In this document: piece by piece, positions 1-43,718 of the stretch
Position numbering within the stretch: position 1 is the first letter of the stretch
How the letters are laid out: the number at the start of each line of letters is the position of its first letter
IMG/VR virus record: IMGVR_UViG_3300045988_166572
Coordinates: 1 to 43,718 of that record
Direction: 5' to 3' (one strand)
Origin: a virus
Length of the DNA: 43,718 nt
The notes under the pieces: generated by a model
What the model saw: the letters and a program-made list of their open reading frames with translations, nothing else
Told to the model about the DNA's origin: nothing
The model's database searches: none
Position numbers and translations under genes: made by a program

Positions 1-55
1 AATTGCCAAACAAAGACTTTTTTAAGCATTGAACCGATACTTGAAGACATTACTG
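1..55. repeat. Terminal duplicate, copy 1 (exact 55-bp overlap with 43664-43718)
   Basis: Direct comparison of both ends: aattgccaaacaaagacttttttaagcattgaaccgatacttgaagacattactg occurs at both. Confidence 0.98.
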
Positions 56-282
56 TGTCTGAATACTGGGATTATTACATGGCTGCTCATTATGTAGATT
101 GGGTAATCGTTGGAGCAGAGACAGGACACAGAAAAGACAAGGTGATTCCTGAAAGAGATTGGATAAGATCTATTACATTTGATTGCTACGATGAAAGTAT
201 TCCAGTGTTCATGAAATCCAGTCTTGCGGACATATGGCGGAATCCATTGGTACAGGAATTCCCAAAGGAATTACTACGGTAA
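1..282 (+). CDS. C-terminal part of DUF5131 (phage Gp37/Gp68 family) protein; continuation of 43157..43718 across the circular junction (unique part 56..282)
   Basis: The reading frame of 43157 is conserved through the 55-bp overlap into the listed ORF 55..282. The joined protein is about 262 aa. Confidence 0.85.
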   Translation, partial: NCQTKTFLSIEPILEDITVSEYWDYYMAAHYVDWVIVGAETGHRKDKVIPERDWIRSITFDCYDESIPVFMKSSLADIWRNPLVQEFPKELLR

Positions 283-334
283 AATGAAAGAGGTCAAGTC
301 AATGTCAAAATATGTAATTTAGGAGGAAAATTGA

Positions 335-925
335 ATGAATTTAGAAAAGCAGAAAGAGCATTTTAAAGATCATATTGCCACTTTTACAGACTATGGCAAT
401 ATAAAAATATTAGATTTTAAGAGACCAAACAGTTCGGAGTACAGAATCAGATTTTTGTTTGAGGAAGATTATTGCAGACTTCATATCAGCGGAAATTTAG
501 GAGAACTGATTGCAAGCAATTACAATAATATGACATACGAAAAAATTTCTGATTTTGTAAATGATGTCGGCTATTTTGAAGGGAAGATAGATTGCCATAA
601 CAGACCAATTTATACCTACGATGAAGATCTGGCAAGGGAAGAACTGCTTAAAATGGCAAAAAAGGATGATTGGTTACTGTTTTCTGATAAATACGAGTAT
701 GAAGATGATGAAGAAGAAAGACTAAACGACATCATTGATGATATTCTGCATGATTTTGATGATAAACGAGGAATTGGAAGTAAAGGATATGAGGAACTGA
801 ACGATCTGGAAGATTATGCCTATGAATTTGCCTTTGATCTGGGCAAAAAAGGAACTGGGATTTTGGATCTTTATATGCTTGCTTTCAAGTTGGCAAGAGA
901 GCAACTTGATAGTCAGGTAAACTGA
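335..925 (+). CDS. Hypothetical protein with a strongly acidic C-terminal half
   Basis: ATG 335 lies 8 nt after AGGAGG (321-326). 196-aa ORF with runs such as YEYEDDEEERLNDIIDDILHDFDD. No family recognised. Confidence 0.7.
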   Translation: MNLEKQKEHFKDHIATFTDYGNIKILDFKRPNSSEYRIRFLFEEDYCRLHISGNLGELIASNYNNMTYEKISDFVNDVGYFEGKIDCHNRPIYTYDEDLAREELLKMAKKDDWLLFSDKYEYEDDEEERLNDIIDDILHDFDDKRGIGSKGYEELNDLEDYAYEFAFDLGKKGTGILDLYMLAFKLAREQLDSQVN

Positions 926-945
926 AATTTAGGAGGAAAAATAAA

Positions 946-1194
946 TTGGTACATTATCTGAAAATATTAAATGATTATGCGGAAGCGGTTCTTCTTGAAG
1001 ATAAGAAATTTGAAATCCGAGAAAATGACAGAGGATTTCAAAAAGGAGATTACGTTAGATTCCAGACAGTAGGAAAAGACGGACTTCCAATCAGGCACGC
1101 TATAAATGACAAGAGATATAGAATCACTTATGTTTTAGGCGGATGGGGATTAAAAGACGGATATGTTGCTTTTGCAATTGAAAAAGCAGACTGA
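946..1194 (+). CDS. DUF3850 / ASCH-like small domain protein
   Basis: TTG start after AGGAGG (931-936). HYLKIL..YAEAVLLEDKKFEIRENDRGFQKGDYVRF and a GLKDGYVAF tail match the DUF3850 pattern as I recall it. Confidence 0.7.
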   Translation: MVHYLKILNDYAEAVLLEDKKFEIRENDRGFQKGDYVRFQTVGKDGLPIRHAINDKRYRITYVLGGWGLKDGYVAFAIEKAD

Positions 1195-1345
1195 AATAAG
1201 AGGATATAATAACAAAACGTCCTGCCGGGACGAATCCACAACAGAACGTTTGTTTGGGATAAACAAATAATACCATGATGGGGAATGCCTGTCAATGGTT
1301 CGTAACATAAAAATTGCGTTGTTGTGTATGGCAGGAGGATAAGAA

Positions 1346-1765
1346 TTGACAGAGATTGAAGAAAAGAAAGAATATTTGAAAAGTTACGAAAGAGCCGTGC
1401 GGCAGATGGAACGGGGCGAAGAAAAAATTCGAGAAATGCGTTTGGGGCAGATTATTCCGGCGATTAATAATGACGGAATGCCCCATGCGCACAATGCCAC
1501 AGATTTATCCGGATATGCAGCGCTGTTAGATGAAGCAGAGAGTCAATATATGGCAGATAGATATCAAAGGCTTAAAATTTGCAAAGAGATCACAGATAAA
1601 ATAGAGTGCATGGACAATGAGGACGAAAAAGATGTACTGACATATCGATATATTCGACTGATGAAATGGGAGAGTATTGCAGTTAAGATGAATTATAGCT
1701 GGAAATGGGTACATAAGTTACATGCACAGGCCCTTAAAAATTTTAAAATGGAAAAGAGTACATAG
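1346..1765 (+). CDS. Sigma-70 region-4-like / RinA-ArpU-type putative late-gene transcriptional activator
   Basis: TTG start after AGGAGG (1333-1338). C-terminal DVLTYRYIRLMKWESIAVKMNYSWKWVHKLHAQALKNF resembles a region-4 HTH. Lies immediately upstream of the terminase genes. Confidence 0.55.
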   Translation: MTEIEEKKEYLKSYERAVRQMERGEEKIREMRLGQIIPAINNDGMPHAHNATDLSGYAALLDEAESQYMADRYQRLKICKEITDKIECMDNEDEKDVLTYRYIRLMKWESIAVKMNYSWKWVHKLHAQALKNFKMEKST

Positions 1766-1803
1766 AAGTACACACATATATTGTGGTATAGTGTAAGCAG
1801 TAA

Positions 1804-1846
1804 AAAAGCGTAGGAGGCTAATTCCCCTCTTGCGCTTTTACTTTTT
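1804..1846 (+). terminator. Rho-independent terminator-like hairpin between the late regulator and terS
   Basis: AAAAGCGTAGGAGG (1804-1817) pairs with CCTCTTGCGCTTTT (1826-1839) over 14 bp including 2 G-U pairs, with an 8-nt loop, followed by ACTTTTT. Confidence 0.6.
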
Positions 1847-1862
1847 ATCTCAGGAGGGCAGA

Positions 1863-1973
1863 TTGAATAAAGAGAGATACAGTGACCCGACAGCGGAAAA
1901 GGCTATTGCCCATGTAATGAGAGAGCGTAAGAAGCAGGAAGGTGATAACCTTGTCAAAAAGCAGTCAGAATGA
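1863..1973 (+). CDS. Small 36-aa ORF (LNKERYSDPTAEKAIAHVMRERKKQEGDNLVKKQSE), not in the ORF track
   Basis: TTG start 5 nt after CAGGAGGG (1851-1858). The YxDPTAxxAI motif recurs in small proteins preceding terminases in Firmicutes phages (from memory). Overlaps the terS 5' end. Confidence 0.35.
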   Translation: MNKERYSDPTAEKAIAHVMRERKKQEGDNLVKKQSE

Positions 1974-2745
1974 AAAGGCAAAGGAAGCCAGAAAACTATA
2001 TAAAAGTGGAATGAAGCTGGTTGAAATTTCAAGGCAACTGGATTGTTCTGCTGCAACTATTCGGACTTGGAAGAACCGCTATAAGTGGGATGGCGAAAGC
2101 GAAACGTTTCAAAACCAAAATGAAACGAAACGAAACGTTTCAGAGAAAAGTAAATCAAAGAAAATAGAGAAAGAAAGGGCTGTCGCACATGAGGTTGAGT
2201 CAGTAATACAAAATACGGATTTAACCGATAAGCAACATCTTTTTTGTATATATTACATTCGGTGTTTTAATGCTACCAAGGCATATCAGAAAGCATATGA
2301 CTGTGATTATGCAACAGCTCTGGTGAATGGTTCGCGATTGCTAGGAAATGCTAGGATAAAAGAAGAAATTCTGCGATTAAAGCAGGAACGTTTAAACAGG
2401 GAGTTCCTGAGTGAAGCAGATATTTTCCAGAGGTACATGGATATTGCCTTTGCTGATATTAATGATTTTGTTGAAATACATGCCGGATTTGCGTTGGCAA
2501 AAGATGGAGTTGACGGAACTATTATTAGCGAAGTGAGCAATACAACGAATGGGATTAAGATAAAGCTTGCTGACCGAATGAAAGCCTTGCAATGGCTTGC
2601 AGATCATATGGATCTTGCCACCGAGAAGCAGAAAGCAGAGATTGCACTGTTGAAATCAAGAGCAGATGCAGGTAAGGATGCCAGGGAGGATAAGCTGGAT
2701 AAATTCTTTGAGCAGATAGAAGGTGTATTAAAGGATGCTGAATAA
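1942..2745 (+). CDS. terS: Terminase small subunit (N-terminal HTH + Terminase_2/P27-like core)
   Basis: LVEISRQLDCSAATIRTWKNRYKW HTH, then TDKQHLFCIYYIRCFNATKAYQKAY...GNARIKEEILRLK. Overlaps terL by 11 nt. Start uncertain (GTG 1942 or TTG 1951). Confidence 0.85.
   Translation: MITLSKSSQNEKAKEARKLYKSGMKLVEISRQLDCSAATIRTWKNRYKWDGESETFQNQNETKRNVSEKSKSKKIEKERAVAHEVESVIQNTDLTDKQHLFCIYYIRCFNATKAYQKAYDCDYATALVNGSRLLGNARIKEEILRLKQERLNREFLSEADIFQRYMDIAFADINDFVEIHAGFALAKDGVDGTIISEVSNTTNGIKIKLADRMKALQWLADHMDLATEKQKAEIALLKSRADAGKDAREDKLDKFFEQIEGVLKDAE
2101..2141. repeat. Two copies of the perfect 10-bp palindrome GAAACGTTTC (2101-2110, 2132-2141) plus GAAAC x3 (2122-2136) inside terS
   Basis: Read directly from the sequence. 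Lies in the linker between the HTH and core domains of terS. Confidence 0.9.
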
Positions 2746-3946
2746 TCTGTACACTCCCAAACAGCTTGATACATTCCGTTTTGCCGTAAACAAAGACTAT
2801 TTTATGCTGATCAATCACGGCGCAAAGCGTACCGGAAAGACAATTCTGGACAATGATCTGTTTTTGCACGAACTTCGCCGTATTAAAAAGATAGCCTCTG
2901 CACAGGGGGTTGAGAACCCACAATATATTTTAGCGGGCGCCGATCTTGGAGCGCTTAACCGTAATGTGCTGATCGAACTTTCCAATAAGTACGGTATCGA
3001 GTTTCATTTTGATAAATTTAACCGCTTTAAGCTATTTGGGGTGCAGGTGTGCTGTTTTGGACATTCTAAGATCAATGATTTGGGGCGCATCCGAGGAATG
3101 ACAGCATATGGAGCCTATATCAATGAGGGCACTATGGCAAAGCAGGAAGTGTTTGACGAGATCAAATCCAGATGCTCCGGTAATGGGGCAAGGATGCTGA
3201 TCGACACGAACCCGGATAACCCAGAGCATTGGTTGAAGAAAGATTTTATTGACAAGGCAGATGGGAAAATCATCAAAGCGGTACAGTATCGCCTTGATGA
3301 CAACACGTTTCTGTCAGAGAGATACAAGCAGAACATGAAAGAAACTACACCGTCTGGCATGTTTTATGATCGCAACATTGAAGGTCTGTGGGTTATGGGA
3401 GAAGGGGCCGTATACCGGGACTTTAATGCAAAAATCCATTATATCAGCAGAGCAGAATTGCAAAGGGTTAATTTTGTCAAGTATATTGCCGGGGTGGATT
3501 GGGGATATGAACATTTCGGGGCAATCGTGCTGATCGGCAAAGATGAGCAGGGTTGCTATTACTTGATTAGAGAGGTTGCCCGCCAGTTTGAAGAGATAGA
3601 TTTCTGGTTAGAGCAGGCGCTGGCAATTAAGGTTGAGTACGGTAATATTCCATTCTACTGTGACTCTGCCCGACCTGAATATGTCAAGAAATTTAAGCAG
3701 CAGGGTTTGCGTGCTATTAATGCAAACAAAGCAGTATTAAGCGGAATTGAGCGTGTGGCCCAATTATACAAGCAGAATAAACTACGAATTGTGGATGATG
3801 TTGAGCGGTTCCGGGATGAAATCTATATGTATGTTTGGAATGAAAAGACCGGAGAGCCAATAAAACAGTTTGATGATGATCAGGATGCTATTCGGTATGC
3901 AATTTACACGGATGAGAACCGCGGTGGTATCAGTATTTTGAAATGA
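2735..3946 (+). CDS. terL: Terminase large subunit (PBSX-type)
   Basis: Walker A GAKRTGKT near the N-terminus, 403 aa, and the canonical position between terS and portal. Confidence 0.95.
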   Translation: MLNNLYTPKQLDTFRFAVNKDYFMLINHGAKRTGKTILDNDLFLHELRRIKKIASAQGVENPQYILAGADLGALNRNVLIELSNKYGIEFHFDKFNRFKLFGVQVCCFGHSKINDLGRIRGMTAYGAYINEGTMAKQEVFDEIKSRCSGNGARMLIDTNPDNPEHWLKKDFIDKADGKIIKAVQYRLDDNTFLSERYKQNMKETTPSGMFYDRNIEGLWVMGEGAVYRDFNAKIHYISRAELQRVNFVKYIAGVDWGYEHFGAIVLIGKDEQGCYYLIREVARQFEEIDFWLEQALAIKVEYGNIPFYCDSARPEYVKKFKQQGLRAINANKAVLSGIERVAQLYKQNKLRIVDDVERFRDEIYMYVWNEKTGEPIKQFDDDQDAIRYAIYTDENRGGISILK

Positions 3947-3984
3947 GGTAGAGAGTGGAAAAGACATTGTAAGCATATAATTCC

Positions 3985-4013
3985 TTGTAGCTGTTCCTTT
4001 TTTGGCGTATAAT
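3985..4013 (+). promoter_or_regulatory. Candidate sigma-A promoter of moron 1
   Basis: -35 TTGTAG (3985-3990), 17-nt spacer, -10 TATAAT (4008-4013), 21 nt upstream of ATG 4035. Confidence 0.45.
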
Positions 4014-4034
4014 GGTAAAAAGGGGGGATTTACA

Positions 4035-4946
4035 ATGGATAAAAAGAATGAAAAACAAAAGAAGAAATGCTTTATTATTACACCTATAGGTAATGAAAAC
4101 TCAGAAATATTCAGAAAGGCGAAGGGTGTTATTGAAAGTACAATTAAGCCTATTTTACAAGAATATGATTTTGATGATATTAAGCCTGCGTATGAAATAA
4201 ATATGTCAGGCATGATTAGTACACAAATTATCAATCGAATAATAAATGATGATTTAGTAGTGGCTAATCTAACAGGGAACAATCCTAATGTTATGTATGA
4301 ATTATGTTTGCGGCATGTTGTTGCAAAACCGATAATTCATATTTGTGAGAGTGGAACTTCGCTTCCTTTTGATGTTAAGGATAATAGAACGATATTTTAT
4401 GTAGACGATATGCTTGGTGCGGAAGAATTAAAATACAATTTGAGGAAATTTTTAGATAAAATAGATTATTTAGAAGATTGTATGGATAATCCAATTTATA
4501 ATGCATACAGATATGGAAAATTACTAAAAGAAACACAAGGAACTAAGGAGAATGAAATATTAAAGATTTTGCTACAAATACAAAATACATTGGGTCTACA
4601 ACAACGTTATAATACTTTTATCATACCAGGGGGACACAGTATTGATTTTGATTCTGCTTTTGCAGGAGTTAGAGATGAACAACTTGGAAAAGAAGAATTG
4701 CGCAAAGTCAATGGAGATTTGCTTCAAAAATGGTTACCGTATAATGGTCATAAATTGAAGGTACATGAGCTTGCGAAAAAACTAGATACAAAGTCGTCAA
4801 CTATAATTTATGTAGCAAAAAAAGTAGGACTCGATGTAAATAATCAATTATCAGAATTGAATGCTGATATGGTAAACAAGATTTTAACATACATTTGTAA
4901 TAATATCATAGAAGGAGATCCTAACGAGTTCGAAGAAAAAGAATGA
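4035..4946 (+). CDS. Moron protein: N-terminal nucleoside 2-deoxyribosyltransferase/TIR-like Rossmannoid domain + C-terminal IF2_N-like helical DNA/RNA-binding motif
   Basis: ATG 4035 lies 6 nt after AAAGGGGGGA; the TTG 4002 of the ORF track has no SD. CFIITPIG....DLVVANLTGNNPNVMYELCLRHVVAKPIIHI fits the NDT-like pattern, and KVHELAKKLDTKSSTIIYVAKKVGLDV fits IF2_N. AT-rich. Confidence 0.75.
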   Translation: MDKKNEKQKKKCFIITPIGNENSEIFRKAKGVIESTIKPILQEYDFDDIKPAYEINMSGMISTQIINRIINDDLVVANLTGNNPNVMYELCLRHVVAKPIIHICESGTSLPFDVKDNRTIFYVDDMLGAEELKYNLRKFLDKIDYLEDCMDNPIYNAYRYGKLLKETQGTKENEILKILLQIQNTLGLQQRYNTFIIPGGHSIDFDSAFAGVRDEQLGKEELRKVNGDLLQKWLPYNGHKLKVHELAKKLDTKSSTIIYVAKKVGLDVNNQLSELNADMVNKILTYICNNIIEGDPNEFEEKE

Positions 4947-5040
4947 ACAACCTTCTTCTATGCCAAGTATGATAAAGAGAAGAAGTGATACAATTGTGAC
5001 GAGGGTGCAATATTAAAATTGATTCTATTTTCAAAGGAAA

Positions 5041-5072
5041 AATGACAGGTCTTTAATAACCTGTCATTTTTT
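5041..5072 (+). terminator. Rho-independent terminator of moron 1
   Basis: AATGACAGGT (5041-5050) pairs perfectly with ACCTGTCATT (5059-5068), 8-nt loop, then a T-run to 5072. Confidence 0.8.
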
Positions 5073-5086
5073 GTGGGAGAAATTAA

Positions 5087-6460
5087 ATGGATATTGAAAC
5101 AATAAGACAATTAATAAAAAAATATGAGTCTGGCCATGCAGCATTCATAATGCAGGCAGAGGTGGCAAAGAGATATTATCGTAATGAAACGGATATCTTG
5201 TTTCGAAATAAACAGAAAGAAGAGGAAAAAGAGGAGGCAAATAATCCTCTACGGAATGCAGATAATCGAATTCCGAGGAATTTTCATGGATTGATTGTCA
5301 ACCAAAAGGCTGCTTATGCTTTTACAGCACCACCATTATTTGATGTAGGCAGTACAGAGAGTAATAAACGTATAACGGAAGCTTTGGGTGATGAGTATGC
5401 TAAGAATTGTATGGAGTTGTGTGTGAATGCTGCAAACACCTCTATCGCCTGGGTGCATTACTGGAAAAGTGATAATGGCTTTGAATGGGCAGTTGTTCCA
5501 AGTGAGCAGATTATCCCGGTATTTGACCGAAATCTTAAGCGCAGACTGATTGGAGCAATGCGGGTATACCCGGACACCGACGATGCAACGGGTGATATTT
5601 ATACGGTATACGAATACTGGACAGACACAGAGTGTCAGGCATTTCGACGCAGAACTGGTGATGAATTGGAATTGCTGACCTATTATGATATGTTTATGGA
5701 CCCGGAGAGTGGTGATATGGTAGCGGATTACCAACATGATTTCGGGGAAGTACCATTTATTCCATTTTACAACAACAATATACATACAGACGATTTGCGA
5801 AACATTAAGCCGCTGATAGACGTATACGATAAGGTCTACAGCGGTTTTATTAATGATTTGGATGATATACAGGAGTTAATTTTTGTACTGTCTGGATATG
5901 GTGGCGAAGATTTGAACGGTTTCCTATCTGATTTGAAAAAATATAAAACCATCAAGGTAGACGGGGACGAGGGCGGTGCAGTGTCCACCCTTAATATTGA
6001 GATTCCAATTGAAGCAAGAAACAGTGTATTGGAAGCAACAAGAAAGGCAATCTTCGAACAGGGGCAAGGATTTGACCCACAACCAGAGAACTTTGGAAAT
6101 CGGTCGGGTGAAGCATTGAAATTTATGTATTCTCTTTTGGAAATGAAAACGGGATTGATGGAAACAGAGTTTAAACTTGGATTTTCACGTCTGATTCGTG
6201 CAATTTGTAAGGCACTCGGTATTGAATGCAGCGTGATTATTCAAACATGGACTCGTACTAGCATTAAAAATGATGTGGAACAGGCACAAATTTGCAGAGA
6301 ATCTGTTGGAATTGTAAGTCAAAAGACGATATTGAAAAACCATCCTTTAGTTGAGGATGCGGATGCAGAAATAAAGCAGCTTGAGACAGAAGAAAAAGAG
6401 AATCAAAAAAAGACAGAGCTCTATGTTGATGCATTTCAAAGAGAGAATAACGATGGGTAA
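5087..6460 (+). CDS. Portal protein (SPP1 gp6-like)
   Basis: 457 aa, lying between terL and the MuF head protein. GGGAGA SD before ATG 5087. Confidence 0.88.
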   Translation: MDIETIRQLIKKYESGHAAFIMQAEVAKRYYRNETDILFRNKQKEEEKEEANNPLRNADNRIPRNFHGLIVNQKAAYAFTAPPLFDVGSTESNKRITEALGDEYAKNCMELCVNAANTSIAWVHYWKSDNGFEWAVVPSEQIIPVFDRNLKRRLIGAMRVYPDTDDATGDIYTVYEYWTDTECQAFRRRTGDELELLTYYDMFMDPESGDMVADYQHDFGEVPFIPFYNNNIHTDDLRNIKPLIDVYDKVYSGFINDLDDIQELIFVLSGYGGEDLNGFLSDLKKYKTIKVDGDEGGAVSTLNIEIPIEARNSVLEATRKAIFEQGQGFDPQPENFGNRSGEALKFMYSLLEMKTGLMETEFKLGFSRLIRAICKALGIECSVIIQTWTRTSIKNDVEQAQICRESVGIVSQKTILKNHPLVEDADAEIKQLETEEKENQKKTELYVDAFQRENNDG

Positions 6461-6467
6461 ATAAAGA

Positions 6468-8225
6468 ATGAAAAGTGGAGAATATTGGAAAGGTAGGTTT
6501 AAGCAGCTAGAAGAACTTCTCTATCAAATGGGAGTTCAATGCTATCCGGATATTGAAAGGCAATATCAACAGGCCTTGCAGCAAATCGAAGCAAAGATTC
6601 TTGTTTGGTATCAACGATTTGCAGATAACAATGAAATTTCTCTTTTAGAAGCACGCAGACTTCTCCAATCGTCTGAATTAAAGGAACTAAAATGGGATAT
6701 AAAGCAATATATACAATATGGTAAAGAGAATGGTGTAAATGGTATGTGGATGAAAGAGCTGGAGAATGCATCGGCAAGGACACACATTACCAGGCTAGAA
6801 TCCCTCAAGTTACAGTTGCAGCAATCTTTGGAGGTAATGTTTGGAAATCAGCTTGATAGTATTGATACAACAATACGAAATGTATATCAATGTGGATACC
6901 TTCATACGGCGTATGAAATTCAAAAAGGAGTTGGCATTGGATGGAATTTAGCTTCTCCGAATGAGGAGTTGATTTCTCAAATTATTCAAAAACCGTGGGC
7001 AGCAGATGGACGTAACTTTTCAGAACGAATTTGGACGAACAAACAGAAGCTGGTCAATGAACTGAATACTACCATGACACGGAATATCATCACCGGAGCA
7101 AACCCACAAAAAACTATTGATGAATTGGCACGAAAGATGAATGTGTCAAAGCAGAATGCAGGTCGCTTGGTTATGACAGAACAGGCGGCTTTTTCCAATG
7201 CAGCACAGAGGGATTGTTTTGCAGAACTTGGAGTGGAGCAGTTTGAGGTTGTGGAGACATTGGACAGCCATACATGCGAGACGTGTGGTGGAATGGATGG
7301 CAAATATTTTCCAATGAGTGAGTTTGAGATTGGTGTAACAGCACCACCATTTCACCCGAACTGTCGTGGTTGCACATGTCCATACTTCGAGGATGATTTT
7401 GGTGTACCGGGAGAACGTGCAGCGCGAGGTGGAAATGGAAAAATATATTATGTACCGGGCAACATCACATATGAAGAATGGCTTGAACAGTATGTAAAAT
7501 CGTCTCCGGAAGAAATGGTATCTTATGCAAAGGTAAAAAATTTCGACGGGGATAAAAAGCAGTATAAAAAGTATAAAGACTGTTTGGGAAAATCATATGT
7601 GCCGAACACTTTCGATGAGTTCCAGAATATTAAGTATGGGAATGTAAAAGAGTATGGAATACTCAAATCACAGTACAAAGGAATGAAGTATTATGATAAA
7701 GCGACGGAAAGTGAGCCTTTGATTACTAGTAGTGTGAAAGTTGTTGCTGGGAACAGTGGATTAGAAACGTATGGTTTGAAAAATCGAGTAAAAGGGAAAG
7801 AATCATACCTTAGAAAAATTCGTGCAGAGTATAATCCAGATGGGAATACGTATGAAGTAAAAGATATTATCAGGTATACGCTTGGCTCAGAAAATCCGGA
7901 TATTCTAGTTGAGAGAATGAGTGTGGCTATTGCTGAATTGAACGAAATGGGCTATAATACAATTGCATTAAAAAATACGTGGAATAACCCAAAGAATCCA
8001 TATAAGGGTATCAATACTATAGTAGCTGCACCAAACGGACAAAAATTTGAGATACAGTATCATACCCGAGAAAGTTTTGAAACAAAAGAGAAAATGCACA
8101 AACTGTATGAAGACTGGCGCAAGCTTGAAGATAAAACTTCAAAAGAGGCTATCAAGTTAAGCAAAGAAATGACAACTTTATCAAAGAAACTTTCGGTGCC
8201 AAAAAACATAGAAAAGGTGAAATAA
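6468..8225 (+). CDS. MuF / SPP1 gp7-family head morphogenesis protein with C-terminal RelA/SpoT-like (nucleotide pyrophosphokinase) toxin-type domain
   Basis: N-terminal EYWKGRFKQLEE and LDSHTCETCGG...PPFHPNCRGCTCPY (Phage_Mu_F hallmark). The C-terminal roughly 190 aa carry NRVKGKESYLRKI, VKDIIRYTLG and YKGINTIVAAPNGQKFEIQYHTRESFETKEKMHKLYE. Confidence 0.8.
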   Translation: MKSGEYWKGRFKQLEELLYQMGVQCYPDIERQYQQALQQIEAKILVWYQRFADNNEISLLEARRLLQSSELKELKWDIKQYIQYGKENGVNGMWMKELENASARTHITRLESLKLQLQQSLEVMFGNQLDSIDTTIRNVYQCGYLHTAYEIQKGVGIGWNLASPNEELISQIIQKPWAADGRNFSERIWTNKQKLVNELNTTMTRNIITGANPQKTIDELARKMNVSKQNAGRLVMTEQAAFSNAAQRDCFAELGVEQFEVVETLDSHTCETCGGMDGKYFPMSEFEIGVTAPPFHPNCRGCTCPYFEDDFGVPGERAARGGNGKIYYVPGNITYEEWLEQYVKSSPEEMVSYAKVKNFDGDKKQYKKYKDCLGKSYVPNTFDEFQNIKYGNVKEYGILKSQYKGMKYYDKATESEPLITSSVKVVAGNSGLETYGLKNRVKGKESYLRKIRAEYNPDGNTYEVKDIIRYTLGSENPDILVERMSVAIAELNEMGYNTIALKNTWNNPKNPYKGINTIVAAPNGQKFEIQYHTRESFETKEKMHKLYEDWRKLEDKTSKEAIKLSKEMTTLSKKLSVPKNIEKVK

Positions 8226-8226
8226 T

Positions 8227-8460
8227 ATGTTACAAGCAATAACATACTATTATATCAACGATTTAAAAAAAATTGCGAAAACTGAAAATCATATACCTTT
8301 TATTTATGATAAGGAAAAAGGCTGGCAGGTTGACAATGCAAATATACTGAATGACCGCTTAATGGGGTATGACGGTGAGGGCATTGGTTCAACGGATATG
8401 CTCCTTAGGATAGATGAAATAAGTGAAGAAGAAGCTATGAAAGCGATTAAAGCATCCTGA
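8227..8460 (+). CDS. Small protein immediately downstream of the MuF toxin-like gene; putative cognate immunity/antitoxin
   Basis: ATG lies 1 nt after the MuF stop, 77 aa, followed directly by a terminator. Function inferred from position only. Confidence 0.55.
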   Translation: MLQAITYYYINDLKKIAKTENHIPFIYDKEKGWQVDNANILNDRLMGYDGEGIGSTDMLLRIDEISEEEAMKAIKAS

Positions 8461-8474
8461 CGGGTGCTTTTTTT
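8450..8474 (+). terminator. Rho-independent terminator
   Basis: AAGCATCC (8450-8457) pairs with GGGTGCTT (8462-8469), including one G-U pair, 4-nt loop, T-run 8468-8474. Confidence 0.7.
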
Positions 8475-8676
8475 ATATCCAAAACCAGTAATAACAGGGC
8501 AACCGGAAATCAATGCGTAAACAGCGCGGCGCAGGCTTTTCCGATGGTCCTGTTTTTATATTGTCCGAAAGCCTTATGACGTTTAAACTACGGCAATTTG
8601 CCCTTATGCAAGGCATCAAAACTGTATACTGCTGTGGAGACACCACGCTAAAAAACGGTGCAGGAAAGGAAACTAT

Positions 8677-9339
8677 ATGGAATTTTTAAAAAGCATTTTA
8701 GGCGAAGAACTCTATAAGCAGGTGGCAGATGCTATCAGCACTCATAACGGAAAGCCGGAGAATAAGGATAAGCAGGTAAAGCTTGCAGACCTTGGTTCAG
8801 GTCAGTATGTCGACAAAGGCAAGTATGATACTGCCGTTGCCGAGAAGGAGAATCTTGCCGGTCAGATTAAGACACTTAATGCGACAATCGGAGATTTGAA
8901 AAAGAACAATGCAGACAATGAAACGCTGCAGACCACCATTGCCAATTTGCAGGGAGAACTCAAAAAGCAGCAGACAGCCAATGAGCAGATTACAAGGACG
9001 TATGCCTTGAAGGAATCCCTTACAAAACAAGGCGTACTGGACCCGGATTATCTGATTTACAAAGCCGGTGGACTCGATAAATTCACATTTGACAAAGAAG
9101 GAAGACCGGTCGGTGTGGAGGATGCCGTAAAACCGTACAAAGAGGATAAGTCTATGGTGCATTTGTTCAAACAGGAGCAACAGAAGCCACCATATCATCC
9201 GCAGGGCGGTGCCGGAGGTAATGGTACAGAGAATCCATTTGCAAAAGAGACATTCAATCTGACGAAACAGGGAGAACTTTTAAGAACAAACCCTGAGCAG
9301 GCGCGTGCAATGGCCGCAGCCGTAGGGGTAACAATTTAG
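8677..9339 (+). CDS. Scaffolding protein
   Basis: 220 aa, coiled-coil-like, Lys/Glu/Gln-rich, immediately upstream of the major capsid gene. AGGAAAGGA SD. Confidence 0.8.
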   Translation: MEFLKSILGEELYKQVADAISTHNGKPENKDKQVKLADLGSGQYVDKGKYDTAVAEKENLAGQIKTLNATIGDLKKNNADNETLQTTIANLQGELKKQQTANEQITRTYALKESLTKQGVLDPDYLIYKAGGLDKFTFDKEGRPVGVEDAVKPYKEDKSMVHLFKQEQQKPPYHPQGGAGGNGTENPFAKETFNLTKQGELLRTNPEQARAMAAAVGVTI

Positions 9340-9357
9340 AAAGAGAGGTAAATATTT

Positions 9358-10374
9358 ATGGCAATTACAAAAATTGCAGACGTAATCGTACCGGAATTAT
9401 TTAATCCGTATGTAATCAACAGAACAAAGGAATTATCCGCATTCATCCAGAGCGGAATCATGGTTAATTCTCCGGAATTTGATGAATTGGCATCGGAGGC
9501 GTCAAGAACGCACAATATGCCATTTTTTGAGGACTTACAAGGAGAGTCTGAACCAACACTTGAGGATGTAAAAATGACACCATCAAAGATTGGTTCGAAT
9601 AAAGATGTGTCTACTACTATTCTTAGACAGAAAATGTGGGCAGCTACAAATCTTTCTGCTGCTTTAGCAGGAAAAGACCCAATGAAAGCAATTGGAGAAT
9701 TAGTGGCACAGTATTGGGCAAGAGATATGCAGAAAGAATTAATTGCTATTCTTACAGGTGTATTTGCTACGATTCCAGCATCTGGAAGTGGAGATAATGC
9801 AATACCAGCAGAAACACGTATGAAAGACCATATCCTTGACCTTACTTCAGGAAAAAGTGATGCGGCAAAGGTGATTAGTGCATCTGCATTTATTGACGCT
9901 TGCCAGCTTCTGGGTGATGCACAGGCGCAGCTTAGTGGTGTTGCTATGCATTCTGCAACCAAATCTTATCTGAAAAAGTTGAATTTAATTGATACAGAAC
10001 GCGACTCCACAAATGTAGAATTCGAGACATACCAGGGTAGAAAGGTAACTGTAGATGATGGTTGCCCGGTTACTTCTGGTGGTGTATATACTACATACCT
10101 ATTTGGAAATGGTGCATTTGCCTATGGTAATGGTTCCCCGGTCGGACATGTAGCCACAGAAGTGGACCGTGATAAACAGACGGGTGGTGGCGTAGATTAT
10201 CTTATTAATCGTAAGGCGTTTATTATGCATCCGCGCGGCATCGCGTATACCGGAGCTAAGCGAGACAATGTCGAAACTCCAACCAGAGCAGAACTTGCAA
10301 TGGGCGAAAATTGGAAGCCGGTATATGAATCAAAGCAGCTTAGAATCGTTGCTATTCAGCATAAACTTGGGTAA
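9358..10374 (+). CDS. Major capsid protein
   Basis: 338 aa, starting MAITKIADVIVPELFNPYV, positioned after the scaffold. Strong SD GAGAGG. Confidence 0.9.
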   Translation: MAITKIADVIVPELFNPYVINRTKELSAFIQSGIMVNSPEFDELASEASRTHNMPFFEDLQGESEPTLEDVKMTPSKIGSNKDVSTTILRQKMWAATNLSAALAGKDPMKAIGELVAQYWARDMQKELIAILTGVFATIPASGSGDNAIPAETRMKDHILDLTSGKSDAAKVISASAFIDACQLLGDAQAQLSGVAMHSATKSYLKKLNLIDTERDSTNVEFETYQGRKVTVDDGCPVTSGGVYTTYLFGNGAFAYGNGSPVGHVATEVDRDKQTGGGVDYLINRKAFIMHPRGIAYTGAKRDNVETPTRAELAMGENWKPVYESKQLRIVAIQHKLG

Positions 10375-10379
10375 TTGCT

Positions 10380-10721
10380 ATGGAAGTGGCAAAGTTAAAG
10401 AAGCTTCTTGGAATTGAAGATGAGAGCAAGAATGAAATACTTGAATTTGTCATTGCAAATGTGGAAGAAATCATAAAGAACTATTGCCATGTGGATGAAG
10501 TGCCAGAAGGACTGAATCATACAGCCTACCGCATGGCAATGGACTTATATCGGAATGAAAATATGGGGGATGAAACAGCATCAATCGGTGCTGTTTCATC
10601 TATTTCCGAGGGGGATACCACTACCTCATTCCGGCAGTATGTGGATGACAATTTCAAGGATACAGTGCTGAAAAATTATAAGTTCTCACTGAACCGTTAC
10701 CGAAAGGTGGCATGGAAATGA
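10380..10721 (+). CDS. Head-tail connector (gp6-like adaptor)
   Basis: 113 aa directly after the capsid gene. LLGIEDESKNEILEFVIANVEE is a typical connector N-terminus. Confidence 0.7.
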   Translation: MEVAKLKKLLGIEDESKNEILEFVIANVEEIIKNYCHVDEVPEGLNHTAYRMAMDLYRNENMGDETASIGAVSSISEGDTTTSFRQYVDDNFKDTVLKNYKFSLNRYRKVAWK

Positions 10722-11104
10722 TTTCGGATGCAATTAAACAGGCTCGAGTACTTGCGAGAAAGGCACAGGAAGCTACATATGACGGAATATGTACAGTGGT
10801 TGAATATCAGAAAGTCAAAGACCATAAAACTAAGATGACTACGGACAAAGAGGTAGTGATATTGGAAAGGGAGCCTTGCCGCTTATCTTATTCCAATATT
10901 AGTGCCGTGGAACAAACAGAATCTGCAGCAAAAACAGCTCAGATTACAAAATTATTTTTGTCACCAGATGTACGAATTAAACCAGGTGCAAAAATAGTGG
11001 TAACACAGGCCGGTATACAACAAAACTATGAATGTAGTGGCGTGGCAGCTGTCTATCCAACGCACCAGGAGATTGTACTTAATTTGTCAGAAAGGTATAC
11101 GTGA
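10712..11104 (+). CDS. Head closure / head-tail joining protein
   Basis: 130 aa, overlapping start with the previous gene, conserved module position. Confidence 0.6.
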   Translation: MEMISDAIKQARVLARKAQEATYDGICTVVEYQKVKDHKTKMTTDKEVVILEREPCRLSYSNISAVEQTESAAKTAQITKLFLSPDVRIKPGAKIVVTQAGIQQNYECSGVAAVYPTHQEIVLNLSERYT

Positions 11105-11105
11105 C

Positions 11106-11612
11106 ATGGCTTCCTTGGGAAGATTTGATGTAAAAGGACTTAAAGAATTTCAAACTCAATTGGAAAAAATGCAGGATCCGGATGAATTTGTAGAAGCTTG
11201 TGCAAAGGAGCTAGCGGCAAGGCTATTGCGGCTGGTAATCAAAAGAACCCCCGTCGGTGATTATTCTGGTGCTTCATATACCTGTGCATCGGGTCAGAGT
11301 CACAGAGGACAGAAGGTACCTGGGAAAAAAGGCGGAACATTAAGGAGGGGGTGGACGGCTGGGAAGAGGGCATCAGCGGTAGGATATGCTAATAGTTTAA
11401 AAATAAACCATGATGGAAATAACTATGTTATTGAAATCATAAATCCGGTCGAATATGCATCTTATGTTGAATATGGACACCGGACAGCAAATCATTCTAA
11501 TTGGGTTATGGGTCACTTTATGATGACAATATCAGAACAGGAATTACAGGACATGGCACCGCGGATTCTGACGCAAAAAATTAAAAAATACTTTGGAGAT
11601 GTCATGAAATGA
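11106..11612 (+). CDS. HK97 gp10-family tail/neck component
   Basis: ATG 11106 (MASLGRFDVKGLKEF...) lies directly after the previous stop. The longer 11028 start of the ORF track overlaps the upstream gene. C-terminal YASYVEYGHRT motif. Confidence 0.7.
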   Translation: MASLGRFDVKGLKEFQTQLEKMQDPDEFVEACAKELAARLLRLVIKRTPVGDYSGASYTCASGQSHRGQKVPGKKGGTLRRGWTAGKRASAVGYANSLKINHDGNNYVIEIINPVEYASYVEYGHRTANHSNWVMGHFMMTISEQELQDMAPRILTQKIKKYFGDVMK

Positions 11613-12052
11613 TAAATGAAATTATAGCGGCAATCAGCGTTGCCCTGAATAAAGAATTTGGGGATGATTATGAAAATCATATGGAAGAAATTAAGCAAGA
11701 CCTAACGGAGCCTTGCTTTTTTATTGTCTGCCTGAATCCTGCAAACAATCTGTTCCTTGGCAGGCGTTATCAATGGACAGGTCAGTTTAGCATTCAGTAT
11801 TTTCCAAAGTCTCAGGAGGTGCGGCGGGAATGTGCGGATGTTGCTGAAAGAATGTATGACTGTTTAGAGTACATTACAATGGATGGTGATACAGAACCGA
11901 TTATGGGCACAAAAATGAAACATGAAGTGGTGGATGGAGTTTTGAACTTCTTTGTTAATTATGATTATTTTGTTATTAAAAATGAAAAAAATGAATTAAT
12001 GGAAGATGTTCTATTGATAGAAAAGGCAGGTGATAGAGTTGGCGACAACTAA
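11609..12052 (+). CDS. Tail completion / tail terminator-like protein
   Basis: 147 aa, ATGA overlap with the upstream gene, positioned before the sheath. Confidence 0.55.
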   Translation: MINEIIAAISVALNKEFGDDYENHMEEIKQDLTEPCFFIVCLNPANNLFLGRRYQWTGQFSIQYFPKSQEVRRECADVAERMYDCLEYITMDGDTEPIMGTKMKHEVVDGVLNFFVNYDYFVIKNEKNELMEDVLLIEKAGDRVGDN

Positions 12053-12224
12053 AAAGGTATTGGTCCAACAGGAAAAGGAGTATGAGAAAGTGCAGCTGAT
12101 GGAAGCTATGGAATTTCAAGGAAAAAGGGATGTTCTAGATGCCCTGCTTGATGACAACCGTAAATACACTTTGAAGGCTGTACGTGAAAAAATCAATAGT
12201 TTTATGAAAGGAAAGGTGAAGTAA
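12030..12224 (+). CDS. Small hypothetical protein preceding the sheath gene
   Basis: GTG start, 64 aa, ends 1 nt before the sheath ATG. Confidence 0.5.
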   Translation: MIELATTKKVLVQQEKEYEKVQLMEAMEFQGKRDVLDALLDDNRKYTLKAVREKINSFMKGKVK

Positions 12225-13535
12225 ATGTCTTTAGGTGGTGGAAATTTTGTTAAACAGGATAAGGTTCTTCCAGGAGCCTATATCAATTATGTCTCAGCGG
12301 CATCTGCTACAGCACAGTTATCTGCAAGGGGAGTAGCCACAATGCCAGTAGAACTTGATTGGGGTGCAAGTGGAAAGATGATTGAAATTTGCGGGGATGA
12401 CTTTAGAAATGACAGTATGAAAATATTAGGTTATTCATACGATGATGATAAGCTAAAAAGCTTAAGGGATGTATTTATTGGTGCTAAGACACTGTTACTA
12501 TATCGTTTGAATGGCAATGGTGATAAAGCATCCAATGATTTTGCAACTGCACAGTATGCCGGAACAAGGGGAAATGACATTAAAATTGTAATTCAGTCTG
12601 ATGTGGATGACGAAGCAAAGTTCAATGTTGTTACTTATCTTGGAGCTAATAAGGTAGACCAACAGGTAGTTGGTACCGCAGCAGACTTAATTGATAATGA
12701 TTATGTTACTTTTAAAAAGGATGCAGAATTGGCAGTGACAGCAGCTACACCATTAACAGGTGGAACCAATAGCACCGTAGATGGAACCGCTTATCAGGAG
12801 TACGCAAATTTAGCAGAAACGTATTCCTTTAACACTATGGGGATTATTTCTACAGATGAAAAAATTAAGAAGATGTTTGTAGCATTATGTAAGAGAATGA
12901 GAGATGTAATTGGAATTAAGTTTCAGCTGGTAGTTTATGATTATCCAGAGGCAGATTACATGGGGGTAATCAGTGTAAAAAATAAGGTGACGGACACAGA
13001 GGCTTCTGAGTCATCACTTGTATATTGGGTAACTGGAATTCAGGCAGGATGTGAGGTGAATAAGAGTTGCCAAAATAAAAGGTATGATGGTGAATTTACT
13101 GTTGATACGAAGTATACGCAGGCAGAACTAATTACCTTAAAAAGAACCGGTTGTTTTGTATTACATAATGTAAATTCTGATGTAAGAGTGTTGGATGACA
13201 TTAACAGTATGGTAACTGTATCTGCAGATTGCGGAGAGGTTTTCAAAGATAATCAGACAATTCGCGTTATTGATCAGGTAGGTAATGATGATGCTGTTTT
13301 ATTCAACACAAAGTATCTTGGTGTTGTACCTAATAATGCAGCAGGTAGAGCATCTTTATGGTCCGATTTGGTAAAAATCAGACAGCAGTTGCAGGAAATC
13401 GGTGCTATCGAAAACTTTACGGATTCAAGTGTTACTGTAGCACAGGGAAAAACTAAAAAATCGGTAGTAGTGGATAGCACTATTGAGGTTGTTAATGCAA
13501 TGGGAATTTTATATATGACCGTTGTGGTACAGTAG
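12225..13535 (+). CDS. Contractile tail sheath protein (XkdK-like)
   Basis: 436 aa, N-terminal GGGNFVKQDKVLPGAYINYVS is typical for phage sheath proteins. Confidence 0.9.
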   Translation: MSLGGGNFVKQDKVLPGAYINYVSAASATAQLSARGVATMPVELDWGASGKMIEICGDDFRNDSMKILGYSYDDDKLKSLRDVFIGAKTLLLYRLNGNGDKASNDFATAQYAGTRGNDIKIVIQSDVDDEAKFNVVTYLGANKVDQQVVGTAADLIDNDYVTFKKDAELAVTAATPLTGGTNSTVDGTAYQEYANLAETYSFNTMGIISTDEKIKKMFVALCKRMRDVIGIKFQLVVYDYPEADYMGVISVKNKVTDTEASESSLVYWVTGIQAGCEVNKSCQNKRYDGEFTVDTKYTQAELITLKRTGCFVLHNVNSDVRVLDDINSMVTVSADCGEVFKDNQTIRVIDQVGNDDAVLFNTKYLGVVPNNAAGRASLWSDLVKIRQQLQEIGAIENFTDSSVTVAQGKTKKSVVVDSTIEVVNAMGILYMTVVVQ

Positions 13536-13548
13536 GAGGTTGTGGATA

Positions 13549-14034
13549 ATGAGCAATGATAATGTAAAAATGAAAGCACGGGACACTATTGCAGCAAAGT
13601 TGGCAGAGTGTTTTATTACAATCGGTACTAGACGATATAATTTTATGAACATGATTGACATGGAGGCAAAAGTCGACAAGACAAAAGCCAAAGTACCCCG
13701 TTTGGGAGCAATAATGGTAGGTCATAAGTCCTGTGGAATGGAAGGTACGTTTTCAGGAACAGCACATTACAATCAATCGGTTATGCGCCAGTGCCTTGCA
13801 GATTACAAAAATACAGGAGAAGATGTGTATTTTGAAATGCAGATTACCAATGACGACCGTACGTCAAGTGCCAAGCGTCAGACAGTTATATTTTATGATT
13901 GCAACACGGATGGCGGAGTGTTGGCAAAATTTGATGCAGACGGAGAATACTTGGATGAGGAAATTAAGGGTACATTTGAAGATTTCTCGATTCCAGAATC
14001 CTTTACAGAACTTACGGGATTTTTAACAAATTAG
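13549..14034 (+). CDS. Tail tube protein (XkdM-like)
   Basis: ATG 13549 lies 9 nt after AGGAGG (13534-13539), 161 aa, directly after the sheath. Confidence 0.85.
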   Translation: MSNDNVKMKARDTIAAKLAECFITIGTRRYNFMNMIDMEAKVDKTKAKVPRLGAIMVGHKSCGMEGTFSGTAHYNQSVMRQCLADYKNTGEDVYFEMQITNDDRTSSAKRQTVIFYDCNTDGGVLAKFDADGEYLDEEIKGTFEDFSIPESFTELTGFLTN

Positions 14035-14038
14035 ATGG

Positions 14039-14068
14039 ATGACAGTATTCCCCCTTTTGATGTATAAT
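14039..14068 (+). promoter_or_regulatory. Candidate sigma-A promoter of moron 2
   Basis: -35 ATGACA (14039-14044), 18-nt spacer, -10 TATAAT (14063-14068). Confidence 0.5.
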
Positions 14069-14090
14069 TAAATATACAAAAAGGGGGAAT
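14047..14090 (+). promoter_or_regulatory. 18-bp hairpin that pairs the Shine-Dalgarno of moron 2 and carries the -10 box near its loop
   Basis: ATTCCCCCTTTT (14047-14058) is the exact reverse complement of AAAAGGGGGAAT (14079-14090). Inner TGTATA (14061-14066) pairs with TATACA (14073-14078). No U-tract follows. Confidence 0.7.
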
Positions 14091-14094
14091 GCTT

Positions 14095-14637
14095 ATGGAA
14101 TTAGTTGTAATTGTTTTTTTAATAGGAGTAGTCATTTTTTCACTTTATATGTATAAAAAAACATCTCAAGTTCAAAGTGGAAAAACGACTAAATCATGTA
14201 AGGAAAAAAGTTTTTGGGGATTAGTACATGTTAAAGGACTAAATGCAGAGGAAAAAAGTCCATGCGTTGTAACTGTGGACTCGCAGGGGGTAACTATTGC
14301 TTGTCAATCAAAAGAGTACCGTTTGCCAATACAAAGGATTTTGTATGCTGAATGTTTGACAGATGTGGAAAATATCCAATATTTAAAGAGTAGTGTAGCA
14401 AAGGGGATGATTGGAGCTGCATTATTTGGAGTAGGTGGAGCTGTTATAGGTTCCGCACCAAAGACAAAGGTAAGGAAACAGATTACAAGTCATGCAATTA
14501 TTGGATATAGGGATTCGAGTGGTAAAGAAAGAGTGATAATACTTAAAGATGCAGCCCCCAATCGTATGGATGCATCAAACTTAGTTTTTGAACTAAATGC
14601 CAGAGTACCAAAACAGATAGAAAAAATTACATTATAA
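14095..14637 (+). CDS. Moron membrane protein (N-terminal TM helix, soluble beta-rich segment, glycine-zipper-like GMIGAALFGVGGAVIGS)
   Basis: ATG 14095 lies 7 nt after GGGGG. 180 aa. AT-rich insert between the tube and chaperone genes. Confidence 0.8.
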   Translation: MELVVIVFLIGVVIFSLYMYKKTSQVQSGKTTKSCKEKSFWGLVHVKGLNAEEKSPCVVTVDSQGVTIACQSKEYRLPIQRILYAECLTDVENIQYLKSSVAKGMIGAALFGVGGAVIGSAPKTKVRKQITSHAIIGYRDSSGKERVIILKDAAPNRMDASNLVFELNARVPKQIEKITL

Positions 14638-14648
14638 CGTATTATAAG

Positions 14649-14678
14649 GAGAACTTAGAAATAAGTTCTCTTTTTATT
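14649..14678 (+). terminator. Rho-independent terminator of moron 2
   Basis: GAGAACTTA (14649-14657), GAAA loop, TAAGTTCTC (14662-14670), then TTTTTATTT. Confidence 0.85.
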
Positions 14679-14701
14679 TGAGAAAGAGAGGAATAAGAGG
14701 G

Positions 14702-15133
14702 ATGTCCAAATTTAGTAGATTTATGAAAACAAATAAGGTTGTGAAAGTTAATGAAAAATATGCTCCGACTACATCATTGCTGGATGATAATGGTTGCCCT
14801 TTGGAATGGGAATTCCGACATATTACGTCAAAAGAAAATGATACGTTGAGAGAGTCATGTACATCCGAGGTACAGATTACTGGAAAACCAAATCTGTTTA
14901 GACCAAAGATGGATACGGCTGCCTATGTGGCAAAGATGATTGTTCAATCAACGGTATGCCCGGATTTGTATGATAAAGAATTACAGGATTCATATGGTGT
15001 AATGACACCAGAAGAATTGTTGTACGCTATGGTTGATGATCCGGGAGAATATCAGGATTTAGTTGTTTGGATGCAGAATTTCCAGGGATTCAACAAATCC
15101 TTTGCTGATAAGGTAGATGAAGCAAAAAACTAA
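14702..15133 (+). CDS. Tail assembly chaperone (XkdN-like), zero-frame product
   Basis: ATG 14702 (MSKFSRFMKTNK...), positioned between tube and tape measure. The TTG 14678 of the ORF track lies inside the terminator T-run. Confidence 0.8.
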   Translation: MSKFSRFMKTNKVVKVNEKYAPTTSLLDDNGCPLEWEFRHITSKENDTLRESCTSEVQITGKPNLFRPKMDTAAYVAKMIVQSTVCPDLYDKELQDSYGVMTPEELLYAMVDDPGEYQDLVVWMQNFQGFNKSFADKVDEAKN

Positions 15134-15318
15134 TTGATGAAGGGGATTGGGAAGCAAATTATGCCCATTATGCCCTTCAAAAGTTACATATTTTGCCTTC
15201 TGTTTTTTTGAGTTTAGATGATGAAGATAAAGCGTTTGTAATAGCATCAATAAAATCAAAGATAGAAAGCGATAAAGAGGAACGTAGAAAAATTGAGCGA
15301 ACGGCGAAATGCAGGTGA
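14702..15318 (+). CDS. Tail assembly chaperone, -1 programmed-frameshift isoform (shift at A_AAA_AAC 15124-15130)
   Basis: A canonical X_XXY_YYZ heptamer sits in the zero frame just before the stop. The -1 frame is open for 63 codons (LIDEGDWEANYAHYALQKLHILPSVFLSLDDEDKAF...) and ends 6 nt before the tape measure ATG. Confidence 0.65.
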
Positions 15319-15324
15319 TAGAAA

Positions 15325-17928
15325 ATGGGTAAAATCGAAACAGGGATTATATTACATGACAATTTTACAAATGTTATTTATGGCATCATCAGTTCTGTAA
15401 ATCTTGCTGTTTCTGCCGTATATGATATGCAACAAGCCATGAATACAGATGTTGACATGGCAGCATCTTTGGATGGAGCTAGAGAGGATATAAACCAAGC
15501 AACTGTGGCACTATATGAGTTGGAAAATGCGGCACTTGCATTAGATGGCACCAAAATTGGAGTACAACTTTCTATTCCTCAGAATGAAAAGTTGCCAGAG
15601 ATTCCATCAACGACTACTGTTCCAGTAGAGTGGAAAAGTAATAGTCTTGAAGTTTTTACTGGAACGGGGATTGAACGATTTCAACAAGAGGTTCAAAGTG
15701 CCAATAGTTTGCTTGCAGAATTGAATCAGACACAAATTGAGATTATACAGACCGCAAATAGTATGGACTTACTTCCGGATGATGCTTTGCAGGATATAAA
15801 TACACTTGGTCAGAGAATACAGGATATTCAACAGAGAATTCATACAATAGAAAACAATCCATTGGATATTGGAACGGATGTGGCAAATGCAGAATTGGAG
15901 AAGCTTAGAGGGCAATTAGCAACGGCTGTAAGTGAACAACAACGGTTGAATCAGGCTATGCAGAGCATGGACATTGGTGATATCAATAGTGCATATTTGC
16001 AATTGTCAGGTACAATCGGGAACACAGAACGGTATATTCGTGATAATACGGATGCACAGGAAAGATTTAATCAAGAGCTCAAGGAGGGGGTATCACAAGC
16101 AGATGGCCTTACAAATAAGATTAAGGGTATGGTCGCTGCTTATGTCAGCATTCAAAGTGTCGGAAAAATCCTAAAAGCATCGGATGATTTGATTTCTACT
16201 ACAGCACGACTTGAACTTATGAATGATGGGTTACAAAGTACACAAGAACTTGTAAACATGACATATGCTGCAGCACAGGATGCTAGGGGTTCATTTGCAG
16301 ATATGGCAGGTGTGGTGGCAAGATTTGGAAACAACGCAAAAGATGCCTTTGGAGGTTCGGCCGAGGTTGTTGCTTTTGCAAACCTGGTACAAAAACAGAT
16401 GACTATTGCAGGAGCTAGTACACAAGAGGCATCCAATGCAATGTTGCAATTATCGCAGGCTTTGGGTTCTGGTGTGCTTCGTGGAGATGAGTTAAATAGT
16501 ATCTTTGAGCAGGCACCTAATTTAATTCAAAATATAGCAGATTATTTGCAAGTGCCAATTGGTGAAATTCGTGAAATGGCATCAAAAGGTGAGTTGTCGG
16601 CAAATGTTGTTAAAGCGGCAATTTTCGCAGCTAGTGATGATATTAATGCGAAGTTCGAGGCTATGCCAATGACATGGGCACAGTTATGGCAATCTTTTCA
16701 AAATACTGCCTTGATGGCATTTCAGCCTGTTCTGCAGCGTTTAAATGAGTTTGCAAATAGTACAGCTACACAGGAGTTTATAGCGAATGCTGTTCAGGCA
16801 ATGTCTAAATTGGCGAGGGTTGCATTGATTGTATTGAACATATTTGTTGCTATTGCAAATGTAGTAGCAGGAGCATGGCCTATTATTAGTCCTATCATAT
16901 ATGGCATTGTGGGAGCAATGCTCGCTTATAATGCAGTAGTTGCGATTCACAATAAATTACAACTTTTAGCAGCTCTTGCAACTTCAATACATAAGGCATC
17001 ATTAATGTTGCATAGTAAAGCGACTTTTGCAGCGACCGTTTCGCAGTATGGTTTTAATGCAGCTTTATTAGCTTGCCCTATTACATTGATTGTCTTGGCA
17101 ATAGTTATACTTATAGCCACCTTATTTGCACTTTGTAATTGGATTGCAAAGACTACAGATGTGGCAGAGTCTGGAATTGGTGTTGTGACCGGAGCATTGG
17201 CTGTAGGTGCGGCATTTATAGGTAATTTGCTTATTTCTGCAATTAATTTAATCATATATAATTTTGTGAGGCTTTGGAACTTCGTTGCTATGTTTGCAAA
17301 TTTCTTTGCAAATGTTTTTACAGACCCAATCGGGGCAGCTGCACGGCTGTTTTTTGATTTCATTGACATGGCACTTGCTGGATTACAGGCATTGGCATCA
17401 GTGATAGATACGCTATTTAATACGAGCCTGGCAGATGCTGTATCTGGCTGGCGTACAAATCTTGATAGTTGGGTGACGGGGAAATTTGGTGAAGGAAAAG
17501 TGGTCATGGAGCAAAAGAATGCGGAAGACTACTATTTTGACAGAATCAACTATGGCGATGCATGGGACAAGGGAAGTGAACTTGGAGATGGTCTTGCAAA
17601 ATCTATTAATGGATTGACCGGAACAGAAATTCCCAATGTAGAAGATTATACTTCAATGTTTGCAGACATGGGTGACAATATTGAGGGAATATATGATGAC
17701 ACAGGTTCTATTTCAGATTCTATGGAGATATCAGAAGAGGACCTTAAGTATCTCAGGGATATTGCAGAAAGAGAATCCATTGACCGTTATACAACAGCAA
17801 GCGTAAAGATTGAACAGGTAAATCACAATAATATTTCATCAGGAATGGACTTAGATGGTTTGTTAACCGGTTTGGGAGATGCGATGGGCGAAGCAGTAGA
17901 AATTGTAACGGAAGGAGCACATGCGTAA
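15325..17928 (+). CDS. Tape measure protein
   Basis: 867 aa, coiled-coil N-half, hydrophobic central block, position after the chaperone pair. Confidence 0.9.
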   Translation: MGKIETGIILHDNFTNVIYGIISSVNLAVSAVYDMQQAMNTDVDMAASLDGAREDINQATVALYELENAALALDGTKIGVQLSIPQNEKLPEIPSTTTVPVEWKSNSLEVFTGTGIERFQQEVQSANSLLAELNQTQIEIIQTANSMDLLPDDALQDINTLGQRIQDIQQRIHTIENNPLDIGTDVANAELEKLRGQLATAVSEQQRLNQAMQSMDIGDINSAYLQLSGTIGNTERYIRDNTDAQERFNQELKEGVSQADGLTNKIKGMVAAYVSIQSVGKILKASDDLISTTARLELMNDGLQSTQELVNMTYAAAQDARGSFADMAGVVARFGNNAKDAFGGSAEVVAFANLVQKQMTIAGASTQEASNAMLQLSQALGSGVLRGDELNSIFEQAPNLIQNIADYLQVPIGEIREMASKGELSANVVKAAIFAASDDINAKFEAMPMTWAQLWQSFQNTALMAFQPVLQRLNEFANSTATQEFIANAVQAMSKLARVALIVLNIFVAIANVVAGAWPIISPIIYGIVGAMLAYNAVVAIHNKLQLLAALATSIHKASLMLHSKATFAATVSQYGFNAALLACPITLIVLAIVILIATLFALCNWIAKTTDVAESGIGVVTGALAVGAAFIGNLLISAINLIIYNFVRLWNFVAMFANFFANVFTDPIGAAARLFFDFIDMALAGLQALASVIDTLFNTSLADAVSGWRTNLDSWVTGKFGEGKVVMEQKNAEDYYFDRINYGDAWDKGSELGDGLAKSINGLTGTEIPNVEDYTSMFADMGDNIEGIYDDTGSISDSMEISEEDLKYLRDIAERESIDRYTTASVKIEQVNHNNISSGMDLDGLLTGLGDAMGEAVEIVTEGAHA

Positions 17929-18630
17929 ATGGGAAAAGGATATGATTTTTATTTAGGACAGTGCTTACTTCCGGTCACCCCGGAAAAATTGGATATTCGT
18001 ATAAATAATAAGAATAATACGGTTAGCCTGATAAATGAGGGTGAAATCAATATTTTAAAAACAGCTGGACTGACGGATATAGAATTTGAATGTGATATAC
18101 CACAGGTGGCAAGACCAACAGCGGTATATGCTTCAGGTTTTATTGGGGCATCATATTTTTTGGAATACTTTGAAAAGTTGAAAATAGGTAAGACGCCGTT
18201 TCAGTTTATTGTATGTAGAAAATTGCCTAATGGAAAACCGTTGTTTAACACAAATATCAAGGTTACAATGGAAGATTATCGTATTACAGAAAGTGCCGGG
18301 AATGGTTTTGATGTGACAGTTAAGATTCGGATGAAGCAGTACCGAAATTATGGAACAAAAAGTATTGCAGTACAAGGAACTGTAACTACCGGTGGGAGCA
18401 CCGCAACGTATACAGCTAATGTTGAACCGACTAGGTCCCGGGAGAGTGCACCTAATACAAAAAAGAACAGAAACTATACGGTACGAAAAAATGAAAGCTT
18501 ATTCAACATTGCTAAGGAACAATATGGTGATGGGGGAAAGTTTGCTATGCTATATAATGCAAACAAAGATAAGATAACGGACCCAACAAATATTAAACCG
18601 GGAACAGTATTAGTTTTGCCGGCAATATAG
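17929..18630 (+). CDS. LysM-domain tail/baseplate protein (XkdP-like)
   Basis: C-terminal YTVRKNESLFNIAKEQYGDGGKFAMLYNANKDKITDPTNIKPGTVLVLP is a LysM motif. Confidence 0.85.
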   Translation: MGKGYDFYLGQCLLPVTPEKLDIRINNKNNTVSLINEGEINILKTAGLTDIEFECDIPQVARPTAVYASGFIGASYFLEYFEKLKIGKTPFQFIVCRKLPNGKPLFNTNIKVTMEDYRITESAGNGFDVTVKIRMKQYRNYGTKSIAVQGTVTTGGSTATYTANVEPTRSRESAPNTKKNRNYTVRKNESLFNIAKEQYGDGGKFAMLYNANKDKITDPTNIKPGTVLVLPAI

Positions 18631-18638
18631 GAGAAATT

Positions 18639-19622
18639 ATGTCAGTAGACTTATACATTGCAAGTCAGAATCAGGAAAAATTGTATATTCCTTGTATTGA
18701 GGAAGGGGTTGAGTGGTATACAGAACGTCGGGGAATGCCAGGTAAACTTACCTTCAAAGTGGTAAAGACAGATGGTATTGAATTTGCAGAGGGTAGTCCT
18801 GTTAGAATGCAACAAAATGGCGAGGATATCTTTTTTGGATTTATATTCAAACAGCAACGTAATAAGGAGCAGATTGTTACTATTACGGCATATGATCAGT
18901 TACGTTATCTGAAAAATAAGGATACCAAAGTCTATGAAAATATGACAGCGGACCAAGTTATTGCTATGTTGGCAGCAGATTATGGATTGCAAATTGGAAC
19001 ATTAGAACAGACAGGATATGTAATTGAAGAAAGAATAGAAAAAGATAAATCTCTTTTTGAAATGATTGAGAATGCACTTGACCTTACGCTTACGAATACG
19101 AAAGAGATGTATGTGTTATATGATGATTGTGGCAGGCTTACTTTAAAGAGCCTGCCATCTATGTATGTAAGAAATGATTCCGGAAATTATTTGATGATTG
19201 ATGAAGAAACCGGGGAGAATTACGAATACACCTCAAGCATTGATGATAGCACATATAACAAAATTAAATTGACTTATGAGAACGAAGAGGCTGGAAAGCG
19301 AGAAGTCTATATCGCGCAGGATGGTGCACATATCAATGAGTGGGGAACACTTCAATATTATGGAACCTTATCTGAAGGTGAGGATGGAGCAGCAAAAGCA
19401 GATGCATTGCTATCATTGTATAACCGCAAGACTAGAAATTTAAGGTTGACAAAAGTGTTTGGTGACAATCGGGTAAGAGCAGGTTCCATGCTTGTTGTTA
19501 ATCTGAATTTGGGAGATGTTTCCCTGCAAAACTTTATGTTGGTAGAAACATGTAAACATACATATAAGGAAAATGAACATTGGATGGACATTACTTTGCG
19601 GGGAGGTGAATTTATTGCTTAA
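18639..19622 (+). CDS. XkdQ/YqbQ-like baseplate hub (late control gene D-like) protein
   Basis: 327 aa, conserved order after the LysM protein. Confidence 0.75.
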   Translation: MSVDLYIASQNQEKLYIPCIEEGVEWYTERRGMPGKLTFKVVKTDGIEFAEGSPVRMQQNGEDIFFGFIFKQQRNKEQIVTITAYDQLRYLKNKDTKVYENMTADQVIAMLAADYGLQIGTLEQTGYVIEERIEKDKSLFEMIENALDLTLTNTKEMYVLYDDCGRLTLKSLPSMYVRNDSGNYLMIDEETGENYEYTSSIDDSTYNKIKLTYENEEAGKREVYIAQDGAHINEWGTLQYYGTLSEGEDGAAKADALLSLYNRKTRNLRLTKVFGDNRVRAGSMLVVNLNLGDVSLQNFMLVETCKHTYKENEHWMDITLRGGEFIA

Positions 19623-20076
19623 TGCTACAGAATTGGTAAAAACAATACAAAAAATAGCAGTAGAGGCAGTTAAGGCATCTAATCCAGTACACATATGTTA
19701 TGGCGAAGTGGTCAGCATAAATCCATTAAGTATAGCCGTTGACCAGAAAATGATACTTGGTAGTAAGCAGTTGGTATTGACAAGAAATGTAACTGATTAT
19801 GATACAGAAGTTACTGTGGATTGGAATACAGAAACAATGAAAGTAACACACGGGCATGCTATATCCGGACAAAATGACTATAGTGGGGAACCTGTACATA
19901 GTCATTTGTGGAATGGAATATTAACAAGTACCACAACTTCACATGAACACAAAATTATTGGACGTAAAAAGATAAGGATACATAATGCATTGAAAGTAGG
20001 TAACAAGGTCATTTTGTTGGGACAACAAGGTGGTCAGAGATATATTGTGCTAGATAGGATAGGAGAAATGTCATGA
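19615..20076 (+). CDS. DUF2577 (XkdR-like) baseplate protein
   Basis: TTG 19615 lies about 9 nt after GGGAGG (alternatively GTG 19606). NPVHICYGEVVSINPLSIAVDQKMIL pattern. Confidence 0.7.
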   Translation: MLNATELVKTIQKIAVEAVKASNPVHICYGEVVSINPLSIAVDQKMILGSKQLVLTRNVTDYDTEVTVDWNTETMKVTHGHAISGQNDYSGEPVHSHLWNGILTSTTTSHEHKIIGRKKIRIHNALKVGNKVILLGQQGGQRYIVLDRIGEMS

Positions 20077-20477
20077 TACCATCTGCAAGCGGTTTTTTGA
20101 AGCATGATTTTGAAGTTAAAGAGCAACCAAGTCGGGTTTACAAAATGGATTTACAGGGCACTTCTGTGAGAGGGTTTTGTGATGAAATGGCTGCTATGAA
20201 ACAAATGGTATATCGTATTCTGAATACGGAGAGATATAAATATATTATTTATTCTTGGAATTATGGTATAGAAACCATTGATTTGTACGGAAAGCCAATT
20301 ACATATGTGTGTCCTGAACTAGAGCGTAGAATCCGAGAGGCATTAATTGTAGACACTCGAGTTACTGATGTGAGTGATTTTCAACATGACACAACCCAAA
20401 AAGGCATTGTTCATACAAAATTTGTAGTACATACCATATTTGGAGATATAGAAGCAGATAAGAGGGTGAATATTTAA
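20073..20477 (+). CDS. DUF2634 (XkdS-like) baseplate wedge protein
   Basis: ATGA overlap with the upstream gene, 134 aa, conserved order. Confidence 0.7.
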   Translation: MIPSASGFLKHDFEVKEQPSRVYKMDLQGTSVRGFCDEMAAMKQMVYRILNTERYKYIIYSWNYGIETIDLYGKPITYVCPELERRIREALIVDTRVTDVSDFQHDTTQKGIVHTKFVVHTIFGDIEADKRVNI

Positions 20478-21679
20478 TGTATGAGGATATGACATATGAA
20501 ATATTACTAAAAAGGATGTTAGGGCGTGTGCCGGATAATATGGACAAAAGAGAAAGCTCTTTAATTTGGGATACGCACAGTTCAACAGCCGTTGAATTAC
20601 AAAATTTGTATATTGGACTTGATGTAATGATTGCTAATTCTTACGGTGATACTGCAGCAAGGGATTTTCTCATTTTATTATGCAAAGATAGGGGAATTAT
20701 TCCAGAACCGGCAACACATGCTGTATTAAAAGGAGAATTTACCCCTTCCAATATTGATGTGCTCGGTCAGCGATTTAACATTGGAGAGATTAACTATATT
20801 GTTACGGAAAAAATTGCAGACGGAATATATAAAGTTGAATGTGAAGAACTTGGAAATATCGGCAATCAGTATTTAGGGGAAATGATTCCGATGGAATATA
20901 TTAAAGGATTGCAAACAGCTTGCTTGACGGGGATTCTTATTCCAGGAGAGGATGAAGAGGATACAGAAAAACTCAGAAAGCGATATTTTGATTCCTTTGG
21001 TGAGCAGGCATTTGGTGGAAACAGAGCAGATTATTTAGCAAAAGTTCGAAAGATTGAAGGTGTAGGTAACTGTAAGATTACAAGAGTATGGAATAGTGAA
21101 TTTAACCCGGCTGAAATGATTCCATCTGCAGATGTAACAAAGTGGTATAAGACTATTTGTAACTCGCTTGAAGATGGTGTAAAACAGTGGTTAACAGCAG
21201 TTTACCAGAATGCAAGCAATAAAAAGTTGACTGTTGGGGGAACCGTGCTTGTTACAGTGGTTAATTCCTATGATTATGGGGAAGTCTCTGATGTATTGAT
21301 ATCTCAGATACAGACAGAATTGGATCCCGAAGAAAATGCTGGGGAAGGATATGGAATTGCACCAATTGGTCATGTAGTAAGAGTAAAAAGTGCGACTCCT
21401 GTTGTAATAAACATAAAAACCACTCTGACATATGAAAACGGTTATAGCTGGTCTAAACTACAGACTTCTGTAGAAAAAGTAATTCAGGAGTATTTATTAG
21501 AATTACGAAAAGAATGGGCCGATGCTTCAGTAACAGTAGTAAGAATTAGTCAAATTGAAGCAAGGATTCTTTCCATTAATGGAATTATTGATGCTGTAGG
21601 AACTACAGTAAATGAAAGCACTGAAAATATATCGTTAGGTACATATGAAATACCGGTATTTGGGGGAATAATTGTATGA
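20477..21679 (+). CDS. Baseplate J-like protein (XkdT-like)
   Basis: 400 aa, MYEDMTYEILLKRMLGRVPDNMDKRESSLIWD N-terminus typical of the family. Confidence 0.85.
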   Translation: MYEDMTYEILLKRMLGRVPDNMDKRESSLIWDTHSSTAVELQNLYIGLDVMIANSYGDTAARDFLILLCKDRGIIPEPATHAVLKGEFTPSNIDVLGQRFNIGEINYIVTEKIADGIYKVECEELGNIGNQYLGEMIPMEYIKGLQTACLTGILIPGEDEEDTEKLRKRYFDSFGEQAFGGNRADYLAKVRKIEGVGNCKITRVWNSEFNPAEMIPSADVTKWYKTICNSLEDGVKQWLTAVYQNASNKKLTVGGTVLVTVVNSYDYGEVSDVLISQIQTELDPEENAGEGYGIAPIGHVVRVKSATPVVINIKTTLTYENGYSWSKLQTSVEKVIQEYLLELRKEWADASVTVVRISQIEARILSINGIIDAVGTTVNESTENISLGTYEIPVFGGIIV

Positions 21680-22215
21680 GCAGAGAAATAAATCTTGTAT
21701 CTTATTTACCGGAATTCATGCAACAGTATAAAGAGCCTGTCGCAACTTTAGATGCAGAAAATCCGGAATTTGTTCTTTTATGGAAAAATGCTGAAAAGAT
21801 ACTTTACAATCGGTTTATTTCTACGGCTGATGAATATGGTATATCGCGTTTTGAATCATTGCTTGGAATTTATCCGGCTAGGACAGATTCCATAGAGGTT
21901 CGCAGACAGAGAGTATTGTTGCGATGGTATAACAAATTGCCTTACACCATCAGAGTATTTTTGCTCCGGCTAGGACAGATATGTGGTGATAGCGTATTTA
22001 CAGTAAAACGCAAGTTTGATAAGGAATATGAGATTGATATTACGACACATTTGGAAAAATCAGGTTTGGTTGATGAGGTTAATAAGCTAATTGAGGAGAT
22101 GATACCTTGTAACATGCTTATAGTTTCTGTTAATAAGGTATTGTGTAAGCCAAATCAAAATATCTATTTAGCAGGAGCCGTAGGATTTGTGGAATATATC
22201 GAAATATCAGATTAA
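21676..22215 (+). CDS. DUF2313 (XkdU/YmfQ-like) tail protein
   Basis: ATGA overlap, LVSYLPEFMQQYKE N-terminus, 179 aa. Confidence 0.75.
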   Translation: MSREINLVSYLPEFMQQYKEPVATLDAENPEFVLLWKNAEKILYNRFISTADEYGISRFESLLGIYPARTDSIEVRRQRVLLRWYNKLPYTIRVFLLRLGQICGDSVFTVKRKFDKEYEIDITTHLEKSGLVDEVNKLIEEMIPCNMLIVSVNKVLCKPNQNIYLAGAVGFVEYIEISD

Positions 22216-22230
22216 GTAGGAGGGTAAAAA

Positions 22231-23469
22231 ATGGCAGTCTTTTCAAAGCTAGTAACAACGGAAAAGGGTAGAGAACTCATGGCCAAGGTGCTTGCCAATC
22301 AACAGACCATAGTTTTTACACAAGTAGCACTATCTAATGTGGAGTATGCAACTGATGAGTTGGAAACATTGGAAACAATCGATGGAATTAAACAGATTGG
22401 TAGTATATCCAAAGTATCGAAATTTGAAAATAGTACAGTAAAAATAGAAACGGTGATTACTAATACAACTTTGACAGAGGGGTATTACATCAAGACAGTT
22501 GCACTGTATGCGCAAGATGAAGAAAACGAAATTGTTTATGCTATTGCAAACGAAACATCTGGAATATGTTATATGCCGCCGTTTGAGGGTGTAACTGTTT
22601 CGGGAGCATATCTTACATTATCAACAACCATAAGCAATGCAGCAAATGTTACTGTGGACGTAGATAATGCCGTATATGCAACAATAGGAAATATTAAAGA
22701 TTTGCAGGAGCAGATAAATAGCTTAACTGAATTGCTTGTTGGAAATATTTCAAATACAAACGTTCACAGCAAAAATTTGAGTTTGTTAAATCAAATGGGA
22801 TTTGAAGTATACCATCAGGAAATAAAAGAATCAGTTAAATGCTCGGGAGGAACAACTTTATTTCAGGTTGATAAATCAGCCTTTACAGAAGGAGCTTGGA
22901 GCGATAAGACCTATTATCTTTATCATTTATATGGGGCATTGAATACATATGATTATGTAGATTCAGTTGATACATATGAAGGACAGGTGCTTGTTGGACT
23001 TAATGTTTATTCTATTGGCGGCCTATGGAATAGCTGGTTCCCAATAGTTCCTACGCAATGTAATGGAGTGTTATCGGTAAATGCTATTGACTTATGGGGA
23101 ATTTATGGACCACCGCTTCGATCAGGTATACAGATTAATATACAACCAATGCTCTATAAAAAGGATAGTCAGGGACAAGTATCTTTGGTGGATGGTACTA
23201 AATGGACTGCTCTTAACATGCATTTAAGAGTATATAAACTTGGAAGTATTCTGCAGAGCACTCCTAGTAATTCTGATACGGGAGGTTCGTCTGGTGGTGT
23301 GAATGACTATGCGCAATTATTAAATAAACCATCCATCAATAATGTTACATTGATTGGAAATTTGACATCAGCACAGTTGGGACTTGAAAATAGTAGTTCC
23401 GGAGGTGGCGAAACAGAAATGACGTATGATGAAACACTTGCTGAATTAAACGGAGAGGAGACAACATAA
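22231..23469 (+). CDS. Tail fibre / receptor-binding protein
   Basis: Tail-collar-fibre-like N-terminus (FSKLVTTEKGRELMAKVLANQQTIVFTQVALSN). C-terminal DYAQLLNKPSINNVTLIGNLT motif and Gly/Ser linkers. Confidence 0.8.
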   Translation: MAVFSKLVTTEKGRELMAKVLANQQTIVFTQVALSNVEYATDELETLETIDGIKQIGSISKVSKFENSTVKIETVITNTTLTEGYYIKTVALYAQDEENEIVYAIANETSGICYMPPFEGVTVSGAYLTLSTTISNAANVTVDVDNAVYATIGNIKDLQEQINSLTELLVGNISNTNVHSKNLSLLNQMGFEVYHQEIKESVKCSGGTTLFQVDKSAFTEGAWSDKTYYLYHLYGALNTYDYVDSVDTYEGQVLVGLNVYSIGGLWNSWFPIVPTQCNGVLSVNAIDLWGIYGPPLRSGIQINIQPMLYKKDSQGQVSLVDGTKWTALNMHLRVYKLGSILQSTPSNSDTGGSSGGVNDYAQLLNKPSINNVTLIGNLTSAQLGLENSSSGGGETEMTYDETLAELNGEETT

Positions 23470-23726
23470 TGGGAATACCTAATTTGAAAGCAATAAGGGA
23501 TTGGTGTATCGGAAAGTTTCAACCAAAAGGAGAGTATTTGACTAGCATTCCATCAGGATATGTAACTAATACAGAGTTATCTGAGAAGAACTATACCACA
23601 ATGGAGGAAGTTGAAGAAAAGTATGTACCGAAAGAAAGCCTTGGTGGGATGACATTTGGAGTTGATGCCGATGGAAATTATGGTTATATAAAGGCGGGTG
23701 CTGATACAGTTATCCCTTTTATATAG
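23469..23726 (+). CDS. Tail-fibre-associated small protein
   Basis: ATAATG overlap with the fibre gene, 85 aa ending in GNYGYIKAGADTVIPFI. Confidence 0.65.
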   Translation: MGIPNLKAIRDWCIGKFQPKGEYLTSIPSGYVTNTELSEKNYTTMEEVEEKYVPKESLGGMTFGVDADGNYGYIKAGADTVIPFI

Positions 23727-23758
23727 GTGGCGGTGGATTATGGAGCCAGGCAGAAAAA

Positions 23759-24118
23759 TTGTATGTCCCTCAAGGTGGTTATTGGTCATCAGCAATGACA
23801 ACAAGAACCCTTAGTACAAATTCAATAACTCTGGAAAAAGATTATGACAAATTTTTGCTGATTTATGAAAAATACCAAAGCCATAACTACGCGCAAGATA
23901 TAATAACAGCATTGGAACTTATTAAGAGGAATGACGCAACATATGACATTTCTATATTAGCTCAAATCGGCAATTTTAAAAATTATCATAGCTTTTATAT
24001 ATGGATATTGGATGGAGCAAAAAAGGGCGAAATTGTAGGCATGCAGGTAAAATCTACCTTTAATAATCCGTCGTCAAATAAAAAATATGACACAATAGGT
24101 TTATATGGATTGAATTAA
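23759..24118 (+). CDS. Hypothetical tail-fibre-region protein (TTG start, or -1 frameshift extension of 23469..23726)
   Basis: 119-aa ORF. Only a weak GGAG lies 13 nt upstream of TTG 23759, and the frame is open from 23705. Confidence 0.5.
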   Translation: MYVPQGGYWSSAMTTRTLSTNSITLEKDYDKFLLIYEKYQSHNYAQDIITALELIKRNDATYDISILAQIGNFKNYHSFYIWILDGAKKGEIVGMQVKSTFNNPSSNKKYDTIGLYGLN

Positions 24119-24132
24119 AGTATTGGGTAAAA

Positions 24133-24164
24133 AGTCAACAGAGAAATTTTTGTTGGCTTTTGTT
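24133..24164 (+). terminator. Terminator-like hairpin after the tail module
   Basis: AGTCAACA (24133-24140) pairs with TGTTGGCT (24151-24158), including one G-U pair, then TTTTGTT. Confidence 0.55.
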
Positions 24165-24186
24165 ATTAAGGAAAGGGGGAAGTCCA

Positions 24187-24462
24187 ATGTACATAGGCAT
24201 AAATACAATTATTACAATTGCAAGTGTTATGGGAGCGATTATTTCGATCGGCGGGATACTGATTGCCTGCTATAAGTGGTTCAGCCGACAGAATAAACAG
24301 GATGAAGATATCAAGGTTATGAAATCAGAGTTGTGCCTGCTTACCTATGGATTGCTTGCGTGTCTGAAAGGTTTGAAAGAACAGGGATGTAATGGACCGG
24401 TCACAGAGGCAATTGACAAGATTGAAAAGCGGATCAATAAGCAGGCACACGAACAGGAGTAA
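24187..24462 (+). CDS. Small membrane protein (1 N-terminal TM), lysis-cassette member
   Basis: ATG 24187 after GAAAGGGGGAAG, MYIGINTIITIASVMGAIISIGGILIACY. Confidence 0.65.
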   Translation: MYIGINTIITIASVMGAIISIGGILIACYKWFSRQNKQDEDIKVMKSELCLLTYGLLACLKGLKEQGCNGPVTEAIDKIEKRINKQAHEQE

Positions 24463-24466
24463 AGAG

Positions 24467-24748
24467 ATGAGAAAGCTATTATTTCGCAGAGGTTTTACAG
24501 ATAAACTCTATTATTACAATTTCCGTGCAGTATGGCTGTTTGTGATATTCTGCTACCTGCTCACGGCATTGAGTGGAGAAAAGAATCTAAACATTTCAGA
24601 TCTTTCCATTGTAAGTGTGGGTATTCCGGCTGCATTCGCGGAACTTGGGGTACATACCGGTTTTATTATTTGGAAAGCAAAGACAGAGAACTGCAGGAAA
24701 CATAAAGATCAATCAAAAGTAAAAGAATTGGAGGAAATTGAGTTATGA
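24467..24748 (+). CDS. Small membrane protein (2 TM), holin-like
   Basis: ATG 24467 (MRKLLFRR...), with hydrophobic segments AVWLFVIFCYLLTAL and IVSVGIPAAFAELGV. Confidence 0.6.
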   Translation: MRKLLFRRGFTDKLYYYNFRAVWLFVIFCYLLTALSGEKNLNISDLSIVSVGIPAAFAELGVHTGFIIWKAKTENCRKHKDQSKVKELEEIEL

Positions 24749-25050
24749 CATTACAGATTTTTTTAACAGGATTATTATTAGTGAGCATTTTAACAGGACT
24801 GGTTACCGAGGCCATTAAGAGGATTCTGGAAGAGCAGAAAAAGCAGTATTACAGTAATACCCTTGCCGGTATTGTGGCGGTTGTCATTGCGGTACTGGTG
24901 GATATCGGATACACTGTGTTAAATAACATGGCCTTTGATGTGGCATGGGTGGTATATCTCATTGCTTTGATTGGCCTGTCCTGGTTATGTGCTATGGTTG
25001 GCTATGATAAAGTGATCCAGGCACTGTCACAGATCCGGAGCAAATCATGA
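24745..25050 (+). CDS. Holin-like membrane protein (3 hydrophobic helices)
   Basis: ATGA overlap with the upstream gene, 101 aa, LTGLLLVSILTGLVTEAIKR N-terminus. Confidence 0.7.
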   Translation: MTLQIFLTGLLLVSILTGLVTEAIKRILEEQKKQYYSNTLAGIVAVVIAVLVDIGYTVLNNMAFDVAWVVYLIALIGLSWLCAMVGYDKVIQALSQIRSKS

Positions 25051-25187
25051 GCCGGTTATTAGAGGTTCTCGTTGTTGTTGGAGTGGTTATTTATCTTGCA
25101 CTGGCGCTGATCGGAGTAAGTAAGACCGAGCCGGTGAAATACCGGGATGTGAGGCATCAGATTGAAAGTGAGGCCATGATCTTATGA
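25047..25187 (+). CDS. 46-aa single-TM peptide (MSRLLEVLVVVGVVIYLALALIGVSKTEPVKYRDVRHQIESEAMIL), not in the ORF track
   Basis: ATGA overlap with the holin stop. Translated by hand. Confidence 0.5.
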   Translation: MSRLLEVLVVVGVVIYLALALIGVSKTEPVKYRDVRHQIESEAMIL

Positions 25188-25312
25188 AAAGGGTAGTTGA
25201 GGCAATTAAGAGCATTTTATTAATAATGGCAGTCCTGATGGGGATTGTATATGTGATCACAATCCCCATCGGGTGCCTGATCTATGCAATTGTGAATGGA
25301 GGGTTTATGTGA
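25184..25312 (+). CDS. 42-aa single-TM peptide (MKRVVEAIKSILLIMAVLMGIVYVITIPIGCLIYAIVNGGFM), not in the ORF track
   Basis: ATGA overlap upstream, and its TGA overlaps the endolysin ATG (TGATG). Confidence 0.5.
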   Translation: MKRVVEAIKSILLIMAVLMGIVYVITIPIGCLIYAIVNGGFM

Positions 25313-26007
25313 TGGCAACACAGACACAGGTAAAAGCATTTATTGAAAGAATCGCACCGATCGCACAGGCAAAGTCTAAAGGGCGGGCATTGCCGTCCGT
25401 GTGTATTGCACAGGCCTGTTGTGAGTCTGCATATGGGACAAGTCCTAAGATGATCCTGGCAAATGCTGTGTTCGGTATCAAGGTCGGCAAGTCAAAGGCG
25501 CATTTCGGTACGGCATGGCATGATAAGGCATACAGCACACGTACAAAAGAGTGCTATGACGGTAAGACATACACTAATATCACGGACCTGTTCAGGGCGT
25601 ATGACAGTATCGATGATGCAGTGGAGGATTATTATGATATGCTCGGTATCTGTAAGAGGTACAAGGCATGTGTCAATGAAAAGAATCCACAGAAGTGCAT
25701 CACTGCTATTAAAAATGGTGGGTATGCAACAGCTCCTGATTATGTGTCAACGATTATGAGAATTATTAATAAGTATAATCTGACAAAATACGATTGCCTT
25801 ACACTTCGAAAAGGATCTTCAGGATCCGTGGTGAAAGAGTTGCAGATCTTACTTATTAAGGCTGGATACAGCTGTGGTAAATACGGATCGGACAGTAAGT
25901 TTGGTGACAGCACTCTGGAAGCGGTGAAAGCATTCCAGGCAGACAGAGGACTTGCGGTTGACGGTGTTGTGGGGACAAAGACATGGGCAGAATTGTACAA
26001 AGGTTAA
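25312..26007 (+). CDS. Endolysin: GH73 N-acetylglucosaminidase domain + PG_binding_1 domain
   Basis: ATG 25312 (MATQTQVKAF). CIAQACCESAYGTS (GH73 catalytic region). C-terminal GSSGSVVKELQILLIKAGY...FGDSTLEAVKAFQADRGLAVDGVVGTKTWAEL. Confidence 0.9.
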   Translation: MATQTQVKAFIERIAPIAQAKSKGRALPSVCIAQACCESAYGTSPKMILANAVFGIKVGKSKAHFGTAWHDKAYSTRTKECYDGKTYTNITDLFRAYDSIDDAVEDYYDMLGICKRYKACVNEKNPQKCITAIKNGGYATAPDYVSTIMRIINKYNLTKYDCLTLRKGSSGSVVKELQILLIKAGYSCGKYGSDSKFGDSTLEAVKAFQADRGLAVDGVVGTKTWAELYKG

Positions 26008-26108
26008 TTGATGGTGCATTGGAGGTATTATGCCTGATGCTTCTAACGGTAGCAGTAGGTGTGTTGTTCCCTATTGCTACTGTATTGAAATGGTTGGATA
26101 AATAACAG

Positions 26109-26137
26109 GGATCCCGGCGTTATGCCGGGATTTTTTG
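26109..26137 (+). terminator. Rho-independent terminator ending the late/lysis operon
   Basis: ATCCCGGC (26111-26118) pairs with GCCGGGAT (26124-26131), then TTTTTT. Confidence 0.8.
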
Positions 26138-26220
26138 CGTATAAACAATTGTTTATGTCTTTGTATAATGGAGCAGTAAATTGTGTATCACTACAGTGCA
26201 CGATAAATACTACTCCTAAA

Positions 26221-27573
26221 TCAGTAAAAATGAAAACCGCATAGTTTGCGGGTTTCCGGATCTACCTGAATAGCTTTAATATATTTTTTCCAGAAGATTT
26301 TCTTATTTTCAGCATCCAGTGAACGATATAAGTTGATCCAGTCACCCTGAAAGAAGGAGACCAGATTCTCACGTTTTTCAATAGTATTCTCGATGTCGCA
26401 TACAGTGGATAGCTCCATTAATTTCTTTTCAAGCAGTTCATATTGACTTTCGTAATAAGAATCCGTGATACGGCCTTTCTGGTACATCAAATTCAATCGT
26501 CCCATTTCATCATGAATTACCTTCGCATTATTTCCGGATTCCTGTTCGGAGGCAGCCATGCTTTTCAGCTTTTCAATGTCGCGCTGCAGAAAGATCAGGA
26601 CATTTTCAATCAGATAATTTTCTACGGTCTTTTCCAGTATGGACGCTCCGCCATGCCGGTTAAATTTATTCCCACAACGATATTTTATGTAGATGCTCTG
26701 ACCGCCGTTTTTCAGGTTCTGTTTCTTCCGGTAACCAGTGAAGTTGTTTCCGCAGATCGGACATTTAATCAGTGATGTAAAAATGTAAGGCTCATATTGT
26801 CCGGTATTCTGCTTAGTAGTTCCTATTGTGCGGATCTGCTCGTATTGTTCTCTGGTAAGGTACGGTTCACACCAGTTTGGATTGCCACGGAATGAGCCGG
26901 AATACTTCTCGTTTTTAAAGAGACGGTCTATAACGTTGTCAGAGGGGGTATTTTGGCCATATTTCATATTTAGGTAACGAATTACGTCACGAATGGAAAA
27001 AGTCTTAAAATAACGCTCATACGCGCTCACAACGATATGCGAGACGGATTCATCCTTTTGTACATATCCGTCAACCACCTTATAGCCATATGGAGCCATG
27101 CGTCCACTGATCACTTTTCCCTGGGCTTCCTTATGCCGGAATACTGCTTTGATTCGTTCGGAGGTACGGTCACATTCATTCTGTGCAACTGCCAGCATAA
27201 TATTAATCTTAAGCTGGCCATCAGCGGTGGAAGAGTCATAGTCCTCATAGATGGTTTTCCAGTTACAGTGGTGTGCATCTAAGATTTCCTGTGTATTGTG
27301 GTAGTCCTTCACATTACGGAACCATCGGTCTAATTTGGTTACCAGGATCAGGTCCACCTTATTCGCTTTCACATCATCCAGAAGCCTCATAAGGTCCTTA
27401 CGGTTCTTCATTTTCTTCCGGGCAGTAATGCCTTCATCTTCGTAGTAACCGACAATAACATATCCGTGATCTTTTGCGTATTGCGTGAGATCGTCTTTCT
27501 GTGTGGCGAGGGATAAGCCCTTTTCCACCTGCAGGTCGGTAGACACACGATCATAAATGGCACAACGGATCAT
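26221..27573 (-). CDS. int: Large serine recombinase (integrase)
   Basis: MIRCAIYDRVSTDLQ catalytic Ser motif, recombinase domain, zinc ribbon CPICGNNF...YRCGNK, coiled-coil tail. ATG 27573 follows GAGGAGG; the 27612 start of the ORF track is rejected. Confidence 0.95.
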   Translation of the reverse strand: MIRCAIYDRVSTDLQVEKGLSLATQKDDLTQYAKDHGYVIVGYYEDEGITARKKMKNRKDLMRLLDDVKANKVDLILVTKLDRWFRNVKDYHNTQEILDAHHCNWKTIYEDYDSSTADGQLKINIMLAVAQNECDRTSERIKAVFRHKEAQGKVISGRMAPYGYKVVDGYVQKDESVSHIVVSAYERYFKTFSIRDVIRYLNMKYGQNTPSDNVIDRLFKNEKYSGSFRGNPNWCEPYLTREQYEQIRTIGTTKQNTGQYEPYIFTSLIKCPICGNNFTGYRKKQNLKNGGQSIYIKYRCGNKFNRHGGASILEKTVENYLIENVLIFLQRDIEKLKSMAASEQESGNNAKVIHDEMGRLNLMYQKGRITDSYYESQYELLEKKLMELSTVCDIENTIEKRENLVSFFQGDWINLYRSLDAENKKIFWKKYIKAIQVDPETRKLCGFHFY

Positions 27574-27611
27574 TATATCATCCTCCTCATACATTTTATG
27601 GCAGCAGAGCA

Positions 27612-27643
27612 TAAAAATGCCCGGTGCTTGTATTTTCGCCGGG
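27612..27643 (-). terminator. Possible minus-strand terminator after the two-gene cassette
   Basis: On the minus strand, CCCGGCG-aaaatacaag-CACCGGG (6 of 7 bp) is followed by CATTTTTAT. It shares GGG with the 50-bp inverted repeat. Confidence 0.35.
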
Positions 27644-27690
27644 AAAACCGATACAATTTCACGTGTGTAGGTGACTGTATCGGTTTTCCC
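27641..27690. repeat. 50-bp element: perfect 15-bp inverted repeat with 20-bp spacer; candidate attP of the serine integrase
   Basis: GGGAAAACCGATACA (27641-27655) and TGTATCGGTTTTCCC (27676-27690) are exact reverse complements. The centre falls on non-palindromic GT (27665-27666). Lies 68 bp upstream of the int start. Confidence 0.45.
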
Positions 27691-27749
27691 GATGTGGTTC
27701 CTGATCTGCTCCGGTATTGGCGTACCGGGGCAGATTTTAATTATTTATA

Positions 27750-28178
27750 TTACATATATTTTATTGATTCAAATGTATAGTAAATAGAAACTATTATATT
27801 GGACAAACCACCTATAAAGAGTATGGAGGAAAGTACAGTATTATCAAAGAAAATCCAACATATAATAGAAAGCAAATAAATAAGCAATCCCACAACAATA
27901 TTTGACAAGTATATACGCTCATGGTGAGTTTTTTTGAACTGTGCAACTTTCTGCGGATTTTTAGGAACAGCTAGGTAGATGGTTAAAATAGTAAGTAAAG
28001 CTCCAATAAAAGTGGCTGACACAGATATCAATGTTACAATTTTATTATTGTCTAAGTTAAAGAAATTGTTTTTCTGGAAATAGTCTATGTGGTCATTAAG
28101 ATATTTACATAGAAATATAGTAAATATGGGAAAAATTATGCAAGAATAATATTTAAGTTTACTTTTAATTTTGTTCAT
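27750..28178 (-). CDS. 142-aa four-helix integral membrane protein (RexB-like by size/topology/context)
   Basis: Hydrophobic stretches at about aa 10-27, 47-71, 89-111 and 114-136. ATG follows GGGGGGTAAAGT. AT-rich. Lies 46 nt downstream of the 277-aa gene. Confidence 0.8.
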   Translation of the reverse strand: MNKIKSKLKYYSCIIFPIFTIFLCKYLNDHIDYFQKNNFFNLDNNKIVTLISVSATFIGALLTILTIYLAVPKNPQKVAQFKKTHHERIYLSNIVVGLLIYLLSIICWIFFDNTVLSSILFIGGLSNIIVSIYYTFESIKYM

Positions 28179-28224
28179 ACTTTACCCCCCATATACTAAT
28201 TTTGGTATGTCATATTAAATGTAC

Positions 28225-29058
28225 TTATGCTAAAGCTTCCGATAGTTTTTTCTTAATAATTGATGTATTTTTTACAGCATCTTCAGTAATATCAAAAGGT
28301 GTGTTTTTTGTATATATAGTTTCCAAAAAATTTATGGTTTCTTCCAAACCATATTCGTTTTTTCCTATCAGATGAATAGCATTGTAAGTATCCCTCTCTT
28401 GAGTAGAAATTTCAACTAATTTATCAATCAACTTATTGTTTGAACCTTGTTTTAATTTAAACTCTACAGAATACGATTCGTATTTGAAATCACCGAGAGA
28501 AACAGCAACTGATTGAATGTTGTCTTTTGATTGCTCTGGAGCAAATGAAAGCTGTAATTTACACATATTTTTTAATTGTTTTGCTGCATGGCTTACATCT
28601 CTAATTTTTTCAGGAGCAATAAAAATTTTTACCATATTACCAGATTTAGCATAAATACAGTCTTGTAGTATACAATGGATCTTAGAAATATTTTTGTGTT
28701 GAATGGCAGACATTCGGTTTTTTGTACAGTCAATATAAAAATAAGTATAGGCTTCTAATTGAGTGTTAGGGTCTATAGAGGTATAAGGTTCTGTTTCGTT
28801 AGTCTGCTTATTTCTTTTTTGTAAGAAATTAGTATACTTCAATTCACTCTGTTTTGAACATGTACCAAAAATATAATTGATACCAATTTCCAAGATATCA
28901 ATATTATATTTTTCTTTTTCGTACTCATGCCTATATGTATTGCATGAAGGAAAGGATTTTTTTACCAAATCCAAAGTGGATATAGGATATATCCCATTGT
29001 TATACATTGACGGCTGTGGTTCAAATGTATAAAACTTTATAATCTTCGAAACGCTCAT
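28225..29058 (-). CDS. 277-aa soluble protein of unknown family (RexA-like by size/context)
   Basis: ATG 29058 (MSVSKIIKFYTFEP...) follows GGAGGGGG; the longer 29082 start contains that SD. No motif of a named family recognised. AT-rich. Confidence 0.8.
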   Translation of the reverse strand: MSVSKIIKFYTFEPQPSMYNNGIYPISTLDLVKKSFPSCNTYRHEYEKEKYNIDILEIGINYIFGTCSKQSELKYTNFLQKRNKQTNETEPYTSIDPNTQLEAYTYFYIDCTKNRMSAIQHKNISKIHCILQDCIYAKSGNMVKIFIAPEKIRDVSHAAKQLKNMCKLQLSFAPEQSKDNIQSVAVSLGDFKYESYSVEFKLKQGSNNKLIDKLVEISTQERDTYNAIHLIGKNEYGLEETINFLETIYTKNTPFDITEDAVKNTSIIKKKLSEALA

Positions 29059-29127
29059 TAGTACCCCCTCCATTTCAAACATCAGTTCGATTGAACTGCC
29101 GTTTTTTTTTAGAGAGTAATAGTGTGA

Positions 29128-29340
29128 CTAAGATTTGTGCGCTTCTTTTTCTATTGCATTTGCATTGTATTTATCAAAATCTCCGTTTTTTATGTGATTG
29201 ATGGCATGCCAGTAGGCTGATAATTGTCGCTCGTATGATAGCCGTGCATTTAAAAAGATTGTATAGCTATCGTCCGTATTCTTTATTACCTGTTCGCCAA
29301 CAAGCACGTCCATATCTATTAGCTGTGTATTAATATCCAA
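29128..29340 (-). CDS. Short ImmA/IrrE-like protein with degenerate metal site (HAINH instead of HExxH)
   Basis: TTG start after GGTGA. YTIFLNARLSYERQLSAYWHAINHIKNGDF resembles the core of ImmA-type metallopeptidases, but the protein is only 70 aa and lacks the Glu. Confidence 0.55.
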   Translation of the reverse strand: MDINTQLIDMDVLVGEQVIKNTDDSYTIFLNARLSYERQLSAYWHAINHIKNGDFDKYNANAIEKEAHKS

Positions 29341-29391
29341 ATTTCATCACCTATTACACATATAACATATTTTATGTACCATAATTAGGAC

Positions 29392-29757
29392 TCAAATATC
29401 TTCCCCGGTTTCTTGTTTATAAAGATTCCTCATAAATTCCATATGTGCCTTAAATCTTTCAGGTGGCATATTCTTTTTCATATCGAAAAGAGAGCGCATA
29501 TCTGGGTCTTCAAACATTTCTTGTGCCATTTTGGCCGTTTCTTCATTGAGATAGTAGCCAGAGGTTTCTTCTCCAGTCATGAGATAATCCAAACTTACTT
29601 CAAAATAGTCTGCAATTTTCTGTAACTTATCTCTTTTTGGCTCGCTTCGGCCAGATTTCCAATCAGAAAATGTAGATTTTGTAATACCAGTTGCCCGGAC
29701 CACATCAGCGTCTTTAACCCCTCTTAAATCCCTTAACTTGCAATAAATTTCGTACAT
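29392..29757 (-). CDS. XRE-family HTH repressor (CI-like)
   Basis: LRDLRGVKDADVVRATGITKSTFSDWKSGRSEPKRDKLQKIADYFEVSLDYL. Divergent from the cro-like gene. Confidence 0.85.
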   Translation of the reverse strand: MYEIYCKLRDLRGVKDADVVRATGITKSTFSDWKSGRSEPKRDKLQKIADYFEVSLDYLMTGEETSGYYLNEETAKMAQEMFEDPDMRSLFDMKKNMPPERFKAHMEFMRNLYKQETGEDI

Positions 29758-29950
29758 ATAAACACCTCATAAAATAAAGTTTTAAAATCCGTACAAAAAG
29801 CATTGACAAGTAATGATTTCCGTGCTAACATAAATACATAAAGTTCGGAAATCAAAACAGCCTGCAAATTGTAGTTATATGATATCTGGTAAATTGATTA
29901 TAACTGATTTCCGAACTAAACGCAACAATAAAGTTCGGAAGGAGGATGAA
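29758..29950. promoter_or_regulatory. Divergent promoter/operator region of the genetic switch
   Basis: Operator half-sites: TGATTTCCGTGC (29814-29825), GTTCGGAAATCA (29843-29854), TGATTTCCGAAC (29905-29916) and GTTCGGAA (29933-29940). Exact 13-mer ATAAAGTTCGGAA at 29838 and 29928. Rightward -35 TTGACA (29803-29808) /17/ TAACAT. Leftward TTGATT /17/ TATGTT. Confidence 0.7.
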
Positions 29951-30139
29951 ATGTATAAAAATTATGTGGAACTAAGAGACAAAAAAGGAGTAACTGACTA
30001 TCAAGTATCAAAAGATACGGGCATTACGAAGTCTACATTTTCTGATTGGAAAGTTGGGCGCAGTAAACCTAAGGCAGATAAGTTAAAGCTTTTAGCTGAA
30101 TACTTTGGTGTGGATATTGGTTATTTCTTGGAAAAGTGA
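29951..30139 (+). CDS. Cro-like XRE HTH protein
   Basis: ATG 29951 after GGAAGGAGG, 62 aa, VSKDTGITKSTFSDWKVGRSKPKADKLKLLAEYFGV. Confidence 0.8.
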   Translation: MYKNYVELRDKKGVTDYQVSKDTGITKSTFSDWKVGRSKPKADKLKLLAEYFGVDIGYFLEK

Positions 30140-30159
30140 AAAGCACGGAAAGGAGAGAG

Positions 30160-30381
30160 ATGGAACAGAAAGAAGCAAAAAGGATATTGATTTTCAATAT
30201 CAGGCGCATCATTAAGGACAAAGGACTTAAACAGTGTGCGGTAGCAGAAAAGGCAGGATTTAGCCCGAGACTTTTTAGCTCGATGCTGAATGAGCGAAAG
30301 TTTATTTTAGCAGAATACATTCCCAATATTGCAACAGCACTGGGGGTAGATGTTAATGAGTTGTACAGGAAGGAGGGATAA
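30160..30381 (+). CDS. Second XRE-family HTH protein
   Basis: ATG 30160 after GAAAGGAGAGAG, IKDKGLKQCAVAEKAGFSPRLFSSMLN. Confidence 0.75.
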   Translation: MEQKEAKRILIFNIRRIIKDKGLKQCAVAEKAGFSPRLFSSMLNERKFILAEYIPNIATALGVDVNELYRKEG

Positions 30382-30385
30382 GTAA

Positions 30386-30532
30386 ATGGAAAAAACGGAA
30401 ACGTTAAAAGATTACACCAAGATTGTTGTTGAAACAGATGAAAAGAACCCTATAACCATAGTAACAATTACAAATGGTGAAACGGTTGTTGCGGATGGAT
30501 ACAGGGTTCGATTGACGCCAAAATACGATTAA
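30386..30532 (+). CDS. 48-aa hypothetical ORF (MEKTETLKDYTKIVVETDEKNPITIVTITNGETVVADGYRVRLTPKYD)
   Basis: ATG 30386 after GGAAGGAGGG. Hand translation; not in the ORF track. Confidence 0.45.
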   Translation: MEKTETLKDYTKIVVETDEKNPITIVTITNGETVVADGYRVRLTPKYD

Positions 30533-30759
30533 TGTTCTTTGTCGCGTGGAGGGCAAGGATCATTGCCATAGCTGTCCTTAGAACGAATTTGACCATTCCG
30601 ACTTTGAATGATAACTTCGCTCTTTTGGTTAATGGCTATATCTCTTGCATAAGCGGCAGCATCCGATTGACGGTCAAATATTTTAGTGTCGCGCTGGTTT
30701 CCTTCACCGTGGACAGCCCATCTGTCACCACGTGGAGATACCCATTGATTTGTTCCCAT
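30529..30759 (-). CDS. DUF2188-family small protein
   Basis: ATG 30759 (MGTNQWVSPRGDRWAVHGEGNQRDTKIFDRQSDAAAYARDIA...) after AAGGAAGGAG. It is the only minus-strand gene inside the early + operon. Confidence 0.8.
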   Translation of the reverse strand: MGTNQWVSPRGDRWAVHGEGNQRDTKIFDRQSDAAAYARDIAINQKSEVIIQSRNGQIRSKDSYGNDPCPPRDKEH

Positions 30760-30801
30760 GATAATCATCTCCTTCCTTAAGTGGAACACATTTGTTAGTT
30801 G

Positions 30802-30830
30802 ATTATACAGAACAAATGTTTATGTGTCAA
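30802..30830 (-). promoter_or_regulatory. Perfect consensus sigma-A/sigma-70 promoter driving the DUF2188 gene
   Basis: The minus strand reads TTGACA (30830-30825), an exactly 17-nt spacer, then TATAAT (30807-30802). The 9-bp inverted repeat ACATTTGTT (30788-30796) / AACAAATGT (30811-30819) brackets the -10. Confidence 0.8.
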
Positions 30831-30941
30831 GACATAAAGCACAATATATAGAGAAAATGCAGAAAATAATACAATATTTTGCGTATTTGTACTGGAAGGT
30901 AAAAGTAGACAAGCTATTGGAGTAGGAAGGAGGTACAAAGA

Positions 30942-31055
30942 GTGGCATCTATAGCAAAGACATTAATTATCTGTTTTACGATTGTAATGTGTTTGGCAAT
31001 TATATGCCGTGGTGGAAAGAAAGGAGATAACGATGCCAAGGGTAAGAATGAGTGA
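30942..31055 (+). CDS. 37-aa putative membrane peptide (VASIAKTLIICFTIVMCLAIICRGGKKGDNDAKGKNE)
   Basis: GTG 30942 lies 8 nt after AGGAAGGAGG (30924-30933). Hand translation. Confidence 0.3.
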   Translation: MASIAKTLIICFTIVMCLAIICRGGKKGDNDAKGKNE

Positions 31056-31147
31056 AGCCGAGGAGCAGATGCATTTGCCTGGCAAAAAGAAGTAAAGCCG
31101 TACAAGCGGTGAAACATATCAATTAATAAAGAAATGGAGGTATTTAT

Positions 31148-31306
31148 ATGAGTGATATACCTAAATTAACTCCGGAGCTTGAACTTGATATGAAAAGAAC
31201 ATTGCTGATGCTTGCAGCTAAGCAAAGTGGTGTAAAGATCACAAATGTCTATGTAAAAAACAAGGATGGAACGATAACGGACGAGGTAAAAAAATACGTG
31301 ATCTAG
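31148..31306 (+). CDS. 52-aa hypothetical ORF (MSDIPKLTPELELDMKRTLLMLAAKQSGVKITNVYVKNKDGTITDEVKKYVI)
   Basis: ATG 31148 after AATGGAGG. Followed by the hairpin GGACCC-ggaa-GGGTCC (31306-31321). Confidence 0.45.
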   Translation: MSDIPKLTPELELDMKRTLLMLAAKQSGVKITNVYVKNKDGTITDEVKKYVI

Positions 31307-31349
31307 GACCCGGAAGGGTCCACAGAGAGGACAAGCAGGAGGGAAGACA

Positions 31350-31616
31350 TTGAGAAAGATTCGTTTCAAACAGGCAGTTGCCTTTGTGGTATTTCTACTG
31401 TCCATTGCGACAATGGACAGCCAGTTATATATAACGGCGGGAGTGCTGGCAATATTGAGCAGTATTTACCTGCTTACATCCAGCAGAAAGGAGCAGAGAG
31501 ATGTACATGGCACACGAGGAAGCCGGACTGATTACCGGATCAGAGGAAGAGAAGGACAGGCAGAGAGATTTTATATGGGAGTTGGTGCGTTCCATGCTGA
31601 AAGGAGAAGATCATGA
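31350..31616 (+). CDS. Small protein with two N-terminal hydrophobic helices and an Arg-rich tail
   Basis: TTG 31350 after GCAGGAGGG. Its TGA overlaps the ATG of the next gene (ATGA at 31613-31616). The 3' half also contains an alternative-frame ORF (31501..31689). Confidence 0.4.
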   Translation: MRKIRFKQAVAFVVFLLSIATMDSQLYITAGVLAILSSIYLLTSSRKEQRDVHGTRGSRTDYRIRGREGQAERFYMGVGAFHAERRRS

Positions 31617-32035
31617 GAAAAAGAATTCTATCGGTGTTACTGGTTCTGGTGATGCTGTTACTGGTACTCCTGTACAGCTTGCCAGTTGAAGCAGCAGAAT
31701 CATCTGATCTGAAACTGATGCGTGTCACGTGTTATACATATCCACCTGGTAGTATCACAGCATCCGGTAGCGAGGTCCGTGAGGGCATTGTTGCAGCAAA
31801 AAGGGAATGGATGGATGCCCTGGTTGTCCTGTATGACACTGACATGAATTTCATTGGGTATTTTGAAGTCAAGGACACCGGTTTCGGAATTGACAAGGAC
31901 GGGGACGGTATTGGCAGTATCCAGAAAGGGACAAGCATAGACGTGTTCCGGAATAGTCTGGAACAGTGTCATGAATGGACAGAAAGGTATGGTGATTACT
32001 GTTATGTGCAGATCATTACAGATGCAGAAGGGTAA
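31613..32035 (+). CDS. Secreted 3D-domain (RlpA/MltA-like double-psi barrel) protein
   Basis: Signal-peptide-like MRKRILSVLLVLVMLLLVLLYSLPVEA, then MRVTCYTY..GSITASGSEVREGIVAA...VKDTGFGI...SIDVF. Confidence 0.75.
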   Translation: MRKRILSVLLVLVMLLLVLLYSLPVEAAESSDLKLMRVTCYTYPPGSITASGSEVREGIVAAKREWMDALVVLYDTDMNFIGYFEVKDTGFGIDKDGDGIGSIQKGTSIDVFRNSLEQCHEWTERYGDYCYVQIITDAEG

Positions 32036-32138
32036 AAATAATAGCCCCGATACTTTGGCGAGCCGGGACTATTAAAACAGCAAAAAACGGAAATTTTATG
32101 CCTGTCTTTATGTTAAGGCAGGAGAAAGGAAATGTCAA

Positions 32139-32414
32139 ATGGATAAAAATAAAATGGTACAGGAAATGACAGACATATTTTACGACAGATATATTCAGTC
32201 ACCTGAAAAAATACAGGATATTACCAATAGGATTGCAATGGCAATAGGGCCGATGGATCCTATTGATCTGCCGGCAGTTGTATATGCTTTGGAAGTGCAG
32301 GCAAAGGCGCTGAGGAAACATCCCAATTTTGTAGATCTCACTGATGTATTGAAACTTAGATATAGTGTTACCGCATTATCTATAAATGTAGGAGGAGAAC
32401 ATGAAGGGGATTGA
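32139..32414 (+). CDS. Hypothetical protein
   Basis: 91-aa ORF after GGAGAAAGGAAA. Confidence 0.6.
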   Translation: MDKNKMVQEMTDIFYDRYIQSPEKIQDITNRIAMAIGPMDPIDLPAVVYALEVQAKALRKHPNFVDLTDVLKLRYSVTALSINVGGEHEGD

Positions 32415-32577
32415 GTGCCCGATCTGTCACGGCAGATGTGATCCGGGAGAAATGATCGGCGGTATCTGCCTGGAATGTCGGGAAGAGGAAGAGCAAAGAA
32501 TTGTACGCCGAGACAATGTAGTCAGTATGATGAATAGTCCGTTTAAGCAGTTGGAATTAAATTTTGGAGGTAAATAG
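32401..32577 (+). CDS. 58-aa zinc-ribbon protein (MKGIECPICHGRCDPGEMIGGICLECREEEE...)
   Basis: ATG 32401 after AGGAGGAG, with CxxC...CxxC. Not in the ORF track (<60 aa). Confidence 0.5.
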   Translation: MKGIECPICHGRCDPGEMIGGICLECREEEEQRIVRRDNVVSMMNSPFKQLELNFGGK

Positions 32578-32580
32578 GTA

Positions 32581-33033
32581 ATGGAAGAAAAGAGAATTAT
32601 TGATATTAATGGGATGAAGATGGAAGTGGATCTTAGAACAGCAAAGAGGATCGATACCTTTAAGGTTGGTGACAATGTAAAGGTTTTGGCTACCGAGTAT
32701 AACGGCACGCATAGCATTAAGCCTGGGGTGATTACAGATTTTGCGATGTTCAAGGATCTTCCTACTATTGTAGTTGCAGTTTTTAATGAAGGTGGTTGGA
32801 GTAGTAATCCTACAATCAGTTTTGAGCATATCAATTCCGAGAGTAATACGGAACTGATTTTCGCAAGTGAGGAAGAGATCCGGTTAAGCAGAGATGGTGT
32901 AATAGAGAAGTTTGAGCGTGAGATCCAGAAGAAAGAGAACGAACGCCAAGACTTGCAGAATCAGCTTGATTATTTTAAAAAGCATTTCCTTAAGAACGAA
33001 GGAGAGGTGCTTGCTGATGCCAGAGCAGATTGA
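32581..33033 (+). CDS. Hypothetical protein
   Basis: 150 aa, ATG 32581 after GGAGG. Confidence 0.7.
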   Translation: MEEKRIIDINGMKMEVDLRTAKRIDTFKVGDNVKVLATEYNGTHSIKPGVITDFAMFKDLPTIVVAVFNEGGWSSNPTISFEHINSESNTELIFASEEEIRLSRDGVIEKFEREIQKKENERQDLQNQLDYFKKHFLKNEGEVLADARAD

Positions 33034-33148
33034 AAATCGCATGGTTGTTGATGCGGAATGGAATGAAATAGAATATCGGGTACCTGTGAAAAACAGGTAC
33101 CTGGAACAACGGAGAGCCTATGAAGAGGCAGAAAGAGAGGAACAATGA
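33017..33148 (+). CDS. 43-aa hypothetical ORF (MPEQIENRMVVDAEWNEIEYRVPVKNRYLEQRRAYEEAEREEQ)
   Basis: ATG 33017 after GGAGAGG. The longer 32912 start overlaps the upstream gene. Confidence 0.4.
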   Translation: MPEQIENRMVVDAEWNEIEYRVPVKNRYLEQRRAYEEAEREEQ

Positions 33149-33633
33149 GCACATTATATGAATTAACCGGAGATTATATGCAACTCCTTGAATGGCTAGA
33201 AGATGAAGAGAATCTGGAAGATGCTGCAGTAAAGGATACCCTTGACGGAATTGAGGGAGCTATTGAAGATAAAGCAGATAATTATGCCAAGATCATTAAA
33301 GAGCTTAAGGCAGAGGCTAAGAAATTTGCAGAGGAAAAGAAACGCCTGGAAGAACGGCAACAGGCAATGGAGAACCGTGCAAAACTGTTAAATAAGCATC
33401 TGTATGACAGCATGAAGCTGACTGGAAAGACAAAGTTTAAGACAGGGCTTTTCAGTTTTGGTATTCAGAAGAACGGTGGCCTGCAGCCTATTGAGATTGA
33501 TACAGAGAACGTTCCGGATGAATATATGAAGAAAGAACCTGATAATGCATTAATCCGTCAGGCATTAAAGGAAGGTAAGGAGCTTACGTTTGTCACCCTG
33601 AAAGAGTATGGAGATCATTTAGTGATCCGATAG
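33145..33633 (+). CDS. Siphovirus Gp157-family protein
   Basis: MSTLYELTGDYMQLLEWLEDEE N-terminus and a coiled-coil centre typical of Sipho_Gp157. Lies upstream of the annealase, as usual for this family. Confidence 0.8.
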   Translation: MSTLYELTGDYMQLLEWLEDEENLEDAAVKDTLDGIEGAIEDKADNYAKIIKELKAEAKKFAEEKKRLEERQQAMENRAKLLNKHLYDSMKLTGKTKFKTGLFSFGIQKNGGLQPIEIDTENVPDEYMKKEPDNALIRQALKEGKELTFVTLKEYGDHLVIR

Positions 33634-33641
33634 GAGGCAGC

Positions 33642-34166
33642 ATGAAGAAATTCAGAGAACTGACGGCAGGAGATATTGAATGCCGTATTAATACGATTTC
33701 CGCTAAAGGATGCTCCCTTCTTCTTTATAAGGATGCCCGTTGTGATATGAAGATTCTGGATGAAACGGTAGGTCCGGAAAACTGGAAAAGATCGCATGAG
33801 CTGATTAATGGAAATCTGTTTTGCAATGTATCAATCTATGATCCGGATAAGAAAGAATGGGTTACGAAACAGGATGTAGGAACAGAGAGTTATACAGAAA
33901 AAGAAAAGGGACAAGCTTCTGATGCATTTAAACGTGCCTGCTTTAACTGGGGGATTGGAAGAGAGCTCTATACGGCTCCATTTATCTGGATTAGTACAGA
34001 TGGAGTCACATTAAAAGAGGTGGAGCAGCAAGGGAAAAAGAAGTATACCACATATGATAAATTCCGGGTGACACAGATCATTATTGAAAATGGAGAGATA
34101 AAGGCACTTGCCATAAAAAACGACAGCATTGGGGAAATGGTCTTTAAGTACGATGTGAGAGGGTGA
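33642..34166 (+). CDS. Rad52/Sak-type single-strand annealing protein
   Basis: EKGQASDAFKRACFNWGIGRELYTAP motif, 174 aa, recombination-module context. Confidence 0.65.
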   Translation: MKKFRELTAGDIECRINTISAKGCSLLLYKDARCDMKILDETVGPENWKRSHELINGNLFCNVSIYDPDKKEWVTKQDVGTESYTEKEKGQASDAFKRACFNWGIGRELYTAPFIWISTDGVTLKEVEQQGKKKYTTYDKFRVTQIIIENGEIKALAIKNDSIGEMVFKYDVRG

Positions 34167-34807
34167 TGCTGATGCACAGCATGGTAACACTAAATAAATA
34201 CAAGGAAACAGACCTTGGCACGGAACTGTATATCACCGTGCCGGACAGAAAACTCGGGGATATGCTGACAGAACGTTGTATCAAACGTGCAGAAATGCGG
34301 TTTGACGATGGAAGAACTATTTCCATTGAGCAGAGAAAGAAAGCATATGCCACGATAAGAGATATTGCGGATTATACCGGATATTTACCAGAAGAACAGA
34401 AAGAGTGGCTGAAATACCTGTATATCGCACAGACAGGTAGTGATTATTTCAGTTTATCGGACTGTTCCATGACAACGGCAAGAGAATTTATCAGCTGCAT
34501 ACTGGAATACGCAATCGAAAATGGAATTCCTCTTTCTGAAAACGCAATAGAGCGTACAGATGATATCGGCAGGTATTTGTATTATTGCTTAAAGGCAAAG
34601 AAATGTGCTGTATGTGGCAAAGACGGGGAAATACATCATGAGGATGCGATTGGAATGGGAAATGACCGTAGAGCAGTCGATGACAGCAATTATAAAAAGA
34701 TATGCCTATGCCGGTTACACCATACCATAGCACACCAGAAGGGCGTGAAAGCCTTTACAGAATGCTACAAGGTATATGGAATTATTTTCAAGGAGAATGA
34801 AAAGTGA
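34163..34807 (+). CDS. HNH-type nuclease (HNHc_6-like)
   Basis: CAVCGKDGEIHHEDAIGMGNDRR...CRLHHTIAH. Start ambiguous (GTG 34163, ATG 34166 or 34172). Confidence 0.75.
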   Translation: MMLMHSMVTLNKYKETDLGTELYITVPDRKLGDMLTERCIKRAEMRFDDGRTISIEQRKKAYATIRDIADYTGYLPEEQKEWLKYLYIAQTGSDYFSLSDCSMTTAREFISCILEYAIENGIPLSENAIERTDDIGRYLYYCLKAKKCAVCGKDGEIHHEDAIGMGNDRRAVDDSNYKKICLCRLHHTIAHQKGVKAFTECYKVYGIIFKENEK

Positions 34808-35169
34808 AATTTGTTATCGCTTTACCACCAGTAACCAAAAAGAACAGCCAACAGATCATTAAGGCAGGCAACCGGGTAATGATTATACCAAGTAAGAAAT
34901 ACAGGGAATATGAAGCACAGTGTATACCATTCCTAAAGCCCCTACATATTGATTATCCGGTGAATATCGAAGCAATCTACTATATGCCGACCAAACGCCG
35001 TGTAGATCTTTGTAATCTGCATGAGGCCTTATGTGATGTGCTGGTTAAGTATGGTGTGATCGAAGATGATAACAGCAGGATTATAGTGTCTATGGACGGC
35101 TCACGGGTTCGGTATGACAAGGAGAACCCAAGAACCGAAGTCACCATAGAAATGGTTGGAACACCTTAA
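34804..35169 (+). CDS. rusA: RusA-family Holliday junction resolvase
   Basis: GTG start. ALPPVTKKNSQQI...PSKKYREYE...DLCNLHEALCDVLVKYGVIEDDN pattern. Confidence 0.85.
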   Translation: MKFVIALPPVTKKNSQQIIKAGNRVMIIPSKKYREYEAQCIPFLKPLHIDYPVNIEAIYYMPTKRRVDLCNLHEALCDVLVKYGVIEDDNSRIIVSMDGSRVRYDKENPRTEVTIEMVGTP

Positions 35170-35281
35170 GAAACTATTAACCACGCTAAGATCTGATGGC
35201 AGCATACCACGGGAATGCCAGGAGATTACCCTACCTATCAGCTCCCCCAGTTGGTAGGTAGGAATGAAGTGAGGTGAAATA

Positions 35282-35629
35282 TTGGAAATTAATATTATAG
35301 ATCTTATTCCGGTAGGAAAAGAAAACGCAATTAAGAGAGAACAGCTTACAAGACTTTGCTTTCAATATGGGTTGATCGCAGATGTAAAGGATAAAGACAG
35401 AGCCATGAGAGATCTTATTGGAGAAGCAAGGATGGAACATCCCATTATCAATATGTCGCATGGTGATGGTTACTATCAGCCACGTACGGATTCTAAGGAA
35501 GAGATGGCCGAACTGAATGCTTTTATACAGCAGGAGAAAAGTCGAGGAGGTAAAATCTTCGAACACGTCGCACCTGCAGAAGCTCAATATGAAGATTTTA
35601 TACGTGGAAGATTTGAAAGGGTGACGTGA
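35282..35629 (+). CDS. Hypothetical winged-helix-like protein
   Basis: TTG start after GAGGTGA, 115 aa. Confidence 0.55.
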   Translation: MEINIIDLIPVGKENAIKREQLTRLCFQYGLIADVKDKDRAMRDLIGEARMEHPIINMSHGDGYYQPRTDSKEEMAELNAFIQQEKSRGGKIFEHVAPAEAQYEDFIRGRFERVT

Positions 35630-35631
35630 TC

Positions 35632-36483
35632 ATGGCAGGCAGACAAAACAAAGTAGGACTGGATTACTTTGAATTGGATTGCCACATGGATGAAAAGGTT
35701 AGATTGGTACAGGCTGAATATGGACTGAAAGGCTTTGCAGTTTTCGTCAAACTACTCCAGGAAATATATGGAGGGTATGGTTATTACTGTGAATGGACTC
35801 AAGACAGGGAGCTTCTGTTTGCGTCAGAAAATGGTTTGAATGGCGGTTCCCAACAACTCTTAGGAGATATAGTGGAAGCCTGTATCAGAAGGAACATTTT
35901 TTCAGAGAGACTTTTTAAAGAGTACGGTATTCTTACGTCCTCCGGGGTGCAGAAGCAATACCTGAAAGCTACAGTCAAGCGGGAAGTTGTAGAACTGAAA
36001 AAAGAGTACCTTTTAATTAGTGTACCTGTAAATAGGAAAAATGTGGTAATTAATTCAATTTCTTCCGGAATAAATGACATTTCTGATACCGGAAATGCAC
36101 AGAGTAGAGTAGAGAAGAGTAAAGTATATCCCCCTATATCCCCCAACGGTTTTAATTGCTTCTGGGAGATATACCCGAAAAAGGTACGGATTCTGAAAGC
36201 GGAAGAGGCATACAGGCAGGTCTTGTTTGATGATAGTTCTGTTAATGAGGAAGATCTTAAGGATGCCGCTGCCAATTATGCGGAGTCTGTGCGGATTCTG
36301 GATACACAGGAGAGATACATACTCAATCCGGAAAACTTCCTGTTAATAGGGGCATATACAGATTACCTGCCGGGTAACTACAAGAAGCCACAGAGCAGTA
36401 AGAAAGTTCAGTTTAACCAGATGATGCATGGCAATTATGATTATGCAGCACTGGAAAAGCAAATGTTAGGAGTGGATCAATGA
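35632..36483 (+). CDS. DUF4373 (Lin1244/Lin1753-like) replication organiser / DnaD-like protein
   Basis: MAGRQNKVGLDYFELDCHMDEKVRLVQAEYGLKGFAVFVKLLQEIYG is the characteristic N-terminus. Confidence 0.8.
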   Translation: MAGRQNKVGLDYFELDCHMDEKVRLVQAEYGLKGFAVFVKLLQEIYGGYGYYCEWTQDRELLFASENGLNGGSQQLLGDIVEACIRRNIFSERLFKEYGILTSSGVQKQYLKATVKREVVELKKEYLLISVPVNRKNVVINSISSGINDISDTGNAQSRVEKSKVYPPISPNGFNCFWEIYPKKVRILKAEEAYRQVLFDDSSVNEEDLKDAAANYAESVRILDTQERYILNPENFLLIGAYTDYLPGNYKKPQSSKKVQFNQMMHGNYDYAALEKQMLGVDQ

Positions 36484-36484
36484 A

Positions 36485-36928
36485 ATGAAGCGAAAAGAAA
36501 ATAAGGATCTGATGATGCAGATGCTTCGTGACGGAGTGCCATACAAGGAGATCGCAGAAGCAACAGGCTACAAGGTGACATCCTTACACAGATACGCACA
36601 GGACATTGAAGAGCGGAAAGAACATCAGAACACCGGTGTCAAAAGCTATAAGGACCTGATTATACGATGGTTTGAGCAGGGAAAGACAGCAGAAGAGATT
36701 GGGGAACTGATTGGCTACAGTCCGGTCACGGTAAAGAACAAATACAACGAGTGGAAGCGTGAGGAGAAGTTCAGGGACGAACCGGAAGAGATTGAAGAGG
36801 TTGCTTTTCCTGAGAAGCAGTTGAGCTTTGTGGAGCGGAGAAAAGTTAAAACTTATCCAGCAACATACGGAAATAAACGGTGGATTGATATAACAGATGG
36901 GTATTTGGATAATTACGTGCCCGGATGA
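36485..36928 (+). CDS. Putative DNA-binding protein with two HTH-like segments
   Basis: VPYKEIAEATGYKVTSLHRY and KTAEEIGELIGYSPVTVKNKY. Confidence 0.6.
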   Translation: MKRKENKDLMMQMLRDGVPYKEIAEATGYKVTSLHRYAQDIEERKEHQNTGVKSYKDLIIRWFEQGKTAEEIGELIGYSPVTVKNKYNEWKREEKFRDEPEEIEEVAFPEKQLSFVERRKVKTYPATYGNKRWIDITDGYLDNYVPG

Positions 36929-37009
36929 TTTAGACCATGATAAAAACATGACAGAAAGGAGTGAGAGGTTTGCTGGCCAGCGAAAAAGACGTCTTTACTC
37001 CTGAAAGAG

Positions 37010-38125
37010 ATGAAAGAAGAATTTAGAAGCCGGGTGTATACAGATAGACCAGATTATGCTGATTTTGAACCAGCAGCAAAGTTTAATGCCATACAGAGCA
37101 TTATAGCAAAGAGATTGAGAGAGCATCCAAACGCTATATGCTCATACTCTGGCGGTTCGGACAGCGATATTATGATCGACTTGATTGAGCGGACACGAAA
37201 GATTTTCAATTTACCGTCGGTAAAGTATGTATTCTTTAATACTGGACTTGAAATGAAAGCCACAAAAGATCATGTTAGGGATACCGCAGAAAAATATGGT
37301 GTGGAAATCGAAGAGTGCAGGCCAAAGATAAATATTGTACTGGCAACAAGAAAATATGGGGTGCCGTTTGTATCAAAAATTATGTCTGCTGGATTATCTG
37401 GGTGGCAAAAGAAGAAGGTACCGTTATCAATCGCGCAGGAGTACGATCAGGCAGAGGATAAACAGGCAAAGCGGGAAGAACTGAGAGAAAGATACCCCAA
37501 TTGTGAAAGTACAATTAACTTTCTCTGTTGCTGTAACTCCGCAGGAGAACCAAGACCCAATATCCAGTTGGTTATCAATTCATCGAAGTATATGCGGGAT
37601 TTTATAGAAGAATATCCACCGGACTTCCCGATAAGCGCAGACTGTTGCGTTCATTGCAAGAAAAATGTTGCACATAAGGTACAAAGGGATTACGAGATGG
37701 TTATTACCGGCGAGCGCAGGGATGAGGGCGGTATGAGATCTGTGCCGAGGAAAGATAATACAGCCTTATGCTTCACGGAAACATCTAGTGGGCAGTATCG
37801 TTTGAGACCACTTTATTATGTGAGCGATAAGGATAAAGAATGGTACAAAAATTACTATGAGGTACGGTATTCTGATGCATATGAAGTATATGGATTGACC
37901 CGTACCGGATGTTGTGGATGTCCTATCTCTTACAAGGCTATTGATGATCTGGAACTGATCCGACCATATGAGCCGAATGTAGTAAAGGCTGCATGGAACA
38001 TCTTTGGTAAAAGCTATGAATACAGGAGGAAGTATAACGAGTATAAGCAGATGCGGATGAACCAAGACAAGGAATCGGCTGCTAATGTGGAAGGGCAGAT
38101 GAGTATAGAGGATTTTATAAAATAA
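37010..38125 (+). CDS. PAPS-reductase-family (PP-loop ATP pyrophosphatase, IbrA/DndC-like) protein with Cys-rich C-terminal half
   Basis: PP-loop CSYSGGSDSDIM, and Cys clusters CCCNSAG, CCVHCKK and TGCCGCP. Confidence 0.8.
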   Translation: MKEEFRSRVYTDRPDYADFEPAAKFNAIQSIIAKRLREHPNAICSYSGGSDSDIMIDLIERTRKIFNLPSVKYVFFNTGLEMKATKDHVRDTAEKYGVEIEECRPKINIVLATRKYGVPFVSKIMSAGLSGWQKKKVPLSIAQEYDQAEDKQAKREELRERYPNCESTINFLCCCNSAGEPRPNIQLVINSSKYMRDFIEEYPPDFPISADCCVHCKKNVAHKVQRDYEMVITGERRDEGGMRSVPRKDNTALCFTETSSGQYRLRPLYYVSDKDKEWYKNYYEVRYSDAYEVYGLTRTGCCGCPISYKAIDDLELIRPYEPNVVKAAWNIFGKSYEYRRKYNEYKQMRMNQDKESAANVEGQMSIEDFIK

Positions 38126-38180
38126 CAGAAAGGAGCCGAGCCTCAGGCCTGGGTAACGATATATCGGGCTCCTTTTGAAA

Positions 38181-40703
38181 ATGAATTATAAAGAATTTTT
38201 AGAATCAAAAATAGAACTTGCAACAGAAAGCGGATTCATAGTGGATCCTGCAGATATTAATCCGGCATTAAAGCCACATCAGAGGGATGCGGTAAGGTGG
38301 GCATTAAAAGGTGGCAGGCGTGCACTGTTTGAGTCGTTTGGTCTGGGAAAGACCATACAGGAAATTGAATTCTGCTATCAGGCAGTTAAGCATTGCGGTG
38401 GCAGGGCATTGATTGTACTTCCACTTGGAGTAAAACAGGAATTCACGCGGGATGCAGTAGAGATTCTTGGATATGATCAGCCGGAGTACTGTCGGACGAT
38501 GGAAGAGGTGGGAAAATGCCGGTCCCGGATTGTTTTGACGAATTACGAGAGAGTACGTGACGGAGACATCCGGCCAGAGTATTTCGCGGCAACCTCACTG
38601 GATGAAGCCAGTGTTTTACGGAGTTTTGGAAGTAAAACCTATCAGACGTTCCTTGATAAATTTAAAAATGTTCCATACAAGCTAGTTGCTACCGCAACTC
38701 CTTCCCCAAACCGGTATAAGGAGCTGATTCATTATGCTGGATACCTAGAGGTGATGGATACCGGACAGGCCTTAACAAGATTTTTTCAAAGAGACAGTAC
38801 CAAGGCAAATAACCTGACCTTATATCCCAATATGGAAGATGAGTTCTGGATGTGGGTAAGCAGCTGGGCGTTGTTTGTAACGAAACCATCTGATCTTAAC
38901 CCAGAGTATTCTGACGAAGGCTATGATCTGCCGCCTCTGGATGTGAGGTGGGTGGAAATACCGGTACACTATGGAGATACTGCAGATCGTGACGGGCAGA
39001 TACAGTTGTTTCAGGAAGCAGCAGAGGGGTTAAAAGAAGCGGCAGCCGTTAAGCGGGAAAGTATCGACCAGCGCGTGGCTGAAATGAAACGGATTGTTGA
39101 GGAATCACCGGAAGATCATTTCCTATTATGGCACGATCTGGAAAATGAACGGAATGCAATCAAGAAAGCATTGCCAGAAACAGTAGATATTTATGGATCT
39201 ATGAATTATGACGAACGAGAGAAGAGAGTGATTGATTTTTCTAATGGAAAGTGCCGGTTGTTTGCAACCAAGAAGTCACTGTCAGGATCCGGCTGCAATT
39301 TTCAAAGATATTGCCATAAGGAAATCTTTTTAGGTATCGATTATGAATTTAATGATTTCATACAGGCAGTGCACCGGTGTTACCGATTTTTACAGAAAGA
39401 ACCGGTTGTGATCTACATCATTTACATGGAGAATGAGCGGCAGATCAAGGAAGCATTGATTGAAAAGTGGAAAAATCATAATTACATGGTTGCGAAGATG
39501 ATTGAGATTGTAAAGAAGTACGGATTGAACTCTGCCAATAAGGTGGAACGACTGGAAAGGAAAATGGGAGTGGAAGGAAGCAGAGAAGAACGGACAGTAA
39601 AGGGAACCTATTACACAGCGGTTTATGGGGACTGCGTAGAAGAAACACGGGAAATGGAGAGTAACAGCGTTGATCTGATCCATACCTCGATCCCGTTCGG
39701 AAATCATTATGAGTACAGTGCCAATTATAATGACTTCGGACATAACCAGAATACGGAACGTTTCTTTGAACAGATGGATTACCTGACACCGGAACTGCTC
39801 CGTATTTTAAAACCGGGAAGAGTGGCAGCTATTCATGTTAAAGACAGGGTGCTCTTCGGTAATGTGACCGGAACCGGCTTTCCTACGATGGAACCCTTTC
39901 ATGCAGCCTGCATCAGCCATTATATGAAGCATGGTTTCCAATATTTTGGAATGATAACGGTAGTAACGGATGTGGTTCGTGAAAATAACCAGACTTATCG
40001 ATTGGGATGGTCGGACTGCTGCAAGGATGGAACCAAGATGGGAGTGGGGTGTCCGGAATATATCCTGCTTTTCCGGAAACAGCAGACAGATCACTCAAAG
40101 GGATTTGCGGATGAGAGGGTAACCAAGTCAAAAGAAGAATATACCCGTGCACAGTGGCAGATTGATGCTCATGGGTACTGGAGATCATCCGGAGACAGGC
40201 TGATAGCCAAAGAAGAACTGGAAAGCATATCAGTTGATAATCTGCAGAATGTGTACAGACAGTACAGCCGGGAAAATGTCTACAGTTACGAGGATCATGT
40301 TAGGTTGGCTAAGAAGCTGGACGAAAACGGCAAGTTACCGGCTACTTTCATGGTAGTTGCTCCGGGATCCTGGAATCAGTTGGAGGTATGGGACGACATC
40401 AACCGGATGCGTACATTAAACACAACGCAGAGTCGCAGACGCGCCCAGATGCACGTGTGCCCGCTGCAGTTGGATATCGTGGAGCGGATCATCAACAGAT
40501 ACAGTAATGAGGGAGATACAGTCTATGATCCATTTGGTGGACTTATGACAGTACCGATGACGGCGGTTAAGATGCACCGGAACGGAAAGGGGTGTGAACT
40601 GAACCCAGATTACTTCCGTGACGGTGTTGGATATCTACAGGCAGCGGAGAACGAGGTGGACGAGCCTACATTGTTTGATTTTATACCGGGGGTGATGCCG
40701 TGA
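38181..40703 (+). CDS. SNF2/DEAD-like helicase fused to a beta-class N6A/N4C DNA methyltransferase
   Basis: Helicase motifs FGLGKT and LDEAS. MTase motif IV-like TSIPF and C-terminal SAM motif VYDPFGGLMT. ATG 38181 (or TTG 38175) lies directly after a hairpin (38128-38175). Confidence 0.88.
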   Translation: MNYKEFLESKIELATESGFIVDPADINPALKPHQRDAVRWALKGGRRALFESFGLGKTIQEIEFCYQAVKHCGGRALIVLPLGVKQEFTRDAVEILGYDQPEYCRTMEEVGKCRSRIVLTNYERVRDGDIRPEYFAATSLDEASVLRSFGSKTYQTFLDKFKNVPYKLVATATPSPNRYKELIHYAGYLEVMDTGQALTRFFQRDSTKANNLTLYPNMEDEFWMWVSSWALFVTKPSDLNPEYSDEGYDLPPLDVRWVEIPVHYGDTADRDGQIQLFQEAAEGLKEAAAVKRESIDQRVAEMKRIVEESPEDHFLLWHDLENERNAIKKALPETVDIYGSMNYDEREKRVIDFSNGKCRLFATKKSLSGSGCNFQRYCHKEIFLGIDYEFNDFIQAVHRCYRFLQKEPVVIYIIYMENERQIKEALIEKWKNHNYMVAKMIEIVKKYGLNSANKVERLERKMGVEGSREERTVKGTYYTAVYGDCVEETREMESNSVDLIHTSIPFGNHYEYSANYNDFGHNQNTERFFEQMDYLTPELLRILKPGRVAAIHVKDRVLFGNVTGTGFPTMEPFHAACISHYMKHGFQYFGMITVVTDVVRENNQTYRLGWSDCCKDGTKMGVGCPEYILLFRKQQTDHSKGFADERVTKSKEEYTRAQWQIDAHGYWRSSGDRLIAKEELESISVDNLQNVYRQYSRENVYSYEDHVRLAKKLDENGKLPATFMVVAPGSWNQLEVWDDINRMRTLNTTQSRRRAQMHVCPLQLDIVERIINRYSNEGDTVYDPFGGLMTVPMTAVKMHRNGKGCELNPDYFRDGVGYLQAAENEVDEPTLFDFIPGVMP

Positions 40704-41107
40704 ATTTATTTGAAAAAGTAAAATGCAAAGGCTTTTATAAGCCATTTAAAGACGGCAGATGGTTGTATCTTGACAGGAAAACGTTAACTGCTGATGCAAT
40801 GGACAATAACCTCGCAGACGGAAATAATGATGGTACTGTTGAAAAAGATGTAGAGTACATCGAAAAGACCTATTACAAGCACGTTGAAAAGAATTTCATT
40901 GGTGTGATTGTCGGATATAAAGATATTGTTATTAAGGGTTATCTTGATGCAGTTTATCAAGATGAATGTGATGTAGGAGTTGGAGTTATTCCAGAAGCAT
41001 TTTATGTATCTAAAAGATCAAAAGAAACTGTTAAATGTGCGGTTGTCTATTATGCAAACAACTTGAAGCATTATGTACCGTTGGAGGATCTGGAGGTGTT
41101 GCCATGA
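40700..41107 (+). CDS. Hypothetical protein between the two methyltransferases
   Basis: GTG start overlapping the upstream stop, 135 aa. Confidence 0.6.
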   Translation: MNLFEKVKCKGFYKPFKDGRWLYLDRKTLTADAMDNNLADGNNDGTVEKDVEYIEKTYYKHVEKNFIGVIVGYKDIVIKGYLDAVYQDECDVGVGVIPEAFYVSKRSKETVKCAVVYYANNLKHYVPLEDLEVLP

Positions 41108-42093
41108 TTCAGATATTGGAATTGTTTGGAGGAATAGGATCACCAAGATGTGCATTGCGCAATCTTGGAATACCGGTAAAAGCCATTGATTATGTGGAAA
41201 TTGATGAAAAGGCGGTCCGTTCTTATAATGCCATGTTTGCCGGTGAACTGCCTTACAAAACACAGTCTGTCGTTGGCTGGAATTTAAAACCGGATATTTT
41301 AATTCACGGAAGTCCATGTCAGGATTTTAGTATAGCAGGCAAACAGAAGGGAGCAGATGAAGGATCAGAAACACGGTCAAGCCTCATGTGGGAAACAATT
41401 CATATCATTGAACAGATGGGAGAATGGAAGCCACGCTATGTTATATGGGAAAATGTGAAAAACATCCGTAGTAAGTATATGGTTTGCAACCACAACCGGT
41501 ATATGTTAGAAATGGCGAAAATGGGATATACAAGTAGCTATGAACTTTTAGACGCAAGGGAATTTGGATTACCCCAAGCAAGACAGAGATACTTCACAGT
41601 GTCGGTTCTTGGGAATGAGTATTTTGATTTTTCAAACCTGATACATACTCCAATGCGAAATATTAAAGATTTCCTGGAAAGTGAAGTGCCTGAATTTTAC
41701 ACGGTCAGGCAGCCAAGTATGTTACGAAGGATAGATGGATTGTCAGATTATGATGGTGATTTTAAAGGCAGGATTCCTGTTATTAAGGATTTTACTATGA
41801 CAATTACATGTAAGCAGATGCGAAATCCCAACAGTGGAGTAATTGACTTGGGAAACGGAAAATACAGATATCTGACAGAAAGAGAATGCTGGCGCATACA
41901 GGGTTATTCGGATGAAGATTTTGATAATGCATCGAAAGTGCATCCACGGAAGGAAAACTGTTTGAATGGTGCTTTATACAAACAAGCCGGAAACAGCATT
42001 CCGGTTCCGATTTTTGAAAGTATATTTCGAAAGATAATTCTTGGAGAAACTGAAATGATGGAAGATCAGATCGGACAACTCCGGTTCGCATAG
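41104..42093 (+). CDS. dcm: DNA (cytosine-5)-methyltransferase
   Basis: ATG 41104 (ATGA overlap). Motifs ELFGGIGS (I), GSPCQDFS (IV), WENVKN (VI), QARQRYF (VIII) and GNSIPV (X). Confidence 0.95.
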   Translation: MIQILELFGGIGSPRCALRNLGIPVKAIDYVEIDEKAVRSYNAMFAGELPYKTQSVVGWNLKPDILIHGSPCQDFSIAGKQKGADEGSETRSSLMWETIHIIEQMGEWKPRYVIWENVKNIRSKYMVCNHNRYMLEMAKMGYTSSYELLDAREFGLPQARQRYFTVSVLGNEYFDFSNLIHTPMRNIKDFLESEVPEFYTVRQPSMLRRIDGLSDYDGDFKGRIPVIKDFTMTITCKQMRNPNSGVIDLGNGKYRYLTERECWRIQGYSDEDFDNASKVHPRKENCLNGALYKQAGNSIPVPIFESIFRKIILGETEMMEDQIGQLRFA

Positions 42094-42109
42094 TTAGGAG
42101 GAAAAGAAA

Positions 42110-42679
42110 ATGAAGGTAAAAAGAACAGTAACAATGAAAGTTAACAATTTTGAAATTGGTGATCAGATCACGGTAAAGCTTAAGGATTTAGGGAAATTCA
42201 CTGCCACGGCGCAGAGAGTATATGCGGACGGTACAACATTGTTTTTATTTGATAACTGCGTTGCAGAACACGAAATGAATGAGAGCGGCTCAAATGCCGG
42301 AGGTTTTTATAAATCCGACTTATGCAAGTGGATGAATACGGAATTGGTGAAGTCTTTTCCTACCAAACTTCTTGACCGAATGATTTATACAGATAAGGAA
42401 CACGAATGTCTGCTTCGGATTCCTACAAGAAAGGAGATGTTCGGAGAAGATAAATATAGCCAAAATTACGAACCGGATTTAGGCGAACAATTTGAACTTA
42501 TGAAAGACAGAAAAAATCGAGTATGTTCACTTCCTGACGATGAATACGCATGGTACTGGTTGATGAATGCACATATCCGGTCGTCGTCCTTCTTTGCCGG
42601 TGTAGGCAACTATGGCCTTGCGGCCAGCACCGGCGCTTCCCCCTCTCGCGGGGTTCGCCCAGCTTTTCTGATCCGGTAA
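42110..42679 (+). CDS. DUF6273-like hypothetical protein
   Basis: ATG after AGGAGGAAAAG. The WYWLMN...GVRPAFLI C-terminal pattern recalls DUF6273. Confidence 0.65.
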   Translation: MKVKRTVTMKVNNFEIGDQITVKLKDLGKFTATAQRVYADGTTLFLFDNCVAEHEMNESGSNAGGFYKSDLCKWMNTELVKSFPTKLLDRMIYTDKEHECLLRIPTRKEMFGEDKYSQNYEPDLGEQFELMKDRKNRVCSLPDDEYAWYWLMNAHIRSSSFFAGVGNYGLAASTGASPSRGVRPAFLIR

Positions 42680-42751
42680 TCACTAATCCACGCCCCGTGT
42701 GGGCGTGGGAATGAGAAACAGGAAGTAAATTAGAATTTAAAGGTAAAAAAC

Positions 42752-42892
42752 ATGGCATGGTACGCACTTTATAAATGGTATAAAGATTGGAGCAGAATAG
42801 GATACCCTAATATGATTAGTTGGTATTCTGAAAAGCTGAATCCACCAATGTTTACAATATTAGAATTAAGAGAAAGGATAAAAACAATATGA
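42752..42892 (+). CDS. 46-aa Trp/Tyr-rich ORF (MAWYALYKWYKDWSRIGYPNMISWYSEKLNPPMFTILELRERIKTI)
   Basis: Hand translation. Its stop overlaps the ATG of the next gene (ATATGA). Weak SD. Confidence 0.35.
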   Translation: MAWYALYKWYKDWSRIGYPNMISWYSEKLNPPMFTILELRERIKTI

Positions 42893-43137
42893 AAGCGAAA
42901 GAATTTGCAAATAAATTCGGCGTTTCGGTAGAAGAGATGTGCAGGATAACAGAACTGTCACGTCAGGGTTTAAATGATATTGTGAGCGGAAAAAGTCCAA
43001 AGCCAAGTAAGGCGAAGCGAATTGCTTTACATAATTTGAGAGATTATGCAGCAATCTGCCGTGCACAGGATATTAAGAAAGCCAATGAAGATTATGAAAA
43101 CAGAATGAAAATGGCTGAAATATTTTATGTAAATTAA
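42889..43137 (+). CDS. Small HTH-like protein
   Basis: FANKFGVSVEEMCRITELSRQGLNDIVSGK, 82 aa. Confidence 0.6.
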   Translation: MKAKEFANKFGVSVEEMCRITELSRQGLNDIVSGKSPKPSKAKRIALHNLRDYAAICRAQDIKKANEDYENRMKMAEIFYVN

Positions 43138-43156
43138 AGTTTAGGAGGAACGGAAT

Positions 43157-43718
43157 ATGGAAAAAACAAAAATAGATTGGTGTGATAGTTCATGGAATCC
43201 GGTTACCGGATGTCTTCACAGCTGTAAATATTGCTACGCAAGAAGCATTGCAAATAGATTTTCTGGTGGTGGAGAGAAATGGACGGATGATGCGCTGATA
43301 GAACTGAATGATCGTATTTATTTCGATGAATCAGAGAAGGCTGAAGCGTATCCATATGGATTTAAGCCCACACTACATAGATACAGGCTCAATGAATACG
43401 AAAAAAAGGGTGGAAGGAATATTTTTGTATGCTCTATGGCAGATCTTTTTGGTCATTGGATTCCTGATTCTTGGATTGAGGAAGTTTTTTCTGCCTGTGC
43501 AAAAGCACCGCAACATAATTATCTTTTCCTGACAAAGAACCCGGAAAGATTCGTTGATTTACAGAATAATGGAAAGCTGATTGAAGCTGACAATATGTGG
43601 TATGGTGCAAGTGCAACAAACGAAGATCAGCTTGAACTTGCAGCGAAAGCATTTTCAGACCTGAATTGCCAAACAAAGACTTTTTTAAGCATTGAACCGA
43701 TACTTGAAGACATTACTG
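43157..43718 (+). CDS. N-terminal part of DUF5131 (phage Gp37/Gp68 family) protein; continues at base 56
   Basis: ATG 43157 after AGGAGGAAC. MEKTKIDWCDSSWNPVTGCLHSCKYCYARS with CxxxCxxC. Open to the window end, in frame with 55..282. Not in the ORF track because it has no stop within the window. Confidence 0.85.
   Translation, partial: MEKTKIDWCDSSWNPVTGCLHSCKYCYARSIANRFSGGGEKWTDDALIELNDRIYFDESEKAEAYPYGFKPTLHRYRLNEYEKKGGRNIFVCSMADLFGHWIPDSWIEEVFSACAKAPQHNYLFLTKNPERFVDLQNNGKLIEADNMWYGASATNEDQLELAAKAFSDLNCQTKTFLSIEPILEDIT
43664..43718. repeat. Terminal duplicate, copy 2 (exact 55-bp overlap with 1-55)
   Basis: Identical to bases 1-55. Confidence 0.98.

Follow-up and report, generated by a model that had tools for sequence, protein, structure and literature searches.

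An exchangeable cassette between terL and the portal gene of a gut phage encodes an NDT-like protein with an IF2_N tail, a candidate solo defence effector

An AT-rich insert at the terL-portal junction

The DNA analysed here, a viral record of 43,718 nt (IMGVR_UViG_3300045988_166572) referred to below as the window, belongs to a temperate, Lachnospiraceae-type gut phage, its temperate lifestyle being evident from genes for a serine recombinase and a CI repressor. All features located below are on the + strand. Between the large terminase gene terL (2735-3946; Pfam Terminase_6N, 2.3e-11, and Terminase_6C, 5.7e-6) and the portal gene (5087-6460; Pfam SPP1_portal, E = 1.5e-114) sits an insert of 1.14 kb (3947-5086), bordered by these two genes on its left and right. 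At 0.308, its GC content is below that of terL (0.433) and that of the window as a whole (0.393), and ranks in the lowest 2% of all 1140-nt windows in a window-wide comparison. According to the list of open reading frames (ORFs), a single one lies inside, running from an ATG at 4035 to a stop codon at 4946 and encoding a protein of 303 aa that consists of an NDT-like (nucleoside 2-deoxyribosyltransferase-like) domain, a helical stalk, and an IF2_N domain. The first-pass annotation, made from the letters of the sequence, had pointed out an AT-rich block of about 1.1 kb at this junction, which is confirmed, and every peptide it cited is present in the ORF. The same protein, identical in sequence, was found on 21 contigs from different samples, and it occupies the same slot wherever its location is shown.

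The earlier view of the gene as a moron is borne out by comparison with close relatives. In 16 sister phages with 93-95% identical TerL, the insert is missing and the junction between terL and the portal gene is a tight 12-14 nt, while none of 80 TerL-related loci holds a homolog of the 303-aa protein. Other related phages carry different cargo framed by the same promoter and terminator, in one instance a SLATT_5 membrane effector (Pfam score 39.7 bits, cut-off 29.5; PADLOC 4.5e-17). The contents of the site alternate among the NDT-like enzyme, the SLATT effector, other membrane proteins, and nothing at all. Because the cargo differs behind a shared promoter and terminator, we conclude that this is a cassette slot. 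The 303-aa gene is an accessory moron and not a core gene. A similar situation is found at the hotspots of P2/P4 prophages, where unrelated, defence-type cargo alternates among close relatives at a fixed backbone site (PMC9122126); the slot described here differs in that it lies inside the late packaging/head operon and in that a conserved promoter and terminator frame the cargo.

The insert also contains a decayed gene fossil (4937-5016) corresponding to the 5′ end of a gene that lies 3′ of the cassette in donor-type phages. It was recognized by its similarity to locus L090 (73% identity over 82 nt); its translation, TTFFYAKYDKEKK*YNCDEGAILKL, aligns with KQPFYYATYDAEKKVYDRDEDGNIKY of the intact counterpart.

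Expression signals of the slot

A promoter-like element, TTGTAG-17 nt-TATAAT, is located at 3985-4013, exactly where it had first been placed. We regard it as a predicted promoter on the basis of the rarity and conservation of the pattern, which occurs once in the window compared with 0.01 occurrences expected by chance. An extended form of the motif, CTTGTRG-N9-TTTTGNCRTATAAT, is present in 14 of 257 fetched loci, with a cargo gene directly downstream every time. The motif is kept upstream of relatives of the gene in other phages, into which it moves together with the gene, and also in front of unrelated cargo genes that occupy this slot. A generic promoter scan omits the element because its -35 hexamer fits the consensus weakly, at 3/6 positions; the scan of the window reports 35 sites and 35.8 in shuffled sequence, and therefore no excess. 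A ribosome-binding site, AAAGGGGGGA, can be read directly at 4019-4028, 6 nt 5′ of the ATG at 4035, and deserves the description "strong" that it had been given. At this site, AAAGGGGGAT is conserved in three other loci (L007, L090, and L178).

At the 3′ end of the insert, an intrinsic-terminator hairpin (5037-5072) combines a 14-bp stem, an 8-nt loop, and a T-run. With -23.3 kcal/mol (z = -6.1), its folding was equalled by none of 200 shuffles. The same hairpin is found downstream of other cargos and also in L071, where the slot is empty and the sequence is 92% identical to that of the window over 5003-5090. The terminator is therefore a property of the slot and not of the gene; the terminator noted initially is confirmed, but it is not one of the gene's own signals. 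As for the features by which a moron is recognized, deviant GC content is seen, the strong terminator is common to all cargos of the slot, and the predicted promoter motif is conserved together with the cargo.

An N-terminal domain of the NDT superfamily

The assignment of the N-terminal domain (aa 1-145; 4035-4469) as N-glycosidase-like draws on AF2 modeling, Foldseek, PADLOC, Pfam matches of relatives, and invariant residues. In an AF2 model computed from 147 sequences, the domain has a pLDDT above 90, and the best 50 PDB matches of this confident model are all NDT, MilB/BcmB, or DNPH1, with no TIR structure among them. Matches to the NDT superfamily reach an E-value of 1e-5 and a TM score of 0.74 (relative to the target). 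This model replaced a first one obtained from 30 close relatives (pLDDT 70) with ambiguous fold matches, namely DNPH1, TIR-STING, SARM1, flavodoxin-like reductases, and KaiA, all at E ~1e-3; TIR structures surfaced only with this low-confidence model.

Sequence searches are less direct. The 303-aa protein itself matches no Pfam NDT or TIR model, PF05014 included, at E <= 1, and neither a single-sequence phmmer search of the PDB nor a search of NCBIfam returned a match. At E <= 0.01, 46 of 147 relatives match PF05014 (best 4.8e-7), and none of the 147 matches any Pfam TIR family. Since its own Pfam match is missing and the link is carried by the relatives and the fold, membership is stated at the level of the superfamily only. 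The PADLOC model PDLC00733, a CBASS-type "Effector/TIR", is matched by the protein (E = 6e-7) and by 147/147 relatives (best 3e-13, profile positions 242-372 of 388), "TIR" being the library's own name for the model. Fold matches in BFVD include a Cap12/Pycsar TIR protein. Judged by its modelled fold, the domain is a member of the NDT superfamily (flavodoxin-like α/β fold) and not a canonical TIR, so that half of the original "NDT/TIR-like" label stands. It shares with this superfamily (PF05014, clan CL0498) the fold, a Glu in Y-E-L in the helix after strand 3, and, judging by motif and strand position, probably the aromatic residue of the β1 loop that faces this Glu; it differs in having ~150 extra residues that form the stalk and the IF2_N domain.

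PDLC00733 is the only model of the defence library that the protein matches, and together with the BFVD fold match it links the protein to the "TIR" effectors of CBASS and Pycsar systems (Cap12/PycTIR type). Unlike them, the 303-aa gene comes without a cyclase or sensing domain (SAVED, STING, and cNMP-binding domains were searched for in the protein and none was found), its neighbours in the window are terL and the portal gene, and its relatives are mostly solo. A retron-type NDT effector was also considered and is unsupported, PDLC00733 again being the sole PADLOC match.

Active-site residues and the expected substrate

A conserved Glu in a YEL context had been proposed as the hallmark of the domain, and it is found as E89, which is invariant in 140/140 independent sequences and likewise across 147 representatives. 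A profile alignment of NVMYEL with GVGYEL of Rcl puts E89 on the Glu of the Rcl YEL motif, although this alignment is weak (E = 0.69). F13 is invariant as well (137/137) and lies within an F-x-x-x-P motif resembling F17-L-G-G-P of MilB; its presumed equivalence to MilB F17 is read from the F-x-x-x-P spacing and the strand position. Together with N83, N85, Y88-E89, R93-H94, and D113, F13 makes up a catalytic signature of the family whose residues supply ready mutant controls. More than 15 residues of the core are essentially invariant across phyla, indicating very strong purifying constraint.

The identity of the β1 residue bears on the substrate. In MilB, the F17Y replacement switches specificity from CMP to dCMP (PMC4081090), and in TIRs with NADase activity the β1 position corresponding to F13 is occupied by Phe or Ala (PMC11204291). 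A Tyr at this position enforces 2′-deoxy specificity in NDT and DNPH1; with a Phe, a ribose substrate is therefore expected, and the predicted substrate would be of the NAD+ or NMP type or a ribonucleotide.

These comparisons also raise a metabolic reading, in which the protein would be a MilB/DNPH1-type hydrolase of (modified) NMPs that serves phage metabolism or acts as a sanitiser, starving rivals whose DNA is hypermodified. The closest structures are indeed NDT, MilB/BcmB, and DNPH1, the identical protein is auto-named "CMP/hydroxymethyl CMP hydrolase" in UniProt/BFVD, and F13 occupies the β1 loop as Phe17 does in MilB. However, the MilB motif F-L-(G/A)-(G/A)-P-F-(R/K), which gives specificity, is not kept: the sequence here is F-I-I-T-P-I-G, with no Arg or Lys, and the Arg23 motif of MilB is missing. 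No hydroxymethylase or ThyA-type gene was seen among the inspected recurrent neighbour clusters (judged by sequence features only), and the context of the family is that of prophages and defence islands, not the metabolic one of NDT enzymes. Moreover, a stalk followed by a hypervariable tail of 39 types would be unneeded for metabolism, and near-identical sister phages do without the gene. We regard a nucleotide-pool enzyme as unlikely.

A helical stalk and a fast-evolving IF2_N tail

The N-terminal domain is followed by a helical stalk or linker (aa 146-235; 4470-4739) with AF2 helices at residues 153-166, 171-192, and 219-233, and with a loop of low AF2 confidence at 194-220. The C-terminal domain (aa 240-286; 4752-4892) had been noted to resemble IF2_N, and profile searches agree. 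PF04760 scores 27.1 bits with the whole protein, above its gathering cut-off of 25.3, and 31.6 bits with the isolated tail; it is also matched by the tails of 21/22 relatives (best 3e-12). A profile of the tails finds residues 3-45 of Thermus IF2 in 4b3x, 3j4j, and 5lmv with E = 2e-5 to 4e-5. On these profile matches, we classify the domain as a true IF2_N.

The three parts of the protein evolve at different rates. Among close relatives, mean pairwise identity is 0.81 for the core, 0.36 for the stalk, and 0.30 for the IF2_N tail, and 39 tail clusters occur on one core cluster. To our knowledge, a role of IF2_N domains in sensing phage proteins has not been described. Literature on IF2_N in connection with phages, and on NDT in connection with prophage defence, yielded no description of an NDT-like/IF2_N architecture.

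Another reading takes the tail as a mimic of the domain found at the N-terminus of initiation factor 2, one that would bring the N-glycosidase to the translation apparatus instead of serving as a sensor of phage proteins. We consider this very unlikely. If true, the target of the enzyme would be a base linked to ribose, on a nucleotide or RNA bound to the ribosome, or else a nucleotide would be depleted locally at initiation complexes, and prophages would have a new route to translation shutdown during superinfection. The protein would then be the founding member of a very large class, in which solo immune effectors of the NDT fold carry interchangeable tails for targeting.

Family size and genomic contexts

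The N-domain family is very large, with 1293 word-indexed matches and 14,091 representative clusters (~14,000 at 50% identity), and it spans many phyla. It is present in PHROGs with the function annotation "unknown", and no experimental study of it was found in the literature. The gene is nearly always solo: 96 of 143 loci are isolated and a recurrent partner is absent. Recurrent neighbour clusters, judged by sequence features only, resemble phage packaging genes and integrases. Individual relatives occupy several kinds of position. The one in 315.2 lies within the lysogeny module in the same orientation as the integrase and repressor, that in SA13 is a lone gene on the opposite strand, and another is found 3′ of the lysin at the end of a prophage. 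One relative is part of a defence island, adjoining Thoeris and PDC-M01, and another is near AbiTii.

As a further alternative, the gene could encode the toxin of an addiction or toxin-antitoxin module, or be a passenger in decay that has no current function; it is AT-rich foreign DNA, and the fossil of a neighbouring gene testifies to past rearrangement. The isolated loci do not favour such a reading, as a conserved small neighbour is lacking. Furthermore, all of the 21 contigs carry the same intact ORF, and its core is the strongly constrained one described above. This makes either version highly improbable.

The proximity to Thoeris called for a closer look. The active site of type II ThsB (EcThsB2) resembles those of NDT and DNPH1, its catalytic Glu even carries the number E89 as well, and a Tyr facing the catalytic Glu defines the type II ThsB subfamilies (PMC11204291). 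Relative P0010 lies immediately 3′ of a ThsA-Macro gene. The 303-aa protein could accordingly be imagined as an orphan ThsB-like signal generator, a prophage sensor making an ADPR-derived signal for a host-encoded effector elsewhere, and one Thoeris can use several ThsB sensors. However, the Thoeris beside P0010 comes with a ThsB of its own (E = 1e-97), and P0010 is encoded separately, 166 nt further downstream. No ThsA-Macro or SLATT homolog was found among 160 surveyed loci, and an adjacent multi-TM ORF is present at only 8 of 157. The window likewise offers no ThsA partner, the PADLOC ThsB models match neither the protein nor any of 147 relatives, and the β1 residue is Phe13 and not the Tyr of type II (Tyr8 in ThsB). 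An orphan ThsB is thus quite unlikely.

Two more specific identities were tried and rejected. The first, the ThsB of Macro-type Thoeris, failed on the lack of ThsA-Macro at the 160 loci and on the sole Thoeris neighbour having its own ThsB. The second was the distinct TIR described beside SLATT in phages of Firmicutes (Iyer et al. 2022). The surveyed loci are without SLATT neighbours, and the 60 tblastn matches at E <= 0.01 include neither Javan281 nor SN10, the example phages of that study.

A possible one-protein effector of the lysogen

Taken as a whole, the locus is best explained as a mobile moron cassette whose gene is most likely a one-protein abortive-infection or superinfection-exclusion effector, expressed in the lysogen from its own promoter. 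We give this reading a probability of roughly 0.5. The first-pass annotation had already guessed at lysogen expression and defence, and this would fit the genomic contexts found here. In the proposed mechanism, the gene would be expressed in the lysogen from its predicted promoter, and the NDT-fold domain would act as an N-glycosidase with E89 as its catalytic residue. The stalk and the fast-evolving IF2_N tail would keep the enzyme inactive until the tail recognizes a component of an invading phage, whereupon the activated enzyme would deplete NAD+ or nucleotides and infection would be stopped.

Such a layout may be built like those of Swarozyc or SpbK. SpbK of ICEBs1 is a canonical-TIR NADase that is triggered by the portal of SPβ. 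It is a single NAD-degrading effector on a Firmicute mobile element that protects the host by abortive infection (PMC11984713), and in this the 303-aa protein would resemble it; the domain of SpbK is a canonical TIR, whereas the core here is NDT-like. Swarozyc (KpSwz) is a single-protein, DUF4062 TIR-like NADase found in defence islands, in which binding of the phage portal by an auxiliary domain turns on NAD+ hydrolysis (bioRxiv 10.64898/2026.05.01.722283). The two proteins have in common an N-terminal domain of the TIR/NDT-related N-glycosidase type, with a Glu that is predicted to be catalytic in the 303-aa protein, followed by a helical stalk and then by a small auxiliary domain at the C-terminus. 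In Swarozyc, this auxiliary domain is of the HTH type, in contrast to the IF2_N tail here. DUF4062 was matched neither by the 303-aa protein (E <= 1) nor by 147 relatives (E <= 0.01), and the core of the 303-aa protein is NDT/MilB/DNPH1-like and not a SARM1-type TIR.

Phage-borne N-glycosidases could alternatively serve counter-defence or metabolism.

With respect to counter-defence, an NDT-like glycosidase might destroy ADPR-derived immune signals of the host (for example cADPR isomers or His-ADPR) or blunt NAD-based immunity in another way. The gene is phage-borne, its fold is one that cleaves N-glycosidic bonds, and the NDT-like active site of type II ThsB attests to related chemistry in Thoeris signalling; in addition, one relative in another phage follows a gene with a match to Pfam "Sequestin". 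Against this stand the positions of relatives in lysogeny modules with an integrase and repressor, or on the strand that does not carry the lytic genes. In a chromosomal defence island, another relative immediately adjoins an intact Thoeris, and an anti-Thoeris gene at such a place would disarm its own host. A predicted promoter of its own and a terminator within the late operon also differ from what early expression would entail, and the SLATT effector that can take its place in the slot is no anti-defence gene. An anti-defence function, which had been offered as the second option from the start, is unlikely, and less likely than defence of the lysogen.

In bacterial immunity, a central place is taken by effectors of the TIR, SIR2, PNP, and DUF4062 types, which deplete NAD+ or nucleotides. 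If defence of the lysogen is the correct reading, a further putative effector family would join them, with ~14,000 clusters, an NDT rather than a TIR fold, and many different C-terminal tails. Its members are almost always solo and are found at prophage moron positions and in defence islands. The terL-portal slot extends the idea of prophage hotspots to gut Firmicute phages, and with a conserved promoter and terminator around alternating conflict-type cargo, it provides a way to mine new defence genes.

The insert between terL and portal

The stretch between terL (2735-3946, Terminase_6N/6C in Pfam), which has terS upstream, and the portal gene (5087-6460, SPP1_portal, E = 1.5e-114) holds an open reading frame of 303 amino acids on the plus strand, running in the ORF listing from an ATG at 4035 to a stop at 4946. 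All of the peptides quoted in the first-pass annotation are present in this frame. The AT-rich insert of about 1.1 kb described there was likewise borne out: the terL-portal stretch measures 1.14 kb, has a GC content of 0.308 versus 0.393 for the window and 0.433 for terL, and falls in the lowest 2% of window segments of equal size.

The reported promoter-like element, TTGTAG and TATAAT separated by 17 nt, lies at exactly 3985-4013, and this pattern occurs once in the window, with 0.01 occurrences expected by chance. Because its putative -35 is weak (3 of 6 consensus positions), the element goes unlisted in a generic promoter scan, which overall did no better than on shuffled sequence. A ribosome-binding site, AAAGGGGGGA, can be read 6 nt upstream of the ATG, and a terminator hairpin (-23.3 kcal/mol, z = -6.1) is found at 5037-5072. 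A second perfect TATAAT with no recognisable -35 is present at 3976-3981, 27 nt 5' of the first, and a comparable upstream stretch, ATTGTAGGCGAATAAC, is found in the phage locus L178; this TATAAT could be a second start site or a piece of an UP-like AT-rich element.

An exchangeable slot

Comparison with related phages agreed with the earlier view of the insert as a moron. When 80 IMG/VR loci were fetched via TerL and their terL-portal gaps measured, the junction proved tight, at merely 12-14 nt, in 16 sister phages with TerL 93-95% identical. The gap is 176 nt with no ORF in L071 (TerL 99% identical), and 386, 662, 762 or 913 nt in the other phages. The 303-aa gene has no homolog in any of the 80 loci. 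The identical protein is encoded on 21 contigs, with the same terL and portal flanks in all places shown.

The inserts of other phages code for unrelated proteins. The 913-nt insert carries a SLATT_5 membrane effector (L007:7299-7976; Pfam 39.7 bits, cut-off 29.5; PADLOC RTasSLATT E = 4.5e-17). The products of the 662-nt and 762-nt inserts are two small proteins (L009:7306-7836 and L012:7338-7796) that match no family and contain hydrophobic stretches resembling membrane segments. In the 386-nt insert, a 123-aa protein with a HEIIH motif, also matching no family (L025:7221-7592), is encoded by a gene translationally coupled to both terL and portal. An upstream promoter and RBS block and a downstream hairpin with the portal RBS are common to the window, L007 and the 662-nt class. 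Since the hairpin region is found with these other cargos and is retained by the cargo-less L071 (92% identity over 5003-5090), the terminator belongs to the slot and not to the 303-aa gene; the strong hairpin claimed for the insert stands, its assignment to the gene does not. Of 257 fetched loci, 14 carry an extended form of the promoter motif, each time directly 5' of a cargo gene; among these cargo genes are relatives of the 303-aa gene in quite different phages (L090, L178 and L186).

Just past the stop codon, 4937-5016 is the decayed 5' end of a gene that in L090-type phages lies 3' of the cassette; the two share 73% identity across 82 nt, and the window copy now has stop codons. Its intact counterpart is the N-terminus (KQPFYYATYD...) of a 142-aa head-module gene in these phages, and the fragment is a trace of the cassette's arrival. 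The same decayed fragment is visible 3' of the cargo in L007 and L009 as well, so the various cargos have a common history of being swapped between conserved flanks. The terL-portal cassette slot is newly documented here.

The N-terminal domain

A Pfam scan of the 303-aa protein returned no match to nucleoside 2-deoxyribosyltransferases (NDTs) or TIR, PHROGs placed it in families of unknown function, and the PADLOC 'Effector/TIR' model PDLC00733 matched it with E = 6e-7. Far from rare, the family is large: an exhaustive HMMER search retrieved 14,091 representative clusters at E <= 1e-3, of which 852 reach E <= 1e-30. In an alignment of 147 diverse representatives, F13, N83, N85, V86, Y88, E89, F112 and D113 are invariant. 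PF05014 (nucleoside 2-deoxyribosyltransferase) is matched by 46 of the 147, a Pfam TIR family by none, and PDLC00733 by all, with no further defence model matched.

The initial structure model was of middling quality and matched a mixture of folds. The second, built with the 147-sequence alignment as input, has pLDDT above 90 across the N-terminal domain (residues 1-145), and its top 50 PDB matches are all NDTs, MilB/BcmB or DNPH1 (E down to 1e-5, TM up to 0.74), with no TIR structure among them. Of the NDT/TIR-like assignment made earlier, the NDT part is thus retained and the TIR part is dropped. The predicted conserved glutamate in a YEL context is E89, found in 140/140 unique sequences from genomes and viral contigs in an independent check; the profile's best PDB sequence matches, to Rcl/DNPH1, are weak (E = 0.69) and align NVMYEL on GVGYEL. 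In the same independent set F13 is conserved in 137/137, and N83, N85, M87, F112, D113, G59, L79, L110 and P153 in 140/140. An identical protein in BFVD (A0A8S5MRP4) carries the automatic name 'CMP/hydroxymethyl CMP hydrolase'. N-domain identity is 40-55% across Firmicutes, Bacteroidota, Proteobacteria, Acidobacteriota, Planctomycetota and others (genome-contig loci L104-L177), unusually high for a gene at accessory positions, which implies that the gene is both strongly constrained and often transferred horizontally.

[quoted passage not shown] In MilB, Phe17 takes this place, and the F17Y change switches the enzyme completely from CMP to dCMP specificity (PMC4081090). From the likeness of the MilB motif F-L-(G/A)-(G/A)-P-F to F13-I-I-T-P17-I, and from the position in strand 1, we infer that F13 is the counterpart of Phe17. 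The predicted substrate would be ribose-bearing, of the NAD+ or ribonucleotide type.

Stalk and tail

The IF2_N-like C-terminal end proposed earlier was confirmed. The 303-aa protein scores 27.1 bits with PF04760 (cut-off 25.3), 21 of 22 isolated tails of close relatives also match it (best 3e-12), and the tail profile matches residues 3-45 of the true Thermus IF2 N-terminal domain (E = 2e-5). The structure model fills the stretch between core and IF2_N with long helices and a single low-confidence loop. Across the 30 closest relatives the core has a mean pairwise identity of 0.81, compared with 0.36 in this stalk and 0.30 in the tail, and BLAST groups 157 family members into 1 cluster by core and 39 by tail. 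The IF2_N type of tail marks a small clade; of the 147 aligned representatives, just 2 have it. A role in metabolism alone, of the MilB or DNPH1 kind, leaves several features unaccounted for: the tail is hypervariable, the Arg motif of MilB is missing, the recurrent neighbours apparently include no linked hydroxymethylase, and sister phages do not have the gene.

Genomic contexts

In S. pyogenes prophage 315.2 the family gene lies in the lysogeny module, in the same orientation as integrase and repressor; in S. aureus phage SA13 it stands alone on the opposite strand within the replication module, and in phiEf11 it is the final gene ahead of packaging. Close full-length relatives occupy varied places: another phage's head module, the end of a prophage past the lysin, and sites next to a serine recombinase and IS66 or close to an AbiTii gene. 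The relative P0010 occupies a chromosomal island, directly 3' of a PDC-M01/Septu-like AAA_15 and HNH pair followed by a complete Macro-type Thoeris (L091:927-5834; ThsB E = 1e-97, ThsA-Macro E = 1e-58). A hydrophobic protein of 154 aa, matching no family, precedes these genes. Directly 5' of the 66%-identical relative P0002, L090:5731-5976 matches Pfam 'Sequestin' (PF21825).

A neighbourhood survey covered 160 loci, drawn from viral contigs and from the genomes of many phyla, with a median family gene length of 292 aa. At 96 of 143 loci the gene stands more than 60 nt from any neighbour on its own strand, at 26 loci it is flanked on both sides by genes of the opposite strand, and the most recurrent neighbour family reaches at most 22 of 157 loci; the gene is therefore a solo gene. 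Common neighbours, by sequence features only, are terminases, integrases, HNH, ArpU-like regulators and portals, and an adjacent multi-TM ORF occurs in only 8 of 157 loci. A toxin-antitoxin role lacks its conserved neighbour in the surveyed loci. An orphan ThsB fails three tests: the partner gene is absent (no ThsA-Macro or SLATT homolog in the surveyed loci), a profile match is absent, and Phe stands where Tyr is expected.

Proposed function

The phage is temperate, with a large serine recombinase (26221-27612, minus strand) and a CI-type repressor (29392-29757, minus strand) after the endolysin, so the cargo could be expressed in the lysogen. A lysogen-expressed single-protein effector of abortive infection or exclusion fits the evidence best, and we give this inferred function a probability of about one half. 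The core would act as an N-glycosidase, and the stalk and variable tail would hold the enzyme off until a trigger is sensed. A counter-defence enzyme, which would instead act against host immunity, is less likely, given that the family gene sits in lysogeny modules, adjoins intact Thoeris in host chromosomes and has its own putative promoter within the late operon.

N-glycosidase immune effectors are already known as a kind of system. The closest working precedent for the proposed effector is Swarozyc, in which a TIR-like DUF4062 NADase is joined by a stalk to a C-terminal HTH auxiliary domain that binds a phage portal and thereby activates NAD+ hydrolysis (bioRxiv 10.64898/2026.05.01.722283). 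The 303-aa protein is not a DUF4062 member, however, and therefore may work like Swarozyc without being a member of it. In keeping with the earlier statement that the domain combination was not known from described defence or anti-defence systems, our literature search found no paper describing an NDT-like, stalk and IF2_N architecture. The latest systematic TIR survey left out standalone TIR proteins on purpose, and the Firmicute-phage TIR of Iyer et al. is a separate family.

Other regions of the window

A second AT-rich island (27750-29082, minus strand, GC 0.287), the sole other region as low as the moron, is flanked by the serine integrase and the CI repressor. Its two genes encode 142 and 285 aa; neither matches a Pfam or PADLOC model, and both are additional candidates for accessory genes expressed in the lysogen. 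The early region at 37010-42093 (plus strand) is rich in DNA-modification genes: a PAPS-reductase-like protein (37010-38125), an 842-aa SNF2-helicase/N6_N4 methylase fusion (38175-40703) and a C5 cytosine methylase (41035-42093). Sister phages (see L001-L005) carry different methylase sets in their place, so this is a second variable region, with a probable anti-restriction role.

Follow-up and report, generated by a model that had tools for sequence, protein, structure and literature searches.

Two genes lying between the repressor and the integrase of a temperate phage raise the question of whether they form an exclusion system of the RexA/RexB type. They are encoded on a 43,718 nucleotide stretch of viral DNA, referred to here as the window (IMG/VR record IMGVR_UViG_3300045988_166572). 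The preliminary description, made from the letters of the window, had reported two co-oriented minus-strand genes in the lysogeny module, which we have designated A and B, and had likened their layout to that of lambda cI-rexA-rexB. With moderate confidence, we read the A/B cassette as a distant system of the RexAB type whose sequences have diverged; it would be an AT-rich accessory ('moron') that a temperate Lachnospiraceae siphophage carries among its lysogeny genes.

Organisation and expression signals of the lysogeny module

Analysis of the open reading frames confirmed both genes at the positions and with the sizes first given (Table 1). Chance open reading frames were rejected as an explanation, as these are long reading frames in DNA of 28% GC that belong to conserved families and gave confident folds. 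The reading frame of A extended as far as an ATG at 29082, which would give 285 aa; the 277 aa start was adopted because it follows a Shine-Dalgarno sequence and because all homologues begin with MSV or MSI. In agreement with its description as soluble, A contained no hydrophobic segment (maximum Kyte-Doolittle 19-residue mean of 0.88). The separate ribosome-binding site of B and the gap of 46 nt after A could both be read in the sequence.

Table 1. Features of the lysogeny module, with coordinates on the window.
Feature	Coordinates	Strand	Details and evidence
Large serine recombinase (integrase)	26221..27612	-	Downstream end of lysogeny module, after B; Pfam Resolvase, Recombinase, Zn_ribbon_recom
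15-bp GC-rich hairpin directly 3′ of B	27703..27746	+	T-run on + strand
Gene B, 142-aa membrane protein	27750..28178	-	Four long helices; ORF, hydropathy and AF2 model
A-B spacer, 46 nt	28179-28224		Between A stop codon and B ATG; sequence
Ribosome-binding site of B, GGGGGG	28185-28190	-	6 nt before ATG at 28178, inside spacer
Gene A, 277 aa, soluble	28225..29058	-	pI 8.3 (basic); ORF and AF2 model
Shine-Dalgarno of A, GGAGGGGG	29064-29071	-	5 nt before ATG at 29058; sequence
Small hairpin and T-run in ImmA-like/A spacer	29083..29108	+	
Short ImmA-like ORF, 70 aa	29128..29340	-	phrog_20886; between repressor and A
XRE/CI-type repressor, 121 aa	29392..29757	-	Pfam HTH_19/HTH_3/Phage_CI_repr
Divergent Cro-like HTH	29879..30139	+	

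In the window the XRE repressor, the ImmA-like ORF, A, B and the integrase follow one another in this order, all on the minus strand. The identification of the neighbours was borne out for the integrase and the XRE repressor, and stood only weakly for the ImmA-like ORF, which had slight similarity to M78 (Pfam E = 0.037; phrog_87 E = 1e-3) and encoded HAINH where HEXXH was expected. Its orthologues in sister phages were about 73-137 aa long. The true start of the serine integrase is probably the ATG at 27573, which has a GAGGAGGA ribosome-binding site before it.

The AT-richness noted beforehand from sample lines was found across the whole pair, which had a GC content of about 28% (A 29.1%, B 26.8%) against 39.3% for the window. 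A and B were its most AT-rich block; the two lowest 500-nt values (0.266 and 0.294) fell at 28001-29000.

The T-run of the hairpin directly 3′ of B is on the plus strand, so that as an intrinsic terminator this hairpin would act against transcripts that run from the integrase side into B; its minus-strand form lacks a U-tract. The smaller hairpin in the spacer upstream of A was not a convincing minus-strand terminator, which makes read-through from the repressor operon into A plausible, and in the interval from the repressor to A the scan showed neither a promoter-like site nor a terminator on the minus strand. A promoter scan of 27400-30300 returned 9 promoter-like sites where 13.9 were expected by chance, and no promoter could therefore be assigned. 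A -35/-10-like site in the 3′-end of A (28295-28267) could likewise not be taken for an analogue of P_LIT. The repressor is probably the first gene of a leftward lysogeny operon that would also transcribe A and B. Expression of both genes in the lysogen is suggested by their orientation, and by the fact that no clear terminator or promoter was seen on the minus strand.

Predicted fold of A and its relationship to RexA and RdgC

The AF2 model of A (pLDDT 83.5, pTM 0.77) consisted of a split globular domain (approximately residues 1-139 and 237-277) interrupted by an inserted dimerization-type domain (approximately residues 140-236). The inserted domain was modelled with four strands (144-149, 163-172, 196-201 and 227-233) and helices at 155-160, 182-187 and 208-220, and a C-terminal helix (261-276) returned to the globular domain. 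A split globular domain, built of a seven-stranded sheet and helices, with an inserted domain of four-stranded sheet and helices is the arrangement of the RexA/RdgC fold, and the boundaries of the central domain agreed with those published for lambda RexA (143-234; PMC11077077).

Comparison of this model with 350,542 PDB chains using Foldseek placed RexA and RdgC chains at ranks 1 to 4, with a probability of 1.0. Lambda RexA (8twq) was the best match (E = 6e-7, with a second 8twq match at E = 1.8e-4), and then RdgC (2owl; E = 9e-5 and 3e-4). Rank 5 was chain N of the CCAN kinetochore complex, a likeness at the level of the complex, which contains the RexA-like IML3/CHL4 fold; RdgC is itself a structural relative of RexA (PMC11077077). 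All remaining PDB matches had E > 0.03. In BFVD, phage RdgC-like proteins matched the model with E-values from 1e-4 to 7e-4. The identity between A and RexA over the Foldseek alignment was approximately 11-12%. Whole-chain TM-scores were low (0.36 to RexA and 0.47 to RdgC; RMSD 11-18 Å), which we tentatively attribute to the comparison of a closed crystal form with what appears to be an open predicted form. The architecture of RdgC includes a two-helix tip domain that closes the ring (PMC11077077). Where this tip would insert, residues 71-100 of A had low pLDDT and were modelled as short strands with no helices. As modelled, A has the RexA/RdgC two-domain fold without the RdgC tip helices.

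E. coli RdgC belongs to the same fold superfamily as A and has a dimeric DNA-clamp architecture. As the second-best structural match, and the one with the highest whole-chain TM-score, it suggests another reading, in which the phage uses A, as an RdgC-like protein, to modulate recombination or replication of its own DNA and B is an unrelated neighbour, for example a superinfection-exclusion or injection-blocking protein. The BFVD matches to phage RdgC-like proteins fit this reading as well, but we consider it very improbable. The best E-value of the model was to RexA, the two-helix tip is lacking, and the RdgC Pfam model (PF04381) matched neither A nor any of 102 relatives of A. Additionally, A is encoded within the lysogeny module, on the same strand as the repressor and away from the recombination and replication genes, and a related locus (L001) has a separate ERF/Gad2 recombination module. 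RdgC differs further in its role in recombination and replication restart and in having no membrane partner.

Searches with sequence models placed A in no named family, as the preliminary description had held. No model in Pfam, NCBIfam, PHROG or PADLOC matched A or B. The RexA models of Pfam (PF15969) and PADLOC (PDLC02339) did not match A even at E ≤ 1, nor any of the 102 members of the A family at E ≤ 0.01; lambda RexA, the positive control, was recovered at 1e-97 and 9e-110, respectively. Pfam gave no match at E ≤ 0.001 over the 102 members, RdgC included, and the only matches were to six unrelated families, one member each (E 0.002-0.007). For A itself, DUF7174 (E = 0.039) and ECSIT_C were dismissed as noise, being far below the curated cut-offs.

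Two profiles were used for more distant comparison, one of the 102-sequence A family (A2) and a narrower one of the close family (A1). RexA was not found when both were searched against all PDB sequences with hmmsearch, and the matches that were returned (such as uL23, Slit and spectrin) were rejected as chance. With hhalign, neither profile aligned significantly with the single lambda RexA sequence, nor did A1 with a profile of the 29-sequence PF15969 RexA family (A4). Only the broad A2 profile did so against the RexA profile, with Prob 85%, E = 6.3e-6 and a score of 44.2 over 227 collinear columns, spanning residues 9-251 of A and 3-240 of RexA. The maximum score among 2 reversed and 30 column-shuffled controls was 20.7. 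Cognate domain pairs (N-terminal with N-terminal, dimerization with dimerization) scored 19-21 and cross-domain pairs ≤12. Five conserved positions of A and RexA coincided (F9/F5, L101/L88, P149/P136, K201/K191 and K233/K221), and K221, aligned with K233 of A, is a DNA-binding residue in lambda. The A2 alignment contained no conserved 7-10-mer.

Profile-profile comparison and predicted fold support A as a probable remote homologue of RexA, and they strengthen for this gene the lambda-like layout that had been proposed. The two proteins are also alike in pI (8.3 for A and 8.6 for lambda RexA); together with K233/K221 and K201/K191, the basic pI of A indirectly points to homodimerisation and non-specific binding of dsDNA as predicted properties.

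Gene B, linkage and spread of the pair

The AF2 model of B (pLDDT 83.7) contained four long helices (12-30, 44-70, 86-111 and 114-139), the number expected from the preliminary description. The Kyte-Doolittle plot showed three strong hydrophobic segments (approximately 47-71, 89-111 and 114-136), together with a weaker one at the N-terminus (12-25, maximum 1.36). The predicted topology is N-in/C-in, and the central loop (aa 72-88) is positively charged. In the family alignment (A3), the end of TM2 (LTILTIYLAVP) was invariant and K73 after it nearly so; H86, I89, Y90, N93, G97 and W108 were also invariant. The best-conserved region of B therefore flanks the central cytoplasmic loop.

The RexB models PF15968 and PDLC02340 did not match B; lambda RexB, as positive control, was recovered at 8.5e-92 in Pfam and 8.6e-61 in PADLOC. 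Sulf_transp, ArnF and RdrD were discarded as noise for B, as they were far below cut-offs and typical of hydrophobic composition. Foldseek of the B model against BFVD gave no RexB among the matches listed and none at E ≤ 0.001. A marginal match was to an uncharacterised gut-phage protein (A0A8S5MEN3; E = 1.3e-3, TM 0.8), and a 165-aa uncharacterised Sbash protein matched at E = 4.6 only. An expanded B profile (48 sequences) aligned by hhalign with the RexB profile (19 sequences) at E = 3.5e-3 with a Prob of only 9%; its score of 23.9 was above the maximum of 18.7 among 42 reversed or block-shuffled controls. This alignment was in register over residues 6-88 of B and 6-89 of RexB, a stretch made up of TM1, TM2 and the central loop with its basic charge. 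B is RexB-like in size, four-helix topology and position, and the signs of homology to RexB are suggestive at best. By analogy, B is presumed to be the effector or partner of A.

At 90% identity, A had 37 cluster representatives and B had 29. An exhaustive search placed the A family in approximately 133 clusters at 50% identity; canonical RexA formed 36 clusters at 90% identity in a less sensitive word-seeded search, and the two counts are not strictly comparable. The related-locus search with the A1 profile returned three genomes. None of 50,697 phage records matched 26000-31000 by megablast, and when these records were searched by tblastn with A and with B there was again no match. The hosts named so far are Lachnospiraceae, so that a Bacillota-wide range would be an extrapolation.

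In all 17 distinct loci with a visible flank, a gene of the B family adjoined A, co-directionally in 7 and convergently in 10. Chance adjacency does not account for this linkage between A and a B family that co-evolves with it; this weighs further against B as an unrelated neighbour of an RdgC-like protein. The window pair is co-directional; the convergent layout, with a 3′ overlap, occurred in most of the distant members of the A family, which argues against obligatory co-transcription, and the cultured Mediterraneibacter glycyrrhizinilyticus f23 carries a convergent variant. Strict linkage that includes convergent and overlapping layouts would also suit a toxin/antidote-like pair, in which A is the toxic or antiviral effector and B sequesters it until infection frees A. 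Butters gp30/gp31 works with this polarity, the soluble protein acting as effector and the membrane protein sequestering it (summarised in PMC12894663). One metagenome-assembled genome (L012) has a fragmented A beside an intact B, as such a pair could produce, but its frameshifts may be assembly errors. No enzymatic or toxin domain could be recognised in A, and in four of the five characterised Rex-like systems the effector is the membrane protein (PMC12894663). We consider such a reversal of roles improbable and keep to the RexAB-type reading.

The context of repressor, A, B and integrase recurred in prophages whose repressors differ and whose integrase is of either the tyrosine or the serine class. 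A and B were also at the immunity region on the repressor strand in L001, L004-L007, L015 and L065; the exceptions were L013, where the pair follows an SRAP gene, and L014, where it is beside lysis genes. Across the loci at least five types of repressor or upstream gene adjoined the pair, including CI-HTH, S24/LexA-like, zinc-ribbon/BLIP protein and XRE with ImmA as repressor systems, and both integrase classes were represented. In 10 of the 13 other loci measured, the GC content of the pair was lower than that of its flanks by 10-19 points, and in the remaining 3 by 2-6 points. Of 80 phages whose repressor is related, just 2 carried the pair, and in sister phages its slot was filled by nuclease, toxin or candidate-defence cargo. 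These observations showed that the pair moves between unrelated lysogeny modules, and they support the separate acquisition that had been suggested from base composition.

They also bear on whether A serves chiefly to regulate the lysis-lysogeny switch, binding DNA or the repressor near the operators as lambda RexA does, stabilising lytic commitment after induction and antagonised by B, with exclusion as a by-product. The genes upstream of A were read in 10 distinct contexts, and in 8 of these A came directly after the repressor. In lambda, RexA acts in this way independently of RexB, which antagonises it (PMC11077077). A repressor-specific partner nevertheless fits poorly with a pair that accompanies unrelated repressor systems, and L013 and L014 have no repressor adjacency. 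Absence from 78 of the 80 phages with a related repressor indicates that the pair is not part of the core switch. We regard this reading as unlikely, and the RexAB-type module remains the one that we favour.

Comparison with known Rex-like systems and implications

Lambda RexA/RexB (PF15969/PF15968; 8TWQ) shares with A/B the order of repressor, a soluble protein gene of approximately 278 aa and a four-helix protein gene of approximately 143 aa, on the repressor strand. A (277 aa) and RexA (279 aa) have a common fold, a basic pI and weak collinear profile similarity; B (142 aa) and RexB (144 aa) both have four helices. Lambda rexAB is AT-rich relative to cI, as A/B is relative to its flanks. 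The systems differ in host, lambda belonging to Enterobacteria and A/B to Gram-positive Lachnospiraceae, in the XRE and ImmA-like ORF repressor region and serine recombinase integrase that accompany A/B, and in the convergent, 3′-overlapping genes of most of the distant A/B family members. The 'RexAB' of Staphylococcus and Streptococcus is an unrelated AddAB-type helicase-nuclease that has the same name.

Other soluble and four-TM pairs have been reported. RexABpp of Pseudomonas putida prophage P1 (PP_5643/PP_5644), which defends via membrane damage, lies downstream of a CI-like repressor, as A/B does; its RexA-like member can be recognised only when profiles are aligned with profiles or structures are compared, and its partner is a four-TM protein without detectable RexB homology, like B (PMC12894663). 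It belongs to another phylum and its defence was shown by experiment; its likeness to A/B is by description. Sbash gp30/gp31, CarolAnn gp44/gp43 and Toast gp42 also resemble A/B as soluble and four-TM proteins encoded near the immunity region and expressed from the prophage (PMC6426596, PMC11077077). Gene orientation varies between the actinobacteriophage pairs as it does in the A/B family, but their RexA-like proteins are longer (337-372 aa) and the pairs were found by BLAST and a domain in common with RexA, which A does not have. Butters gp30/gp31 is likewise a soluble and a membrane protein in a prophage, and it defends against heterotypic phages (PMC12894663). Remote Rex-like pairs were anticipated by Gentile et al. 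2019. The five characterised Rex-like systems are all from Proteobacteria or Actinobacteria (PMC12894663, 2026). The earlier suggestion of an undescribed pair holds for the A/B lineage, which is new and sequence-divergent, and not for the RexAB-type kind, which is already described.

With lambda RexAB, Sbash gp30/31, CarolAnn gp44/43 and RexABpp of P. putida as models, we infer by analogy a function of A/B in exclusion or abortive infection and the following mechanism. Both genes would be on in the lysogen, probably via read-through from the repressor operon, and the A dimer would bind DNA non-specifically and alternate between a closed and an open conformation. When another phage infects, A would sense a phage protein or a DNA-protein intermediate of replication or recombination and would engage the central cytoplasmic loop of B, which is conserved and positively charged; in Sbash gp31, the defence-null substitutions map to the central cytoplasmic loop (PMC6426596). 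B would then compromise membrane potential or integrity, leading to growth arrest and aborted infection. A may also bias the repressor/Cro switch, as in lambda.

RexAB is the oldest known abortive-infection system, and the stoichiometry of its two proteins is critical in both lambda and P. putida. The cassette of the window copies the lambda layout, and for a specialist it is useful rather than startling. On our reading A/B is a sixth Rex-like lineage, with probably greater diversity than canonical RexA. It occurs in prophages of human-gut Lachnospiraceae, in which phage defence is, to our knowledge, poorly charted. As the PADLOC and Pfam models miss A/B, censuses of defence systems made with such models would under-count Rex-like systems. 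The A family is an independent RexA-like set for finding the truly conserved residues (F9, P149, K201 and K233), the co-directional and convergent partners are a natural experiment on control of the sensor:effector ratio, and M. glycyrrhizinilyticus f23 is a cultured entry point to the lineage. A wider proposal, which we put forward tentatively and regard as doubtful when its parts are taken jointly, is that a large unrecognised Rex-like lineage exists in low-GC prophages, that its ancestral form was a convergent pair with a 3′ overlap of 14-25 nt, that A:B stoichiometry is set by transcriptional interference or antisense and not by an operon, and that B is an extremely diverged RexB. If this were true, all Rex-like systems would be one ancient sensor/channel superfamily spanning the phages of Gram-negative and Gram-positive bacteria.

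Organisation of the cassette and the lysogeny module

Re-examination of the sequence upheld the layout of the preliminary description, in which two minus-strand genes, A (encoding a 277-aa soluble protein) and B (encoding a 142-aa membrane protein), lie between the repressor and the integrase, B starting 46 nt past A with its own GGGGGG. The 277-aa start of A was preferred to an upstream ATG at 29082 because GGAGGGGG is found 5 nt before 29058 and all homologues start with MSV or MSI. Hydropathy analysis revealed A to be without any hydrophobic segment and B to have three strong segments and one weaker; the AlphaFold model of B (pLDDT 83.7) contained four long helices, the number claimed for it in the preliminary description. 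The Lys-rich N-terminus and basic loop (72–88) of B are predicted to be cytoplasmic by the positive-inside rule. The block was AT-rich, as had been described, A (29.1% GC) and B (26.8%) being the lowest-GC stretch of the window (39.3%).

Features of the lysogeny module and of two further genes in the window
Feature	Position	Strand	Remarks
314-aa ORF	4002–4946	+	within second AT-rich island
Serine integrase	26221–27612	-	probable true start ATG 27573, RBS GAGGAGGA
Inverted repeat	27640–27691		perfect 16-nt arms CGGGAAAACCGATACA / TGTATCGGTTTTCCCG, 20-nt spacer, 52 bp overall
Terminator-like hairpin	27703–27746		T-run on plus strand; flanks cassette
Gene B	27750–28178	-	142 aa
Gene A	28225–29058	-	277 aa
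Terminator-like hairpin	29083–29108		T-run on plus strand; flanks cassette
ImmA-like ORF	29128–29340	-	70 aa; M78-like
XRE/CI-type repressor	29392–29757	-	part of lysogeny block
Cro-like HTH gene	29879–30139	+	divergent from repressor
DUF2188 gene	30529–30789	-	86 aa

The window constitutes the complete genome of a temperate phage, whose A protein showed 100% identity with one from 'Siphoviridae sp. ctD6g5' (BFVD). The supported minus-strand genes formed a single block, the sole exception being the DUF2188 gene, which stands alone within the rightward early region. Its product matched the PADLOC candidate defence family PDC-S16 (E = 7e-32), and the related locus L065 also has a DUF2188 gene near its A/B pair. 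The 314-aa ORF (island GC 0.30–0.32) aligned over aa 22–152 with the PADLOC model 'Effector TIR' (PDLC00733, E = 6.2e-7) and its C-terminal segment was IF2_N-like. Located amid the early and packaging genes, this ORF is possibly another accessory gene for defence or counter-defence.

A sequence scan between the ImmA-like ORF and A found no promoter-like site, such sites being overall no more frequent than in shuffled sequence, and no convincing minus-strand terminator; co-transcription of A and B with the repressor is therefore plausible. The ImmA-like ORF has HAINH in place of the M78 HEXXH, and thus is missing the catalytic Glu. Its orthologues in sister phages are ~73–137 aa, compared with 70 aa here. 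The ORF may encode an anti-repressor component that is degenerate or non-catalytic. The inverted repeat lies in the gap from B to the probable start of the integrase, and may serve as a regulatory hairpin, an operator or an attP-like site of the serine integrase.

Relationship of A and B to RexA and RexB

Searches of Pfam, NCBIfam, PHROGs and PADLOC returned nothing significant for A or B, in agreement with the earlier statement that the 277-aa protein could be tied to no named sequence family. The Pfam RexA and RexB models and those of PADLOC, which had been proposed for comparison, likewise gave no match. This is not a library gap, because the same models scored the lambda proteins strongly (RexA: Pfam 1e-97, PADLOC 9e-110; RexB: Pfam 8.5e-92, PADLOC 8.6e-61); by these models A and B fall outside the RexA and RexB sequence families. 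Both belong to conserved, unannotated families, with 37 (A) and 29 (B) cluster representatives at 90% identity. An exhaustive profile search extended the A family to 133 clusters at 50% identity, its full-length matches being nearly all 260–315 aa, and none of 102 full-length relatives matched Pfam RexA or RdgC. Neither A nor B had a match among 50,697 deposited phage genomes. Lachnospiraceae were the hosts recognised from genomes, among them Mediterraneibacter glycyrrhizinilyticus f23, which is cultured.

The AlphaFold model of A was confident (pLDDT 83.5, pTM 0.77). Foldseek comparison with the PDB, also proposed earlier for the RexA and RdgC folds, placed these two folds at the first four ranks: lambda RexA (8twq) at ranks 1 and 3 (E = 6e-7 and 1.8e-4) and Escherichia coli RdgC (2owl) at ranks 2 and 4 (E = 9.4e-5 and 3.1e-4). 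Rank 5 was a chain from the kinetochore complex CCAN of yeast (E = 7.4e-3), and unrelated proteins with E above 0.03 followed from rank 6. RexA, RdgC and IML3/CHL4 have one common fold (Adams et al., PMC11077077). The CCAN complex includes IML3 and CHL4. Whole-chain TM-scores were 0.36 to RexA and 0.47 to RdgC, with a Foldseek probability of 1.0. The RexA crystal is closed, as opposed to the open, RdgC-like form predicted by AlphaFold (Adams et al., PMC11077077), which probably accounts for the low TM-scores. The secondary structure of the model matched the published RexA layout (PMC11077077): an N-terminal sheet and helices to about residue 139, a central domain of four strands and three helices at ~140–236 (143–234 in lambda), and a C-terminal end of two strands and a long helix leading back into the globular domain. 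RdgC-type tip helices were absent from it.

A profile of the 102 relatives aligned with one built from 29 bona fide RexA proteins (PF15969) over 227 collinear columns (Prob 85%, E = 6.3e-6). The score was 44.2; none of the controls (two reversed, 30 column-shuffled) exceeded 20.7, and none aligned over more than 57 columns. By domain, N-terminal against N-terminal gave 19.2 and dimerization against dimerization 20.7, every cross-domain pair scoring 12 or less. Conserved positions of A and RexA coincided (F9/F5, L101/L88, T105/S92, P149/P136, K201/K191 and K233/K221), and both A and lambda RexA are basic; K221 of lambda RexA is one of two residues whose mutation kills DNA binding (PMC11077077). 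The close-family A profile alone was not significant against the RexA profile, nor were the A-family profiles against the single lambda RexA sequence, and A-family HMMs did not find RexA among PDB sequences. As structure and broad profiles agree and the weaker tests fail, the relationship is real but very remote, an evidential status equal to that of RexApp of P. putida (PMC12894663). Very probably, A is a member of the RexA/RdgC fold that stands nearer to RexA by architecture and context. An RdgC-like DNA-metabolism protein with B as an unrelated neighbour, a reading for which the higher TM-score to RdgC speaks and against which the missing tip helices and the linkage to B described below speak, is very improbable.

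B is RexB-like in form only. It resembles lambda RexB (144 aa) in size, with hydrophobic segments at near-identical positions. Conservation in the B family peaked where TM2 ends and TM3 begins, with LTILTIYLAVP, H86, I89, Y90 and N93 invariant and K73 nearly so; these stretches border the basic central cytoplasmic loop. Defence by Sbash gp31 is abolished when its central cytoplasmic loop carries substitutions (PMC6426596). An expanded B profile (48 sequences) aligned in register over TM1, TM2 and the central loop with a RexB profile of 19 unique sequences taken downstream of RexA in IMG/VR loci, scoring 23.9 against a maximum of 18.7 for 42 controls, with a Prob of only 9%. RexB was absent from the listed BFVD Foldseek matches of the B model. 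The RexA/RexB-like label of the preliminary description therefore stood for A by fold and profile, and for B by size, topology and position, without a significant RexB sequence or fold match.

Three uncharacterised uncultured-phage proteins of 299–322 aa (A0A8S5S8L2, A0A6J5Q1Z2 and A0A8S5QGP5) matched the A model in BFVD (E = 7e-14 to 2e-9), and one of 134 aa, also uncharacterised and from an uncultured phage (A0A8S5MEN3, Siphoviridae sp. ctet217), matched the B model (TM 0.8, 19% identity). These matches suggest that metagenomic viruses have additional Rex-like pairs of even greater divergence.

Linkage, layout and mobility of the pair

The fetched loci contained 19 distinct A proteins, and a B-family gene adjoined A in all 17 with enough downstream sequence to judge. 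A and B very likely form a functional pair. In the window's own subfamily (at least 50% identity) the genes were co-directional with spacers of 18–61 nt. B was convergent to A in a subgroup of ~42% identity and in every remote member sampled, usually with a 14–25 nt 3′ overlap (loci L011, at 4856–5278 on the minus strand, L013–L016, L061–L068 and L146; L015 had a 7-nt gap instead). The convergent partners were true B homologues, their E-values with the original B-family HMM ranging from 2e-7 to 1e-36 and falling further with the expanded profile. This unexpected arrangement, seen at the family level, implies separate promoters and possibly a control of the A:B ratio by antisense pairing or transcriptional interference. 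In L012, a Lachnospiraceae MAG (nC27_bin.130), the A homologue (3935–4807) was split across several reading frames beside an intact B, reflecting either a decaying sensor gene or assembly indel errors.

Upstream neighbours of the pair were CI-type HTH repressors, an S24/LexA-like repressor, a zinc-ribbon/BLIP protein, or XRE with ImmA-like genes; tyrosine or serine integrases lay downstream. Occasionally the location of the pair differed, as in L014, where it adjoined lysis genes. A lambda-like part in the lysis-lysogeny switch, against which this variety of neighbours speaks, is unlikely. The GC content of the pair was 10–19 points under its flanks in ten of 13 other loci and 2–6 points under in the remaining three, as in lambda, where rexAB falls below cI. 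Among 80 IMG/VR phages whose repressor is related, only two had the pair. These data support the separate acquisition proposed earlier. The pair is obligate and mobile between lysogeny modules.

Related-repressor phages without the pair carried other cargo between the repressor or ImmA-like gene and the integrase (seven sister loci: L081, L102, L108, L114, L115, L117 and L120). It comprised an HSDR_N-domain nuclease-like protein, a PemK/MazF-like domain protein, a PBECR3 nuclease alongside a SAP-domain membrane protein, a Uma2 endonuclease, a Bro-N/PDC-S13 candidate defence protein and secreted lipoproteins. The slot is a typical variable moron or defence hotspot.

A RexAB-type reading of the cassette

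The best-supported reading of the cassette is a RexAB-type sensor and membrane-effector module. Established in it are the fold and profile homology of A to RexA, the topology of B, their strict linkage and the mobile, AT-rich lysogeny-module location. A Rex-like exclusion mechanism is somewhat favoured. Following the five characterised systems (PMC11077077, PMC12894663, PMC6426596), A would dimerise and bind DNA, and a phage protein or DNA-protein intermediate would trigger it to activate B via the central loop; B would then collapse membrane potential or integrity, and growth arrest would abort the infection. A Butters-type polarity, which would reverse the two roles, was considered quite improbable.

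Further remote Rex-like members had already been anticipated (Gentile et al. 2019, PMC6426596). The suggestion that the pair was undescribed fails for its kind, RexAB-type systems being known, and holds for its lineage, which is new as judged from the literature search and its absence from the model libraries and the phage genome collection searched. The cassette, missed by defence-annotation tools, is testable and not conceptually surprising, and its lineage extends Rex-like systems to Gram-positive gut bacteria.
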